Source: Phyllobacterium sp. (GTDB lineage: Bacteria; Pseudomonadota; Alphaproteobacteria; Rhizobiales; Rhizobiaceae). From it: a stretch of 64,000 nt of DNA. Below the pieces are notes generated by a model that was not told the origin of the DNA, made no database searches, and was given only the letters and a program-made list of their open reading frames with translations. Below, in pieces: positions 1 to 64,000 of this stretch (positions are counted from its first letter, which is position 1; each line of letters starts with the position of its first letter). The stretch is taken from NCBI GenBank assembly GCA_050726055.1, contig JBOHIW010000013.1, positions 59,044 through 123,043 of the forward strand, written 5' to 3'. The position numbers and the translations under genes are program-made.

Positions 1-33
1 CGGGAAAAAAATCAAGGATAGTGATATTTGTCA

Positions 34-61
34 TTGATTGGTCACAGATTTCTCCTTATAT
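34..61 (+). promoter_or_regulatory. Candidate sigma70 promoter for the speF leader/odc transcript
   Basis: TTGATT (34-39) and TTATAT (56-61) with a 16-nt spacer, just before the structured leader. Resembles the rhizobial CTTGAC-N17-CTATAT consensus. Confidence 0.4.
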
Positions 62-62
62 C

Positions 63-214
63 GCGGCTGCCCAAAGTCGCACGTGCCTGTGGGTGTCCCC
101 CGGACCTCTTAATGGGAGAATAACCGGGATGGTACCTGACGGAATTTCCGTCAGCCGGTTTGATGGCCAACCAACAAACCGAGGACACCTTGAAGCAACG
201 ACGGTGCGGGCCTT
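63..214 (+). ncRNA. speF leader-type cis-regulatory RNA (Rhizobiales ornithine decarboxylase leader)
   Basis: Nested helices are visible: GGTGTCC(82-88)/GGACACC(183-189) close a multibranch junction containing CCCGG..CCGGG, CTGACGGAA/TTCCGTCAG (136-154) and GGTTTG/CAAACC (157-180). An outer AAAG..GCAC/GTGC..CTTT stem encloses these. It lies about 300-450 nt upstream of an ornithine decarboxylase, the known context of the speF motif. Confidence 0.72.
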
Positions 215-508
215 TCTGGTGTCTTTCGGCTGTCCAAAAGCCGAAATTACTGAAGAGGCACACCTTCATTGCCGGCAGTGCGGATGGGACTTCCCAATTC
301 CAAGCCAAGGCAGACAAAGCGGATCGACGCTGTTGAAGCGTTTATCCAATACCGCATGACTGCAAGAGTGGTTCCAGGGTCTCCACAGGCTGGTTCCGCG
401 TCGATCAGCACCATGCACTTTGTCGCTTGCGAATACGATCCGGCGGGGGCCGGAGGGATTCGCAGCACCTATTGGCGCGGCCCTATGGCCGCAGGACTGG
501 AGGGCGTC

Positions 509-1642
509 ATGGCCACGCAGCGTATTATCGATTTTCTCGAAACCCGCCGACCAAGCGGACCTTGCCTCGTTGTCGACCTCGAGGTCGTGCGCGAAAACTA
601 TCAGGCTTTTGAAAAGGCGCTGCCGAATTCACGCATCTTCTATGCCGTGAAGGCCAATCCAGCGCCGGAAATCCTGCGCCTTCTCGCGACGCATGGCTCG
701 TCCTTCGACACGGCATCCGTGGCCGAAATCGAAATGGCGCTCGATGCCGGCGCGACGCCGGACCGCATCTCCTATGGCAACACCATCAAGAAGGAGCGCG
801 ATATCGCGCGCGCTTTCGAGCTGGGCATCGATCTCTATGCAGTCGATAGCGTCGAGGAAGTGGAAAAAATTGCCCGCGCCGCTCCCGGCAGCCGCGTGTT
901 CTGCCGCGTCCTGACCGATGGCGAAGGCGCCGAATGGCCGCTGTCGCGCAAGTTCGGCTGCGTACCGGCAATGGCAGTCAATGTGCTGCGGCAGGCGGCA
1001 GCGCTTGGCCTGAAGGCTTATGGCGTGTCGTTCCATGTCGGCTCGCAGCAGACGGATCTGACTGCCTGGGACAGGGCGCTGGCCGACGCGAAGCGCGTGT
1101 TCAACACGCTCGCTGGCGAAGGCATCGTGCTGAAGATGGTGAACATGGGCGGCGGTTTCCCGACCCGCTATCTTCGCGACGTGCCGACCGCGCAGGCTTA
1201 CGGCCAGGCGATCTTCGAGGCGCTTAGCAGGCATTTCGGCAACAATATTCCGGAAACCATCATCGAACCGGGCCGTGGCATGGTGGGCAATGCGGGTGTG
1301 ATCAAGACCGAAGTGGTGCTTGTCTCGCGCAAGGCCGACAATGACAATGTGCGCTGGGTCTATCTCGATATCGGCAAGTTCGGCGGTCTGGCCGAAACGA
1401 TGGACGAGGCGATCCGTTATCAGATCCTGACACCGCGCGACGGCGACGCGACGGAACCTTGCGTATTGGCAGGGCCAACCTGCGATTCCGCCGATGTGAT
1501 GTATGAAAAGACCCCTTATCCGCTGCCTGTGTCGCTGACCATCGGCGACGAGCTGCTGATCGAGGGGACGGGCGCCTACACCACGACCTACGCTTCCGTT
1601 GCCTTCAACGGTTTCGAACCGCTCCGATCCTACGTCATCTGA
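509..1642 (+). CDS. odc: Ornithine (lysine/ornithine) decarboxylase, PLP fold-type III
   Basis: YAVKAN PLP-lysine motif, FHVGSQ, NMGGGF, IEPGR, GPTCDS. GGAGG RBS before ATG 509 gives 377 aa; the ORF-track start at 269 is an upstream TTG. Confidence 0.95.
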   Translation: MATQRIIDFLETRRPSGPCLVVDLEVVRENYQAFEKALPNSRIFYAVKANPAPEILRLLATHGSSFDTASVAEIEMALDAGATPDRISYGNTIKKERDIARAFELGIDLYAVDSVEEVEKIARAAPGSRVFCRVLTDGEGAEWPLSRKFGCVPAMAVNVLRQAAALGLKAYGVSFHVGSQQTDLTAWDRALADAKRVFNTLAGEGIVLKMVNMGGGFPTRYLRDVPTAQAYGQAIFEALSRHFGNNIPETIIEPGRGMVGNAGVIKTEVVLVSRKADNDNVRWVYLDIGKFGGLAETMDEAIRYQILTPRDGDATEPCVLAGPTCDSADVMYEKTPYPLPVSLTIGDELLIEGTGAYTTTYASVAFNGFEPLRSYVI

Positions 1643-1736
1643 ACAGGCGCTAATCCGGTTCAGGGAATGCTCACCTGCGCTGACCGGCGCAGGAGGGTTG
1701 ATGTTGCGCAATCCGATTTCAGGTTGGGTTAAAGAA

Positions 1737-2351
1737 ATGAACGCTGTCGCTCTCATTGCTGATGATGTTGCGGAAACCGTTGTGCCGGTTGCCGTGCCGT
1801 CATTCGTGATCGCTGGTGAACTGCCGCAGGATGTTGCCGCGCGTGAAATCCTTCTGGATCGCGCGATGGGCGAGGGCCGTCGCCGCAAGTCGTCCGAGAA
1901 ACTGCGCAAGGGCCGCATGCCTTCCGCTGGGCTGGCTTTTGTTGCGCGCGCTGCCGATGGCGCGCTGCTCGCTACGGTCCGGCTGTGGGATGTGCAGGCG
2001 GGTTTCAATGCTGCATGCAAGCCCGTGAAAGCGCTGCTGCTCGGGCCGCTGGCGGTCGATCCTTCGGCGGAAGGACGGGGCATCGGCTCCGCGCTGATGC
2101 GGCATGCGATTGCGCAAGCCAAGCGGCTCGGTCACGGTGCGGTCATTCTGGTCGGCGATCCGGAGTATTACAGCCGTTTCGGCTTCTCGGTCGAAAAGAC
2201 GGCGGGCCTTGCGATGCCGGGTCCGGTCGAACGCCGCCGCTTTCTTGCGCTGGAGCTGGAGGCCGGTCATCTCGATGGCGCCCATGGCTTGCTGACGCCG
2301 GCCGGGCGGCGCGTCAAGCGCGAGGCGCTGGCGGTGCGGCTTTCCGCCTGA
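1737..2351 (+). CDS. GNAT family N-acetyltransferase (YhbS-like)
   Basis: LGPLAVDP..GRGIGSALM acetyl-CoA motif and LVGDPEYYSRFGF. Alternative in-frame ATG at 1701. Confidence 0.88.
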   Translation: MNAVALIADDVAETVVPVAVPSFVIAGELPQDVAAREILLDRAMGEGRRRKSSEKLRKGRMPSAGLAFVARAADGALLATVRLWDVQAGFNAACKPVKALLLGPLAVDPSAEGRGIGSALMRHAIAQAKRLGHGAVILVGDPEYYSRFGFSVEKTAGLAMPGPVERRRFLALELEAGHLDGAHGLLTPAGRRVKREALAVRLSA

Positions 2352-2447
2352 TCCACTGTTTCCCGGTTGCGTTCAATGCGCGGGCTTCCTCTGGACGTCC
2401 GCGTTCTTGTTTTCGGGTCCATGAAAAGCTTGGCTTTGCCCGGAGCA

Positions 2448-2473
2448 ATATACTATAGTGGGGTATAGTATAT
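2448..2473. promoter_or_regulatory. RcnR/CsoR-type (DmeR) operator
   Basis: Perfect 10-bp inverted repeat ATATACTATA-GTGGGG-TATAGTATAT around a G-tract, 15 bp upstream of the dmeR start. Confidence 0.85.
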
Positions 2474-2488
2474 GGTGGAACGACAACG

Positions 2489-2761
2489 ATGTCCCATTTG
2501 CAAAAACAGAAGCCAAAGCTGCTTGCCCGCATCCGGCGTATCAAGGGCCAGATCGAGGCAGCCGAACGGGCGCTCGAAGGCGAAGCGCCGTGTGCCGAGG
2601 TTCTCCAGTTGCTTGCCGCAACACGCGGCGCATTCAACGGGCTGACGGGCGAACTGATCGAGGAGCATTTGCGGGAGCATGTGCTTCATGCCGAAAGCGA
2701 AGCCGACCGCCGGCAAGGCGCGGACGAACTCGCCGCGGTCATACGAACCTATATGAAGTAG
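2489..2761 (+). CDS. dmeR: RcnR/FrmR/CsoR family metal-sensing repressor
   Basis: MSHL..K.KLLARIRRIKGQ..A, CAEVLQLLAATRGA.NGL..ELIEEHLREHV; directly upstream of a CDF gene. Confidence 0.9.
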   Translation: MSHLQKQKPKLLARIRRIKGQIEAAERALEGEAPCAEVLQLLAATRGAFNGLTGELIEEHLREHVLHAESEADRRQGADELAAVIRTYMK

Positions 2762-2796
2762 CGGCCTATATGAAATAATGGAAAGGACGCGCGATC

Positions 2797-3789
2797 ATGT
2801 CGATGGCATCTGAAGCATTCAACCGGGACGGTCATAGCCACGTCTTTCTCGGCGATAATCACCAACGAAACGAGCGCCGCGTCTGGCTCGTGATCGCACT
2901 GACTGCGACCATGATGGTGATCGAGATCGCTGCTGGCACAATCTACGGATCGATGGCCCTCGTGGCCGATGGTTGGCACATGTCGACCCATGCGGCTGCG
3001 ATGCTGATCGCGGCGTTGGCCTATCTCTACGCCCGCAAACATGCGCGCGATCCGCGCTTTACCTTTGGTACGGGCAAGGTGGGTGATCTGGCGGCCTTTG
3101 CCAGCGCGATCATTCTGGCGTTGATCGCGCTGCTGATCGGCTGGGAAAGCTTTGTGCGGCTCGCCAATCCGGTGCCGATCAGTTTTTCGCAAGCAATTGG
3201 TGTTGCCGTGGTCGGGCTGGCCGTCAACCTGCTGTCGGCCTGGCTGCTGAAAGACGATCATTCCCATCACGGTCACAGCCATGAGCACCACCATCCGCAC
3301 TCACATGATCACGCCGATCATCATGACCATGCGCCGCATGTGGCGGCTCGGCCCGAGGGCAGGGATAACAATCTGCGCGCTGCCTATATGCATGTGCTGG
3401 CCGATGCGCTGACGTCGGTTCTGGCCATCGCCGCCCTGCTTCTTGGCAGCTATTATGGCTGGCTCTGGGCCGATCCGCTTATGGGCATTGTCGGTGCGCT
3501 GGTGATCGCGCGCTGGTCGTTGGGGCTGATCCGCGATGCTGGCGGCGTGTTGCTGGACACCCTTCCCGACGGTGACGACCTGCCGGATGAAATCCGGGAA
3601 GCGATCGAAACGGATCGGGAAAAAATCACCGACCTGCATGTCTGGCGGGTTGGTCCCGGCCATCACGCGGCAATCGTGTCAATTACGGCGCGGGAACCCG
3701 CTGCACTGTCGGAATACCGCGCAAAGCTCGCGCATATCCACGAGCTTTCCCATGTGACCATCGAGGTGGAGCAACTGGCGGCCGCCTGA
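2797..3789 (+). CDS. dmeF: CDF family Co(II)/Ni(II) efflux transporter
   Basis: ADGWHMSTHA, His-rich cytoplasmic loop (HSHHGHSHEHHHPHSHDH), AYMHVLADALTS, DLHVW, HVTIEV. Confidence 0.92.
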   Translation: MSMASEAFNRDGHSHVFLGDNHQRNERRVWLVIALTATMMVIEIAAGTIYGSMALVADGWHMSTHAAAMLIAALAYLYARKHARDPRFTFGTGKVGDLAAFASAIILALIALLIGWESFVRLANPVPISFSQAIGVAVVGLAVNLLSAWLLKDDHSHHGHSHEHHHPHSHDHADHHDHAPHVAARPEGRDNNLRAAYMHVLADALTSVLAIAALLLGSYYGWLWADPLMGIVGALVIARWSLGLIRDAGGVLLDTLPDGDDLPDEIREAIETDREKITDLHVWRVGPGHHAAIVSITAREPAALSEYRAKLAHIHELSHVTIEVEQLAAA

Positions 3790-3790
3790 C

Positions 3791-3820
3791 AAAAAAAACC
3801 CGCTTTCCGCGGGGCTTTTT
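3791..3820. terminator. Probable bidirectional intrinsic terminator
   Basis: A8-CCCGC-TTTCC-GCGGG-GCTTTTT between convergent dmeF and esterase genes. Confidence 0.6.
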
Positions 3821-4435
3821 CTACTTGTAGGGTTGCAGGAAGTCCTGAATGGCGGAGATTTCCTCCTGCCGGATTTCGTGTCCGCCGGGATGCCATTGCA
3901 GGGTGACATTGCCGCCTTGCCGGGTGAAATAATCGGCAAGGCCCTGCGTCAGCGGCGCAGGGCAGATCGCGTCGTTCTCACCGGCAGTCATAAGAATCTT
4001 CTTGTCCTTATAGTTCGCCTTGCTTTCCGGTTGCCATGGGATCAGCGGATGCATGAGAACCGCCGCGTCGAACAGCGACGGATCGTCCAGCATGGTGGAC
4101 GCCAGAATATTCGCGCCGTTGGAATAACCAAGGCCGATAGTTGCGGAAGGGCTGGCCGCCTTGATATGCGCCTTGACGAAGCTCTTCATCGCCGCCGTGC
4201 GTTGTGCCAGATCGTCCATATCGTAAACGCCTTCGCCGGTGCGCCGGAAAAAGCGCAAGGCGCCCTGTTCCGAGACATCGCCGCGCAGCGAGACGATGCT
4301 GGCGGCGGGTAAAAGCTGGTGGCCGAAATCGAAGAACTGGCTTTCGTTGCCGCCTGTTCCATGGAACAGGAAAAGCAGCGGCACGCCCGGCCTTTCGGCC
4401 GGGTGCTCGCGATAGTGATATGTGTTGATCGCCAT
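3821..4435 (-). CDS. Alpha/beta hydrolase (phospholipase/carboxylesterase, MhqD-like)
   Basis: LFHGTGG, GYSNGA nucleophile elbow, GENDAIC, GGHEI; immediately downstream of the dioxygenase. Confidence 0.88.
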   Translation of the reverse strand: MAINTYHYREHPAERPGVPLLFLFHGTGGNESQFFDFGHQLLPAASIVSLRGDVSEQGALRFFRRTGEGVYDMDDLAQRTAAMKSFVKAHIKAASPSATIGLGYSNGANILASTMLDDPSLFDAAVLMHPLIPWQPESKANYKDKKILMTAGENDAICPAPLTQGLADYFTRQGGNVTLQWHPGGHEIRQEEISAIQDFLQPYK

Positions 4436-4440
4436 GACGC

Positions 4441-5385
4441 TCAATCCTTGATCGGTTCGAGATGCTTTTCAAGCAGGGCGCGAAGATGCTCGTGCTGATG
4501 CGGGAGTTTCAGCGCCTCACCAAGATGTTTTGTGTCCTCGTCACGGTCGAAGCCCGGTTCATTCGTGGCGACTTCAAACAATATGCCGCCCGGCGTGCGG
4601 AAATAGATAGCCCAGAAATAATCACGGTCGATCACAGGCGTTACGGCATAGCCGGTATCGGCAAGCGCCTGCCGCACCTCAAGCTGCTTTGCGCGGTTTT
4701 CAACGGCGAAGGCAACATGATGCACGGAACCCGCACCAAGATCGGCACGGGCCGCGCCCGGCAGGGTTTCAATATCCACCACATCGGCTCCGTTGCCGCC
4801 CGGAATGATGAAGCGTTTGATGCCGTTCGACGTATCGGCTTCCTCATATCCCATGAATTTCAGCAGCTCGGACGTGGCGCCATCATCGCGCAGCCGCATG
4901 GAAACCGAGTGAAAGCCGCGAATGGCCTCATCATCGCCGATGCTGCCCCCGGCCCATGCCGCGCGGCTGTCGCCCCTGGTTTCCACCAGCGCGAAGCCGT
5001 CATTGTCGGGGCCGAGAAAATGCAGCCGCTTCTCGCCGAAGGATTCACTGCGTTGAAGACCCGTGACGCCTTGTTCGGCAAAGCGCTGCCCCCAGAAGTC
5101 GAGCGAGCCTTCCGGAACGGAAAAAACCGTGGTGCCCACTTCGCCCGTGCCTGCATGTCCCTGCCGGATATTCGGGAAGGGGAAATAGGTCATCACCGAA
5201 CCGGGGGTGCCGGTCTCGTCGCCATAATAAAGGTGATATACGCTCGGCTCGTCGAAATTGACGGTCTTCTTCACCCGGCGCAGGCCGAGATTATGGGTGA
5301 AAAAACTGTTGTTCGCATTGGCGTCACTCGCCATCGATGTGACGTGGTGAAGCCCCTTGATCTGGTTTCCGATTGTGCTGGCCAT
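4441..5385 (-). CDS. Ring-cleaving dioxygenase, VOC/glyoxalase family (MhqO-like)
   Basis: GLHHVT, VKKTVNFD..YHLYYGD, GSVHHVAF, DRDYF.AIYFR.PGGILFEVAT; GAGGAG RBS. Confidence 0.9.
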   Translation of the reverse strand: MASTIGNQIKGLHHVTSMASDANANNSFFTHNLGLRRVKKTVNFDEPSVYHLYYGDETGTPGSVMTYFPFPNIRQGHAGTGEVGTTVFSVPEGSLDFWGQRFAEQGVTGLQRSESFGEKRLHFLGPDNDGFALVETRGDSRAAWAGGSIGDDEAIRGFHSVSMRLRDDGATSELLKFMGYEEADTSNGIKRFIIPGGNGADVVDIETLPGAARADLGAGSVHHVAFAVENRAKQLEVRQALADTGYAVTPVIDRDYFWAIYFRTPGGILFEVATNEPGFDRDEDTKHLGEALKLPHQHEHLRALLEKHLEPIKD

Positions 5386-5412
5386 GGTTGAAGCTCCTCA
5401 TATGGCTGACAT

Positions 5413-5460
5413 CCCGCAAGGTTATGGGTCCGCAAGATGATGGGCCCGCAAATTGATGGG
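5413..5460. repeat. Three tandem 16-bp direct repeats
   Basis: CCCGCAAGGTTATGGG / TCCGCAAGATGATGGG / CCCGCAAATTGATGGG, contiguous, 28-75 bp upstream of the dioxygenase start. Confidence 0.8.
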
Positions 5461-5576
5461 CAGTGTCCTGTTGGGCCATATGTGGGGAAAAGGAGCGGCA
5501 GGAAAAGACCGCGCAAAGGGATGGATTGTCTACATTTGTTGAACAATCCATCCCTTGACGATGGGTTTACGCTCGA

Positions 5577-6995
5577 TCAGTCGTCGTTCGACCATGGGCC
5601 GTGGAAGTCGCCTTCCTTGTCGAGGCGCTTGAAGCCATGCGCGCCGAAGAAATCGCGCTGCGCCTGGATGAGGTTGGCGGTGCCGCGCGCCTTGCGGTAG
5701 CTATCGAAATAGCTCAGCGCCGAGGAGAGGGCGGGCATGGGCAGGCCTGCCAGAATGGCTTGCGAGAGAACACGGCGCAAAGCAGCGGAGCCCTGCTGCA
5801 TCGGCTCGATGAAGGTTGGAGCCAGCATCAGATTGTCCTGTTCCTTGCCCTCGAAGGCGGCGGCGATGAGATCGAGGAACTGCGAACGGATGATGCAGCC
5901 CGCGCGCCAGATGCGCGCCGTGGCGGCGAGCGGGATATTCCAGTTATACTCCTGCGACGCACCTGCCATGACGGCGAAACCCTGCGCATAGGCAGCGATC
6001 TTGCCCGCGAGCAGGCCCTGTTCCAGATCGTCGATCAGCCTGGCGCGGTCGGCGGCGTTCAATCCGGGTTCATTTCCGGGGTAGGCTTTTTCGGCGCGGG
6101 CGCGTTCCGCCACCATGGAGGAAATCGAGCGTGCGGCGACGGCGGCTTCGATGCCGGTTGCGGGAATGCCCAGCATTTCCGATTCGATCGCCGCCCAGCG
6201 CCCCGTGCCTTTCTGGCCGGCGCTGTCGAGAATGATGTCAACAACGGGCTTGCCGGTTTCCTTGTCGGTTGCCTTCAGCACCTTGGCGGTGATTTCGATC
6301 AGATAGGAATTGAGCGGACCGGCATTCCACTTTTCAAAGATATCGCCGATTTCAGCAGATTGCATGCCGAGCCCGTCGCGCAGGATGCCGTAGATTTCCG
6401 CAATCATCTGCATATCGGCATATTCGATGCCGTTATGTATCGTCTTCACGAAATGACCGGCGCCATCGGGGCCGAGAAGGGCCGAACATGGTTCGCCCTT
6501 GTATTTGGCGGCGACAGCATCGAGAACTTTTTCGATCCGCGCATAGGATTCCGGCGTGCCGCCCACCATGATGGACGGGCCGTGGCGCGCACCTTCCTCG
6601 CCGCCGGAAATACCCATGCCGACGAAGGTTGGATCGTTCTCGCCCAGCTCCTTCAGACGGCGAACGGTGTCGTGGAAATTGGCGTTACCGGCATCGATGA
6701 TGATGTCGTTCTTGCCGAGATGCGGCTTGAGCGCTGCGATCTGCTGGTCGACGGGCTCGCCCGCCTTGATGAGAAGGATGATCGGGCGCGGCGGCTTGAT
6801 GCTGGCGACAAGATCTTCCAGCGTATCGCAGGGGATGATGCGTTCCTTGAACGCGCCCGAGTTGGCATGGAACTCGCGGGTTACATCCTTCGTTCGATTG
6901 AAGACAGCAATGTGGTAGCCTTTTTCCGCGATGTTCAGGGCGAAATTTGCGCCCATGACGCCAAGACCGATCAAACCGATGTCTGCCTGTTGCAT
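5577..6995 (-). CDS. gnd: 6-phosphogluconate dehydrogenase, NADP-dependent, decarboxylating
   Basis: IGLIGLGVMG, DAGN, GISGGEEGARHGPSIM, HNGIEYADMQ, AGQKGTG, LIQAQRDFFGAH. Confidence 0.96.
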   Translation of the reverse strand: MQQADIGLIGLGVMGANFALNIAEKGYHIAVFNRTKDVTREFHANSGAFKERIIPCDTLEDLVASIKPPRPIILLIKAGEPVDQQIAALKPHLGKNDIIIDAGNANFHDTVRRLKELGENDPTFVGMGISGGEEGARHGPSIMVGGTPESYARIEKVLDAVAAKYKGEPCSALLGPDGAGHFVKTIHNGIEYADMQMIAEIYGILRDGLGMQSAEIGDIFEKWNAGPLNSYLIEITAKVLKATDKETGKPVVDIILDSAGQKGTGRWAAIESEMLGIPATGIEAAVAARSISSMVAERARAEKAYPGNEPGLNAADRARLIDDLEQGLLAGKIAAYAQGFAVMAGASQEYNWNIPLAATARIWRAGCIIRSQFLDLIAAAFEGKEQDNLMLAPTFIEPMQQGSAALRRVLSQAILAGLPMPALSSALSYFDSYRKARGTANLIQAQRDFFGAHGFKRLDKEGDFHGPWSNDD

Positions 6996-7082
6996 GTCTT
7001 CTTCCTTCGTCATTATCAGATATGCCCCATGACTAAAGGATGAGCGGGCGGATTGAAAGAATGCGATGCGGGAATAATGGGA

Positions 7083-7910
7083 TTAACCGTTGCGAAGCCG
7101 TTCGATCAACTGGATACGTTCGCCGCTCTGGTTCATCTGGCCGGTCAAACCGGCGATGAGTGTTTCCACCACCAGGTGAAGCGCCGTCGTCGAATCCCAG
7201 GCGGAGGGAACGGCGGTTCGCCCGACAATGACATGGCGCGAGAAATGCGAGATCGGTGAAATCCACTGGTCGGTGAAAAGCACGATTTCGGCGCCGCGCT
7301 TTTGCGCCTGTTCGGCAAAGCGGATGAGGCTGTCCTGATAGCGGCGGATGTCAAAGACGAGCAGGACGTCGCGCTTTGCCATGTCGATGAGTTGGTCCCG
7401 CCAGATGCTTTCCTGCCCGTCGATATGGAAAACGCCGGAGCGGATGATCCGCAGATGCGCGGCCATGTAGCGGGCGATCGGGTCGGTGAAGCGTCCGCCG
7501 ATCAGGAATATGCGGGAGCGCGGGCGACTCAGCGTGGCGATGACTTCCGCGACCTGCTTTTCCGGCAGATGCCGGAATGTCTCGGTGATGTTCTCGATGG
7601 CCGAGGCCACCAGTGTGGCAACCGCACCGGACGGTGGCTTCATGATGGTGTTGCGGATCAGGGGCGACTGGATCTGCGCTGCCAGTTCCTCCTGAAGCGC
7701 GGACTGGAATTCCGGATAGTTCTGGAAGCCGAGCCGCGACACGAAGCGCAGGATTGTCGGTGAGCTGACGCCAGCCTGCGCCGAGAAGTCCGCAACGGTC
7801 CTCAGGCCGATCAGGGGATAATTGGCCATGAGCGTCTGCGCAGCCTTGCGCTCGCTGGCTGGCATCTCGCCCATTTTGACGGTGATCAGTTCGGCAATAC
7901 TGGTGCTCAT
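7083..7910 (-). CDS. MurR/RpiR family transcriptional regulator (HTH + SIS)
   Basis: SERKAA..L, AGVSSPTILRFVSRLGF..YPEFQ HTH and a C-terminal SIS domain; divergent from the catabolic operon. Confidence 0.9.
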   Translation of the reverse strand: MSTSIAELITVKMGEMPASERKAAQTLMANYPLIGLRTVADFSAQAGVSSPTILRFVSRLGFQNYPEFQSALQEELAAQIQSPLIRNTIMKPPSGAVATLVASAIENITETFRHLPEKQVAEVIATLSRPRSRIFLIGGRFTDPIARYMAAHLRIIRSGVFHIDGQESIWRDQLIDMAKRDVLLVFDIRRYQDSLIRFAEQAQKRGAEIVLFTDQWISPISHFSRHVIVGRTAVPSAWDSTTALHLVVETLIAGLTGQMNQSGERIQLIERLRNG

Positions 7911-8027
7911 GAAACGGCCGTTCCCCCTGTTTCTGTTCTCTGCCCGCTGTCGATAGTGGCTGTGCGAGCAAGGCGCAACACACAAACCGGATTGTTGAAA
8001 TTTGCCATTTGACAAATCCGATGACAA

Positions 8028-8081
8028 TGTATGAAATCATACGCATAAGGGAATCCAAAAACAATTGTAACGAATGTTACA
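8028..8081. promoter_or_regulatory. Pair of palindromic operators, probably for the adjacent RpiR regulator
   Basis: TGTATGAAATCATACG (8028-8043) and TGTAACGAATGTTACA (8066-8081); both fit TGTA-N8-TACR and each is palindromic. Confidence 0.6.
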
Positions 8082-8090
8082 GGAGCTTGA

Positions 8091-8885
8091 ATGGGAATAC
8101 AGCGGGGGCCATGTTCCATTCCGGAGGCAGCTCGGGTCGTAAACAGCGCGGGTCGAAGCCCTGTTGTTTTGCTTTGTGATCATGCTTCCAACCATATTCC
8201 GGAATGCTTTGGCGCGCTGGGTCTGTCCGATCATGATCTGACGGCTCATATCGCCTGGGATCCGGGTGCGCTCGGTGTAAGCCGGGCCATGAGCAGGCTG
8301 CTCGATGCGCCGCTGGTGGAGTCCTGCGTTTCGCGCCTTATCATCGACTGCAACCGGCCGCTCGACGCGCCGGACCTCATTCCGCCGACGAGCGAACGAA
8401 CCGTCATTCCGGGCAATGCGGGTCTCGATGAAGCCGGACGGCAGGAGCGCATCGCGCTGTCGCACGATCCCTATCACCGCGCGATCGAAGCGCTTGTCGC
8501 GGAACGGGCGGCAGCAGGGCTTCCCGAGCCGATGTTCGTCGCGGTTCACTCCTTTACGCCGGTTTATCAGGGCAAGGCGCGGCCGTGGCACATCGGCATC
8601 ATCCATGATGGGGATGAACGCCTGTCTGGACCGGTCATCGCCGGGCTTCAGGGCGAGAAGGGCCTCTGCGTTGGCATTAACGAGCCCTATTCGCCAGCCG
8701 ACAGGGTTTATTACACGCTGGAGCGGCATGGGCGCGCGCGGAACGCGCCCTGCGTCATGATCGAAATCCGCAACAATCTGATTACGACATCAACTCAAGA
8801 AGAAGAATGGGGCAAAAGGCTCACGCGCATCATCAGGGAGACGTTGAAGGACCAGGGCAATTCGAGGGAAAGCGGTTTCCCATAG
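8091..8885 (+). CDS. N-formylglutamate amidohydrolase family protein (predicted gamma-glutamyl-amide hydrolase)
   Basis: LLCDHASN, HIAWDPGA, SRLIIDCNR, VHSFTP, NEPYS, IEIRN; AGGAG RBS. Confidence 0.9.
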   Translation: MGIQRGPCSIPEAARVVNSAGRSPVVLLCDHASNHIPECFGALGLSDHDLTAHIAWDPGALGVSRAMSRLLDAPLVESCVSRLIIDCNRPLDAPDLIPPTSERTVIPGNAGLDEAGRQERIALSHDPYHRAIEALVAERAAAGLPEPMFVAVHSFTPVYQGKARPWHIGIIHDGDERLSGPVIAGLQGEKGLCVGINEPYSPADRVYYTLERHGRARNAPCVMIEIRNNLITTSTQEEEWGKRLTRIIRETLKDQGNSRESGFP

Positions 8886-8978
8886 GCAATTGCGAAAACC
8901 GGGAAGTCATATCGTCATCGCAGGATGGCAAATGGAATGCACTCACAGTCAATAGAACCAGTAAATCAGGGGATTAAC

Positions 8979-10496
8979 ATGGCAAGTGCAGGAAAAAAAG
9001 TTGTCGGGAGCGTCGCGTATCAAACACGCGACAAGGACTATTTCGAGAAACGCCAGCTCGTGCGTCATGCGAATGTGTGGCACTTGTGGGCTTTGGGCGT
9101 GGGCGCGGTAATTTCCGGCCACTTCTCGGGCTGGAACGGCGGGCTGCTGCAAGGCGGCTGGGGCGGCATGTTCATTGCCACCATTATCATCGCCATCATG
9201 TATCTGGGGCTGACCTTTGCGATCGCTGAAATGTCGCCGGCCCTGCCGCATACCGGTGCGGCCTATTCCTTCGCGCGAACCTCGATGGGGCCTTGGGGAG
9301 GCTTCCTCACCGGCCTTGCCGAAAACGTTGAATATGTTCTGACGCCCGCCGTCATTGTTTTCTTTATCGGCTCCTATCTCACCGGCATTTTCGGCACGGC
9401 TCCGGAATTTCAACCGGTCTGGTGGATCGCCGCCTATATTGTTTTCCTCGGCCTGAATATCTGGGGTGTCGCGCTGTCTTTCCGCGTCACGCTGGTCGTG
9501 ACCATTCTCGCGCTTGTCTGTCTGGTCGTGTTCTGGTTCTCCGCCATCGGCCATATGGACTTTTCACGCTGGGCATTCAATATCGGGCCGGGCGGCGTCG
9601 AACTGCCTGAAGGCAATGGCCCTTTCCTGCCGAATGGCATTGGCGGTGCACTTGCTGCTCTTCCGTTCGCTGTCTGGCTGTTTCTTGCCATCGAGCAGCT
9701 TCCGCTTGCCGCCGAAGAATCGGTCGATCCGAAACGCGATATGCCAAAAGGCATTATTCTCGGTGTCCTGACCCTCGTCGTATCGGCCTTTGCGATCCTG
9801 ACCTTCAATCCATCGGTCGTCGGGATCGGTTCGTTTGCGCTGGGTTCGTCTGGCGAGCCGCTGCTGGATGGTTTCAAGGCGATTTATGGCGAAGGCATTG
9901 CCAAGGGGCTGGCGCTCGTTGCCGTGCTCGGCCTTATCGCATCGTTCCATACGATCATCTTCGCCCAAGGCCGGCAGATATTTTCGCTCAGCCGCGCGGG
10001 CTATTTTCCGACGCTCCTTTCGGTGACGCACGGCACGCGCAAAACACCGCATGTTGCGATGATTGCGGGCGCCATCCTCGGGCTTCTCGTGATCCTTAGC
10101 CTGTGGTTCCTGCTCGGTGCCGAACGGGGTGGTGCGGCTATCGGCTTCACATTGCTTAACATGGCGGTTTTTGGCGCGATGCTGAGCTACATCATGCAGG
10201 CGGTCTCGTTCATTCTGCTGCGCAAGAACCAGCCGCATATCGAACGGCCATTCCGCAATCCCTTCGGTATTCCCAGTGCCGTTCTGACCATCGTGATTGC
10301 GCTGGTGACGCTGTATTTCCAGCTTAACGATCCGGTCTATCGGCAGGGCATCATCGGCGTCGCGGTCTGGTTTGCGGTGTTCATCGCCTATTTCGCGCTG
10401 ATCGGACGCCACAAGCTCATTCTGTCGCCGGAAGAGGAATTTGCGCTGGAGCACGCTGAAAACGCAGCCAGCCAGGCAGCGGCGGCACGGACATAA
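8979..10496 (+). CDS. APC-superfamily amino acid/ethanolamine permease (EAT-like)
   Basis: LWALGVGAVISGHFSGWN, AEMSPALPHTGAAYSFAR, WLFLAIEQLPLAAEE; about 12 hydrophobic segments. Confidence 0.88.
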   Translation: MASAGKKVVGSVAYQTRDKDYFEKRQLVRHANVWHLWALGVGAVISGHFSGWNGGLLQGGWGGMFIATIIIAIMYLGLTFAIAEMSPALPHTGAAYSFARTSMGPWGGFLTGLAENVEYVLTPAVIVFFIGSYLTGIFGTAPEFQPVWWIAAYIVFLGLNIWGVALSFRVTLVVTILALVCLVVFWFSAIGHMDFSRWAFNIGPGGVELPEGNGPFLPNGIGGALAALPFAVWLFLAIEQLPLAAEESVDPKRDMPKGIILGVLTLVVSAFAILTFNPSVVGIGSFALGSSGEPLLDGFKAIYGEGIAKGLALVAVLGLIASFHTIIFAQGRQIFSLSRAGYFPTLLSVTHGTRKTPHVAMIAGAILGLLVILSLWFLLGAERGGAAIGFTLLNMAVFGAMLSYIMQAVSFILLRKNQPHIERPFRNPFGIPSAVLTIVIALVTLYFQLNDPVYRQGIIGVAVWFAVFIAYFALIGRHKLILSPEEEFALEHAENAASQAAAART

Positions 10497-10503
10497 TCAT
10501 CAT

Positions 10504-10540
10504 CAAATTGCATCCGGCGATCGAGGCCGGATGCAATTTG
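10504..10540 (+). other. Intra-operon stem-loop (mRNA stabiliser or attenuator)
   Basis: Perfect 14-bp arms CAAATTGCATCCGG / CCGGATGCAATTTG with a 9-nt loop between the permease and GS-like gene; no U-tract. Confidence 0.65.
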
Positions 10541-10569
10541 CCTGCACATATCGGAAGCTGGAGTCTTGA

Positions 10570-11940
10570 ATGGCCGGAAATCTGACGTTTGATGAGCTAA
10601 AAGGGGCAGTGGCGAATGACGAGATCGATACCGTCATCGCCGCTTTTGCCGACATGCAGGGCCGTCTCATCGGCAAGCGGTTTCATGGCTGTTTTTTCGT
10701 GGAATCGGCCCATGACGAGACACATGGCTGCAACTATCTTCTGGCCGACGATATCGATATGGAGCCTGTGCCCGGATACAAGGCGGCAAGCTGGCAGCAG
10801 GGCTATGGCGATTTTGTCATCAAGCCGGATCTTTCCACCATCCGTCGCATTCCTTGGCTGGAAAAGGCGGCGCTGGTGCTTTGCGACGTGCTCGATCATC
10901 ACGACCATTCCGATCTCGCGCATTCGCCACGCGGCATCCTGAAACGCCAGTTGGCGAGACTGAAGGAGCGTGGCTATCTGGCTTATTTCGCGTCGGAACT
11001 GGAGTTCTATCTCTTCGACGAAACCTACAGGAGCGCGCGCGAGAAACACTGGAAAAATATGGCGACCGCGTCGCCCTATATCCAGGACTACGTGATCCAG
11101 TCGACCACCAAGGAAGATGGGGTGATGCGCGCCATCCGCAACGGTCTTTACGGTGCGGGAATCCCGGTCGAGAACTCCAAGGGCGAGTGGGGGCCGGGCC
11201 AGGAGGAAATCAATGTTCGCTACGCGGAGGCGCTGGAAATGGCGGACCGGCATGTGGTCATGAAAAACGGCTGCAAGGAAATCGCGGAACAGATGGGCAA
11301 GGCCATCACCTTCATGGCGAAATATGATTATTCGCTCGCCGGAAGTTCCAGCCATGTCCACAATTCGCTGTGGAGCGCCGATGGCAAGACGCCGCTCTTC
11401 TACGATCCCAAGGCGGAACACACCATGTCGCCGCTGATGCGCGCATGGGTGGCGGGGCAGTTGAAATATGCCACGGATATCACATGGTTCCTCGCGCCCT
11501 ATGTCAATTCCTACAAGCGGTTTCAGGCGGGCACTTTCGCGCCGACCAAGACGGTCTGGAGCCGCGACAACCGCACCGCGGGTTTCCGGCTTTGCGGCGA
11601 GGGGACCAAAGGCATTCGCATCGAGTGTCGCATCGGCGGTGCCGACCTCAATCCCTATCTCGCCTTCGCCGCGCTGATCGCGTCCGGTCTTGCCGGTATC
11701 GATGAGAAACTGGAACTGACCAAACCCTTCGAGGGCGATGCCTATGGCAGCGCGAGGGCGCCGGAGATTCCAAAAACGCTGCGCGAAGCGACCGAAACGC
11801 TGGCCAAATCCAAAATGCTGAAAGCAGCGCTTGGCGAGGATGTGATCGAGCATTACGTCCACACCGCGCGCTGGGAGCAACTCGAATATGATCGTCGCGT
11901 GACCGACTGGGAATTGCATCGCGGCTTTGAACGATATTAG
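10570..11940 (+). CDS. Glutamine synthetase-like gamma-glutamylamide synthetase (PuuA/PauA class)
   Basis: DMQGRLIGKR, ELEFYLF, EWGPGQEEIN, FMAKY..GSSSHVH, NSYKRF, WSRDNRT.GFR, IECRIGGADLNPYLA. Confidence 0.92.
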   Translation: MAGNLTFDELKGAVANDEIDTVIAAFADMQGRLIGKRFHGCFFVESAHDETHGCNYLLADDIDMEPVPGYKAASWQQGYGDFVIKPDLSTIRRIPWLEKAALVLCDVLDHHDHSDLAHSPRGILKRQLARLKERGYLAYFASELEFYLFDETYRSAREKHWKNMATASPYIQDYVIQSTTKEDGVMRAIRNGLYGAGIPVENSKGEWGPGQEEINVRYAEALEMADRHVVMKNGCKEIAEQMGKAITFMAKYDYSLAGSSSHVHNSLWSADGKTPLFYDPKAEHTMSPLMRAWVAGQLKYATDITWFLAPYVNSYKRFQAGTFAPTKTVWSRDNRTAGFRLCGEGTKGIRIECRIGGADLNPYLAFAALIASGLAGIDEKLELTKPFEGDAYGSARAPEIPKTLREATETLAKSKMLKAALGEDVIEHYVHTARWEQLEYDRRVTDWELHRGFERY

Positions 11941-11997
11941 CATGACCGGCAATGGCTGGTCCGGCCTTTGCCCCTGTCTCAACAAAGGAACAAAAGC

Positions 11998-13383
<1,386 letters not shown>

Positions 13384-13396
13384 AAGACCTGCCCAA

Positions 13397-14569
13397 ATGA
13401 GCAAGCTGATCTCCAAATGGAACTACCCGACCACTGTGCGCTTCGGTGCTGGCCGCATCAAGGAATTGCCGGAAGTGCTGGAAGCGGCGGGTATCAAGCG
13501 GCCGCTGTTCGTTACCGATCCGGGCCTTGCCAAGCTGCCTGCGGTCGCCAAAACCCTCGCTATTCTGGATGCGGCGAAGGTGAAATATGGCGTATTCTCG
13601 CAGGTGAAGCCCAATCCGGTTGAATCAAATCTCGTGGCGGGCGTTGCGGCCTTCAAAAAGGGCAAGCATGATGGCGTCATCGCCTTTGGCGGCGGCTCGG
13701 CGCTCGATCTCGGCAAGCTCATCGCCTTTCAGGCAGGGCAGACCCGCCCGGTCTGGGATTTCGAGGATATTGGCGACTGGTGGACACGCGCCGACGAGAA
13801 GGCCATCGTGCCGATCATCGCCGTGCCGACCACGGCGGGAACGGGTTCGGAAGTTGGCCGCGCCGGCGTTTTGACCAATGAGGAAACCCATACGAAAAAG
13901 GTGATTTTCCATCCGAAAATGCTGCCGGTCACGGTCATTGCCGATCCGGAACTGTCGGTCGGGATGCCGCCCTTCATCACTGCCGGTACGGGCATGGACG
14001 CATTGGCGCATTGCCTCGAAGCCTATTGCGCGCCGGGCTATCACCCCATGGCCGACGGTATCGCGGTCGAGGGCGTTCGCCTCGTGTTCGAGAACCTGCC
14101 TAAGGCCTTTGCCAATGGCAAGGATCTGACGGCCCGTGCAAACATGATGAGTGCCGCGGCGATGGGCGCGACTGCGTTCCAGAAGGGATTGGGCGCGATC
14201 CATTCGCTCTCCCATCCTATCGGCTCGCTCTACGACACGCATCATGGCATGACCAATGCGGTTTTCATGCCCTACGTGCTGGCCTTCAACCGCGATGCAG
14301 TTGAGGAGCGCATCGTGCGCCTTGCCAATTACGTTGGCATCAAGGGCGGGTTTGACGGCTTCGCCAAGGCCATTCTCAAGCTGCGCAAGGATCTGAAGGT
14401 GCCCAACACCTTGCCGGGCCTGATCAAAGGTCTCGACATGGACAAGAAGCGCAAGACGCTGATCGCCGAGATGGCCATTGTCGATCCGACCGCAGGCGGC
14501 AACCCGGTGAAGCTGACGAAAAAGGCGGCGCTCGCGCTTCTCGACAACGCCATCGAGGGCAATCTTTAA
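13397..14569 (+). CDS. Iron-containing alcohol dehydrogenase
   Basis: NP....V..G, GGGSALDLGK, PTTAGTGSE, GMDALAHCLEAY, HSLSHP, HHGMTNAV. Confidence 0.95.
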   Translation: MSKLISKWNYPTTVRFGAGRIKELPEVLEAAGIKRPLFVTDPGLAKLPAVAKTLAILDAAKVKYGVFSQVKPNPVESNLVAGVAAFKKGKHDGVIAFGGGSALDLGKLIAFQAGQTRPVWDFEDIGDWWTRADEKAIVPIIAVPTTAGTGSEVGRAGVLTNEETHTKKVIFHPKMLPVTVIADPELSVGMPPFITAGTGMDALAHCLEAYCAPGYHPMADGIAVEGVRLVFENLPKAFANGKDLTARANMMSAAAMGATAFQKGLGAIHSLSHPIGSLYDTHHGMTNAVFMPYVLAFNRDAVEERIVRLANYVGIKGGFDGFAKAILKLRKDLKVPNTLPGLIKGLDMDKKRKTLIAEMAIVDPTAGGNPVKLTKKAALALLDNAIEGNL

Positions 14570-14611
14570 TCGGGGATAGATTTCGGTCTTTGTGCCGAAA
14601 CATGAAAATAT

Positions 14612-14644
14612 TTGCCCGCTCTGTCAGGGTGATAGGGCGGGCAA
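14612..14644 (+). terminator. Stem-loop after the catabolic operon (possible terminator)
   Basis: TTGCCCGCTCTGTCA-GGG-TGATAGGGCGGGCAA, a 15-bp stem with two G-U pairs; a T6 run follows 5 nt later. Confidence 0.45.
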
Positions 14645-15020
14645 TGGTGTTTTTTGAAGGTTTGTTTATCCACGCCCTGCCGCCACGCTGCATAATCCGG
14701 CCGTCGTCTTTTGAAAGACCCGGAGCGCGACCGGAGAAATCGGGAAAGACGATGGTGCCTGAAGCGATGATAATCGGCCTTCAGGGGTCGATGGTCCGGA
14801 GGTCTCGGATGAAGCGGAATTGACAGCCCCGCTTCATGACTACGCGGCACAGGACGATCAATCAGGCATCGCGGGTGGCCAGACCACCCTGAATCACCAA
14901 AGCGTTTCCGGCCCTGGCCGCCCGCTTCTTTCTCTTGACGCACTCACGCCGGTCCCGCTGGCGGGAGATATTGGTGTTTTTCAAAACGTTCATTGTTGGC
15001 AAAGCCTGATTGCTCAGGCA

Positions 15021-15050
15021 TGGATTCCCGGCGCAAGGCCGGGAATGACG
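15021..15050 (-). repeat. REP/RPE-like palindromic unit, copy 1
   Basis: Reverse complement reads CGTCATTCCCGGCCTTGCGCCGGGAATCCA, the CGTCA-(stem)-ATCCA style of alphaproteobacterial short repeats. Confidence 0.55.
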
Positions 15051-15150
15051 ATATTTGATGTGGGAGGCAATCGAAGAAGCATTGCGCAACTTCGCCACAG
15101 CAACGGTCATGTCAGCGACGACGAAAGGCCGTGTCGTATTTCCTCTCCAT

Positions 15151-15180
15151 CGTCAGGGCCGGGCCTGACCCGGCCATCCA
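15151..15180 (+). repeat. REP/RPE-like palindromic unit, copy 2
   Basis: CGTCAGGGCCGGGCCTGACCCGGCCATCCA; same CGTCA..CCGG..CCGG..ATCCA frame as copy 1, opposite orientation. Confidence 0.55.
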
Positions 15181-15207
15181 TTCCGGAACGGGAAATATCC
15201 GGTGCGA

Positions 15208-16275
15208 TCAGTCGCCGAGAACCAGCAGATCCCTCGCGGCAAAGCTGAGCTTGACCTTTTCGTCGCGCGCCGGTGGCGGCGAGGCGGGATCGTTGAACGT
15301 ATCCAATGAGATGCTGTTGTTGCCGAGCGCCACGCGGATGCGGATGACCGAACCAAGGAAACTGACGTCGGTAATGGTTCCTTCCACATTTTCGCTGTGG
15401 CCCTTGGAACCGCCGAAAATGATCGCTTCCGGGCGAACGGCGAGTGATACGGGATCGCCCTTTGCCTTGCCGTTCAGCGAATGATCGATCCGGAGTGTGT
15501 TTCCGTCGAGATCGACAATCCCCCTGACCGGATCGGCGACGGTCGCTTCGAGCATGTTGAGCGTACCCACGAACGAAGCGACGAAGCGCGAGGCCGGACG
15601 ATTGTAGATTTCGAACGGCGTGCCAACCTGTTCCGCCACGCCGTCATGCATGACGACGATACGGTCGGACATGGACAGCGCTTCTTCCTGATCGTGGGTC
15701 ACGAAAATCGTGGTGATGCCCAGTTCTTTCTGGATTTCGCGGATCTGCTCGCGCAACGAAATGCGGATCTTGGCGTCGAGCGCCGATAGCGGTTCGTCGA
15801 GGAGAAGCACTTGCGGCTTGGGGGCGAGCGCGCGGGCAAGCGCGACACGCTGCTGCTGGCCGCCGGAAAGCTGATACGGATAGCGCCCGCCAAAATCCGG
15901 AAGGCCGATGATTTTCATCATCTCTTCGACGCGATGCGCGGTTTCCGCCTTGGAGACGCCTGCCACTTTCAGGCCGAAACCGATGTTTTGCGCCACCGTC
16001 AGATTGGGAAACAGCGCATAAGCCTGAAACACCATGCCAATATTGCGCTGGTTCGGCTTGAGCGATGTGACGTCTTTCCCGTCGATTGAAACCCGGCCAT
16101 CGCTCGGTGCCTCGAAACCGGCGACGACACGCAGCATCGTCGTCTTGCCACAGCCGCTGGGGCCGAGGAACGAAACAAATTCGCCGCGCGAAACATCAAG
16201 ATTGAAGTCGCGGACGACCGTGACTGTTCCGAAGGTTTTCCTGACGCCTTCAATTTTCAGAAATGGTGCGGTCAT
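15208..16275 (-). CDS. ABC transporter ATP-binding protein, PotA/FbpC-like with TOBE domain
   Basis: GPSGCGKTT, LSGGQQQRVALARAL, LLLDEP, FVTHDQEEA. Confidence 0.93.
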   Translation of the reverse strand: MTAPFLKIEGVRKTFGTVTVVRDFNLDVSRGEFVSFLGPSGCGKTTMLRVVAGFEAPSDGRVSIDGKDVTSLKPNQRNIGMVFQAYALFPNLTVAQNIGFGLKVAGVSKAETAHRVEEMMKIIGLPDFGGRYPYQLSGGQQQRVALARALAPKPQVLLLDEPLSALDAKIRISLREQIREIQKELGITTIFVTHDQEEALSMSDRIVVMHDGVAEQVGTPFEIYNRPASRFVASFVGTLNMLEATVADPVRGIVDLDGNTLRIDHSLNGKAKGDPVSLAVRPEAIIFGGSKGHSENVEGTITDVSFLGSVIRIRVALGNNSISLDTFNDPASPPPARDEKVKLSFAARDLLVLGD

Positions 16276-16286
16276 AAATTCTTTTC

Positions 16287-17084
16287 TTACTCCGTATGGG
16301 GCCGGTTGGCCGATTTCGGTGCGAAGCGGGACAGGATCTGGATCATGGCCATGCAGGCCCATGTGATTGCAAAGGCAATGACGGCAAGGGCCGCAGGCTC
16401 ATAGGCCCGGTTGGCGCCGATCAATTGCAGATAGGGGCCGAAGGCGGGGCGGTTGAGCAGGCTTGCCAGCGTGAATTCGCCCATGACAATGGCGAAGGTC
16501 AGGAACGCGCCCGACAGCACGGCGATCAGCACATTGGGCAGAATGATGCGGCCAACAATGGTCGGCCATTTCGCGCCCATAATTTCCGCCGCCTCCGTGA
16601 GTGTTCGCACATCGATATTGCGCAGGCCGGTATCGACCGCGCGGTACATATAGGGCAGGGCCAGCGTGACATAGCCGATCATCAGCAGCACGTCGCTGCC
16701 CCGCCGCGAGCCAAGGAACGGCAGGTACGAGTTTGACCCATACATCCGGATATAGCCGAAGACGATCACGATGGCCGGGATGATGAGCGGCAGCAGCGTG
16801 ATGAACTCGACGACCGGGCGCAAATGCGGCAGGCGCAGCCTGATCCAGTAAGCCGTTGGCACCACCAGAAGGATACCGACGATGATGGTCAGGAATCCGA
16901 TCAGCACCGAATAGGCAAAGGTTTCCTGAAAGCGCGGATCGGCCAGTACGATGCGATAGGCCTCGAACGAATATTCACCGCGCTTCAGGCGAAGCGAGAA
17001 TTCGAATGTTGCGATGAGCGGCAGGAAGAAGAACAGGGTGCCAAGCGCGAAGGTCAGCCATGCGAAAACGCGTCCCAGTTTCAT
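16287..17084 (-). CDS. ABC transporter permease (PotC-like)
   Basis: About 6 TM segments and the EAA motif (LTEAAEIMGA). ATG 17084 overlaps the upstream stop; the ORF-track extension to 17909 is spurious. Confidence 0.9.
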   Translation of the reverse strand: MKLGRVFAWLTFALGTLFFFLPLIATFEFSLRLKRGEYSFEAYRIVLADPRFQETFAYSVLIGFLTIIVGILLVVPTAYWIRLRLPHLRPVVEFITLLPLIIPAIVIVFGYIRMYGSNSYLPFLGSRRGSDVLLMIGYVTLALPYMYRAVDTGLRNIDVRTLTEAAEIMGAKWPTIVGRIILPNVLIAVLSGAFLTFAIVMGEFTLASLLNRPAFGPYLQLIGANRAYEPAALAVIAFAITWACMAMIQILSRFAPKSANRPHTE

Positions 17085-17995
17085 TTGAGCCACCTTTCGC
17101 TGCGTGTGCGGAACCAGATGTAGAGAATGTTGGAGATGCCCGTCACGACGATCATGCCGAAGGCGAGGGCATAGCCGAGATGCGGATTGTGCAGAACGTC
17201 GCCGCGAATCTGCGCATAGAGCAGGATAGGCACGATGTTGAGCGATGAGCCGGTCAGCGCGTAGGCGGTGGCGATGGCGCCGAAGGAGTTTGCAAAGAGC
17301 AGCACGAGTGTGCCGAGAAAGCTTGGCCAGATAACGGGAATAGCGACGATGCGCCAATACTGGAAGGTCGTCGCGCCCAGCGTCGACGCCGCTTCGCCCC
17401 ACTCTTTTTTCAATCCGTCGATCGCAGGCGTGATGATGAGGATCATCAGCGGGATCTGGAAGAAAAGATAGGTGATCGTCAGGCCCCAGAAGGAGAGAAG
17501 ATTGAAGCCGAGCGCGTAGATATTGATACCGAACCAGCTTTTGAGCAGGACAGTCACCAGGCCGAGCCGGCCGAGCGTCGCCAGGAAGGCGAAGGCAAGC
17601 GGGATGCCCGCAAAATTCGATGCAACGCCGGAGAACGTCAAGGTAGCGGATCTGATCCAGTTCGGCAGGCCGCCCCGCACGATCGCGATCGATATCGCCA
17701 GCCCGAGCAGTGCGCCCAATATTGCGGAAGCAAGGCTGATACGGATCGAAATCCAATAGGCGCTCAGGATATTGGGTTCGAACAGGCCGATGACATTTTG
17801 CAGGGTGAACTCGCCCTGCGGATTCTGGAATGCGCCGAGAATCAGATAGAAGGTCGGCAGGATCAGAAACATAAGGGCGAAGAGAAAGAAGGGCACGACG
17901 CCAAGCCAATGGAGTGGCAGTTTCATACCCTTCGAACCGCTGTCAAAGACGGGCGGGACACTGCGTGCGTGCTGGCCGGATATCAGATCGGTCAT
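17081..17995 (-). CDS. ABC transporter permease (PotB-like)
   Basis: TM segments and EAA motif (WGEAASTLGA). Alternative start ATG 17926. Confidence 0.88.
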   Translation of the reverse strand: MTDLISGQHARSVPPVFDSGSKGMKLPLHWLGVVPFFLFALMFLILPTFYLILGAFQNPQGEFTLQNVIGLFEPNILSAYWISIRISLASAILGALLGLAISIAIVRGGLPNWIRSATLTFSGVASNFAGIPLAFAFLATLGRLGLVTVLLKSWFGINIYALGFNLLSFWGLTITYLFFQIPLMILIITPAIDGLKKEWGEAASTLGATTFQYWRIVAIPVIWPSFLGTLVLLFANSFGAIATAYALTGSSLNIVPILLYAQIRGDVLHNPHLGYALAFGMIVVTGISNILYIWFRTRSERWLK

Positions 17996-18058
17996 GGAAA
18001 GTCCGCGTACCTTGAGACGATCCGGGCGGCTCGCGCCGCCCGGAATGCCCTGGTTTCG

Positions 18059-19162
18059 TTACTGGACGTTTGCGCCGACGACGCTGTCCCACTGCTTGGT
18101 GATGACGTCATGTGACGTGCTCTGGTCTTCAAGAGTGGGGAATATGGCCTTTTCATAGGCCGCTGCCGGTGGCAGTTTGTCCAGCAATTCCTGCGGAACC
18201 TTGCCGTTCTTCACAAGGTCGTTGAAGCGGATCGGGTGGCAATAGCCTTCGAGCCAGAGCAACTGGCCTTCGTCCGAATAGAGGAACTCCATCCACAACT
18301 TGGCGGCATTCGGGTGCGGTGCATAGGCGCTGATGGCCTGCACATAGACGCCCGCTACAACGCCGGAGGCCGGAACCACGACGTCGACCTGCGGATTGCC
18401 TTTCAGCGTGTCGCGGTCGGCCAGAGCGCCGTAATCCCACCGGATGATGATCGGTGTTGCGCCTTGCGTCAGCGAGGCCGCCTTGCCGATGACCGGCACG
18501 AAATTGCCCTTGGCGTTCAGTTCCTTGAAGAATTCCAGACCGGCTTCACCGGCCTTCGCGCCGCCCTCGGCACCCTTTGACAGACCGGCGGCATAGACGC
18601 CGAGGATGGCCTGGTTGGAAGCGCGCGGATCACCGGCAAGTGCTACCGAGTTGGCGTATTCGTCTTTGAGAAGGTCGGCCCAGTCCTGCGGCGGATTATC
18701 AATCAGATCCTTGTTGATCTCGAAGGAGAGAACGCCGTAATAGTCGCCATACCAATGGCCATCCGCGTCTTTCACTTCGGCCGGGATCGAATCCCAGGTC
18801 GAGACCTTGTAAGGCTGCGTCAGGCCATCTGCCTTGGCGGAGGGGCCATAGGAAAAGCCGACGTCGATGACGTCAGGCGCCTGCGGGCCCTTGTTGTTCT
18901 TGTTGGCCTTGATCGCCTCGACTTCGTCGCTCGATCCCGCATCGGGGTTCAACTCGTTGACTTCGATGCCGTATTTTTCCTTGAAGGTCGAGATAACCTT
19001 GCCATATCCGCACCAGTCGTGCGGAAGGGCGATGGTGGTCAGTTGCCCTTCGGCCTTGGCAGCGGCGATCAACTCGGCTGACGGCTCAGCGGAAGCGATG
19101 GCCGTGCCGGCGAAAACCAATGCTGTCGTCAAGGACAGGACGCGTTTAGAGTACCCAAGCAT
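18059..19162 (-). CDS. ABC transporter substrate-binding protein (PotD/AfuA-like cluster D)
   Basis: Signal peptide, APDVIDVG, WADLLKDEY, PHPNAAKLWMEFLYSDEGQ. Confidence 0.9.
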   Translation of the reverse strand: MLGYSKRVLSLTTALVFAGTAIASAEPSAELIAAAKAEGQLTTIALPHDWCGYGKVISTFKEKYGIEVNELNPDAGSSDEVEAIKANKNNKGPQAPDVIDVGFSYGPSAKADGLTQPYKVSTWDSIPAEVKDADGHWYGDYYGVLSFEINKDLIDNPPQDWADLLKDEYANSVALAGDPRASNQAILGVYAAGLSKGAEGGAKAGEAGLEFFKELNAKGNFVPVIGKAASLTQGATPIIIRWDYGALADRDTLKGNPQVDVVVPASGVVAGVYVQAISAYAPHPNAAKLWMEFLYSDEGQLLWLEGYCHPIRFNDLVKNGKVPQELLDKLPPAAAYEKAIFPTLEDQSTSHDVITKQWDSVVGANVQ

Positions 19163-19240
19163 AAAACTACTCCCCTGTTAAATCGGCAAACGCCGTTGGC
19201 TCAGCCCGTCACGTTTGTGACCTCCCGATACGGGCGGCAT

Positions 19241-19258
19241 ATGTCACCCGGATGACAG
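19241..19258 (-). promoter_or_regulatory. Candidate Pho box upstream of the ABC operon
   Basis: Minus strand CTGTCAT-CCGG-GTGACAT: one perfect and one 5/7 PhoB half-site, about 80 bp upstream of ATG 19162. Confidence 0.4.
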
Positions 19259-19601
19259 TTCACGAGTTGAAAATCCGAGCCTCGCAATTGAGTGAACCAC
19301 CTTTTTCGAGGCTTGGCAATCGACACCCCGGCAATTTGTGACAGGGGCTGAAACTGGCGTAAAGCTTCGGAAAACAGCCGGTTAGGCGAGATTTGTGACG
19401 GCATGTCGCTTATGGACATTGTTGCTCATCGCCGCACGGCGAAATGCGGTCAGAAACGACACCGGCTTGCGCAAAAGCGAAAGAACTTGCGCGAAAGTGA
19501 GGGAATGATCCGTCATCAAAATGGCAAAAATAATACCGGAGGGCCCCTTCAAAAGCGGTGGCGAGGCGGGGGAGTTTTCCCGGTCCCTGGTCGCGGCGGG
19601 G

Positions 19602-21194
19602 TCAATGACCGCCGCCACCACCACTTGCCGCCGCTGGGGGCTTGCGCATCATCACGGCAAAGACGGCGAGTGACACGAAGAGCAATGTCAGCAGATAGAA
19701 CACGTCGATGAATGCCATGACGGTTGCCTGCTGGTGCAGCATCTGCGAGATCTTCTGCAAGGCCGCCGCCGGTCCGTCGAGGCCGTAGGCTTCAAAATTG
19801 CGGGCCATCGACCGGAGTTTGTCTTCGGCAATTTCATTGCCCCAGCGGACATGCTCGGAAAGCCGCTCGTAATGCATGGCGTTTCGATTGGTCAGGATCG
19901 TGTTGATGATGGCAAGACCGACCGCGCCGCCAAGGTTGCGCATCAGGTTGAAAAGGCCGGACGCGTTCTTGATGCGCGAGGGCGGGAGCATTCCGAGCGC
20001 GAGGTTGTTGATCGGCACCATGCACAGCATCAGCGAGCAGCCGCGAAGGATCTGCGGCAGCAACAATTCATGAAAATCCCAGTCGGCTGTCAGCCCGGTC
20101 ATGACCCATGTACCGGCGGCAAAGCCGATAAAGCCCACCATCATCATGGCGCGGGGGTCCATACGCGTCGAAAGGAACCCGGCAACGGGGGCGGTCATGA
20201 ACATGGAAAGGCCGCTGATGAAAAGCGCTTCGCCGATCATGAAGGAATCGAAACCACGCACCCGCGCGAGATAGGCGGGGTAGAGATAGGTCAGCCCATA
20301 GAGCCCGATGCCCATAACGAAGGAGAAGACCGACCCCAGCGCGAAATTGCCGTTGGAGAAGGCGCGGAGATCGACGATCGGCTCTTCCTGCGAAAAGGCG
20401 CGGTAGAAGAAAACGATGGCGCCGATCGTCAGGACGATGGTGAACAACAGCACCGTTTCATCCTGCATCCAGTCGTTGCGCGGGCCTTCCTCAAGCACGA
20501 ATTCGAGCGAGCCGAGGAAAGCCGCCATGCCCGCGAGGCCCCACCAGTCGAACTTGTTGAGAAGCGCCCAGTTCGGCTTGTCGAAGTCGATCAGCTTCCA
20601 CGACGCGATGGCGACGAGAATGCCGGGAACGATGTTGACCAGAAACAGCCAGTGCCATGAAAAGGCGCTGCTCAGATAGCCGCCGACAGTCGGGCCGATG
20701 GTGGGCGCGAGCGTCGCGACAAGGCCGATCATCGGTGAAACGATGGAGCGCTTGGATGGCGGGAAGATCGTGAAGGCCGCGGCGAAAACGCTGGGAATCA
20801 TGCCACCGCCGATGAACCCCTGGATCGCGCGGTAGACGATCATCTGCTCCATGCTGGTGGCGGTTGCGCACAGGGCGCTGGCTGCGGTGAAACCCGCGGC
20901 CGAAACCGTGAACAGGACGCGCGTGGACATCAGGCGGCCCAGAAATCCCGAAAGGGGAATCATGATCACTTCGGCGATCAGATAGGATGTCTGGACCCAC
21001 GAGATTTCGTCGGAACTGGCCGCCAGTCCGGCCTGGATCTCGGCCAGCGAGGCGGACACGATCTGGATATCCAGAATTGCCATGAACATGCCGAAGACCA
21101 TCGCCATGAAGGCGATTGCGCGCTTCGGGTCTATGCGATCCTCAGCCGCTGGACCGGAGGCGGCGGGATTGCCGATTGTCGTGGCGTTGGACAT
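19602..21194 (-). CDS. emrB: DHA2 family MFS multidrug efflux permease
   Basis: FMAILDIQIV, SWVQTSYLIAEVI, GPTVGGYL, WHWLFLVN, ASGLFNLMRNLGGAVG; 14-TMS pattern. Confidence 0.92.
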   Translation of the reverse strand: MSNATTIGNPAASGPAAEDRIDPKRAIAFMAMVFGMFMAILDIQIVSASLAEIQAGLAASSDEISWVQTSYLIAEVIMIPLSGFLGRLMSTRVLFTVSAAGFTAASALCATATSMEQMIVYRAIQGFIGGGMIPSVFAAAFTIFPPSKRSIVSPMIGLVATLAPTIGPTVGGYLSSAFSWHWLFLVNIVPGILVAIASWKLIDFDKPNWALLNKFDWWGLAGMAAFLGSLEFVLEEGPRNDWMQDETVLLFTIVLTIGAIVFFYRAFSQEEPIVDLRAFSNGNFALGSVFSFVMGIGLYGLTYLYPAYLARVRGFDSFMIGEALFISGLSMFMTAPVAGFLSTRMDPRAMMMVGFIGFAAGTWVMTGLTADWDFHELLLPQILRGCSLMLCMVPINNLALGMLPPSRIKNASGLFNLMRNLGGAVGLAIINTILTNRNAMHYERLSEHVRWGNEIAEDKLRSMARNFEAYGLDGPAAALQKISQMLHQQATVMAFIDVFYLLTLLFVSLAVFAVMMRKPPAAASGGGGGH

Positions 21195-21206
21195 GGTTCG
21201 GGGCCG

Positions 21207-22406
21207 TTAATCCGTTGAGGCGAGCGTTCCGTGCGATATCGGGGCCGTGCGCGTATCGACCTCGACAATCGTGCTCAGCCCCGCGCGCAACTTGCCGCTG
21301 GCGAGCAGTTCTTCGGGGAAATCGATCCGCACCGGAACACGCTGGACGACCTTGGTGAAATTGCCGGTCGCGTTTTCGGCGGGCAGCAGCGAGAACACCG
21401 ATCCTGACGCCGGCGCAAGCGACGTCACCGTTCCTTCAAAGGGCTCATCGTCCATCGCGTCGATGGTGATGCGGACCTTTTCGCCAGACGCGATCCTGGC
21501 GATCTGCGTTTCCTTGAAGTTCGCCTCGATATAGAGATTGTGAACCGGAACGAGGGCGGCAAGGCGCTGGCCGGTGCTGACGAACGCGCCTTTCTCGACG
21601 GAGAGATTGCCGATCACGCCATCATAAGGCGCACGGATTGTCGTGAATGAAAGGTCGCGCGCGGCCTTGTCCCGGACGAGATCGAGCGATGCGATGCCGC
21701 TTTCGGCCTCGTTATATTGCGCTTTCAGCACAGCGATGTCGGCGCTGGCGGCGGCGATTTTGGCGTCCGCGCCTTCCAGATTGGCCTGCGCCTGTTTCAG
21801 GGCCGCGGTCGCGGCGTCGAGCTGCGATTGGGATGCAAATTTTGTGGTGTGAAGCTGGTTGGCGCGGTCGAGCGTCGTCGCCGCATTGTCGGTGACGGCC
21901 TGCGTTGCCGATTTCGCGGCCTGCGCCTGCTGGAGTGCTGCCTTGGCGGCCTCGATCTGCGCGTTGATCCGGTCGAGCGATTTCTGCTGGGTGGCAATCT
22001 GGGCTTCAGCCTGCTGCAAGGCAATGCGGTAGTCGCCGTCATCGATGGTGAAAATCGGATCGCCAGCCTTGACGGCCTGGTTTTCCGTGACCTCGACCGA
22101 GGCGACATAGCCGCCGATCTTCGGTGCGATCGATGTGATCTTGCCAACGATATAGGCGTCGTCCGTCGAAACCATGAAGCGTCCGTCCGTCCACCAGTGA
22201 TAACCATACCAACCGGCACCGGCGAGCGTCGCCGCGAGCAGGACGGGCAGAACGAAACCACGCGATGAGCGCTTTTTTGGTGCGGCGGGGCGGACGGCTT
22301 CGCCCATCTCGTGCCGGTTGGGCGCTTCGCCGGCAGGCTCCGATGCTGGCGCCTTCGTTGGGAATGGGCGGACTTCCGCCCCCGATGAAATATGTGGCGC
22401 AGACAT
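21207..22406 (-). CDS. emrA: HlyD family membrane fusion protein
   Basis: STDDAY, coiled-coil hairpin, IRAPYDGVIGN, LLPAENATGNFTKVVQRVPVRI. Confidence 0.93.
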   Translation of the reverse strand: MSAPHISSGAEVRPFPTKAPASEPAGEAPNRHEMGEAVRPAAPKKRSSRGFVLPVLLAATLAGAGWYGYHWWTDGRFMVSTDDAYIVGKITSIAPKIGGYVASVEVTENQAVKAGDPIFTIDDGDYRIALQQAEAQIATQQKSLDRINAQIEAAKAALQQAQAAKSATQAVTDNAATTLDRANQLHTTKFASQSQLDAATAALKQAQANLEGADAKIAAASADIAVLKAQYNEAESGIASLDLVRDKAARDLSFTTIRAPYDGVIGNLSVEKGAFVSTGQRLAALVPVHNLYIEANFKETQIARIASGEKVRITIDAMDDEPFEGTVTSLAPASGSVFSLLPAENATGNFTKVVQRVPVRIDFPEELLASGKLRAGLSTIVEVDTRTAPISHGTLASTD

Positions 22407-22461
22407 GGCGGCGATTTTCCTGTCTATCGTATCGTGATGATGGTAAATGGGACAATACGCA

Positions 22462-22536
22462 TTGAACCGATCGGTTCGATGGTTGATTTAGCTTATAATA
22501 AGCGCCATATCAAGATGATCGAACCGGTCGGTTCGA
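22462..22536. promoter_or_regulatory. Two copies of a TetR-type palindromic operator
   Basis: TTGAACCG-AT-CGGTTCGA (22462-22479) and TCGAACCG-GT-CGGTTCGA (22519-22536) between divergent emrA and the TetR gene. Confidence 0.75.
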
Positions 22537-22571
22537 AGAATTTGTTTTGTGATGGCGGTGAAGGGCTTCGA

Positions 22572-23234
22572 ATGGCCTCGGATATGACAGACGAATGCAA
22601 GGCATGTCGCCCGCCCCGGCTGGCTGCTGGCCAGGATCCGGTGAAGCGCAAGCAGATTCTGGATGGTGCGCGGCGCATCTTTTCCCAAATGGGTTTTGAC
22701 GCCGCCAGCATGAACGACATCACGCGGGAAGCGGGCGTCTCCAAAGGCACGATCTACGTTTATTTTCAGAACAAGGAAGAATTGTTCGAGGCGCTTTGCG
22801 AGGATGTTCGCGCGGTTCTTTTTGCCGACATCATTCATTCGCTGGAGAATCGCGAAGGATTTCGCGATGCGCTCATCAGCTTCGGTGTGAAGCTGGTGGG
22901 GCTGATCGCCTCCGAAGAGGCGATCCGGGTGCAACGCACCGTGATCGGCGTCGCTGAACGCATGCCGCATCTTGGCCAGACTTTTTATGATAACGGGCCG
23001 CGCAAGGGACAGGATCTCCTGAAGACTATCCTTGGTCGCAAGGTCGAGGCGGGCGAACTGGCTATCGACGATACGGAACTCGCCGCCTTCCAGCTTTTCG
23101 ACCTGTTTCAATCGGGCATCTACCGCCGCCGGCTTTTCGGCTCCATGGCGCATCCGCCATCAGAGGAGCGCCTCACCTATACAGTTACGCAGGCCGTGGA
23201 TGTTTTCCTTCGGGCCTATGCGGTCAACCGCTAG
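22572..23234 (+). CDS. emrR: TetR/AcrR family regulator of emrAB
   Basis: KRKQILDGARRIF..GF..ASMNDITREAGVSKGTIYVYFQNKEELF; TetR_C_7-like C-terminus. Start may be 22584. Confidence 0.88.
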   Translation: MASDMTDECKACRPPRLAAGQDPVKRKQILDGARRIFSQMGFDAASMNDITREAGVSKGTIYVYFQNKEELFEALCEDVRAVLFADIIHSLENREGFRDALISFGVKLVGLIASEEAIRVQRTVIGVAERMPHLGQTFYDNGPRKGQDLLKTILGRKVEAGELAIDDTELAAFQLFDLFQSGIYRRRLFGSMAHPPSEERLTYTVTQAVDVFLRAYAVNR

Positions 23235-23235
23235 G

Positions 23236-23634
23236 TCAGGCCGCGAGGCAATTGGCGCAGGTTCCGCGAATTTCAATCGTGGTTTTCGAGCGCTTGAAGC
23301 CATTATCCTCCGACCAGTTCTTGACGCGCGCTTCGATCGCGCCATCGGCGAATTCCGTCACCTGACCGCATGTTTCGCAGATCGCGAAGGCGATCATGCC
23401 GTGGCTATGACATTGCGGATGATTGCAGGCCACGAAGGCATTGATGCTTTCGAGGCGGTGGACCATGCCGTAATCCAGCAGCTTGTCGAGCGCCCGGTAG
23501 ACCTGAAGCGGCGCGCGGAAGCCATCATCCCGCAATTTGTCGAGGATCGTATAGGCGCTCAACGGCCCGTCAGCCTTCGCCAGGGCATCGAGCACCAAAG
23601 TCTGGTTCTTGGTCAATGCAGGTGCGGCGGTCAT
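23236..23634 (-). CDS. zur: Zinc uptake regulator (Fur family)
   Basis: PLSAY.ILDKLR..GFRAPLQVYRALDKL, HRLESINAFVAC, CETC and CANC motifs. Confidence 0.9.
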   Translation of the reverse strand: MTAAPALTKNQTLVLDALAKADGPLSAYTILDKLRDDGFRAPLQVYRALDKLLDYGMVHRLESINAFVACNHPQCHSHGMIAFAICETCGQVTEFADGAIEARVKNWSEDNGFKRSKTTIEIRGTCANCLAA

Positions 23635-23671
23635 TCTGAAATCCACTTTTTAATGATCTTTGTATTGACGA

Positions 23672-23688
23672 ATGTAATATCATAACAT
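23672..23688. promoter_or_regulatory. Zur box
   Basis: ATGTAAT-ATC-ATAACAT (one mismatch from ATGTTAT-N3-ATAACAT), lying between a TTGACG -35 (23665-23670) and the -10 region of the ABC operon. Confidence 0.75.
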
Positions 23689-23757
23689 AGTCGTCGTCAA
23701 GAAACAGCGTGCTGCCCGCTCTGGCGAGGAGCGACGAGGCCACATCCGGATGATCAT

Positions 23758-24585
23758 ATGACAGATACATGCCTGACCTTTCGTGATCTGACACTTGGCT
23801 ACAACAGCCACCCGGCTGTGCACCATCTCAGTGGCGAGATCAAGGGCGGTTCGCTAATCGCGGTCGTCGGTTCCAACGGTTCGGGCAAGTCGACGCTGAT
23901 GAAGGGTATCGCCGGTGTGCTCAAGCCGATGTCGGGCACGTGCGTTCGAGGAAAGGATGTGCGGACCGCCTATCTTCCGCAACAGTCCGAACTGGACCGC
24001 ACCTTTCCCGCGCGGGTTTATGATCTGGTGTCACTCGGGCTTTGGCCGCGACGCGGGCTGCTCGGGCGGCATACGGCAGCGGATCGCGAAGCGATCGCCG
24101 AAGCGTTGCTGGCGGTCGGGCTGGAAGGTTTCGAGAAGCGCCCCATCGATACGCTGTCCGGCGGCCAGCTTCAGCGCGTCCTTTTTGCAAGGGTGTTGTT
24201 GCAGGACGCCAATCTCATCCTGCTCGACGAGCCGTTCAACGCCATCGATGCGAAGACGGTGGGCGATCTGATCACGCTGATCAAGCGTTGGCACGGTGAA
24301 AAGCGGACAGTGCTCGTGGTGGCGCATGATCTGGACCTTGTGCGCAACCATTTCCCCGAGACGCTGTTGCTGGCGCGCCTGCCGGTCGCGTGGGGCGAGA
24401 CGCGGGAAACGCTGAGAGCGGAAAATCTGCTGCGCGCGCGGCAGTTCCACGAAGCGTGGAACGAGGACGCGCCATGGTGCGCGCCGGACGAGGGCGAGCA
24501 TCGTCACGATCATGCGCATGACCATCACCATGAAGGCCATGGTCATGCGCCGGTCGCTGGCAAATCCGGCTCGGAGGCTGCGTGA
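23758..24585 (+). CDS. aztA: Zn/Mn ABC transporter ATP-binding protein (AztA/TroB-like)
   Basis: GSNGSGKST, LSGGQLQRVLFAR, LLDEPF, VAHDL; His-rich C-terminal tail. Confidence 0.8.
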   Translation: MTDTCLTFRDLTLGYNSHPAVHHLSGEIKGGSLIAVVGSNGSGKSTLMKGIAGVLKPMSGTCVRGKDVRTAYLPQQSELDRTFPARVYDLVSLGLWPRRGLLGRHTAADREAIAEALLAVGLEGFEKRPIDTLSGGQLQRVLFARVLLQDANLILLDEPFNAIDAKTVGDLITLIKRWHGEKRTVLVVAHDLDLVRNHFPETLLLARLPVAWGETRETLRAENLLRARQFHEAWNEDAPWCAPDEGEHRHDHAHDHHHEGHGHAPVAGKSGSEAA

Positions 24586-24588
24586 GCC

Positions 24589-25449
24589 ATGTATGATTTT
24601 TTCATCGCTCCCTTTGTCGAATTCGGCTTCATGCAGCGAGCGCTCTGGGGGGCGCTGGCGCTGGCGGTCAGTTCCTGTCCGGTCGGCGTTTTCCTGATGC
24701 TGCGCCGCATGAGCCTGACCGGCGACGCGATGGCCCATGCCATTTTGCCCGGTGCTGCTGTCGGTTTCCTTCTCTACGGGCTCCAGATCGTGCCCATGAC
24801 CATTGGCGGGCTGATCGCGGGTGTGATCGTCGCGCTGGGAGCCGGCGCCGTATCGCGCTTTACGATCCAGAAGGAAGACGCGTCGCTTGCCGCCTTCTAT
24901 CTGATTTCCCTGGCGCTCGGCGTGCTCATCGTTTCCATGCGCGGGTCCAGCATCGATCTCATGCATGTGCTGTTCGGCACGGTTCTGGCGCTCAACAATG
25001 ATGCGTTGGCGCTGATCGGCTCCATCGCCGTCATCACGATTGTCACGCTGTCAGTCTTCTGGAGGGCGCTGGTCGCGGAGTGCCTCGATCCGCTGTTCCT
25101 GCGCTCGGTCAGCCGTCTCGGAACGCCGGTGCACTTCATCTTTCTGGGGCTGGTGGTACTCAATCTCGTTGGCGGATTTCAGGCGCTGGGCACGCTGCTG
25201 TCGGTCGGGCTGATGATGCTGCCTGCCGCCGCTGCCCGTTTCTGGACCACACGGGTCGGCCCCATGTGCGTCGTCGCAACGCTGATCGGCATCGCATCCA
25301 GCATTGCTGGGTTGCTGCTGTCCTACCACGCGTCCCTGCCTTCCGGACCGGCGATCATCCTGTCGGCGGGCGTTGTCTATTTCGCTTCGACCCTGTTTGG
25401 CCCGCGCGGCGTTCTCAACTCGCGCCAGCACCGTCACAGGACTGCCTGA
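24589..25449 (+). CDS. aztB: Zn/Mn ABC transporter permease (ABC-3 family)
   Basis: GVFLMLRRMSLTGDAMAHAILPG, DLMHVLFG, QALGTLL, LPSGPAII. Confidence 0.82.
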   Translation: MYDFFIAPFVEFGFMQRALWGALALAVSSCPVGVFLMLRRMSLTGDAMAHAILPGAAVGFLLYGLQIVPMTIGGLIAGVIVALGAGAVSRFTIQKEDASLAAFYLISLALGVLIVSMRGSSIDLMHVLFGTVLALNNDALALIGSIAVITIVTLSVFWRALVAECLDPLFLRSVSRLGTPVHFIFLGLVVLNLVGGFQALGTLLSVGLMMLPAAAARFWTTRVGPMCVVATLIGIASSIAGLLLSYHASLPSGPAIILSAGVVYFASTLFGPRGVLNSRQHRHRTA

Positions 25450-25479
25450 TAACACTCACGAACCTTCAAGGAGAGCAGG

Positions 25480-26436
25480 ATGCTCGGACAATTTCGGCTT
25501 GCCACTATTTTGACCGTTATAACATTACCTACTTTTTCTGCCGCACCGGCCTATGCCGAGCCGCTGAAAGTGGTGGCGAGCTTTTCGATCATCGGGGACT
25601 TCGCCAGCAATGTCGGCGGCGACCGGATCGAGCTGAAAACGCTGGTCGGCCCGGATGGCGATGCGCATCTCTACGAGCCGCGCCCTGCCGATGCCGTCGC
25701 GATGTCGGCCGCTGATATCGTGCTGGTCAACGGTCTCCAGTTTGAAGGCTTCCTGAAGCGGCTGGCCGAGGCCAGCGGCACGAAAGCCACTATTGTCGAA
25801 CTTTCCAACGGGATCGAGACCCTCAGGAGCGACGACGGGGAACATCATCACGAGGGGGAAGAAGCCGAGGTCGGGCATGCTGATGGGAGCGGCCATGATC
25901 ATGGGGCATTCGATCCCCACGCCTGGCAATCCGTCGCCAATGCGCAAGTCTATGTGAACAATGTTGCGGCTGCGTTCTGCAATGCCGACAACGAAGGCTG
26001 CGACACCTACAAGAGCAATGCAGCGCGCTATCTGGAAAAGCTGGCGGCGCTCGATACCGACATCAAGGACACGGTTGCCGCGATCCCCGAAGACAAGCGG
26101 ACGATCATCACGTCGCATGATGCATTCAAATATTTCGAGCATGAATACGGGTTGAAGTTCCTCGCTCCGGAGGGCGTCTCGACCGAGGCCGAAGCGTCTG
26201 CTGCCGATGTTGCGGCGCTTATCCGGCAGATCAGGGAAGACAAGGCATCGGCGATCTTTGTCGAGAACATTACCAATCAGCGCCTGATCGAGCAGATCGC
26301 CAGCGAGACGGGAATCAGGATTGGCGGCACGCTCTATTCCGACGCGCTGTCGGGAAATGATGGCCCGGCAGCAACCTATATCGACATGATGCGCAATAAT
26401 ATCAGCGTCATTAAGGCAGCCATTCAGAGCGATTGA
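25480..26436 (+). CDS. aztC: Zn ABC transporter substrate-binding protein (cluster A-I, AztC-like)
   Basis: VVASFSII, DAHLYEP, His-rich loop, DPHAW, TSHDAF, YSDALS. Confidence 0.82.
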   Translation: MLGQFRLATILTVITLPTFSAAPAYAEPLKVVASFSIIGDFASNVGGDRIELKTLVGPDGDAHLYEPRPADAVAMSAADIVLVNGLQFEGFLKRLAEASGTKATIVELSNGIETLRSDDGEHHHEGEEAEVGHADGSGHDHGAFDPHAWQSVANAQVYVNNVAAAFCNADNEGCDTYKSNAARYLEKLAALDTDIKDTVAAIPEDKRTIITSHDAFKYFEHEYGLKFLAPEGVSTEAEASAADVAALIRQIREDKASAIFVENITNQRLIEQIASETGIRIGGTLYSDALSGNDGPAATYIDMMRNNISVIKAAIQSD

Positions 26437-26489
26437 ATCGTCGTGTTTCCCAATGAATGTTCTGGCGCGAGGCTGGACGTGACCCGGCT

Positions 26490-26525
26490 GCCATGCCGAC
26501 TCGTGCAAATCCGAGCCGGCATGGC
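26490..26525. other. Stem-loop between convergent aztC and terC-like genes
   Basis: GCCATGCCGACTCG / CGAGCCGGCATGGC arms with one mismatch; end coordinates approximate. Confidence 0.45.
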
Positions 26526-26540
26526 TGAAATGCAGGCGGC

Positions 26541-28103
26541 TTAAATATAAGCCGCCGTGGTGTCGACCGGCGTGATGCGCACCTTGCCGATATTGCGCCC
26601 GTCCATCTCGACGATCTCGTAGCTCAGGCCATCGACGGTGATTTTTTCACCCTGGGTTGGCAGCGAGCCGAGATGCCAGAGGATATAGCCGGCGAGCGTC
26701 GTGTAACGGTCGCTGTCGTCGACCAGATCCTTGTTGACCAGACCGCTGAGACGGCGGATATCGACATAGCCGTCAACCGTCCATGAGCCATCGTCGCCGC
26801 GCTGCACGGTCGGCGCTTCCTCGCCCTCGTCGGGGAAGTCGCCAGCGATTGCTTCCAGAATATCGGTCGGCGTCACGACGCCTTCGAAGGAGCCATGCTC
26901 GTCGAGGATGATGCCGATCTGGATCGGGGCGGTACGAAGCTGTTCCATGACCTTCAGCACGCTTGCATTCTCGTGCAGGACGAGGGGCTGGCGCGAAACC
27001 TTGTCCCATTCGACGTTCTTTCCATCGGCGAGATAGTGAAGCAGATCTTTCGCCAGCGCCACGCCGACAAATTCGTCCACCTGTCCGCGCGCCAGAATGA
27101 TGCGCGAATGGGTCAGCTCCAGAATTTCCTGCCGCATTTCTTCATCAGTTGAGTCGAGGTCGAGCCATTCGACCTCGTTGCGCGGCGACATGATGGAGTG
27201 AACCGGGCGGTCCGCAAGATCGAGAACGCCGCGTATCATTTCCTTTTCTTCCGGCAGGAAGACTTCACCGGCGGCCGTCTGCTCGGCGATCACGTCAACA
27301 GTGTCGGAAAGCGGGGTTTCGCCGCGTCCGCCGCCAAGCAGGCGCAGAACCGCGCCTGCCGTGCGGTCGCGAAGATCGTTGGTCGTGACCAGCTTTTCGC
27401 GATTGTGACGACCGACCTGGTTGGCGGCCTCGATCAGCACCGAGAAACCGATGGCAGCGTAGAGATAGCCCTTCGGAATGTGGAAGCCGAAGCCTTCGAC
27501 GATCAGGCTGAAACCGATCATCATCAGGAAGCCAAGGCAGAGAATAACCACCGTCGGATGACGGCTGACAAAGTTCATCAGCGCCTTGGACGCGGCCATC
27601 ATGACGCCAACGGCGATGATGACGGCGATCATCATGACTTCGAGATGCTGCACCATGCCAACGGCGGTGATGACGCTATCGAGCGAGAACACGGCATCGA
27701 GAACGACGATCTGGGCAATGACCTGCCAGAAGACGGCGTGAACCGGCGAACTCTCCTGCGGCCCGTGGCCACCTTCGAGACGCTCGTGCAACTCCATCGT
27801 GCCCTTGAACAGCAGGAACAGGCCACCGACGATCAGGATGATATCCCGGCCTGAGAAACCGTAGCCGAGAACGGTGAAAAGCGGGGCTGTCAGCGTGACG
27901 ACCCATGAAATCGATGCCAGCAGGAGAAGCCGCATGATAAGCGCAAGCGATAGGCCGAGGACGCGGGCCTTGTTGCGCTGATGCGGCGGCAGCTTGTCGG
28001 CGAGAATTGCTATGAACACCAGATTGTCGATGCCCAACACGATCTCAAGCAGGATCAGTGTGAAGAGGCCAATCCAGGCATTAGGGTCAGCTAACCATTC
28101 CAT
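26541..28103 (-). CDS. TerC family membrane protein with CBS pair and CorC/HlyC domain (YegH/YoaE-like)
   Basis: [63 protein letters not shown]. Confidence 0.92.
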
Positions 28104-28435
28104 TGACGGAAAAAATCCTTCAGACGCGCGCAACCGCGCCTGCGGACATGACCAATGCCATCGCAACCACGGCAAGCTTGTGGGATAAAGGGAGGGATCG
28201 GAAACTCAGCCCTGATAATTGCCTGCACCGGAATATCGGCGCGCGCGTACTTCGCGCTTCAGGACTGGAAGGTTCGTCAGACTGTTCGTCCGGCATTGAA
28301 GCCTGGTTAAATCCCTGTTGTCAGATACGCTCATTCGCGCCGATTTTTGAAAGGCGTCGCTAGCGAGTTCTGCAATAATGGCATGGCGGCGGGTTGCCGA
28401 TCAACCCGTTTCGCAGCTTTTGAGCATATTTTCGT

Positions 28436-28993
28436 TCAGCCGGCGAAGCCGCCGGTATCGAGAAACGCCTGTTCTTCCCCAGTCGTCTCGCGCCCGAGCA
28501 TCGGGTTTCGATGCGGAAAACGACTGAATTTCAATATGATATCCCGATGTTGAACGGCATGTTTCGATGTGTCGGGGCCGAGCGGGAGGTTCAGTTCGAC
28601 GGCCCGCTCCTGATCCTCGATATTTTCCGAATGCGACAGCGGGAGATAGAAGAAAACCCGCAAATTCTGTTCGACCTCAAGGTCGTGGCCTTTCTCCAGC
28701 GCGATTTTCGAGAAGTGACGCGCCAGCGGGTCGGTGGCATACATATGGCCCGTTCCACGGAAGCAATTGCGCGGGAACTGGTCGAGCAGAATCATCAGCG
28801 CCAGACAACCTTCGGCCGTTTCGGCCCAGTGATCGAGCTTGCGTGATGCCGCCATGAAATGCAGATCGAGAAATTGCTCGCGGAAGGCGGCATCGAAGGC
28901 GTCGTCCTTCAGGAACCAGCGGTCGGGACCGGCCTCACGCCAGAACTGCGTGCAGGACTGAATGTCGCGAATGTGTCTTTCCATATCCATCAT
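28436..28993 (-). CDS. DUF924 family protein
   Basis: WF.KD.AFD..FR, ILLDQFPRN.FRG, FFYLPL.HSE, H..II.KF.RFPHRN..LGR.TT.EE. Confidence 0.88.
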   Translation of the reverse strand: MMDMERHIRDIQSCTQFWREAGPDRWFLKDDAFDAAFREQFLDLHFMAASRKLDHWAETAEGCLALMILLDQFPRNCFRGTGHMYATDPLARHFSKIALEKGHDLEVEQNLRVFFYLPLSHSENIEDQERAVELNLPLGPDTSKHAVQHRDIILKFSRFPHRNPMLGRETTGEEQAFLDTGGFAG

Positions 28994-30849
28994 TATTCAC
29001 TCCGTTCTGCGTCAGGATGCTTCTGCGCCAATGCAGTTGCCGTTTCCTGACTGAGGGGCTGGCCGGATTTGCGCGGCACCGACAGGGGGGTCGGAACCGG
29101 CGTGTTGCCCTTCATCATCTTGCGGGCGGCAGTCTGGTCGCCCGTGATCTGAAGATCAAGCCGCTCGCGGTCGCGGCGGCGCACATCCTCGATGAGTTCG
29201 GCAGCCTCGTCCTGATCGACGCCGAGCGTTTCCAGGGTGGCCTGACCGAAAACGAGCGCGGACTCGAAGGTTTCGCGAATCTGGAAATCGACGCCTGCAT
29301 GAATGAGTTCGATGGCGTTGCCGCGATCGAAGGCGCGAGCCAGAACCTTGACGAGGGGAAACTCGTTCTTGAGATGATGGGCGATCGTCGTGATGGTTTC
29401 GGATTTCTCGACGCAAATGAGAACGGCTTCGGCGCGTCCTGCGCCTGCCGCATGAAGAATATCGAGCCGCGTTCCGTCGCCGTAATAGACCTTGAAGCCG
29501 AATTCGGCTGCGGCCTGGATCATTTCCACGTCATTGTCGATGATCGACACATCGACGCCGCGCAGCAGGAGCGGCTGGCTGACAATCTGGCCGAAGCGCC
29601 CGAAGCCGATGATCAGGACGCTGCCCGACAGTTCCTCCGCGATGTCCACGCCGTCCAGCGATTGCACCCGTTTCGGCTGAAGGTGGCGCAGCCCGATGAT
29701 GAGAAGCGGGGTCAGCACCATCGACAGGATGACCACGGCGGTGAGGATCGCATTGTCCCTGCCGTCGATAATGCCGACTGCCAGCGCCGAGGAATAGAGC
29801 ACGAAGGCGAATTCGCCGCCCTGCGCCATGACGACAGCGCGTTGCAACGCTTCAGGGTGCGGGGATCGCAGAAGGCGGGCCACCAGATAGATGCCAAGCG
29901 CCTTCACCGCCATGTAGGCGAGCACATAGCCGATGACCATCTGCCAGTTTTCAACGACCACGCGCACGTCCAGAGACATGCCGACTGCCAGGAAGAACAG
30001 CCCGAGCAGGATGCCGCGGAAGGGCTCGATGTCGGCTTCAAGTTGATGGCGGAAGGTGGATTCGGAAAGAAGGACACCCGCGAGAAACGCGCCCATCGCC
30101 ATGGAAAGGCCGCTCATCTGCATGGCGAGGGCCGAACCCAGAACGACAAGCAATGCGGCGGCGGTCATCACCTCGCGGGCGCGCGAATCGGCCAGAATGC
30201 GGAAAAGCGGGTTCAGCAGATACCGGCCCGCGACCACCAGCGCCACGATCGCGCCGATGCCGATGAATATTTCCTGGATGCGTTCCGCGATGCCTGTGGT
30301 TTCCGCTCCCGGCGCAATGGGCGCGAGGAAGGCGACCAGTGCCAGCAGCGGCACGATGGCCAGGTCTTCCAGCAGCAGGATCGATATCATCTTCTGGCCT
30401 GTCGGCGTGCCGGTTTCGCCGCGTTCCTCCAGAAGCTGGATGACGATGGCGGTGGATGTAAGCACGAAGCCGGAGGCGGCAATGAAGGATGGGATGAGCG
30501 GAAAGCCCGTGAAATAGCCGACGCCTGTCAGCAAACATGTACAGATGCCGACCTGAAGAGCGCCGAGCCCGAAGATCTCGCCGCGCAGGCCCCATAGTTT
30601 CGAGGGCTGCATCTCAAGGCCGATGATGAAGAGAAACATGACGACGCCGAGTTCGGCGACATGCAGGATGGTGGCGGGGTCCGAGAATAATCCGAACCCG
30701 AAAGGGCCGATCACAAGACCAGCCGCCAGATAGCCGAGAATGGAGCCAAGCCCGAGCCGCTTGAAAACCGGAACCGCGATCACACCGGCTGCAAGCAGCA
30801 CAACCACGCTGACGAGATCAGGACCATGGGTTGCTGCTTCTGCGGCCAT
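28993..30849 (-). CDS. kefC: CPA2 family K+/H+ efflux antiporter with KTN/RCK domain (KefB/KefC)
   Basis: AELGVVMFLFIIGLE, LLLEDLA, LEADIEPFRGILLGLFF, QGGEFAFV, GFGRFGQ, YYGDGTRLDIL.AAG. Confidence 0.88.
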   Translation of the reverse strand: MAAEAATHGPDLVSVVVLLAAGVIAVPVFKRLGLGSILGYLAAGLVIGPFGFGLFSDPATILHVAELGVVMFLFIIGLEMQPSKLWGLRGEIFGLGALQVGICTCLLTGVGYFTGFPLIPSFIAASGFVLTSTAIVIQLLEERGETGTPTGQKMISILLLEDLAIVPLLALVAFLAPIAPGAETTGIAERIQEIFIGIGAIVALVVAGRYLLNPLFRILADSRAREVMTAAALLVVLGSALAMQMSGLSMAMGAFLAGVLLSESTFRHQLEADIEPFRGILLGLFFLAVGMSLDVRVVVENWQMVIGYVLAYMAVKALGIYLVARLLRSPHPEALQRAVVMAQGGEFAFVLYSSALAVGIIDGRDNAILTAVVILSMVLTPLLIIGLRHLQPKRVQSLDGVDIAEELSGSVLIIGFGRFGQIVSQPLLLRGVDVSIIDNDVEMIQAAAEFGFKVYYGDGTRLDILHAAGAGRAEAVLICVEKSETITTIAHHLKNEFPLVKVLARAFDRGNAIELIHAGVDFQIRETFESALVFGQATLETLGVDQDEAAELIEDVRRRDRERLDLQITGDQTAARKMMKGNTPVPTPLSVPRKSGQPLSQETATALAQKHPDAERSE

Positions 30850-30953
30850 AGAGGGTTCCTTCTGTCGGTCCGGTCATGAGCCCGTGATGCCAGAGCGGCA
30901 AAGGGCGGAGAAGAATTCTATTTGTACGTTGAAGTGGGAATTTCAAGAAAGGA

Positions 30954-32321
30954 TTATTTTTCTTGCAGGGCCCTGTCCCACGCAGCGGCATAGTTTGTGA
31001 AGGCTGCCGGAAGCGTCAGGGTTGAGGGGCTTTCCCGTGGCGGCGCAATGCGCGCGCCCGCAAGCAGGGCCGCTCCATGGCTCGTGCCGGTCGAGCCGGG
31101 AACTGCGATGACGGGACGCCCCGTCAGATTTTGCAGGGCTGCGACGTAGATCGCGTTTCGTGCAAGAGGGCCCTCGACGATCGTTGGCCCGTCCGCACCG
31201 ATCAACCCGAGGCTGACATTGTTCATGAGAGCCACATAAAGCGACGCGGCCGCCGTGCGTTCGGCATGGTTTATCGGCTTGCCGTTCGGCCAGCTCGCGA
31301 TGCGGTTGGGGTAGGGGCCTGTGCCGGTCGCGATGCTCGGCAGCACCATGATGCGGCCGTCGATGACCCGATATAGCGCTTCCTCGTCCGGCTCGACCGG
31401 TTCGCCCTGCGTCAGCGTGTCGAATTCCCGCCCGCCCATGAAGCGCGACGAGGGGACGGCGCGGCCATAGGCGTCGACATTGGCCAGCGTGTCGCGCGCC
31501 GGATCGAGCCTGTCGAATTGCCCGCCGACGGCGAAGGATATCACCCACGTGCCGGTCGAAACGACGGAGAAGGGCGCTTTGCGGTCTGTCAGGTGCGGCA
31601 GCAGCGAGGCGTTCGAATCGTGCATGCCGCAATGGACCGGGACTGGCTTGTCGACGCCGATATGGTCTGCAATTTCTGGCAGCAGCGAGCCGATAGAATC
31701 AAAGGAGGAGCGGACAGGAGCCATGAGGCTGCGCAGTTCCATCCTGTCCGTTAATGACGAAAACACGCCTTCGCGTGGCCGCCAGAGATCGCTGTGGCAG
31801 CCGAGCGACGTCACTTCGTTCACGGCGTTTCCGGTGAGCCGCCAGACCCAGTATTGGGGATAGGTGACGATGGTTCTGACCTTCGCGAACAAGTCGGGAA
31901 AACCTGTCTTCTGAAAATGGATTTGCGCACCGAGATTGAGCCCCCCGGTGAGGGGCGGGGAACAGGTTTCGGCAAAGTCGGGCCGAAGCGCGCGATAGGC
32001 CTTTTGAATGGCGTCTGGATAGATATGCTCATAATCCAGCACCGGCATGGCCAGCCCATCCTCGCCCAACAGGGCCGCACTTGCCCCATGGGTCGTCACG
32101 GAGATGGCGTCAATGCCCGGTTCCCGCGCGAACTCCTTGAGAGCCGACAGGAAGAAAGCCCATAGCCGGTCGACATCGTAATGCGGGTAGGGGGCGGTTG
32201 CGATGACGCGATTGGGCGTCGTGCGCGCGGCCAGTTCCTTCCCCGTTTCGCCATCGACGATAACGAGCTTGGCATTGGTCTTGCCGACATCGATGACGGC
32301 TATGCGGAGAGCGGAATTCAT
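30954..32321 (-). CDS. rhaK: FGGY family rhamnose/rhamnulose kinase
   Basis: AVIDVGKTNAK, TSLGCHSDLW, GMHDSNASL, STGTW; last gene of the rha operon. Confidence 0.88.
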   Translation of the reverse strand: MNSALRIAVIDVGKTNAKLVIVDGETGKELAARTTPNRVIATAPYPHYDVDRLWAFFLSALKEFAREPGIDAISVTTHGASAALLGEDGLAMPVLDYEHIYPDAIQKAYRALRPDFAETCSPPLTGGLNLGAQIHFQKTGFPDLFAKVRTIVTYPQYWVWRLTGNAVNEVTSLGCHSDLWRPREGVFSSLTDRMELRSLMAPVRSSFDSIGSLLPEIADHIGVDKPVPVHCGMHDSNASLLPHLTDRKAPFSVVSTGTWVISFAVGGQFDRLDPARDTLANVDAYGRAVPSSRFMGGREFDTLTQGEPVEPDEEALYRVIDGRIMVLPSIATGTGPYPNRIASWPNGKPINHAERTAAASLYVALMNNVSLGLIGADGPTIVEGPLARNAIYVAALQNLTGRPVIAVPGSTGTSHGAALLAGARIAPPRESPSTLTLPAAFTNYAAAWDRALQEK

Positions 32322-32327
32322 GGGCGA

Positions 32328-32651
32328 TCAGGGCATATGGAAAGCGGGGGCAAGATCGGTCTGGACGGGTGAATTGTCCGGATTTGTCTCCATGATATCG
32401 GCCATGTGCGCCCACCATTCCTTCATGACCGGATGCTCCGGCAGGCTGTCCATCGCATGATCGGCCGGACGGCTCAGAACGCCGAAAAGCGTGTTGGTTT
32501 CGCGGTCGAGAAAAATGGAATAATCCGATGCGCCCGACTGGTGCAGAAGCGCCACAAGCTCCGGCCAGATTTCGTCATGGCGGCGCTTGTATTCGGCTTC
32601 CATGCCCGGTTTGAGATGCATCTTGAAAGCATGCTTTTCCATGGCGCTCAT
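32328..32651 (-). CDS. rhaM: L-rhamnose mutarotase (RhaM/RhaU)
   Basis: [43 protein letters not shown]; ATGA overlap with rhaQ. Confidence 0.92.
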
Positions 32652-33649
32652 GCGGGCTTCCCGTGTTGCAGACGGCGAATGATGATCGGCAGGGAAATCG
32701 TGACGATGAGCAGCAGGCCCACGAAAATCGACATGACGATGCCCGGCACGTTGAGCAGCCCCAGCCCGAACGTGACCAGCCCCATCACGAAGGCCGCGAT
32801 GACCACACCGCCGATGGTGCCAGAACCGCCAAGGATCGACACGCCGCCGAGAACGACCATGGTAACGATTTCCAGTTCCCAGCCCTGTGCAATGGAGGGG
32901 CGGGTGGAGCCGAGCCGCGAGGTCAGGCACACGGAGGCTACGCCCGCCATGACACCGGTCAGCAGGAACAGGATGAACTTGATGCGCTCGACTCGGATGC
33001 CGGAAAACCGCGCCGCGAACTCGTTGTTGCCAATGGCGTAGACGCGCCGCCCGAAGGTGGTGGCATGCAGCAGGATGGCGAAGAGGATCGCGAAGATCAC
33101 GAAAAGCAGGAATTCAAACGAAATCACCCAGAACACATAGCCCTGTCCGAAATAGGCGAAGGAATCCGGGTAGTCGCCATAGGCCTGATCGCCGAGAACG
33201 ATATAGGCGATGCCGCGAAACAGGCTCATCGTGCCGATGGTGACGACGATGGATGGCAATTTCAGCCCCGCAACGAGCGTGCCGTTGAACGCGCCGCAGG
33301 CCAGGCCCGTGCCGATCCCGATGGCGACCAGCCCCGGCGTTCCGACGCCAGCCTGCGCCGCAGCACCCATGGCGGTCGAGGCGAGCGCGATGATCGCCGC
33401 GACGGAAAGGTCGATCTCCCCGGCAATGATCAGCAGCGCCATGGCGAAGGCGATCATCGCCTTTTCGGTGAAGTTGAACGTCGCGTCAGAGAGGTTCCAC
33501 GCGTTCAGGAAATATGGCGAGGCAAAGGAATTGGCGATGAAGATCAGGATCGCGACACCGAGAAGCAGGGTCTCCCAGCTTGAGAAGAGCCGCGTGAGCG
33601 ATGTTCCGAGCCTGTCGGGAATGTGACGCTTTTCGACCGGGGCGCTCAT
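32648..33649 (-). CDS. rhaQ: Rhamnose ABC transporter permease
   Basis: RbsC-type permease ([30 protein letters not shown]) within the rha operon. Confidence 0.9.
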
Positions 33650-34659
33650 GCGGTGGCCTCTTTGCCAATAGGTTCTTCATAGGTTTTCGCGCCCTTGTCG
33701 CGCAGGATGATGCGGCCCTTGCGGCGCTCCTGACGGGCATTGAATATAACGGCGAGAATGATGACGGAGCCCGAAATCGCCATCTGCCAGAAGGGCGAGA
33801 TATCGATGACGGGAAGCGCGTTCTTGATGACGCCGAGGAAAAGCGCGCCAAGCACCGCACCCGCGACGGAGCCGATGCCGCCGAGTATAGAAATGCCGCC
33901 GATGACGCAGGCCGCGACCGTATCGAGTTCAAAACCGGCGGCGACATCGACATAGGCGACGGCGTAGCGCGACACCCAGAGATAGCCGCACAGGCCCGCG
34001 AGCGCGCCGGAAAGGACGAAGGCGAGGAAGCGCGTTCGGCCGACATCGATCCCCGCATAGACGGCGGCGGTCGGGTTGCCGCCGGACGCGTAGATGGCGC
34101 GGCCCAAGAATGTACGGTTCATCACGACATAGATGATTGCGATGATGGCGATCGCCGTCCAGCCGAGGATGGGCAAGCCAAGGAAAACATGGCGCGGCGT
34201 CTGGAGAAAGCTCTCCGTCATCTGGTGCGCATTGACCCAACCGCCGCCGGACAGCACGAAAGCCATGCCGCGATAGATGGTGAGCGTTCCAAGCGTCACG
34301 ACAATGGCCGGAATGTCGAGTTTCCACACCAGAAGGCCGTTGATCGCGCCGAGGATCGCGCCGATGCCGACTGAGGCGAGAATGAGCAGGGCCAGCGGGA
34401 TTTCGGGATGCGCGGCGTTCAGCATGGCAACCGCCATGCCGGTGAAGGCGAGGTTCGCCGCCACCGACAGGTCGATGGATTTGGTCATGATGACGGCCAT
34501 CTGGCCGAGCGCCAGGATCATCAGGATCGACGTGTCGTTGAAGATATTGGCGAGGTTTTTCGGCGTGGCGAAGCCCGGCGCGCGGGTCGAGAAGGCCGCG
34601 ATCAGCACGGCAATGATGCCAACCAGCAGGATTTCGCGATGTTTGAGAATATGCTTCAT
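33646..34659 (-). CDS. rhaP: Rhamnose ABC transporter permease
   Basis: RbsC-type permease (IDLSVAAN, GRAIYASGGN, FELDTVAACVIGG). Confidence 0.9.
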   Translation of the reverse strand: MKHILKHREILLVGIIAVLIAAFSTRAPGFATPKNLANIFNDTSILMILALGQMAVIMTKSIDLSVAANLAFTGMAVAMLNAAHPEIPLALLILASVGIGAILGAINGLLVWKLDIPAIVVTLGTLTIYRGMAFVLSGGGWVNAHQMTESFLQTPRHVFLGLPILGWTAIAIIAIIYVVMNRTFLGRAIYASGGNPTAAVYAGIDVGRTRFLAFVLSGALAGLCGYLWVSRYAVAYVDVAAGFELDTVAACVIGGISILGGIGSVAGAVLGALFLGVIKNALPVIDISPFWQMAISGSVIILAVIFNARQERRKGRIILRDKGAKTYEEPIGKEATA

Positions 34660-34660
34660 G

Positions 34661-36205
34661 TCATGCGTTTCCTGTGGCGGCGCGCACCAGCGCTTCCGCG
34701 TCGAGATCGCCCCGTTCGAACTGGCCGACGCCAAGCCCCTCGCGCATCACCAGAACGCGGTCGGACATGCCGATGATCTCCGGCAATTCGGAAGAAATCA
34801 TGATGATGCTCAGCCCTTCGGCCGCCAGTTCGCTGATGAAAGCGTGAACCGCGGCCTTCGAACCGATATCGATGCCTTTGGTCGGCTCATCGAGGATGAT
34901 GACCCTGGGTTGCGTCGCCAGCCATTTGCCGATGACGACTTTCTGCTGGTTACCGCCGGACAGCGTGCCGACCGGCACCGAAAGTGCGGCGGCGCGCAGA
35001 TCGAAACGCTCGGCATATTTGCGGGCGAGGGCGAACTCCGCCGCCGCGCGCAGGAAGCCGGATCGGGCGGTCCGCGCCAGCGACGGCAGCGAGATGTTCT
35101 GGTAGATGGGCAATTGCAGGACAGCGCCGTGACGGCCGCGCTCTTCCGGCACATAGACGATGCCGTGGCGAATGGCTTCGTTCGGGCTCGCCACCGTTAT
35201 TTCCCGGCCCCCCAGCGACAGCCTGCCGGACGAGGGCCTGGTGACGCCGAACAGCGATTGCGCGATTTCCGAGCGCCCGGCGCCGACAAGCCCGTAAACG
35301 CCGAGGATTTCGCCGCGCCGCAGCTCGAAGGAGATATCGCGAAATTCCGTCGGGTGAGAATAGTTCTCGACCTTGAGAACGGTTTCGCCGGGTGTCACGT
35401 CGATTTTCGGGAAGGCCCGATCGACCGAGCGCCCGACCATCATGCGAACGATCTCGTTTTGCGGCGTATCCTTCAGCGCGCCGTGGCCCACCGATTTTCC
35501 GTCACGGAAAACCGCGTAGTTATCGGCGATTTCATAGACTTCATCGAATTTGTGGCTGATGAAGAGGATTGCCTTGTCCTGCGCCTTGAGCCTTCCGACG
35601 ATCTGGAAGAGGTCATCGACCTCCTTGCGCGAAAGAGCAGCCGTCGGTTCGTCCATGATGACGATGCGGGCGTCGACGGAGAGCGCGCGCGCAATGGCGA
35701 CGAGGTGGCGCTGGGCGATGGAAAGATCCTTCAGCCGCACGCGCGGATCGATATTGGTCTCGAGTGTATGCAGCAGGGCAAGCGCCCGCGCATTCATCGC
35801 CGACCAGTTGACCAGGCCGAAGCGGTTTTTCGGCGCGTGGCCTAGAAAGATGTTTTCGGCCACCGACAGTTCGTCGAACAGCACCGTTTCCTGATGGATG
35901 GCGGTGACGCCATGATCGATGGCGGTCTGCGCGTTCGGGAATTCAGCGGGATTGCCATCGACAAGGATCTGCCCTTCGTCGGGGTGGTAGATGCCGGTCA
36001 AAATCTTGACGAGGGTGGATTTGCCAGCGCCATTCTCGCCGATCAGCGCGGCAACCGTGCCGGGGAAAAGCCGGATATCGACATTGTCCAGTGCCTTCAC
36101 ACCCGGAAAGCTCTTGGAAATGCCGCGCATTTCGAGAAGCGGGGTCGGGTCGGGTCGCGGGGTCGTGGAAGCCTGCATGTCCTTGGCGATCGCAATACTT
36201 GTCAT
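34661..36205 (-). CDS. rhaT: Rhamnose ABC transporter ATP-binding protein (duplicated NBD)
   Basis: GENGAGKST, MDEPT, FISHK, LSGGNQQK. Confidence 0.92.
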   Translation of the reverse strand: MTSIAIAKDMQASTTPRPDPTPLLEMRGISKSFPGVKALDNVDIRLFPGTVAALIGENGAGKSTLVKILTGIYHPDEGQILVDGNPAEFPNAQTAIDHGVTAIHQETVLFDELSVAENIFLGHAPKNRFGLVNWSAMNARALALLHTLETNIDPRVRLKDLSIAQRHLVAIARALSVDARIVIMDEPTAALSRKEVDDLFQIVGRLKAQDKAILFISHKFDEVYEIADNYAVFRDGKSVGHGALKDTPQNEIVRMMVGRSVDRAFPKIDVTPGETVLKVENYSHPTEFRDISFELRRGEILGVYGLVGAGRSEIAQSLFGVTRPSSGRLSLGGREITVASPNEAIRHGIVYVPEERGRHGAVLQLPIYQNISLPSLARTARSGFLRAAAEFALARKYAERFDLRAAALSVPVGTLSGGNQQKVVIGKWLATQPRVIILDEPTKGIDIGSKAAVHAFISELAAEGLSIIMISSELPEIIGMSDRVLVMREGLGVGQFERGDLDAEALVRAATGNA

Positions 36206-36274
36206 GGATGTACCGTATCGAGACAGAGAGGCCCGGCGGCATGACCGCCGGGCTTTATCGGGTTTTTCGCTAGA

Positions 36275-37270
36275 TCAGAAGATCTTGGAGAATTCGTCGA
36301 TGTTGGACTTGTCGTAGATGAACGGATCGGACATGGCTGCTTCGCCATTGGCGCCGATCTTGATCTTGCCCATGCGGCCGGCTTCGATCTCGCTGCCTTC
36401 AGCGCCGTCCGCATCACCCTTGACGAGGTGGTAGGCGATCTGCGTTGCGGAATAGCCAAGGTCGATCGGGTTCCAGATCGCGAATTCCTTGGTCGCGCCG
36501 GACTTGATGGCGCCCGCCATTTCCGATGGCAGGCCAAGGCCCGTCACGTAGACATCGCCGATCTTCTTGGCGTCAGCCACAGCCTGCGAAGCGGCAAGAA
36601 CGCCAACGGTGGTCGGAGCGACAATGACCTTGACGTTCGGATGCGACGTCAACAGCCCTTGCGCCTCGCGGTAGCTCTTGTCGGCCAGATCATCGCCGTA
36701 AACCGTGGTAACGAGGTTCAGGCCGGGAAAGTCCTTGAGCTGCTTCTTCATCTCATCGATCCAGATGTTCTGGTTGGTCGATGTGGTGGTGGCGGACAGG
36801 ATGGCGAAATCGCCCTTGCCGTCGGGCAGATGGTTGGCGGCCAGTTGCAGGTTCATCCTGCCGATCAACTCGTTCGACGACGGATTGAGATGAACGATAC
36901 GGCCTTCGGGAGCGACGCCCGAATCCCACGAGATGACCTTGATGCCGCGCTGCGCCGCCTTCTTGAGGGCGGGAATGACTGCATCCGGGTCATTGGCGGA
37001 AATCGCGATGGCGTTGACGTTTTGAGCGATGAGGGCGTTGATCACCTCGATCTGGCCTTCAGCCGTGGTGCTGGTCGGGCCGGTATAGATCACCTCGACG
37101 TCGCCCAGCTCTTTTGCTGCTTCCTGCGCGCCCTTGTTGGCTGCTTCAAAAAAGCCATTGCCGAGCGATTTTGCAATGAGTCCGATCTTGATCGTCTCGG
37201 CGTGCGCCTGCGTTGCGAGCATGGCGACGGCCATGGCCGTTCCAAGCGCAAGTGTCTTCAACAGTTTCAT
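36275..37270 (-). CDS. rhaS: Rhamnose ABC transporter substrate-binding protein
   Basis: Signal peptide, AKSLGNGFF, GPTSTTAEGQ, SWDSG, WNPIDLGY. Confidence 0.92.
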   Translation of the reverse strand: MKLLKTLALGTAMAVAMLATQAHAETIKIGLIAKSLGNGFFEAANKGAQEAAKELGDVEVIYTGPTSTTAEGQIEVINALIAQNVNAIAISANDPDAVIPALKKAAQRGIKVISWDSGVAPEGRIVHLNPSSNELIGRMNLQLAANHLPDGKGDFAILSATTTSTNQNIWIDEMKKQLKDFPGLNLVTTVYGDDLADKSYREAQGLLTSHPNVKVIVAPTTVGVLAASQAVADAKKIGDVYVTGLGLPSEMAGAIKSGATKEFAIWNPIDLGYSATQIAYHLVKGDADGAEGSEIEAGRMGKIKIGANGEAAMSDPFIYDKSNIDEFSKIF

Positions 37271-37314
37271 GCCTATTCCTCCCTTGGTTTAATCGAACAC
37301 ACCGCCCCAGTGCG

Positions 37315-38130
37315 TTATCCGGCTGCCGGAACGGAATTCCTCGTCGTTCCCGTCGCGACACCGCTGGCCACGATCAGGTTGATTCCCGCATTCTCGACCA
37401 TCCGGCGATCGGCGTCCGTTATGCCGTCATCCGTGATAATGGTCGTCACGCGCTCAAGCGGGCATAGGATGAGGCTCGAACGGCGCGTGAACTTTGATGA
37501 ATCGACCAGCAGGATCAGCTCGTCCGCCTGGTTGATCAGCTTCTGCTCGCCCTGAATGATCAGCGCGTCGGATTCCATCACGCCGATGGCGCTGACGCCC
37601 TGAGCGCCCATGAACATGCGGCGTGCATAGAAATTGCGTGTCACGTCATTGTCGAAAGGCGAGAGGATGATGCTTTGCTCGCGATAGATTGCGCCGCCCG
37701 GAACGGTCACGGTGCTTTTGGAATGTTTAACCAGATGCTCGGCGATGGCGAATGAATTGGTGAATACCTGCAACCGGCGGCTGGCGAGATAATGCACCAT
37801 CTGGAATGTCGTCGTGCCGCCATTGATGATGATGGCCTCGCCTTCCTCGCAAAGCGCGACTGCCTCGCGCGCGATGGCCCGCTTGCGGTCGGCATTCTCG
37901 GATTCCGAAACGTGGAAATGACGTCCGGCGAGCTGGGTGAGCTGCGGCGGGTGCAGTGCTTCGGCACCGCCGCGCACGCGGCGCAATTTGTTCTGTACGT
38001 GCAGGGCAGCGATATCACGGCGGATCGTCGCTTCCGATGCTTCGGTCAGCTCGACAATATCCTGAATGGTTATGACCGGCTTTTCCTGAACTGCGCTCAG
38101 AATGATCCGGTGGCGTTCGCGCTCGTGCAT
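37315..38130 (-). CDS. rhaR: DeoR/GlpR family regulator of the rha locus
   Basis: ASEATIRRDIAAL HTH, IINGGTT, FMGAQGV, LLVDSSKF. Confidence 0.9.
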   Translation of the reverse strand: MHERERHRIILSAVQEKPVITIQDIVELTEASEATIRRDIAALHVQNKLRRVRGGAEALHPPQLTQLAGRHFHVSESENADRKRAIAREAVALCEEGEAIIINGGTTTFQMVHYLASRRLQVFTNSFAIAEHLVKHSKSTVTVPGGAIYREQSIILSPFDNDVTRNFYARRMFMGAQGVSAIGVMESDALIIQGEQKLINQADELILLVDSSKFTRRSSLILCPLERVTTIITDDGITDADRRMVENAGINLIVASGVATGTTRNSVPAAG

Positions 38131-38170
38131 GGTTGCTCCTCCCTGCGTGCCTATCTATTGCGTCTAGTCT

Positions 38171-38266
38171 TGTCAGTGTCAATCAACTTCGATCAAATAA
38201 TTTCATACCGCATTGCACAATACGGAATATATGATTGAAGTTGATCGTTTGTGATTGACAATGAAA
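38171..38266. promoter_or_regulatory. 10-bp-phased TGAT/ATCA arrays, candidate RhaR operators
   Basis: nnTCA at 38171/38181/38191/38201 and TGAnn at 38232/38242/38252/38262. The two arrays are inverted relative to each other (GTCAATCA-N4-CGATCAA in both orientations). Confidence 0.6.
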
Positions 38267-38361
38267 ACCAGATCGCTCCATATTCTGCGCCACCAGGCAG
38301 ATTGGCGGCATTTTGCCGGCGCGCAAAAATACATTGCGCGCAAAATACATGGGAGGTCGAT

Positions 38362-40458
38362 ATGGCAAACAAGGTCCAACTTTTGGACAATCGTTGGGAT
38401 GATCAGAAGGCGGCGAGCCTCGATGAGCCCGGCAAATTGCTGTATCGCTCAAATCTGCTTGGGGCCGACAAACGCATCACCAATTATGGCGGCGGCAACA
38501 CGTCGGCCAAGGTCACGGAAACCGATCCGCTGACCGGCCAGCCGGTTCAGGTGTTGTGGGTCAAGGGATCGGGCGGCGATGTTGGCACGATCAAGCTGGA
38601 CGGATTCGCAACGCTTTATCAGGACAAGCTCGAAGCGCTGAAGGGCATTTACAAGGGCGTCGAGGACGAAGACCGCATGGTCGGCTTCCTCCCGCATTGC
38701 ACCTTCAACCTGAACAGCCGCGCCGCCTCCATCGACACGCCGTTGCATGGTTTCGTGCCGTTCACGCATGTCGATCACATGCATCCCGATGCGATCATCG
38801 CGATTGCCGCGTCGAAGAACTCCAAAGAACTGACGCAGGAGATTTTCGGCGCTGAAATTGGCTGGCTGCCATGGCGTCGTCCGGGTTTCCAGCTTGGTCT
38901 CGATCTTGGCGCTTTCGTCAAGGCGAACCCGAATTCCAAGGGTGTCGTTCTCGAAAGCCACGGCTTGTTCACCTGGGCGAATGACGCCAGGGAATGCTAC
39001 GAACTGACGCTCGACATCATCAACAAGGCCATCGTCTGGTTTGAGGCGAAAACCGAAGGCAAGGCTGCTTTCGGCGGTTCGGTGACAAGCAGTTTGCCGG
39101 TTGAGGAGCGCCGCGCCATCGCTGCCCGTCTTGCCCCGTTGATCCGCGGCAAGATCGGCGTTGCGGAGCGCAAGCTCGGTCATTTCGACGATCAGGACGC
39201 GGTTCTGGAATTCGTCAATTCGAACGAGTTGCGTCCGCTGGCGATGCTGGGCACAAGCTGTCCGGACCACTTTCTGCGCACCAAGATCCGCCCGCTGGTT
39301 CTGGATTTCGATCCGGCCAAGCCCGATGTGGATGCCGTCGTTGCCGGTCTGGACAAGGCGCTGGACGATTACCGCGCCGATTACAGCCGCTATTACGAAA
39401 GCTGCAAGCACGCCAATTCACCCGCGATGCGTGATCCCAATCCGGTCATCTTCCTGATCCCCGGCGTTGGCATGCTGTCTTTCGCCCGCGACAAGGCAAC
39501 GGCGCGTATCGCCGGCGAGTTCTACGTCAATGCCATCAATGTGATGCGCGGCGCGTCCTCGGTTTCCGAATATCAGGGCCTGCCGGAACAGGAAGCCTTC
39601 GACATTGAATACTGGCTGTTGGAAGAGGCGAAGCTTCAGCGCATGCCAAAGCCGAAATCGCTCGCGGGCCGCGTTGCTTTTGTTACCGGTGGTGCCGGTG
39701 GCATTGGTCGCGCCACGGCTGAGCGGCTGATCGGAGAGGGCGCTTGCGTCATGCTTGCCGATATCGACGAAGCATCGCTCAAGAGCGCGCATGAGGATTT
39801 CGCCAGGCGGTTTGGCGCGGATGCGGTGCGCAGCGTCAAGCTCAATGTGACGGCGGAAGCGGATGTCAAATCGTCTTTCGCGGAAGCCTGCATCGAATTC
39901 GGTGGTCTCGATATTCTGGTTTCCAATGCCGGAATCGCATCGTCGGCGTCGATTGAAAATACCGAGCTGGCAATGTGGAACCGTAACATCGACATTCTGG
40001 CGACCGGCTATTTCCTCGTCTCGCGCGAGGCGTTTCGCCTGTTCCGCCGTCAGAACCTCGGTGGCAATGTGGTCTTCGTCGCATCCAAGAACGGTCTGGC
40101 CGCGTCGCCCGGCGCTTCGGCCTATTGCGCGGCCAAGGCCGCGGAAATCCATCTCGCCCGCTGTCTCGCGCTGGAGGGCGCGGAGGCTGGCATCCGCGTC
40201 AACACGGTCAACCCGGATGCGGTTCTGCGTGGTTCGAAGATCTGGAACGGCGAATGGCGCGAGCAGCGCGCGGCATCGTCGAAGATCGAGGTCGAGGATC
40301 TGGAGGAGCATTACCGCAAGCGCTCTCTGCTGAAACTCAATGTCTTCCCGGAAGATATCGCCGAAGCGATCTATTTCCTGGCATCCGATTTGTCGGCCAA
40401 GTCCACCGGCAATATCATCAATGTCGATGCTGGCAACCAGCAGAGTTTCACGCGCTGA
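38362..40458 (+). CDS. rhaD: Bifunctional rhamnulose-1-phosphate aldolase / short-chain dehydrogenase
   Basis: NYGGGNTS, ASIDTPLH, DHMHPD class II aldolase part; C-terminal SDR (TGGAGGIG, NAG, YCAAK); GGAGG RBS. Confidence 0.93.
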   Translation: MANKVQLLDNRWDDQKAASLDEPGKLLYRSNLLGADKRITNYGGGNTSAKVTETDPLTGQPVQVLWVKGSGGDVGTIKLDGFATLYQDKLEALKGIYKGVEDEDRMVGFLPHCTFNLNSRAASIDTPLHGFVPFTHVDHMHPDAIIAIAASKNSKELTQEIFGAEIGWLPWRRPGFQLGLDLGAFVKANPNSKGVVLESHGLFTWANDARECYELTLDIINKAIVWFEAKTEGKAAFGGSVTSSLPVEERRAIAARLAPLIRGKIGVAERKLGHFDDQDAVLEFVNSNELRPLAMLGTSCPDHFLRTKIRPLVLDFDPAKPDVDAVVAGLDKALDDYRADYSRYYESCKHANSPAMRDPNPVIFLIPGVGMLSFARDKATARIAGEFYVNAINVMRGASSVSEYQGLPEQEAFDIEYWLLEEAKLQRMPKPKSLAGRVAFVTGGAGGIGRATAERLIGEGACVMLADIDEASLKSAHEDFARRFGADAVRSVKLNVTAEADVKSSFAEACIEFGGLDILVSNAGIASSASIENTELAMWNRNIDILATGYFLVSREAFRLFRRQNLGGNVVFVASKNGLAASPGASAYCAAKAAEIHLARCLALEGAEAGIRVNTVNPDAVLRGSKIWNGEWREQRAASSKIEVEDLEEHYRKRSLLKLNVFPEDIAEAIYFLASDLSAKSTGNIINVDAGNQQSFTR

Positions 40459-40515
40459 TCTGGGAGCGGCGGAGCTGGTCCGCCGTGTCTTATCTCGTTT
40501 CTGGGGGAGAAATTG

Positions 40516-41808
40516 ATGACCGAATTGAAGATCGCGCCGGATTTCGTCGCTGAGGAAAACAACAGGCGCGCGGCGGCGTTGAAATCCGATTATGAGGCGC
40601 TTGGCGCGCATCTCGCCCGCCGCACAATCGATATCGAAGCCATCACCGCCAAGGTGGCTGAGTTTTTTGTGGCCGTGCCTTCGTGGGGCGTCGGCACCGG
40701 CGGAACGCGGTTTGGCCGCTTCCCGGGCACTGGTGAGCCGCGAGGCATTTTCGACAAGCTCGACGATTGCGCGGTGATCCAGCAACTGACCCGTGCGACG
40801 CCCAATGTCTCGCTGCATATCCCATGGGACAAGGCCGATCCGAAGCAACTCAAGGCCCATGCGCAGGCGCTGGGCCTTGGCTTCGACGCCATGAATTCCA
40901 ACACCTTCTCCGACGCGCCGGATCAGGCGAAAACATACAAATTCGGCTCGCTGAGCCATGTCGATGCGGGCACGCGCGCGCAGGCGATCGAGCACAACAT
41001 CGAATGCATCGAGATCGGCAATGCCATCGGCTCCAAGGCACTGACGGTCTGGATCGGCGATGGTTCGAATTTCCCCGGACAGAGCAATTTCACCCGGCAG
41101 TTCGAGCGCTATCTCGCGGCCATGGGTGAAGTCTACAAGGCGCTGCCGGATGACTGGCGCATCTTCTCCGAACACAAGATGTATGAGCCCGCCTTCTATT
41201 CGACGGTCGTGCAGGACTGGGGCACGAACTATCTGATCGCGCAGACGCTCGGTCCCAAGGCGTTCTGCCTTGTCGATCTCGGCCATCATGCCCCCAACAC
41301 CAATATCGAGATGATCGTGGCGCGGCTGATCCAGTTCGGAAAGCTTGGCGGCTTCCATTTCAACGATTCGAAATATGGCGACGACGATCTCGACGCCGGT
41401 TCCATCGATCCCTATCGCCTGTTCCTCGTTTTCAACGAACTGGTGGATGCGGAAGATCGTGGAGCGAGGGGTTTTCATCCCGCGCACATGATCGACCAGT
41501 CGCACAATGTGACGGACCCGATCGAGAGCCTGATTTCCAGCGCCAACGAAATCCGCCGTGCCTTTGCGCAGGCGCTTCTCGTCGATCGCAAGGCGCTTGC
41601 CGGTTATCAGGATGAGAATGATGCGCTTATGGCCTCGGAATCGCTGAAGCGGGCCTATCGCACCGATGTCGAGCCGATCCTTGCCGAAGCGCGGCGTCGT
41701 GCCGGTGGCGCCATCGATCCGCTCGCCGCCTATCGGGCCAGCGGATACCGCGGGAAGGTGGCGGGCGAGCGTCCGGTTTCTACTGCCGGAGGCGGCGGCA
41801 TCGTCTGA
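40516..41808 (+). CDS. rhaI: L-rhamnose isomerase (Rhizobium type)
   Basis: PSWGVGTGGTRF, VSLHIPWD, EHKMYEP, DLGHH, HFNDSKYGDDDL, DQSH. Confidence 0.93.
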   Translation: MTELKIAPDFVAEENNRRAAALKSDYEALGAHLARRTIDIEAITAKVAEFFVAVPSWGVGTGGTRFGRFPGTGEPRGIFDKLDDCAVIQQLTRATPNVSLHIPWDKADPKQLKAHAQALGLGFDAMNSNTFSDAPDQAKTYKFGSLSHVDAGTRAQAIEHNIECIEIGNAIGSKALTVWIGDGSNFPGQSNFTRQFERYLAAMGEVYKALPDDWRIFSEHKMYEPAFYSTVVQDWGTNYLIAQTLGPKAFCLVDLGHHAPNTNIEMIVARLIQFGKLGGFHFNDSKYGDDDLDAGSIDPYRLFLVFNELVDAEDRGARGFHPAHMIDQSHNVTDPIESLISSANEIRRAFAQALLVDRKALAGYQDENDALMASESLKRAYRTDVEPILAEARRRAGGAIDPLAAYRASGYRGKVAGERPVSTAGGGGIV

Positions 41809-41822
41809 TTTTTGAACGCGGG

Positions 41823-41848
41823 AACCCGGATGTCAGGACATCCGGGTT
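41823..41848. terminator. Probable bidirectional terminator
   Basis: Perfect AACCCGGATGTC/GACATCCGGGTT hairpin followed by T residues, between convergent rhaI and pgm. Confidence 0.7.
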
Positions 41849-41866
41849 TTTGCATCATAGGACCAA

Positions 41867-43516
<1,650 letters not shown>

Positions 43517-43922
43517 TCAAATGTGAGCGATCGAACTCGACTGGCGTGCGAATCGCAGGGGGCAGCGAAACCGCGGTTCGTGGCGAAAACTGGATGCCGG
43601 GGGGCGATCCGGCGGAAATAGAGGCGGTGTTGTCATCAACAATTGTATCGGCGAGGTTTGCCTTGCGTGAAAGCCTGAGATTACAGCCATTCGGCGATCT
43701 GTAAAGTTTCGTCAAGGCGACCTTCCTTTTTGGTGGCACCCGTCAAGTGGGTGCTCTTGTGTTCTTTCATACTCCGCCGTCAGAAATGTGAACGTCCGGC
43801 AACAAGGCTCGGCAACAAAACAATGCGTCCTGTAGCGCCGCCATGTGACGCGGTTGCATGTGATGTTGTGGCGTTCTATGCCTTTTCGCGCCTGCATGAG
43901 TGCTAGAAACGGGAGGTTTCAC

Positions 43923-44849
43923 ATGATCCTTTGCTGCGGCGAGGCATTGATCGACATGTTGCCGCGCAGGAGCGCCGAAGGCGAGGCCGCCTATGCGCCA
44001 TTGGCAGGTGGGGCGCTTTTCAACACGGCGATCGCGCTCGGCCGGCTCGGCGTGCCGACCGGCTTTTTCACCGGCATATCCTCGGATTTTTTTGGGGAGT
44101 TGCTGCGCGATACATTGGCTCAAAGCCATGTCGACAACAGCTATTGCGCCGTGTCGCATCGTCCGACAACGCTGGCCTTCGTCCGGCTTGTCGACGGGCA
44201 GGCGCGGTATACTTTCTACGACGAGAACACCGCAGGGCGGATGTTGAGCGAAATCGATATTCCGGCGATCGGAAATGACGTTAGCGCCATGATTTTCGGC
44301 GCGATCAGCCTCATCAACGATCCCGCCGGGGCCGCTTATGAAGCGTTGATGAAACGGGAATATCGCCATCGCGTGATGATGCTCGACCCGAATATCCGCC
44401 CGGGTTTCATCAAGGACCGCGAAAGCCATCAGGCACGCATCCGGCGCATGGTGGAAATGGCCGACATCGTCAAGCTTTCGGGCGAGGATCTCGCCTGGTT
44501 TGGCGAGGAGGGCGAGACGGATGCGATTGTCGCGCGCTGGCTGGAGCATGGGCCAAGGTTGATCGCCATCACGAAAGGCGCTGAAGGCGCGGTGGCCTAT
44601 ACCGCCCGTCACAAGGTGACTGTCCCGACGCGGCCTGTCCTGGTCGCGGATACGGTTGGCGCGGGCGATACGTTCAATGCGGGGCTGCTCGCGGCGCTGC
44701 ATGGGGGTGGGCTGCTGTCGAAACCGTTGATCCGGAACCTCGACGAGGGCCAGATTCGCGCCGCCCTCGATCTCGGCATTCGCGCCGCCTCGGTGACTGT
44801 CTCGCGTCCCGGCGCCAATCCGCCATGGCGCAACGAGCTTTCCCTGTAG
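43923..44849 (+). CDS. PfkB family carbohydrate kinase (fructokinase-like)
   Basis: GEALID, GGALFNTA.ALGRLG, DPNIRP, VKLS.ED, DTVGAGD; GGAGG RBS before ATG 43923. Confidence 0.9.
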   Translation: MILCCGEALIDMLPRRSAEGEAAYAPLAGGALFNTAIALGRLGVPTGFFTGISSDFFGELLRDTLAQSHVDNSYCAVSHRPTTLAFVRLVDGQARYTFYDENTAGRMLSEIDIPAIGNDVSAMIFGAISLINDPAGAAYEALMKREYRHRVMMLDPNIRPGFIKDRESHQARIRRMVEMADIVKLSGEDLAWFGEEGETDAIVARWLEHGPRLIAITKGAEGAVAYTARHKVTVPTRPVLVADTVGAGDTFNAGLLAALHGGGLLSKPLIRNLDEGQIRAALDLGIRAASVTVSRPGANPPWRNELSL

Positions 44850-44960
44850 GGATACACGTTCCGGTTGCTCCCTTGCCGCTTGCGCATGAAAAAAGAGGGG
44901 CTATAACAGCGCCCTTGTGCTGGCGGCCGCAAGGGCCGTTGATATCTGGGCCTTGAATCC

Positions 44961-45794
44961 ATGAACTCCGAAAACACCCTGCTCTGCGTATTTTCATACA
45001 ATATGGGAGATGCGCTGAAGAACTGCATTGAATCCATGATGAAAATGTGCGGCGCCTTCGATGCCATCCTCATCGATGACGACAGCACAGATCCAAAAAC
45101 GATTGGCCATATCGAAGACTATCGGTCTGCGTTCATCGATGTTTTCACGAATACGTCACCAAAGATCGGCAAGCGGCATGGAAACCTCTACGACAATATC
45201 CAGATGTCGTATGAATACGCGCTCAACAATGGATATGAGTATGTCTTCTTTATTCAGGATGACATGCAGTTTGTTCGGCCAATGGATGAGCATATCTGCA
45301 AGGAATACGCGCTGTTGTTCGATAGTAGCGACAAGGTCATTCAGGTCGACCCGCGGTTTCTTCGCAACAGGAGCGGCTATGAAATACTGGGCGATATCAA
45401 GGCCTATCGCTATGACAGCGAAACATCCTATGCCGATGTCGGCATCACTCATGTCGGGCGGCTGAAGGCAATCAACTGGGCCTTCGGCGAGGGCGAGCGG
45501 GCGAACAAGGAACGCCTGTCCCGATTGGGATATATGCGATTGTTTCCCCATTCCCCGATCATAATGCATGTGCCTTTTCCGCAGGTATTCAGAAACGGGC
45601 GCAAGCGTTTCGATCCGTTTCTCCTCAACAGGGGGACATATGGATTTGAATATATGTCCGGTCCCGAAATTGAGAAGATGGACAGAAGGCCGGTCGAGGA
45701 CATACCCTATTTTCGCGATTTTCTCCGGCCAAGGAACATGAAGCTGGCGCGTCTTCTCTATGATCGCCGGGCGGACGGGAAGATATTCGCCTGA
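44961..45794 (+). CDS. GT-A fold glycosyltransferase (GT2-like)
   Basis: N-terminal beta-strand (CVFSYN), IDDDSTD, FIQDD DxD-like motif. Confidence 0.7.
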   Translation: MNSENTLLCVFSYNMGDALKNCIESMMKMCGAFDAILIDDDSTDPKTIGHIEDYRSAFIDVFTNTSPKIGKRHGNLYDNIQMSYEYALNNGYEYVFFIQDDMQFVRPMDEHICKEYALLFDSSDKVIQVDPRFLRNRSGYEILGDIKAYRYDSETSYADVGITHVGRLKAINWAFGEGERANKERLSRLGYMRLFPHSPIIMHVPFPQVFRNGRKRFDPFLLNRGTYGFEYMSGPEIEKMDRRPVEDIPYFRDFLRPRNMKLARLLYDRRADGKIFA

Positions 45795-45816
45795 TGCGGG
45801 GGGCCTGAAAAGCAAT

Positions 45817-46731
45817 ATGCGGTTTCGTTCGGCACGGCCACTGCGGCGCTCGCTCATCAAAATCCTGTCGCCGGTTTTCTGGGGGCGCGGCAGGGCGCAT
45901 AATCACGACTGGTGGCCCTTTCTCACGATCACGCGCGAAGCGAATGGCGAGCCGGGCGAAGCCGTCTATAAGGGGAAGGGCGTCGCGCGTCTTCATCCGC
46001 CGGAGCACCTGAAAAAGCACTCGCGGCAGCATATTCATATCATCGGCTCCGGTCCCTCCATCGCCATGAACGACCTGCCGCGGCTGGAGGCAGGTTCCGC
46101 GATCCTTCTCAACGGCGCGATCGATCTGATTGGAACGTCGATTGCCGATCCGCTTGCAATTGCAATCGAGGACGAGCGATTTGTCTCGCGTCATTTTCCG
46201 ATGATGCGGGAGAAAATACCGGAAACCGCGACCTGCCTTTTTTCTGTCGGAGTTTTGAGGGCTATCTGCGAACTGAACCCCGGCTGGCTCGCGGCGAAAA
46301 CGATCATACTGATCGATGATCTGCGCAAGCCCTACGGTTCCGGCAGAAAAACCTACGACGAACTGGAAAAGCTTCCCTTCATTCGAACGAACCAATCCCA
46401 TATGGCGGCGTTGTCGCTGGACCCCACGGAGGGCACGGTCGGGGCCGGCTCCGTGGCGGTGACAGCATTGCAATTTGCGATCTATTGCCATCCCCAGGGC
46501 ATCGGCCTGTTCGGCATCGATATATCGAACGCCAACGCGCCGCGCTTCTATGAGACGGAGGGGACCATGGCCAAGTCGGGAATAGCGAGCGCCGAGGACC
46601 GATTGCTTGCCCATTTCGCCCTGGCCCGGAGCATTTGTGACGAAGTGGAGATCGCGCTTTGGAATTTCTCGCCCATATCGGCACTGCTGAAGATCGGGCT
46701 GGAATATGACGCGCGCTTCCGGAAAGAATAG
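45817..46731 (+). CDS. WaaZ/LpcB-like CMP-Kdo transferase (GT73-like), LPS core modification
   Basis: IIGSGPS, LLNGA, IEDERF, GSVAVTALQFA, GIDIS...RFYE and WNFS match, in order, my recollection of the E. coli WaaZ blocks (LSGPT, AVNGS, TDVRF, TIAFAAIQIA, GLDL...RFYD, YNLS). Confidence 0.62.
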   Translation: MRFRSARPLRRSLIKILSPVFWGRGRAHNHDWWPFLTITREANGEPGEAVYKGKGVARLHPPEHLKKHSRQHIHIIGSGPSIAMNDLPRLEAGSAILLNGAIDLIGTSIADPLAIAIEDERFVSRHFPMMREKIPETATCLFSVGVLRAICELNPGWLAAKTIILIDDLRKPYGSGRKTYDELEKLPFIRTNQSHMAALSLDPTEGTVGAGSVAVTALQFAIYCHPQGIGLFGIDISNANAPRFYETEGTMAKSGIASAEDRLLAHFALARSICDEVEIALWNFSPISALLKIGLEYDARFRKE

Positions 46732-46823
46732 GCCGTCGGGTTTGCGTTTCTGTCCAATCGAAATAGAGAACTGAAAGACCGCGCGGCAAGCGCCGCGCCG
46801 AGCGTGCGAATACGGAGAAGAAG

Positions 46824-47738
46824 ATGAGCTGGTTCAAGAAAGCGCCGCCCTATACCAAGCAGATCAAGATACAGCCGCCCGTCGCCCGATCCGACCGTTC
46901 AGGCATCGCCATTGCCGCCGTCGTCAAGAATGAAGGCAGCTACATTGGCGAATGGCTCCGGTTCCACAGGGCCGTGGGTATCAGCCATTTTATCATCTAT
47001 GATGACGCCTCATCGGACGATACGCTCTCGGTTCTTCGCGACTGCCTCTCCGAGAGCGAGTTGACTGTCGTTCCCTGGGCGGGGCGCATGACGGACGCGT
47101 CAACGGGCAATCTGTTGAATTCGCAAGTGATTGCGTTCTGCCACGCGATATTGAATTTCGGTAGCCGGTTCCGGTGGATGGCATTCATCGACGTGGATGA
47201 GTTTCTCCTACCCAAGACCGGGCGCACCGTTGAAGAAGCCATGCAAAAGGTCAACGGCTTCCCGAACGTCTCGTTGCCATGGCACATGTTTGGCAGCAAC
47301 GGTCACAATAAGCGACCGGCGGGGCCGGTGGCGAGAAACTATACCAAGCGCGGAGCCGACCCGCTCAGCCGAAAGAAGAACGCGTCGAACTTCAAATGCA
47401 TTGTCGACCCGTGCGAGGTCACGGAAGTCAGCGTCCATCATTTTGAAACACGCGCGTTCGGGTCGCTGACCGCCAATGATGTCGGGTTCAGGGCAACCCG
47501 AAAAGGCCGGAAAAAGGCCAACTTCTATTCGGCGGACTGTCTCCAGCTCAATCACTATTATGGCAAGTCGGACGAAGAGTTGCAGGCGAAGCTCGATCGC
47601 GGACCAGCCTCTCCGGCGTCAAGGCAGCGCTACGAGCATCGGGTTCGGACGGCGGTCGAGAACATCGAGGCGGATCTGGTCGAGGACGATACGATGCTGC
47701 GCTTTCTGGAGCAGAACGGGATAGAGCTCGAAAACTGA
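46824..47738 (+). CDS. Glycosyltransferase, GT92/Glyco_tranf_2_4-like
   Basis: AVVKNEG.YI.EWL.FH, YDD.S.DDT, WMAFIDVDEFL, K.IVDP, QLNHY. Confidence 0.8.
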   Translation: MSWFKKAPPYTKQIKIQPPVARSDRSGIAIAAVVKNEGSYIGEWLRFHRAVGISHFIIYDDASSDDTLSVLRDCLSESELTVVPWAGRMTDASTGNLLNSQVIAFCHAILNFGSRFRWMAFIDVDEFLLPKTGRTVEEAMQKVNGFPNVSLPWHMFGSNGHNKRPAGPVARNYTKRGADPLSRKKNASNFKCIVDPCEVTEVSVHHFETRAFGSLTANDVGFRATRKGRKKANFYSADCLQLNHYYGKSDEELQAKLDRGPASPASRQRYEHRVRTAVENIEADLVEDDTMLRFLEQNGIELEN

Positions 47739-47740
47739 TA

Positions 47741-48817
47741 TCAGCCTTCCGTCTTGAGGGCTGTAGCACTGCGCATCAGCAGCGCCACGAGATCGGCCTG
47801 CCGGCTGGTCTGGGTTTTTCGGAAGATGTTCTGGAGGTGGAAGGTGATCGTCGTCTGGGCGACGCCCATCTCCGCGCCTATTTCATCGAGCCTTTTTCCG
47901 TCGGTCAGGGCAGCGGCCAATCGGGCTTCCGTCGGCGTGAGGCCGTAGAGATGGGCGGCCACCAGCGGAGAAAGCGGCGAGCGGCGTTCCGGATCGACGA
48001 TGAAGACGGCGGTGCTGAGGGACGAGAGGTTCTCCTCGGCACGCAAGGAATTGACTTCAACGAGCAGGGGCAGGCGGAGGCTTCTCGGCAGCGTGATCGT
48101 CCTGCGGGCGGCGGGCGTGCTGGCGACATCGGCGAGAGCCTGTTTCAGCGACTGGGTTGCCGGAGGCGTTGCGCCGCGCAAACCTGTATTGCCCCATGCA
48201 ATGCCGTCGGCTTCCGTGATGAGGTCGCGCGCAGTGCTGTTCATGAACTTCATTGCGCCGCCGGTTTCAAGCAGGATGACACCCGCGGCCATTCTGTCGA
48301 GCGTGCTGCCGATGGCCGCTATCGCGTCGCTCGCCCCTCTGGCCGCCAGAGCCGTGAGAGCCTTGCGTTCCTGCTCGAACCCGGCGAGCCCGGCGTTGCG
48401 CATGCGTTGGACCTGCGCCAGACGCGCCTGGATCGTCGCAAGAAGAACGTCATAGTCGATTGGTTTGACCAGATAGTCGTCAGCGCCTGCGGTCTTGCCG
48501 TGGATGATGTGTTCCCGGTCTGCAAGCGCGGTCAGGAATACGAAAGGCACATCGCCGAAATGCGGCCAGCGGCGGCGCATTTCCTTCATGAACTCAAAAC
48601 CGCCCATGACGGGCATCGTGATGTCGCAGAGCACCAGATCCGGCCTTCGCTCGTCAAGAAGGTCCAGAGCCTCGCGCCCGTTGCCAGCCGCCATGACATC
48701 ATGGCCGGCGGCCATCAGTTCCTCGACGATATCCGACCGCAGGTCGCTCTCGTCCTCCACGCAGAGGATCAGAGAGGTTGCGGATGATGGGTTGGGGCCG
48801 ATGGTGTCCCGGTTCAT
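47741..48817 (-). CDS. Response regulator with REC - PAS-like - LuxR HTH architecture
   Basis: VEDE, LCDITMP (phospho-Asp), FLTAL, DDYLVKP; central GVILL...FMNSTA PAS-like segment; LTPTEARLA..L..G...EIG..MGV...TI.FHLQNIFRK LuxR HTH. Confidence 0.9.
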   Translation of the reverse strand: MNRDTIGPNPSSATSLILCVEDESDLRSDIVEELMAAGHDVMAAGNGREALDLLDERRPDLVLCDITMPVMGGFEFMKEMRRRWPHFGDVPFVFLTALADREHIIHGKTAGADDYLVKPIDYDVLLATIQARLAQVQRMRNAGLAGFEQERKALTALAARGASDAIAAIGSTLDRMAAGVILLETGGAMKFMNSTARDLITEADGIAWGNTGLRGATPPATQSLKQALADVASTPAARRTITLPRSLRLPLLVEVNSLRAEENLSSLSTAVFIVDPERRSPLSPLVAAHLYGLTPTEARLAAALTDGKRLDEIGAEMGVAQTTITFHLQNIFRKTQTSRQADLVALLMRSATALKTEG

Positions 48818-50961
48818 CGCAGCACGCTCCGGTTCCGTGAATGCCTTTGGTTGAGTGGCAGGCTGAGGGTGAATGTCGTGCCGATGGCTTCCGTGCTTTC
48901 AACCGTAATGTCGCCGCCGTGCATGCGGGCGATCTCCCGCGCCAGATGAAGGCCGATGCCGGTGCCCTCGATACCAGCAGCCGTGCGGGCGCGAAAGAAG
49001 CGCTCGAACAGCCGGGGAATCTCATCGGCGGGAACGCCGATCCCGTAATCCTGCACGGTCATTTCCACCATGTCGTCGTCCTCGGATGCCCGTATTTGGA
49101 TCGGCAGGTTATCCGGGGAATATTTTGCGGCATTGGAAACGAGGTTGGCGATGACCTGATCCATCAGCAGCGGGTCGCAATTCACGCGGGCCGGGAAACC
49201 ATCGATCGTGATGTCGAAAATGCGTTCCGGCGTCAGTTCGCGTTGCCGTTCGCAGGCATCCTGAATGAGTTTTGCAAAATCCGACGGACGGGGATTGAAG
49301 TCGATCCGGCCGGAATCGAGACGCGCCGCGGTCAACGTGCTGTCGACCAGTTTCGCCAGACGCATCGCGGCGAGGCGGATTTTCTCCGTCCGGGTGCTGA
49401 TTTCCTCGATGTCCATGTCGTTGCCCCGGCGCATCATGCGCTGCGCGCTGGAGTCGATGATGGCAAGCGGCGTGCGAAACTGGTGCGAGACCATGGAGAC
49501 GAACCCGCGGTAAAGCTCACGAAGATTCTGTTCGCGTTCAAGGGCCGTCTGAAGCGCCATCGCGGATTCCTTGTAGCTGGTCACATCGGCGAAACGCATC
49601 ACGCTTCCCGCCTCGACAGAGCGGCGAAGCGTGACTAGCAGCCAGTCACCCGATGGAAGCTGCATCTCACCGGTCTGAATATTCTCCACTGCTTCCACGC
49701 GCTTTTCCGGCAGTTGCAGCGGCAATTCACCTCCGGCGAGCAGCGATTGGAGCGGCGTTCCGGGTTCGAAAAGCTCGGGTTTATCAGGAAAGAACTCCCT
49801 TGCACGCGGATTGGCGACGACAAGTCTGTCGCTTGCATCGAATGCCGCAAAGCCATCCGGCGCCGTGTTGATGGCCGTTCTCAACTGCAACTCCTTGAGA
49901 CGGAGATCCGCGGTGCGCACCTTGACGAGCCGCTCCAGCGCGTCCCTGTCTTCCTCGAGCTTGCGGTGGGCCTGATAGCGGTCGGTCACGTCGCGAATGA
50001 AAACGATGCCGCCGACGACCGCGCCGTCTTCGAGAATGGGGAAAGCTTCCTTCTCCACGTAGCGTTCGGCTTGCGGCAGATAGTGGTCCGACTGGTAGGT
50101 GCGCTTTCCCTGAAGCGCTGCCAGCACCATTTCCCTGACCGGATGATTGTCAGGAAAATCAAACTTCTCGAAGACTTTCAGGCCGATGACATTTTCTCTC
50201 TCCACCCCGAAGAGCTTGGCCATGCCTTCGTTCCAGTGCGTCAGGCGCATGTCCTGATCGAAAGCCGCTATGCCTTCGGTGCTGGCGTTCAGAACCAGGG
50301 CGGAAAATTCCAGTTCATGCTGGAGTTGATGTTTTGTCGTTTCGCTGCGCCGCAATTCCTGAAGGAGGCGCAGGGAAAGAACGCAACCGCAGGCGAGAAT
50401 GCCGATGACCGAGACAATAATTTCGAACAGGGATCTCTGGTAGCGGTCCCGCCGCCCCCCCATGGTCTGGCGCTCGTTGAAGACGAACTCTATCGCGGCG
50501 TCGCGGATCTCGTCGAGCAGTGGTTGCATGGTTTGCTCGAGCCGATCTCCGATCGGTTCTCCCTTCGCCAGCGCTGCGTCGAACCAGGGCTCGATATCCC
50601 TGACGGCCTTGGTCTGCTTGCTGAATTGCGGAGCGAAGCCGAGGGCGGCGACCTGCCGCGCCATCGGCCCCTCGCCGAGAAGGGTCATGCGGCTGAGCAA
50701 CAGGTCGTAGAGCAGCTTCACCCGCGCGACGGATTCCTCCGTTCGCGGCTCCGCATCGATCCGGCGCGCGCCCATCACCAGAAGCGCCCCCTGATATTGC
50801 GCGTTCATCAGCGCATGAAGCAGGCTTTCGCCGAACGTGCTTTTCAGTTCGTGCTCGATCTGCACGAGCCGGATGAGCGCGAAGGTCAGGAAAATGACGA
50901 AGGCCAGCATGGCCGTTCCCGTCAGAAGATATGTTTTCCACGCTCCGCCGCGCAGTGTCAT
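48814..50961 (-). CDS. Membrane sensor histidine kinase: 2 TM, helical periplasmic domain (DcpA-type), two PAS domains, HisKA, HATPase
   Basis: TM1 YLLTGTAMLAFVIFLTFALI; periplasmic YDLLLSRMTLL; TM2 IIVSVIGILACGCVL; H-box SHQFRTPL; N-box NLVSNAAKY; DYGIG and GTGIGL. ATG overlaps the upstream gene stop (ATGA). Confidence 0.9.
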   Translation of the reverse strand: MTLRGGAWKTYLLTGTAMLAFVIFLTFALIRLVQIEHELKSTFGESLLHALMNAQYQGALLVMGARRIDAEPRTEESVARVKLLYDLLLSRMTLLGEGPMARQVAALGFAPQFSKQTKAVRDIEPWFDAALAKGEPIGDRLEQTMQPLLDEIRDAAIEFVFNERQTMGGRRDRYQRSLFEIIVSVIGILACGCVLSLRLLQELRRSETTKHQLQHELEFSALVLNASTEGIAAFDQDMRLTHWNEGMAKLFGVERENVIGLKVFEKFDFPDNHPVREMVLAALQGKRTYQSDHYLPQAERYVEKEAFPILEDGAVVGGIVFIRDVTDRYQAHRKLEEDRDALERLVKVRTADLRLKELQLRTAINTAPDGFAAFDASDRLVVANPRAREFFPDKPELFEPGTPLQSLLAGGELPLQLPEKRVEAVENIQTGEMQLPSGDWLLVTLRRSVEAGSVMRFADVTSYKESAMALQTALEREQNLRELYRGFVSMVSHQFRTPLAIIDSSAQRMMRRGNDMDIEEISTRTEKIRLAAMRLAKLVDSTLTAARLDSGRIDFNPRPSDFAKLIQDACERQRELTPERIFDITIDGFPARVNCDPLLMDQVIANLVSNAAKYSPDNLPIQIRASEDDDMVEMTVQDYGIGVPADEIPRLFERFFRARTAAGIEGTGIGLHLAREIARMHGGDITVESTEAIGTTFTLSLPLNQRHSRNRSVLR

Positions 50962-51464
50962 TTTATGTTCAGCCGGTTCAGTTGCCAGACCCATCGCTGG
51001 TCGTTTCGTTCGTCCTGCAACTCGCGAAAATGGTCGCGCGGATAAACGATCCAAAGCGGGCCCTTGTCGCGGGCGGTCAGATCCTTGCCGTCCATCCTCC
51101 AGGCGAGGATAACGTCATATTTCTGGAAATCGGCAATCGGGATCTCGATGGAATAATCATTCAACGCGCTTGCGCGAGCGGCGGTCTTCTTGTCGGCGCC
51201 CACCCGCTCCAGAACCTCCCTGACGAGGACGCCGGTAAATTCATGCTTTCCATCCGTCCACGCGGTCGAGGTCGTGACCGTCAGCGTGCCGACGCGTTCG
51301 AGCATTTCGCGATCGAACGCGGCGGCATCAGGCGCATTTTCGTTGGTGATGTCGCCAGTAATGCGGAGAATGATCTCGCCCTTCGCGGCTGGCAGAGGCT
51401 CCTGCGCAAAACCGGACTGCGACAGGGCGAGGGTGATGGCGAGCCCCCCGAGTGCAGTTTTCAC
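50958..51464 (-). CDS. PruR-like periplasmic pterin-binding protein (degenerate sulfite-oxidase/molybdopterin fold, COG3915-like)
   Basis: Sec-type signal peptide (GTG start 51464, about 168 aa). Motifs L.I.G.I, FDREML, T.T.W....F.GV, ALNDY, ILA...DG......DKGPLWIVYP, WVWQL. No Cys in the mature protein. Alternative start ATG 51527. Confidence 0.8.
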   Translation of the reverse strand: MKTALGGLAITLALSQSGFAQEPLPAAKGEIILRITGDITNENAPDAAAFDREMLERVGTLTVTTSTAWTDGKHEFTGVLVREVLERVGADKKTAARASALNDYSIEIPIADFQKYDVILAWRMDGKDLTARDKGPLWIVYPRDHFRELQDERNDQRWVWQLNRLNIK

Positions 51465-51853
51465 GCTTCGGTTCCATGCGCGGGAACAAGGCAATAAGGC
51501 AATCAATGGTTGATATCGGGCAATCATTCGTACACGCGGCATGCTGCGCACCCTTGGCTACGGGAGTGAAATGGATTCATGAAAAAGTCGTGCCCTCGCC
51601 CAAGATACGCGTTTTAACCGATTTTTTCCAGCGGGAGATTGATGGCCACATCCAAGCCCTCTTCCTGAAATATTTTCAGTCGAAGAGTGAAGCCGGCGAT
51701 CGGGAGGCGTGGCCGGGCATGTCATCAATTGCATGAAACAATTCCGGTGTCCCCGTGTGAACAAAGGGGCATCCATTGACGCACTCTCGCGCCCATAACC
51801 GACGAATCCCCAAATGGAGCCAGAATATGGGGTTTTTGGCCTAAAATGGCTCT

Positions 51854-51867
51854 TGAAATCGATTTCA
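51854..51867. promoter_or_regulatory. LacI-family operator
   Basis: Perfect palindrome TGAAATCGATTTCA with the central CG typical of LacI sites, 48 bp upstream of the sugar SBP gene; a LacI gene is in the same operon. Confidence 0.8.
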
Positions 51868-51914
51868 TTTTTGCATTACTATGGTTTTGATTGGTTTCAG
51901 GGGAGGAGCTCACA

Positions 51915-52937
51915 ATGAAAATTTCTGCAATCGCGTTGTCTACCGTCGCCGCCCTGGCGATCTCGGCGTTTGCCGCACAGGCTGAGGATTTCAAGATCGG
52001 CTTGAGCAATGGCTGGGTTGGCAGCGAATGGCGCACCCAGATGATTGAAGAGGCGCAGGCCGCTGCCGCGGCATGGAAAGACAAGGGCGTGAATGTCGAG
52101 GTCGTGGTGCAGAGCGCCAATGTCGATGTGCCCGGCCAGATCGCCCATGTGCGTAATTTCATCAGTCAGGGCGTCGACGCCATCATCATCAATCCGAACA
52201 GCCCGACGGCCTTTGACCCGATCTTCAAACAGGCCAAGGAACAGGGCATTCTGGTGATTTCCACCGACGCTGAAGTGTCGTCGAAGGACGCCATGTATAT
52301 TGGGATCGACCAGAAGGCATGGGGCGCGGCTGGCGCGAAGTGGCTAGCGGAAGCACTGGGCGGCAAGGGCAATGTGGTCGCCATCAACGGCGTTGCGGGC
52401 CACCCGGCCAACGAAATGCGCGTTGCGGGCTACAAGGAAGTTTTCGCCAATTATCCTGATATCAAGGTCGTGAACGAGGTCAATGCCAACTGGGATCAGG
52501 CGCAGGGCCAGCAGGCCATGCAGAACCTGCTTGCGACCTATCCGGACATCAATGGCGTCTGGGTTCAGGACGGCATGGCCGCCGGTGCATGGAAGTCCAT
52601 CATGGATGCGGGCAAGACCGAGGGCATCGCCGCGACCGGCGAGATCCGCAAGGACTTCATCGATCTTTGGAACGAGAAGAAGCTCAACTCCGGCGCATCC
52701 GTGAACCCTCCGGGCGTCATGGCAAGCGCGCTGAATGTTGCGGTTCCGCTGCTTCAGGGCAAGGAGCTGAAGGAACCGGCGACGGCTGGCCAGTATGGCA
52801 ATGCGCTCTATTTGCCGATCCCGTTCATCGATTCCAGCAATCTCGCGGAAGTGACCAAGGCGGTCGAAGGCAAACCCGGCTACTATTCCTATACGAGCCA
52901 GTTGTCGATCGACGAAGCGCTGGCGCTGTTCAAGTAA
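51915..52937 (+). CDS. Sugar ABC transporter substrate-binding protein (RbsB-like)
   Basis: Signal peptide, SNGWVGSEWR, VDAIIINP, ANWD; GGAGGAG RBS. Confidence 0.9.
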   Translation: MKISAIALSTVAALAISAFAAQAEDFKIGLSNGWVGSEWRTQMIEEAQAAAAAWKDKGVNVEVVVQSANVDVPGQIAHVRNFISQGVDAIIINPNSPTAFDPIFKQAKEQGILVISTDAEVSSKDAMYIGIDQKAWGAAGAKWLAEALGGKGNVVAINGVAGHPANEMRVAGYKEVFANYPDIKVVNEVNANWDQAQGQQAMQNLLATYPDINGVWVQDGMAAGAWKSIMDAGKTEGIAATGEIRKDFIDLWNEKKLNSGASVNPPGVMASALNVAVPLLQGKELKEPATAGQYGNALYLPIPFIDSSNLAEVTKAVEGKPGYYSYTSQLSIDEALALFK

Positions 52938-53006
52938 GGTCCCGGACCTGTCGGGATGCGTGGCTTTCGCCGCGTATCCCCCAAGCTCATACGGCAAGGT
53001 TGCGAT

Positions 53007-54512
53007 ATGTCTGAACTGGTGATCCGTGGCGCGCAGAAAGCCTATGGCGCGACGCTCGCTTTGCGCCGCGGCGATCTGCATTTGCGTCCCGGAGAGGTCC
53101 ATGTGCTGATGGGCTCGAACGGGTCCGGCAAGAGCACCCTGTGCAAGATCGTGGCGGGGAGCGTGAAGCCGGACGCGGGCGAGGTGCTGCTGAATGGCAA
53201 GCCGGTCAGCGTGTCGGGGCCGCGCGCCGCGCGTGCGCTTGGCATCGGCATTTTCTGTCAGGAACTTTCGCTGGCCGCACGCCGCACCGTTGCTGAAAAT
53301 ATCTGCCTGCCAGCGATGCCCGCAAGAGCAGGCCTGTTCGTGGATCGCACAGCGCTGGACGACACCGCGCAGCGCTATATTGCTCTTTTCACGGATGTTG
53401 CGGGGGAGGATTTCTCCGCCGATGCAACGGTCGATACGTTGCGCGCCGACCAGCGCCAGCTTGTCGAGATCATGAAAGCGCTGGCGAGCGAGGCCGACAT
53501 CCTCATTTTCGACGAGCCGACCTCGGCGCTGGATCGTGCGCAAGTGGATCGCTTCTTTGAGGTGCTGAAACGGCTGAAGGCGGAAGGTCGCGCCATCGTC
53601 TTCATTTCCCATCGCATGGATGAGATATTCGCTATTGGCGACCGTGTGACGATCATGCGCGATGGTGAGACTGTCGCGACGTCGCCTATCGCCGAGACGG
53701 AGCCCGCGCAGGTCATCCGCCAGATGGTGGGGGATCGCGACGATCTGGCGATTTCCAGCGAAGCGCCCGCGGTGCACGCATCGAGCGATGGCGTGCTGCT
53801 TTCCGTTCGCGGCTTGAGCGGAAAGGGTTTTCGCGAGGTTTCCCTGCATGTCGCAAAGGGCGAGATCGTCGGTCTGGGCGGGTTGCACGGGCAGGGGCAA
53901 TCGGCCGTGTTGCGCGCGCTGTTCGGCGCGCAGCGCCACACGGGCGGAACGATCGAGCTCAAGGGCGAGAAACGATCCATGGCGTCGACGCGCGAAGCCA
54001 TTCGTCATGGTTGCGCCTATGTCTCCGGCGATCGCGGGCGCGACGGCGCCCTGACCGGTCGGCCCATTCTCGAAAACGTCACCCCCATCCATTTCCTGCG
54101 CAACAGGATCTCGCTGGTGCGGCCCGGATCGCTGAAAGAAGCGGTGCTCAAGCCGCTCTTGGCACTGAAGGCGAAATATCATTCGCTCGACCAGCCCATC
54201 AACGCGCTGTCCGGCGGCAACCAGCAAAAGATTATCATTGCGCGGTGGCTGGTCGACCGGCCCGATATCCTGCTGCTGGACGATCCGACAAAGGGTATCG
54301 ATCTCGCGGCCAAGACCGATCTTTTCGCCCTGATCCGCGAGCTGGCGGAGCAGGGTATGGGCATCGTGCTCTATTCATCGGAGGATGCCGAACTGCTGAA
54401 CAATTCCGATCGCATTCTTGTTTTCAACGGCGGTTCGATTTCGCGTGAACTGACGGGAGCCGACCGCACCCGCTTCAATCTTTATCAGGCAGCATATGAG
54501 GCCGCGCAATGA
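53007..54512 (+). CDS. Sugar ABC transporter ATP-binding protein (CUT2, duplicated NBD)
   Basis: GSNGSGKST, FDEPT, FISHR, LSGGNQQK, LDDPTKGID. Confidence 0.92.
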   Translation: MSELVIRGAQKAYGATLALRRGDLHLRPGEVHVLMGSNGSGKSTLCKIVAGSVKPDAGEVLLNGKPVSVSGPRAARALGIGIFCQELSLAARRTVAENICLPAMPARAGLFVDRTALDDTAQRYIALFTDVAGEDFSADATVDTLRADQRQLVEIMKALASEADILIFDEPTSALDRAQVDRFFEVLKRLKAEGRAIVFISHRMDEIFAIGDRVTIMRDGETVATSPIAETEPAQVIRQMVGDRDDLAISSEAPAVHASSDGVLLSVRGLSGKGFREVSLHVAKGEIVGLGGLHGQGQSAVLRALFGAQRHTGGTIELKGEKRSMASTREAIRHGCAYVSGDRGRDGALTGRPILENVTPIHFLRNRISLVRPGSLKEAVLKPLLALKAKYHSLDQPINALSGGNQQKIIIARWLVDRPDILLLDDPTKGIDLAAKTDLFALIRELAEQGMGIVLYSSEDAELLNNSDRILVFNGGSISRELTGADRTRFNLYQAAYEAAQ

Positions 54513-55495
54513 GCGACCTGACGACAGCCCCCGGAAAGCGAAGCGGCATGAAGGCGCTGCTGGCGAGTTTCCCGTTCATACCGGCGCTCATCATTCTCAT
54601 CGTGCTTTTCGCCCTGAATGGAATTTTTGAGCCGCGCAGCCTGAGTTTTCGCGCGGTAACGGGCATTTTCAGCACCTATCTCGCATTGATGCTGCTGGCG
54701 GTCGCCCAGACCTATGTGGTGTTTTCCGGTGATATCGACCTGTCGGCAGGGGCTATCGTCTCGCTGGTGAATGTCGTCATCATCGTGCTGATGGAGCGTT
54801 TGGGCGGCGGGCCTGGCGTGGTGCTGTTGGCCTGTTTCGCGGGCGCGCTGGTTGGCGCGGCGGCGGGATTGGTCAACGGCATCATTGTCGCCGGTCTGCG
54901 CTTGCAGGCCATTGTCGCGACCTTTGCCACAAGCATCTTCTTCACGGGACTGGCGCTTTATGTCTTGCCGGTGGCGGGAACGCCCGCGCCGGAGGCCTAT
55001 TGGCTCACCTATGGCGGGCGTTTTTTCGGCATTCCGTTTGTGTTCTTTATCGTCATTGCCGTCGCCATCATTGTCGGAACGCTGGCTCGCACGCGGCTCG
55101 TGACGCAGATGCTTTCGGTTGGTGATGATGCGATAGCGGCTTTCCAGAGCGGTCTTCCGGTCACGCTGATCCGCATCAAAGGCTATGTGCTGTGCGGATT
55201 CTTCTCCGCGCTTGCCGCGCTTTGTGTGACGGGCGATACGGCGAGCGGTGATCCGCTGGTCGGCGGCAAGATGACATTGTTCAGTGTCGCCGCCGTTGTT
55301 CTCGGCGGCAGCGCGCTTTCCGGCGGGTTCGGAACGGTTCTGGGCTCGATTGTCGGCGCGCTGATCATCGGCCTCATCAACTCGCTGGTCTTTTTCGTCG
55401 GCACGCCATCCGAGTGGCAAAACCTTGTTCAGGGTCTCGCCATCCTGCTTGCCCTGATGGCCGGTATCCTGGTCAGCCGGAGCGCACGGGCATGA
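54509..55495 (+). CDS. Sugar ABC transporter permease
   Basis: GDIDLSAGA, AAVVLGGSALSGG.G; hydrophobic; ATGA overlap. Confidence 0.9.
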   Translation: MSDLTTAPGKRSGMKALLASFPFIPALIILIVLFALNGIFEPRSLSFRAVTGIFSTYLALMLLAVAQTYVVFSGDIDLSAGAIVSLVNVVIIVLMERLGGGPGVVLLACFAGALVGAAAGLVNGIIVAGLRLQAIVATFATSIFFTGLALYVLPVAGTPAPEAYWLTYGGRFFGIPFVFFIVIAVAIIVGTLARTRLVTQMLSVGDDAIAAFQSGLPVTLIRIKGYVLCGFFSALAALCVTGDTASGDPLVGGKMTLFSVAAVVLGGSALSGGFGTVLGSIVGALIIGLINSLVFFVGTPSEWQNLVQGLAILLALMAGILVSRSARA

Positions 55496-56481
55496 GTATC
55501 GCAACAGGCACATCGCGCAGCGGAAGCAACGCCATCGTGAATTTCATCAAGCAACCGCTGGTCATCGCACTGGCCCTGATCGTGGTTCTTCTTCTGATCG
55601 GCGAAGCGCTGTCACCGGGCTTTGCCTCCCTTCAGCAGATATTGCGCCTGCTCATCGTCGCGGCGCTGCTCGGTATTGTCGCCGCGGGCCAGAATCTTGT
55701 CATTCTGGGCGGGCGCGAGGGCATCGACCTTTCAGTCGGCGGCATCGTTTCATTGAGCGCCGTGCTTGCCGGTAATGTGATGAATGGGGCGGATATAGGC
55801 ATTCTGCCCGCGATCCTCGTCAGCGTCGGTGTCGGTGCACTTTTCGGGATGTTCAACGGGCTGGGCGTGACGCTGCTTCGCATCCCGCCGCTGGTGATGA
55901 CTTTGGGTATGCTCGGCGTTTTGCAGGGGCTTCTGGTCGTCATTCGAAGCGGCATTCCGTCGGGGCGGGCGGCGCCCATGCTGTCGCAATTCGTGACGCA
56001 GCCTTTTCTGTTCGGCCTGCCGGGCATCATCTGGTTGTGGCTTCTGATTGGCGTGTTCATGGCCTTTCTTTTGCGGCGCACCGTCTTCGGGTATCGCATC
56101 TACGCCATCGGTTCCAACGAACAGGCGGCCTCTATGGCGGGTGTGCCTGTACGCGTGATCCGCGTTGGGCTGTTCATGCTTTCGGGCGCATTCGCGGCGC
56201 TGGCCGGGTTCTGCCTGCTGGGCTATTCCGGCTCATCCTTCGCCAATGTGGGCGAACAATATATGCTGCCCTCCATTATTGCCGTGGTGCTGGGCGGTAC
56301 GCCGCTTGCGGGCGGCAAGGGCGGCTATACCGGCACCATGGCGGGTGCCGTGCTGCTGACCGTTCTGCAAAGCATTCTGACCACGATCAACATCGATGAA
56401 TCGGGCCGCCAGATGGTGTTTGGCGCCACGCTGCTCGTGCTGATGCTGTTTTATGGGCGCAGCCGCGCCATGCGGGGCTGA
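55492..56481 (+). CDS. Sugar ABC transporter permease
   Basis: GIDLSVG, GYRIYAIGSN, IAVVLGGTPL.GGKG. Confidence 0.9.
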   Translation: MSIATGTSRSGSNAIVNFIKQPLVIALALIVVLLLIGEALSPGFASLQQILRLLIVAALLGIVAAGQNLVILGGREGIDLSVGGIVSLSAVLAGNVMNGADIGILPAILVSVGVGALFGMFNGLGVTLLRIPPLVMTLGMLGVLQGLLVVIRSGIPSGRAAPMLSQFVTQPFLFGLPGIIWLWLLIGVFMAFLLRRTVFGYRIYAIGSNEQAASMAGVPVRVIRVGLFMLSGAFAALAGFCLLGYSGSSFANVGEQYMLPSIIAVVLGGTPLAGGKGGYTGTMAGAVLLTVLQSILTTINIDESGRQMVFGATLLVLMLFYGRSRAMRG

Positions 56482-56482
56482 C

Positions 56483-57517
56483 GTGAGCACGAGAGCCAAG
56501 ATCAAGGATATCGCGCGACAGGTGGGCGTTTCGCCCGCGACTGTCTCGCGTGCGCTGGCGGGGTCAAGCCTTGTCGCCGAACCCACGCTTTCGCGGGTGC
56601 GGGAGGCGGCGCAAAAGCTGAATTACCGGCCGAATGTCAGCGCCCGCAATCTGCGAACGCAGAAATCCATGGCAGTGTTGCTGGTGGTGCGCGATGTCGC
56701 CAACCCCTTTTATCTGGAAATTTTCAAAGGCGTTGACGCGGCCGCGCGCGAGGCTGGTTATTCCGTGCTGATGGGCAATACGGAGGATCACTCCGAGCGC
56801 GAGCTTGAATATTTCGATATGCTGCGCGACGGCCATGCCGACGGTATGATCCTGATGAACGGCAAGCTGCCGTCCAGCTATGCCAGAAATCCTGAAAAGG
56901 TTGCTGGCCTGCCGATCGTGGTGGCTCTGGAAGTCATCGAGAATGCGAAGCTGCCGCATGTGCAGATCGACAATGAGGCGGCGGCGCGTGTGGCCGTGCA
57001 GCATCTTCTGTCGCTCGGGCACAGGCGCATTGCGCATATTTGCGGGCCCATACCCGAAGTCATGAGCGTGCGCCGCCGCGAGGGCTTTCGCAAGGCGATG
57101 CAGGAGGCGGGCTTCGGCATACCGGAACGGTTTGAACCTGTCGGCGATTATACGATCCAGTCGGGCGCGGAACTGTGCCGTGAACTGTATTCCCGGCCCA
57201 ATCCGCCCAGCGCGCTTTTTGTCGGCAATGACCAGATGGCGTTTGGCGCGATCAACGAACTGCGCCGGATGGGCCTGTCGGTGCCCGGGGATGTATCGGT
57301 TGTCGGCTTCGATGATCTTTTCCTCAGTGAGTGCTTTTTCCCGCCGCTGACGACGATCAGCCAGCCGCGCGCGGAGATCGGGCGTCACGCCATGTCGCAG
57401 CTTCTCCATGTCATGAATGGCGACGACGTTGCGCCTCTGGTCGAAATGCCGACGGCCCTGAAAATTCGCAATTCGACAGCGCCGGTATCCCACAATCGGA
57501 TCGCGGCCAAAATATAA
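56483..57517 (+). CDS. LacI family transcriptional regulator
   Basis: IKDIARQVGVSPATVSRAL, LNYRPN..ARNL, NPFY, DQMAFG, VSVVGFDD, PPLTTISQP; GTG start. Confidence 0.93.
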   Translation: MSTRAKIKDIARQVGVSPATVSRALAGSSLVAEPTLSRVREAAQKLNYRPNVSARNLRTQKSMAVLLVVRDVANPFYLEIFKGVDAAAREAGYSVLMGNTEDHSERELEYFDMLRDGHADGMILMNGKLPSSYARNPEKVAGLPIVVALEVIENAKLPHVQIDNEAAARVAVQHLLSLGHRRIAHICGPIPEVMSVRRREGFRKAMQEAGFGIPERFEPVGDYTIQSGAELCRELYSRPNPPSALFVGNDQMAFGAINELRRMGLSVPGDVSVVGFDDLFLSECFFPPLTTISQPRAEIGRHAMSQLLHVMNGDDVAPLVEMPTALKIRNSTAPVSHNRIAAKI

Positions 57518-57535
57518 CAGTTGAAAGGGAAGAGG

Positions 57536-58783
57536 ATGGTCCACGTGCAACGTGAGAGACTAAGGGTGGGGTTTGTTGGAACGGGCTTTATTGCCGAGTT
57601 CCATTTGCGCTCCATGATAGGCGTTCGCAATATCGACGTGGTTGGCGTCTACAGCCGCCAGGCGAAGAATCGCGAGCGTTTCTCGGCGCTTGCCACTGAG
57701 CTGGGATTGGGCGAATGCACGCCGCATGAGAGCCTTGAAAGCCTGCTGCGCGACGAGAATGTCGATGCTATCTGGATTTTGTCGCCGAATTATACGCGGG
57801 TTGACGTGATGCGGACGCTACACGCGGAAGTGAAATCAGGCGCCAGCAAGGTGTTTGCCGTGGCTTGCGAAAAACCGCTGGCCCGCACCATTGGCGAAGC
57901 GCGGGAAATGCTGCATCTGGCGCAGGATGCCGGGCTTAATCATGGCTATCTGGAAAATCAGGTTTTCAGCACGCCGGTTATTCGCGGCAAGGAAATCATC
58001 TGGAGGCGCGCGGCTTCCACCACCGGTCGGCCCTATCTGGCGCGTGCGGCGGAGGAACATTCAGGCCCGCATGAAGCGTGGTTCTGGCAGGGCGACAAGC
58101 AGGGCGGCGGCGTATTGTCCGACATGATGTGCCATAGCGTCGAGGTTTCCCGCCATCTGTTGACCGAACCCGGTGCGCCGCGCAATTCGCTTCGCGTGAA
58201 ATCGGTCAGCGGTACGGTGGCCAATCTCAAATGGACACGGCCCCGCTATGCCGACCAGCTTGCCAAACGGTTCGGTTCTGGCGTCGATTATCGCAATCAC
58301 CCGTCGGAGGATTTTGCCCGCGGCGTGATTGCCCTTGAAGATCAGGATGGCAACGAGTTGATGATCGAGGCAACGACCTCGTGGGCCTATGTCGGCGCGG
58401 CGCTGCGCATCCAGCTTGAACTGCTCGGGCCGGAATATGCGATGGAGTTCAACTCGCTGAACACGGGGCTCAAGATCTTCATGTCGCGTGAAGTGACGGG
58501 TTCTGAAGGCGAGGATCTTGTCGAGAAGCAGAATGCCGAGCAAGGGCTGATGCCGGTTCTGGAAGATGAGGCGGGCGTTTATGGCTATACGGACGAAAAC
58601 CGCCATATGACGGAGTGTTTCCGCAAGGGCGAAACGCCGCTCGAAACATTCGATGACGGTCTGGCGGTGGTCGAGATCATGATGGCGCTGTATCGTTCGG
58701 CGGAAATCAACGAAACGGTCTATTTCCCCGCACCTGAACTCGAAGACTACGTGCCGCCTGTCGCGAGACATAAATCGGCATAA
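57536..58783 (+). CDS. Gfo/Idh/MocA family oxidoreductase
   Basis: VGFVGTGFIA Rossmann motif, CEKPLA, GGGVLSDMMCH. Confidence 0.9.
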   Translation: MVHVQRERLRVGFVGTGFIAEFHLRSMIGVRNIDVVGVYSRQAKNRERFSALATELGLGECTPHESLESLLRDENVDAIWILSPNYTRVDVMRTLHAEVKSGASKVFAVACEKPLARTIGEAREMLHLAQDAGLNHGYLENQVFSTPVIRGKEIIWRRAASTTGRPYLARAAEEHSGPHEAWFWQGDKQGGGVLSDMMCHSVEVSRHLLTEPGAPRNSLRVKSVSGTVANLKWTRPRYADQLAKRFGSGVDYRNHPSEDFARGVIALEDQDGNELMIEATTSWAYVGAALRIQLELLGPEYAMEFNSLNTGLKIFMSREVTGSEGEDLVEKQNAEQGLMPVLEDEAGVYGYTDENRHMTECFRKGETPLETFDDGLAVVEIMMALYRSAEINETVYFPAPELEDYVPPVARHKSA

Positions 58784-58802
58784 CGCAATTCCGCCGGGTG
58801 CG

Positions 58803-58830
58803 AAAAACGCCGCCTCGGGGCGGCGTTTTT
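58803..58830. terminator. Bidirectional intrinsic terminator
   Basis: AAAAACGCCGCC-TCGG-GGCGGCGTTTTT between convergent genes. Confidence 0.85.
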
Positions 58831-58845
58831 CTTTTGAAGCCAGAG

Positions 58846-60837
58846 TCAGACAGCGATCTTGCCGCCACCATGTTTGGTGATGACGACGACCGACGGGCGT
58901 ACCGGCATATCGTCCTTGAAGTCCGGCCAACGGGTCGACAGGTCTTCGTAATAGGACGGGCGGCCATGGCCATCCCAGTCGTCGCCGCCGTCGCCCGGAT
59001 GCTGAACGGCGACGAAGGCCGTTTCGTCATCAGGCGTGAAGAGCGGGCCGCACATTTCCCCGCCGACCGGCACGCGGAAGAACAGCTTCGATGTCGCGCG
59101 CGCTTCGCCTTCCGTATCGACGGCCCAGAGACCGTCGGTGCGGCCGGTCGCCTTGTTGCTGTTGCCGTCGGTCGAAACCCACAGGCGGCCAGCGGTATCG
59201 ATGGCGCAATTGTCCGGCATGCCGAACCAGCCGTTCTTCGTGGTATCGGTCGAGAAGGACGCGCCGACTTCGGCCAATGAGGGATCGCCGCATTTCAGCA
59301 GGATTTCCCAGTTGCCGCTGGTGGCGGCGAAATCGCCGTCGTTTTCGGCAATCTCGATGATATGGCCGAAAGCGTTGGCTGCGCGCGGATTGGCCGCGTC
59401 GGCCTGATCGTCCTTGCGCTTTGTATTGTTGGTCAGCATCACATAGACCTTGCCATTGACGGGGTTCGGCTGGACATCTTCCGGCCGGTCCATCTTGGTC
59501 GCACCGAGAAGATCACCCGCGCGGCGCGTCTCGATCAACACATCGGCCTGGCTTGCAAAGCCGTTTTCTGCCGTCAGCGGGCCTTCACCATGCACGAGCG
59601 GAAGCCATTGCATGGTTCCGTCGGCATCGAACCTGGCGACGTAGAGCGTGCCCTCGTCCAGCAGATCCATGTTTGCGGCGCGATCATCCGCGTTGAATTT
59701 TCCGGCGGTCACGAATTTGTAGACATAGTCGAACCGTTCGTCGTCGCCGAGATAGAAGACGACGCGGCCATCCCTGGCGACGATGGATTCCGCCCCTTCA
59801 TGCTTCGTGCGGCCAAGGGCCGTGCGCTTCTTCGGCGTCGAGGTTGGGTCCATCACGTCCACTTCGACGATCCAGCCAAAGCGGTTCGGCTCGTTTGGCT
59901 CTTTGGACAGATCGTAGCGGTCGTAGAAATTGGCCCATTCATAGCCATTCTCCGGCACGCCATAGCGCTCGTAGTTCGCAGCTTCCTTGTGCCCCTCCGA
60001 AAGGACGCCGGAGAAATAGCCGTGGAAATTTTCTTCCGCCATGACGTAGGTGCCCCATGGGGTCACACCGCCCGCGCAATTGTTGAGCGTGCCTATGACC
60101 CTCGTTCCGGTGGTGTCGGCAACGGTCTTGACGCGTTCGTGACCGGCGACAGGACCGGAAAGCTGCATTTCCGTGGTCGCCGTGATGCGGCGGTTATATT
60201 TGCCTTCGGGAACGACCTGCCACTTGCCGTCAACTTTCCTGATCTCGACGATCGTGCCGCCATGAGCGGCGAGTTCGACATCGACCTGCTCCTTCGTCAG
60301 CGGAGCTTGCGTGATCTTGCCCTCCTTGATCGTGACAAGGCCGGGGAACATCAGGTGCGGGTTGGTATATTCATGGTTGACGACCAGCAGGCCGTGTTCG
60401 GACGAGCCGTCCAGCGGAATGAACCCGACATAGTCGTTATTGTAGCCGAACTGCCTGCTCTGCGCTTCGGCCGTCTGCTTCGTCGGGTCGAAAGCCGGTG
60501 CATCCGGGAAAATGGCATCGCCCCAGCGCAGCAGGATATCGGCGTCATAGCCTTCCGCCACATGATGCGTGGCGTCCACGCCCGCTTCAACTTCCGTGAA
60601 ATTGAAGGCGGTGCCGCTGGCGGCCTTGGCCTTTTCCGCAGTCAGCAGGGCGAGGGGGCTTACCGTTGCCGCAATCGCCGAAACGGCCAGCGAGCCGCGC
60701 AGAAAACCGCGGCGGGAAAACCGCGTGCTGATGATCTCGCCCATGGTCGGATTGGCGCTGGTGTTGTGGCCTTCGCCGTCAGCTTCCTCGAGCTGGCTGG
60801 TCGGGAAGATATCCTTCTGGGAAATATGGTCGTTCAT
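58846..60837 (-). CDS. phoX: PhoX alkaline phosphatase (Tat-exported)
   Basis: SRRGFLRGS Tat motif, FGYNNDY, NHEY, NCAGG.TPWGTY..AEEN, ALGR.KHE, MDRPED, PDN, GEMCGP, AVQHPG. Confidence 0.93.
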   Translation of the reverse strand: MNDHISQKDIFPTSQLEEADGEGHNTSANPTMGEIISTRFSRRGFLRGSLAVSAIAATVSPLALLTAEKAKAASGTAFNFTEVEAGVDATHHVAEGYDADILLRWGDAIFPDAPAFDPTKQTAEAQSRQFGYNNDYVGFIPLDGSSEHGLLVVNHEYTNPHLMFPGLVTIKEGKITQAPLTKEQVDVELAAHGGTIVEIRKVDGKWQVVPEGKYNRRITATTEMQLSGPVAGHERVKTVADTTGTRVIGTLNNCAGGVTPWGTYVMAEENFHGYFSGVLSEGHKEAANYERYGVPENGYEWANFYDRYDLSKEPNEPNRFGWIVEVDVMDPTSTPKKRTALGRTKHEGAESIVARDGRVVFYLGDDERFDYVYKFVTAGKFNADDRAANMDLLDEGTLYVARFDADGTMQWLPLVHGEGPLTAENGFASQADVLIETRRAGDLLGATKMDRPEDVQPNPVNGKVYVMLTNNTKRKDDQADAANPRAANAFGHIIEIAENDGDFAATSGNWEILLKCGDPSLAEVGASFSTDTTKNGWFGMPDNCAIDTAGRLWVSTDGNSNKATGRTDGLWAVDTEGEARATSKLFFRVPVGGEMCGPLFTPDDETAFVAVQHPGDGGDDWDGHGRPSYYEDLSTRWPDFKDDMPVRPSVVVITKHGGGKIAV

Positions 60838-60900
60838 CTGCACATCCATTACTTGATTGAAACTCTCTAGTTTAGAGATTTTCCAAGGTAGAATGGGTTG

Positions 60901-60929
60901 ATGACACTGGCATGAAAGCCTGTTGAAAT
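60901..60929 (-). promoter_or_regulatory. Pho box (2-3 half-sites) upstream of phoX
   Basis: Minus strand ATTTCAA-CAGG-CTTTCAT-GCCA-GTGTCAT, 11-bp periodicity matching CTGTCAT-N4 repeats, 64 bp upstream of ATG 60837. Confidence 0.7.
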
Positions 60930-60932
60930 CTT

Positions 60933-62177
60933 TCAGCCGTTGAAGCGCTTCGCGCTGTACGGCGCTGGATCGATGAAGGGCTTTTCGCCGGTCATCATCT
61001 CGGACAACAGACGACCCGAGGCGGGGCCGAGCGTCAACCCATGATGGGCATGGCCGAAATTGAACCAGAGATGATCGTGGTTCGGGGCCTTTCCGATGAC
61101 CGGCTTCATGTCGGGCAGGCATGGACGGCGGCCGAGCCACGGGTGCGGATCAAGCCGCTTGCCGAGCGGCAGCCACGTCCGGGCGTGTTTTTCGGCGCGC
61201 TGGAGCTGAATGCTGTTGGCGGGCGCATCGACAGGCGCAAACTCGATGCCGGTGGTCAGGCGGATGCCGCGCTTCATCGGGGCCAGCACATAGCCGTTTT
61301 CGACATCGACGATGGAATGGGTGAGCGTGTTCCGCTCATTCATCTCGTAGTGCATGTGATAGCCGCGTTTGATGGCAAGCGGAATCCGATAGCCCAGACG
61401 TTCGTAGATCAGGGGAGATTGCGGCCCCAGCGCAACAACGATATCCGTTGCCGAAACGACGCCGGCATCCGTCTGCACGGTCCATGCGTGTGCCTCGCGC
61501 AGGAAAGAACCGGCATCGCCTTTGAGAAAATGGCCGCCTCTTCGCTGAAACAGGGCAGCATAGGCTTTCACCAGATCGCCGGGGCTTGTTACCGTTTTCG
61601 GGTCGAGCCAGTGAATGCCGCCAATCGCGTTTCCGGAGAGATTGGGCTCGATAGCGTGAAGCCCGGCGGAATCCAGAACATTGAACTGCAATCCGAACCT
61701 TTCAAGCTCCTTCAGGCTGCCTATGGATTTTTCATGGGCCGCGGGCGAATGATAAGCCTCGATCCATCCGTTTTCGCGGATCAGATCCTGGCATCCGGCC
61801 TGTTCGACAAGAAAATCATGCTCGCGCACACTTGCCTCGACCAGCGGCAACATGGCCTGTGTCGCCCGCGCCAGACGCTTTGGCGACGATTCCAGCCAGT
61901 AGCGGAAAAGCCATGGCGCCGCCCTGGGCAGGAACGAAAAATCGTAACGCACATCGGTTGACCGGTTGAGCGCATATTTCGCAAGCGCCGACAGGGCTCG
62001 TGGAAACGAGTAAGGAATGACGCTGGAACGTTCGATGAGCCCGGCATTGCCGAAGCTCGTTCCTTCACCCGGCTCGCCCCTGTCGATCAGGCAGACGGTC
62101 CGCCCCCGCGCCTGAAGGTGCAGGGCGGTCGAAACGCCGACAATGCCGGCTCCAAGAACGATGACATCTGTATGCAT
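60933..62177 (-). CDS. FAD-dependent D-amino acid oxidase/dehydrogenase, AmaD (D-lysine oxidase)-like
   Basis: VLGAGIVGVSTALHLQARG, TS.GNAGLIERSSVIPY, GGIHWLDPKTV, AIKRGYHMHY, WLGRRPCLPDM, NFGHAHHGLTLGP. Confidence 0.85.
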   Translation of the reverse strand: MHTDVIVLGAGIVGVSTALHLQARGRTVCLIDRGEPGEGTSFGNAGLIERSSVIPYSFPRALSALAKYALNRSTDVRYDFSFLPRAAPWLFRYWLESSPKRLARATQAMLPLVEASVREHDFLVEQAGCQDLIRENGWIEAYHSPAAHEKSIGSLKELERFGLQFNVLDSAGLHAIEPNLSGNAIGGIHWLDPKTVTSPGDLVKAYAALFQRRGGHFLKGDAGSFLREAHAWTVQTDAGVVSATDIVVALGPQSPLIYERLGYRIPLAIKRGYHMHYEMNERNTLTHSIVDVENGYVLAPMKRGIRLTTGIEFAPVDAPANSIQLQRAEKHARTWLPLGKRLDPHPWLGRRPCLPDMKPVIGKAPNHDHLWFNFGHAHHGLTLGPASGRLLSEMMTGEKPFIDPAPYSAKRFNG

Positions 62178-62261
62178 GAGGTGATCCATCGGAAGACTGG
62201 GTGCTGAAATGCAGTGTGCCGCAGGAGATGCGGCACACTCTTTTGATCACACGGATGATGA

Positions 62262-63023
62262 TCAATAAATATCGAAGCTGAAATATTCCCGCATGATTTT
62301 CTCATAGGTGCCGTTGGCGCGGATTGCGGCAATGGCCTTGTTGAAATTTTCACGAAGCTCGTTGTCTTCCAGCCGAACGGCGATGGCGGTGTCGGATTCC
62401 GTACCGGCAATGTCACCCAGCAACTTGCAGCAATCGGCGCCATCCGCCTTGAGCCAGTCCATCATCGGGAACTTGTCGGAAACCAGTGCGTCGAGACGGC
62501 CATTCTTGAGGTCGAGATTGGCCTCGTCCTGGGTTGGATAGAGCTTGGCGTCAGCTCCGGCCTTGGCGTAGGTGTCTTCGGTGTAATAGCCCTGCGTCGT
62601 GCCGGATTGCGCGCCGACGACCTTGCCGTCCATTGCGGAAGCCTCGGTGCTGGTGAGCGCGCTGTCTTTTGGAACCGCAACAGAAAGGCGAGACGAATAA
62701 TAGCGGTCGGTGAAGGCGACCTGCTTCTTGCGCTCGTCGGTCACGGTCATCGATGCGACAACGGCGTCATATTTCTTCGCCTGCAAGCCGGTGATGATGC
62801 CATCCCAGTCCTGTGCGACGATCGTGCACTTGGCTTTCATCTCTTCGCAAAGGGCCTTGGCGATATCGACGTCAAAACCTTTAAGCGTTCCGTCGGGCGC
62901 AACCAGATTGAATGGGGGATAGGCGCCTTCGGTGGCAATGCGGATCTCCGTCTGTTCCTGCGCGAAGGCAGGAGCGGACAGGACCATCAGGGTGCTGGCG
63001 AGAAGGAGTGCGGTTTTTTTCAT
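62262..63023 (-). CDS. Polar amino acid ABC substrate-binding protein (ArgT/HisJ-like), orphan
   Basis: Signal peptide, ATEGAYPPFN, GFDVD, WDGII.GL..KKYD, SMTVTDERK; no permease or ATPase genes adjacent. Confidence 0.92.
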   Translation of the reverse strand: MKKTALLLASTLMVLSAPAFAQEQTEIRIATEGAYPPFNLVAPDGTLKGFDVDIAKALCEEMKAKCTIVAQDWDGIITGLQAKKYDAVVASMTVTDERKKQVAFTDRYYSSRLSVAVPKDSALTSTEASAMDGKVVGAQSGTTQGYYTEDTYAKAGADAKLYPTQDEANLDLKNGRLDALVSDKFPMMDWLKADGADCCKLLGDIAGTESDTAIAVRLEDNELRENFNKAIAAIRANGTYEKIMREYFSFDIY

Positions 63024-63493
63024 TTTCTGTTCCTCTGGTGGGTTCGGTTTCAGGTTTTCATTCGGGAGGACATCGTATGCCCGACGAAATCATTGTAAAG
63101 TGCAGCTGTTTTGTTCAGCCGATCCTCGACCTCGGGTCCGAGCGCATTAAAACGGCGTTCACAAGCAGATGCATGAGTGTCATTATTCCGACTGGCGCTG
63201 AAATATGGAGAGCGAGACTGTGCGAAAGCTCGGTCGACCTGTCGCATGCCCGACATCAGTACCGGCGCTTTCCTCACGTTTTCGCCCTCCCCCCAATGCC
63301 ACGGCCATCTCCTGCCGGGCAGTAAGCCATATTCATATCACCATGCCAAGATTTGACAATTTTCTATCAGCGATATTCGACAGCGAAGGGTATGGTTTCT
63401 GGGGCAAGTGATAGTTGGCGGGAACAGGCAAAACCAATCGCAAATTCAGATGCTTATCCGAAGAGTAGCGGGCTGTTTTACGTTTTGGGATAA

Positions 63494-63510
63494 ATGGTAG
63501 CGGAAGACCG
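63494..63510 (-). repeat. Degenerate duplicate of the tRNA-Met 3' end
   Basis: ATGGTAGCGGAAGACCG vs ATGGTAGCGGAGGACGG (63551-63567): 15/17 identical, 57 bp apart. Confidence 0.6.
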
Positions 63511-63551
63511 TCTTGGTCGTAGCGCACACAACGTACCAGTGGGAGGGACGA

Positions 63552-63628
63552 TGGTAGCGGAGGACGGATTCGAACCGCCGACACAAGGATTATGATTCCT
63601 CTGCTCTAACCTACTGAGCTACTCCGCC
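63552..63628 (-). tRNA. tRNA-Met (CAT), elongator type
   Basis: GGCGGAGTAGCTCAGTAGGTTAGAGCAGAGGAATCATAATCCTTGTGTCGGCGGTTCGAATCCGTCCTCCGCTACCA; 77 nt, encoded CCA, paired G1-C72 acceptor. Confidence 0.95.
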
Positions 63629-63695
63629 GCCGGGCCATGTCGCCTTGAATCCGAAAATTCGGATCGGGCAGCGATATCGTTGGCAAGCGGGGCGG

Positions 63696-63725
63696 ATATA
63701 GGGTGAGTGACAACGCTGTGTCAAG
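63696..63725 (-). promoter_or_regulatory. sigma70 promoter of tRNA-Met
   Basis: Minus strand CTTGAC-N18-CTATAT, matching the rhizobial RpoD consensus hexamers. Confidence 0.75.
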
Positions 63726-63802
63726 CGATCTTCGTCATCTTCCTGGGTTGTTTTCATATTCTTGCGCGATTATGAAATCCGCGAGAGTAAAGGCTGATTA
63801 TC

Positions 63803-64000
63803 ATGGCACCGAGAATTGCAGTACTGGGTTGCGGCTACTGGGGCAGCAACCATATCCGAACATTGAAGAGCCTTGGTGCTCTTCACGCTGTTTCCGACGC
63901 GAACAGCGATCGCGCGGCCGGTTTCGCCGCCGAACACGGCGTGCAGCATATCGAGGTTGACGATCTGTTCACGCATCCTGACGTGGATGCCATTGTGATG
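63803..64000 (+). CDS. Gfo/Idh/MocA oxidoreductase, GnnA/WlbA-like (5' part only, runs off the window)
   Basis: MAPRIAVLGCGYWGSNHIRTL...DVDAIVM; 66 codons, open to the window end; not in the ORF track. Confidence 0.75.
   Translation, partial: MAPRIAVLGCGYWGSNHIRTLKSLGALHAVSDANSDRAAGFAAEHGVQHIEVDDLFTHPDVDAIVM

Follow-up and report, generated by a model that had tools for sequence, protein, structure and literature searches.

The locus analysed here is a real and intact member of the PruR-DTB class, in which the partner of PruR is a TorS/BaeS-like histidine kinase fused to a periplasmic domain of the DcpA type, the example kinase being that of Ruegeria pomeroyi (review PMC13259868). The idea of a kinase-coupled PruR has already been published: the name PruR-DTB comes from genome surveys in which such systems accounted for 23-29% of 5,595 pairs (Greenwich et al., PNAS 2024; PMC11194511), and nearby response regulators were frequent at these loci (PMC11194511). 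The initial annotation had described kinase-coupled versions as predicted and uncharacterised, which agrees with what we found, namely a published class and, in the literature, no experimental study of any of its members. In our reading the locus probably encodes an intact three-protein signalling module in which a pterin input would pass through a phosphorelay to a transcription factor. Its genes lie as follows in the window (the whole 64-kb stretch of DNA that was analysed):

50958-51464, minus strand: pruR-like gene, 168 aa, GTG start
48814-50961, minus strand: sensor histidine kinase gene of the PruR-DTB type, 715 aa
47741-48817, minus strand: response regulator gene, 358 aa

That three minus-strand genes are joined by ATGA overlaps had been noted initially, and the open reading frames, their coordinates and both overlaps were confirmed. 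Read directly in the sequence, one overlap joins the pruR stop to the kinase ATG (50961-50958) and the other joins the kinase stop to the regulator ATG (48817-48814). Genes in this order, again with 4-nt overlaps, were seen in Bosea, Rhizobiaceae bacterium n13, a Brucella sp., Chelativorans, Roseomonas and two metagenome contigs, and the collinear overlapping arrangement was found again in at least seven families or genera. The pruR, kinase and regulator genes are translationally coupled and have been co-inherited across several families.

The Pfam order of the kinase is a transmembrane segment, a periplasmic segment of approximately 143 aa, a second transmembrane segment, PAS_4, PAS_7, HisKA and HATPase_c. 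It is a non-hybrid kinase, without a receiver domain, and its parts map as follows:

50434-50862, minus strand: periplasmic sensor domain, approximately aa 34-176, between TM1 (approximately aa 11-33) and TM2 (approximately aa 177-199)
50791-50817, minus strand: position of the WX7E motif, H49 (CAT, 50815-50817) through Q57 (CAG, 50791-50793)
49975-50292, minus strand: cytoplasmic PAS domain 1 (PAS_4), aa 224-329, Pfam E=8.9e-19
49564-49869, minus strand: cytoplasmic PAS domain 2 (PAS_7), aa 365-466, Pfam E=4.1e-14
48850-49506, minus strand: transmitter, with HisKA at aa 486-551 (E=3.6e-09) and HATPase_c at aa 596-704 (E=2.9e-29)

The H-box SHQFRTPL and the N-box, G1, F and G2 motifs can be read complete in the sequence, and the phospho-accepting H493, N606, N610 and the G-boxes show almost no variation across an alignment of 50 kinase sequences. 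Judged by these motifs, the kinase is catalytically intact. Against a relative that is 83% identical (L029), dN/dS was 0.10 for the kinase, 0.096 for its sensor domain, 0.10 for the regulator and 0.012 for the regulator helix-turn-helix (HTH) region (aa 286-358), a comparison that covers kinase and regulator, the L029 contig beginning within the kinase gene. Kinase, sensor domain and regulator are under purifying selection.

A comparison of the periplasmic domain of the kinase with that of DcpA had been proposed initially, and it bore out homology: the sensor domain aligned with the DcpA N-terminal profile at an hhalign probability of 97.7% (E=2e-12), with TM1, the bundle and TM2 all in register. 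A phmmer search returned 99 N-terminal homologues. The AlphaFold2 model of the domain is all-helical (pLDDT 84.5), and Foldseek searches with it gave weak matches, the best being NarQ at E=0.05. The profile and the model place the sensor among homologues of the periplasmic domain of DcpA and predict a DcpA-type helical bundle. The WX7E motif (W40/E48 of DcpA), called invariant in DcpA-type domains in the literature, is absent from it, the aligned columns holding H49 and Q57. Since the motif is missing, the proposed contact between PruR and the kinase draws on homology and gene coupling and not on a preserved signature. Across 50 sensor relatives the first column holds W in 46 and the column at +8 holds E in 28, with H at the W position in this kinase only; the 83%-identical L029 carries the same HALMNAQYQ, that is, H...Q as well. 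Because just 28 of the 50 have E at +8, WX7E appears looser in this kinase subfamily than the literature states. All non-W variants (H, F or Y) among the kinases linked to response regulators have Q at +8, which suggests that the two positions are functionally coupled. If the W/E pair forms the PruR contact, H49 and Q57 could alter or abolish docking.

These replacements are the starting point of a different reading, which we consider unlikely: that the module has been rewired, so that the HX7Q kinase no longer reads PruR canonically, or reads it under other conditions (for example, depending on His protonation). The main inputs would then be the two cytoplasmic PAS domains of the kinase, the PAS-like domain of the regulator, or both, and PruR would be accessory. 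The loss of both motif residues, with an H unique among the 50 representatives, and the constant Q partnering H, F and Y would fit such a change, as would the number of PAS domains (the kinase has two, the regulator one). A further relative, L027 (FX7Q), points the same way: its PruR has a 37-aa in-frame deletion spanning ALNDY through DKGP, and its kinase and regulator are retained, from which it appears that these two can persist without a competent pterin pocket. Yet PruR-kinase adjacency is preserved in every other relative examined, and in the present locus every pterin-contact residue of PruR is kept, the pruR stop still overlaps the kinase start, and the sensor domain has the low dN/dS given above. 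The looser motif of this subfamily, judged by the frequency of E at +8, also counts against rewiring.

A bolder form of the idea, which we regard as quite improbable, is that the paired change of W to H, F or Y and of E to Q marks a sublineage of PruR-linked kinases with a remodelled receptor-sensor contact, whose input would be something other than simple pterin occupancy. If true, docking might be pH- or redox-gated via His49, or signalling might be PruR-independent, the latter hinted at by the relative whose PruR lost its whole pterin loop. The module would then control surface glycosylation or adhesion genes in this genome, while those sampled same-genus relatives that have a PruR (9 of 24) link it to c-di-GMP via DcpA.

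The preferred reading, a pterin-fed phosphorelay, draws on the identity of the small protein. A match to PruR structures had been put forward as a check on the gene at 50958-51464, and the product matched A. tumefaciens PruR (PDB 7kos/7kou) at E=1.7e-36, the Klebsiella structure 7rkb at E=2e-35 and the Vibrio structures 7kom and 7kp2 at E of about 1e-21. Identity with mature A. tumefaciens PruR is 49%, and the length of 168 aa agrees with that of homologues (163-182 aa). The motifs seen at the outset are present as ALNDY (aa 100-104), DKGP (aa 133-136) and VWQ (aa 159-161), and the reported lack of a Moco-ligating Cys also holds, the whole protein being free of Cys. At the Moco-Cys position is W69, which corresponds to A. 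tumefaciens W70; the residue before it is Ala, giving AW as against the PW motif. N102, Y104 and W160 align with N102, Y104 and W160 of A. tumefaciens PruR, the pterin-contact residues that sandwich and hydrogen-bond the pteridine ring in the solved structures (PMC11194511). On this evidence the small protein is identified as a PruR homologue, Cys-free, with a truncated sulfite-oxidase fold and conserved pterin contacts. The initial annotation also called it exported, and one further feature bears on this:

51405-51464, minus strand: putative Sec signal peptide, aa 1-20, VKTALGGLAITLALSQSGFA, cleavage before QE, by sequence inspection

By inspection, the N-terminus VKTALGGLAITLALSQSGFA/QE resembles a Sec signal peptide, with a hydrophobic leader that ends in GFA/QE, and homologues have comparable N-terminal hydrophobic leaders. 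PruRs of the kinase- and regulator-linked module form their own clade, separate from DcpA-linked PruRs (100/100 support), and their C-termini read DERxDxRWVWQL as against QTYYxRSAWQV in the DcpA-linked proteins. An argument for a Moco-type oxidoreductase, or a binder of some unrelated ligand to which the kinase would respond, is that the Pfam match is to a molybdopterin oxidoreductase domain (Oxidored_molyb, PF00174; E=1.2e-10). That reading is very unlikely: the Moco Cys is replaced by Trp, the short chain shows the shortened hairpin that typifies PruR, PDB entries for sulfite oxidases match at no better than E of about 0.6, and the protein is 49% identical to a shown pterin binder (PMC11194511) whose sandwich residues it keeps.

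The output protein had been annotated as a LuxR-type response regulator, and a receiver domain (REC) and a GerE HTH were indeed found, in a layout of REC, long helix (aa 122-159), PAS-like domain (aa 163-274) and LuxR/GerE HTH:

48431-48769, minus strand: receiver domain, aa 17-129, Pfam Response_reg PF00072, E=7e-26
47996-48331, minus strand: middle PAS-like alpha/beta domain, aa 163-274, from the order of secondary structure in the AlphaFold2 model
47783-47941, minus strand: LuxR/GerE helix-turn-helix, aa 293-345, Pfam GerE, E=4.2e-08

The receiver has an acidic pocket (E21/D22), the phospho-acceptor D65 and K118, and D22, D65 and K118 are invariant in a 41-sequence alignment. No significant match to the middle domain was found in Pfam or among PDB sequences, and PF08448 matches this region in a few homologues. 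The AlphaFold2 model (pLDDT 83.6) had StyR as its top full-length Foldseek match. The GerE HTH lies approximately 150 aa from the receiver and not directly after it, a variant architecture for the NarL/FixJ type. This REC/PAS-like/LuxR family comprises more than 1,456 proteins and is tightly linked to PruR: in an order-wide scan of 401 genomes, 13 of the 15 non-self regulator copies had a PruR gene within 5 kb, six of them collinear. The two copies that lack this linkage, and Microvirga flavescens, where the regulator is located away from any PruR, would suit a reading in which the genes are adjacent without joint function, another kinase serves the regulator and the ATGA overlaps are incidental; the linkage of the other copies, the recurrent collinear overlaps and the congruent PruR clade make this highly improbable.

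The pruR-like gene is the sole PruR in the genome, and no DcpA-type protein was found in this genome, which has no competing PruR-DcpA pathway. Among sampled same-genus relatives, nine of 24 have PruR, coupled to DcpA. The initial annotation had seen no pteridine reductase (PruA/FolM) in the window, and tblastn with the PruA candidate of the genome agreed, detecting no PruA/FolM-like gene within the 64 kb and only one weak, 24%-identical SDR match. Of the two origins proposed for the signal, elsewhere in the genome or other organisms, the first was supported in part by a syntenic pruA orthologue outside the window (NF006597 at 383 bits; PDB 5tgd FolM, E=9e-103; YTLSK motif). It overlaps uvrC by 4 bp and is accompanied by a divergent OMP gene, an arrangement shared with Atu1130. 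The genome also has one folE and two FolB-family genes. With this set, the cell could produce the pterin signal on its own.

Genes neighbouring the module, here and in relatives, include glycosyltransferases, polysaccharide genes, autotransporter adhesins and one EAL protein. They give a weak hint that the regulon serves the cell surface or adhesion.

By analogy with PruR-DcpA of A. tumefaciens, PruR would be exported and would then bind, in the periplasm, a pterin that had been excreted; a reduced pterin of the monapterin type, produced via the folE, FolB-family and pruA genes of the genome, is the most likely ligand. Pterin binding with a preference for H4-monapterin is characteristic of PruR proteins. 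Pterin-loaded PruR may dock on the periplasmic bundle of the kinase and shift its kinase/phosphatase balance, with phosphoryl transfer from H493 of the kinase to D65 of the regulator, whose REC/helix/PAS-like module would control HTH dimerisation and DNA binding. The two PAS domains of the kinase and the PAS-like domain of the regulator could carry other inputs. That the PruR input feeds a phosphorelay and a DNA-binding regulator rather than c-di-GMP, as suggested initially, is supported by domain content, homology and gene linkage.

PruR-DTB systems make up approximately a quarter of PruR-linked regulators, and a ligand, a partner regulator or a regulon is not known for any of them. The locus fills in a predicted class and leaves current understanding unchanged. 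It is a clean candidate for the first PruR-DTB characterisation because it combines an intact kinase, a dedicated co-inherited LuxR-type regulator, a sole PruR and a pruA orthologue with the lack of a PruR-DcpA pathway. For structure-function studies of PruR-sensor docking, the natural H/Q replacement and the joint change of the W and E positions could serve as guides.

As in other PruR-DTB systems, pruR is directly upstream of, and translationally coupled to, a gene for a two-TM protein with a DcpA-type periplasmic domain (approximately 138-150 aa in that class), PAS, HisKA and HATPase_c are cytoplasmic, and a response-regulator gene adjoins. Unlike in that class, WX7E is replaced by H49...Q57; the R. 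pomeroyi example is a hybrid kinase, whereas the kinase here has no receiver domain. The partner regulator is of the REC/PAS-like/LuxR type, and its family-wide link to a distinct PruR clade is absent from PMC11194511 and PMC13259868. With A. tumefaciens PruR-DcpA (Atu3496-Atu3495; PMC4488946, PMC11194511; PDB 7kos/7kou) the locus shares the PruR fold and its pterin contacts, a homologous sensor domain, the same operon logic and a pruA in uvrC/OMP synteny. The output differs, being GGDEF-EAL turnover of c-di-GMP in A. tumefaciens and a predicted phosphorelay to a transcription factor here, and the two PruRs belong to separate clades.

More distant parallels are TorT-TorS-TorR of E. coli and NspS-MbaA of Vibrio cholerae, which have been drawn as analogies for PruR signalling (PMC11194511). 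In these systems too, a membrane sensor with a cytoplasmic output is controlled by a soluble receptor that docks on it in the periplasm, but TorT and NspS have solute-binding-protein folds and not the SUOX fold, their ligands are TMAO and polyamines, and there is no sequence relationship. On the output side, StyR (PDB 1yio), a LuxR-type regulator of the NarL/FixJ group, has the same REC and C-terminal GerE HTH, whereas the present regulator carries approximately 150 extra residues between them, comprising the long helix and the PAS-like domain.

We consider the locus to be probably a pterin-responsive relay in which a PruR-like protein, a sensor kinase and a DNA-binding regulator act together. 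The module consists of three genes:

50958-51464, minus strand, pruR-like gene (168 aa; Pfam Oxidored_molyb)
48814-50961, minus strand, sensor histidine kinase gene (715 aa; Pfam PAS_4, PAS_7, HisKA, HATPase_c)
47741-48817, minus strand, REC/PAS-like/LuxR regulator gene (358 aa; Pfam Response_reg, GerE)

Read directly, the junctions are AAAATGACA (pruR-like/kinase) and GCGATGAAC (kinase/regulator); at both, the start codon and the stop codon before it share an ATGA, at 50961-50958 and 48817-48814 respectively. The initial annotation had described three ATGA-joined genes at these positions, and the ORF coordinates and junction sequences agree with it.

The claim that the small protein is PruR-like was also borne out, and its sequence identifies it as a PruR homologue. 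In a PDB sequence comparison it matched A. tumefaciens PruR (7kos/7kou) at E=1.7e-36, Klebsiella PruR (7rkb) at E=2e-35 and two Vibrio PruRs at ~1e-21, while true sulfite oxidases matched at E ~0.6 only. Identity to mature A. tumefaciens PruR is 49%. The pteridine ring is sandwiched by Y104 and W160 of PruR and hydrogen-bonded by N102 (PMC11194511); mapped to A. tumefaciens numbering, all three residues are conserved in the window's protein, as is W69 (=W70, the Moco Cys position), and the protein has no cysteine. Judged by eye, its N-terminus looks like a Sec leader. Elsewhere in the order, PruR matches at G248:C1:1611729-1612196 and G410:C85:38576-39043 lie within open frames 612 and 632 aa long, where PruR could be fused to a longer protein or an upstream stop codon could merely be missing.

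Ahead of its Pfam domains, the kinase has a TM/periplasmic/TM N-terminus, read from the sequence with a helical model in support. With kinase residues 1-215 as the query, a full HMMER search over 1.84 billion representatives matched 99 proteins, each at its own N-terminus; a word-index search with the sensor domain returned a single metagenome protein besides the query because the index is limited, and not because the sensor is truly rare. A profile built from 50 of the 99 homologues was compared with one built from the DcpA N-termini of same-genus relatives, and the two aligned with a probability of 97.7% (E=2e-12) over TM1, the periplasmic segment and TM2. DcpA is the A. tumefaciens c-di-GMP enzyme controlled by PruR. 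The kinase carries a DcpA-type sensor domain, one that lacks the WX7E signature. The AlphaFold2 model of the sensor is helical throughout (pLDDT 84.5), and its Foldseek matches are weak helical bundles (NarQ, Adeh_2942), none at E<=0.001; they are consistent with a four-helix-type sensor and do not discriminate.

W40 and E48 of DcpA, which form WX7E, are termed invariant in the literature. In our alignments these columns are H49 and Q57 in the window's kinase (50791-50817, minus strand). Across the 50 relatives the W column holds W in 46, F in 2, Y in 1 and H in 1, the last being the window's kinase only, and E stands at +8 in 28. The stretch HALMNAQYQ is common to the window's kinase and to that of a close relative, the metagenome contig L029 (kinases 86% identical), so the H/Q replacement is no sequencing error; dN/dS of the sensor domain against this relative is 0.096. 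The alignments (A2/A5) also indicate that the W and E change together in regulator-linked kinases: of eight aligned, Q stands at +8 in 3/3 whose W is replaced by H, F or Y, and E in 5/5 that have W. Q at +8 occurs in 4 of the wider set of 50, three of them paired with a non-W residue, although these cases may lack phylogenetic independence.

The main alternative is that coupling between PruR and the sensor has been altered or lost, with the HX7Q change as the cause; we regard this as unlikely and retain the pterin-responsive relay. The transmitter is intact, with H493 in SHQFRTPL and the N, G1, F and G2 boxes. A related module on the JGI metagenome contig L027 encodes a PruR-like protein of only 135 aa (L027:1129-1536), with an in-frame 37-aa deletion of exactly ALNDY through DKGP, including the pterin-contact Asn and Tyr. 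Downstream of it lie an FX7Q kinase and a regulator 55% identical to the window's, apparently intact.

In the regulator, receiver residues D22, D65 and K118 are invariant. The AlphaFold2 model (pLDDT 83.6) has REC at residues 16-121, a long helix at 122-159, a PAS-like alpha/beta domain at 163-274 and an HTH at 284-356. Pfam and PDB sequence searches gave no significant match for the middle domain, so the PAS-like designation rests on model topology and on sporadic PF08448 matches in a few homologues; Foldseek matches are dominated by REC domains. At E<=1e-10 the family exceeds 1,456 proteins, annotated simply as 'response regulator' in Microvirga, Bosea, Brucella/Ochrobactrum, Chelativorans, Pseudaminobacter, Ancylobacter and Roseomonas. 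Searching genome contigs with window-specific regulator peptide patterns returned unrelated REC proteins only.

The PruR-like, kinase and regulator genes are a conserved unit. Of 401 genomes scanned within the order, 112 have PruR and 12 have the regulator family (E<=1e-50). A PruR gene lies 0.8-4.4 kb from 13 of the 15 non-self regulator copies, in a collinear PruR-kinase-regulator order in six and divergently in seven. The collinear overlapping trio recurs in Bosea minatitlanensis, Rhizobiaceae bacterium n13, a Brucella sp. MAG, Chelativorans, Roseomonas and two metagenome contigs. In a tree, module PruRs split from DcpA-linked PruRs with 100/100 support, and their C-terminal signatures differ (DERxDxRWVWQL versus QTYYxRSAWQV).

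The window's genome has one PruR gene and no protein in which a DcpA-type N-terminus could be found. PruRs 42-45% identical to the window's are present in 9 of 24 same-genus genomes and cluster with A. fabrum PruR in the tree; at 8/8 loci inspected they adjoin a long ORF whose N-terminus is of DcpA type and carries WX7E at W40/E48 (GGDEF-EAL confirmed by Pfam in two of the eight), and the window's module therefore belongs to a different lineage from the PruR systems of its relatives. It sits in an accessory region. A nearby pfkB kinase is present in 30/31 genus genomes. Divergent from pruR is a sugar ABC transporter operon (51891-57517, plus strand) with a LacI-type regulator; no orthologue of the transporter's binding protein (E<=1e-60) was present in 30 further genus genomes, so this flank is accessory too.

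On the other side, the regulator gene converges with a cluster whose genes are possibly members of its regulon:

44961-47738, plus strand, glycosyltransferase-like three-gene cluster

Its members are a low-GC (~0.50) ORF with a weak GT2 match, an ORF with a sub-threshold MptE-like/DUF115 match and a GT92 gene, the last found at the same position beside the regulator in L029 (68% identity). Genes found beside the module in other genomes encode autotransporter adhesins (at three loci), polysaccharide synthesis or an EAL-only protein. Such neighbourhoods are circumstantial hints that the output concerns cell-surface functions. The adhesin genes (L030:258-3056, L044:1-3207, L045:1-3252) are large, encode PATR and Autotransporter domains, and lie divergently upstream of the module; in Bosea (L032) the regulator is followed by a 147-aa ORF and the EAL-only protein. 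Upstream of pruR, scans for promoters, terminators and palindromes gave nothing above chance that could be called an operator.

No pteridine reductase (PruA/FolM) was found within the window, as the initial annotation had noted, and its suggestion that the signal might arise elsewhere in the genome gained support from a pruA orthologue outside the window:

contig C16, 32200-32979, plus strand, pruA orthologue (383 bits against NF006597)

The product contains a YXXXK motif, and its match to PDB 5tgd ('FolM alternative dihydrofolate reductase') has E=9e-103. The gene overlaps uvrC by the 4 bp ATGA and has a divergent outer-membrane-protein gene beside it, precisely as is described around pruA of A. 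tumefaciens (Atu1130). The genome also carries a gene for GTP cyclohydrolase I and two genes of the FolB family. Given this gene content, it is plausible that the cell would make the pterin signal itself. A gene at 45760-46731 with a weak MptE-like ('6-hydroxymethylpterin diphosphokinase-like') match was rejected as a link to pterin synthesis because the score is below threshold (21.7 versus 34.6 bits) and the gene belongs to a glycosyltransferase cluster, a setting in which the fold is usual.

The name PruR-DTB was given to kinase-coupled PruR systems when they were described in 2024 (PMC11194511), and a review of them followed in 2026 (PMC13259868). We found no experimental work on them in the literature, which matches the earlier statement that such versions are predicted and uncharacterised. 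The interpretation given in the initial annotation is thus supported, but its outline had already been published, and the locus therefore adds to a known, predicted class. Within that class, two features are particular to it: H/Q in place of WX7E and a dedicated REC/PAS-like/LuxR regulator.
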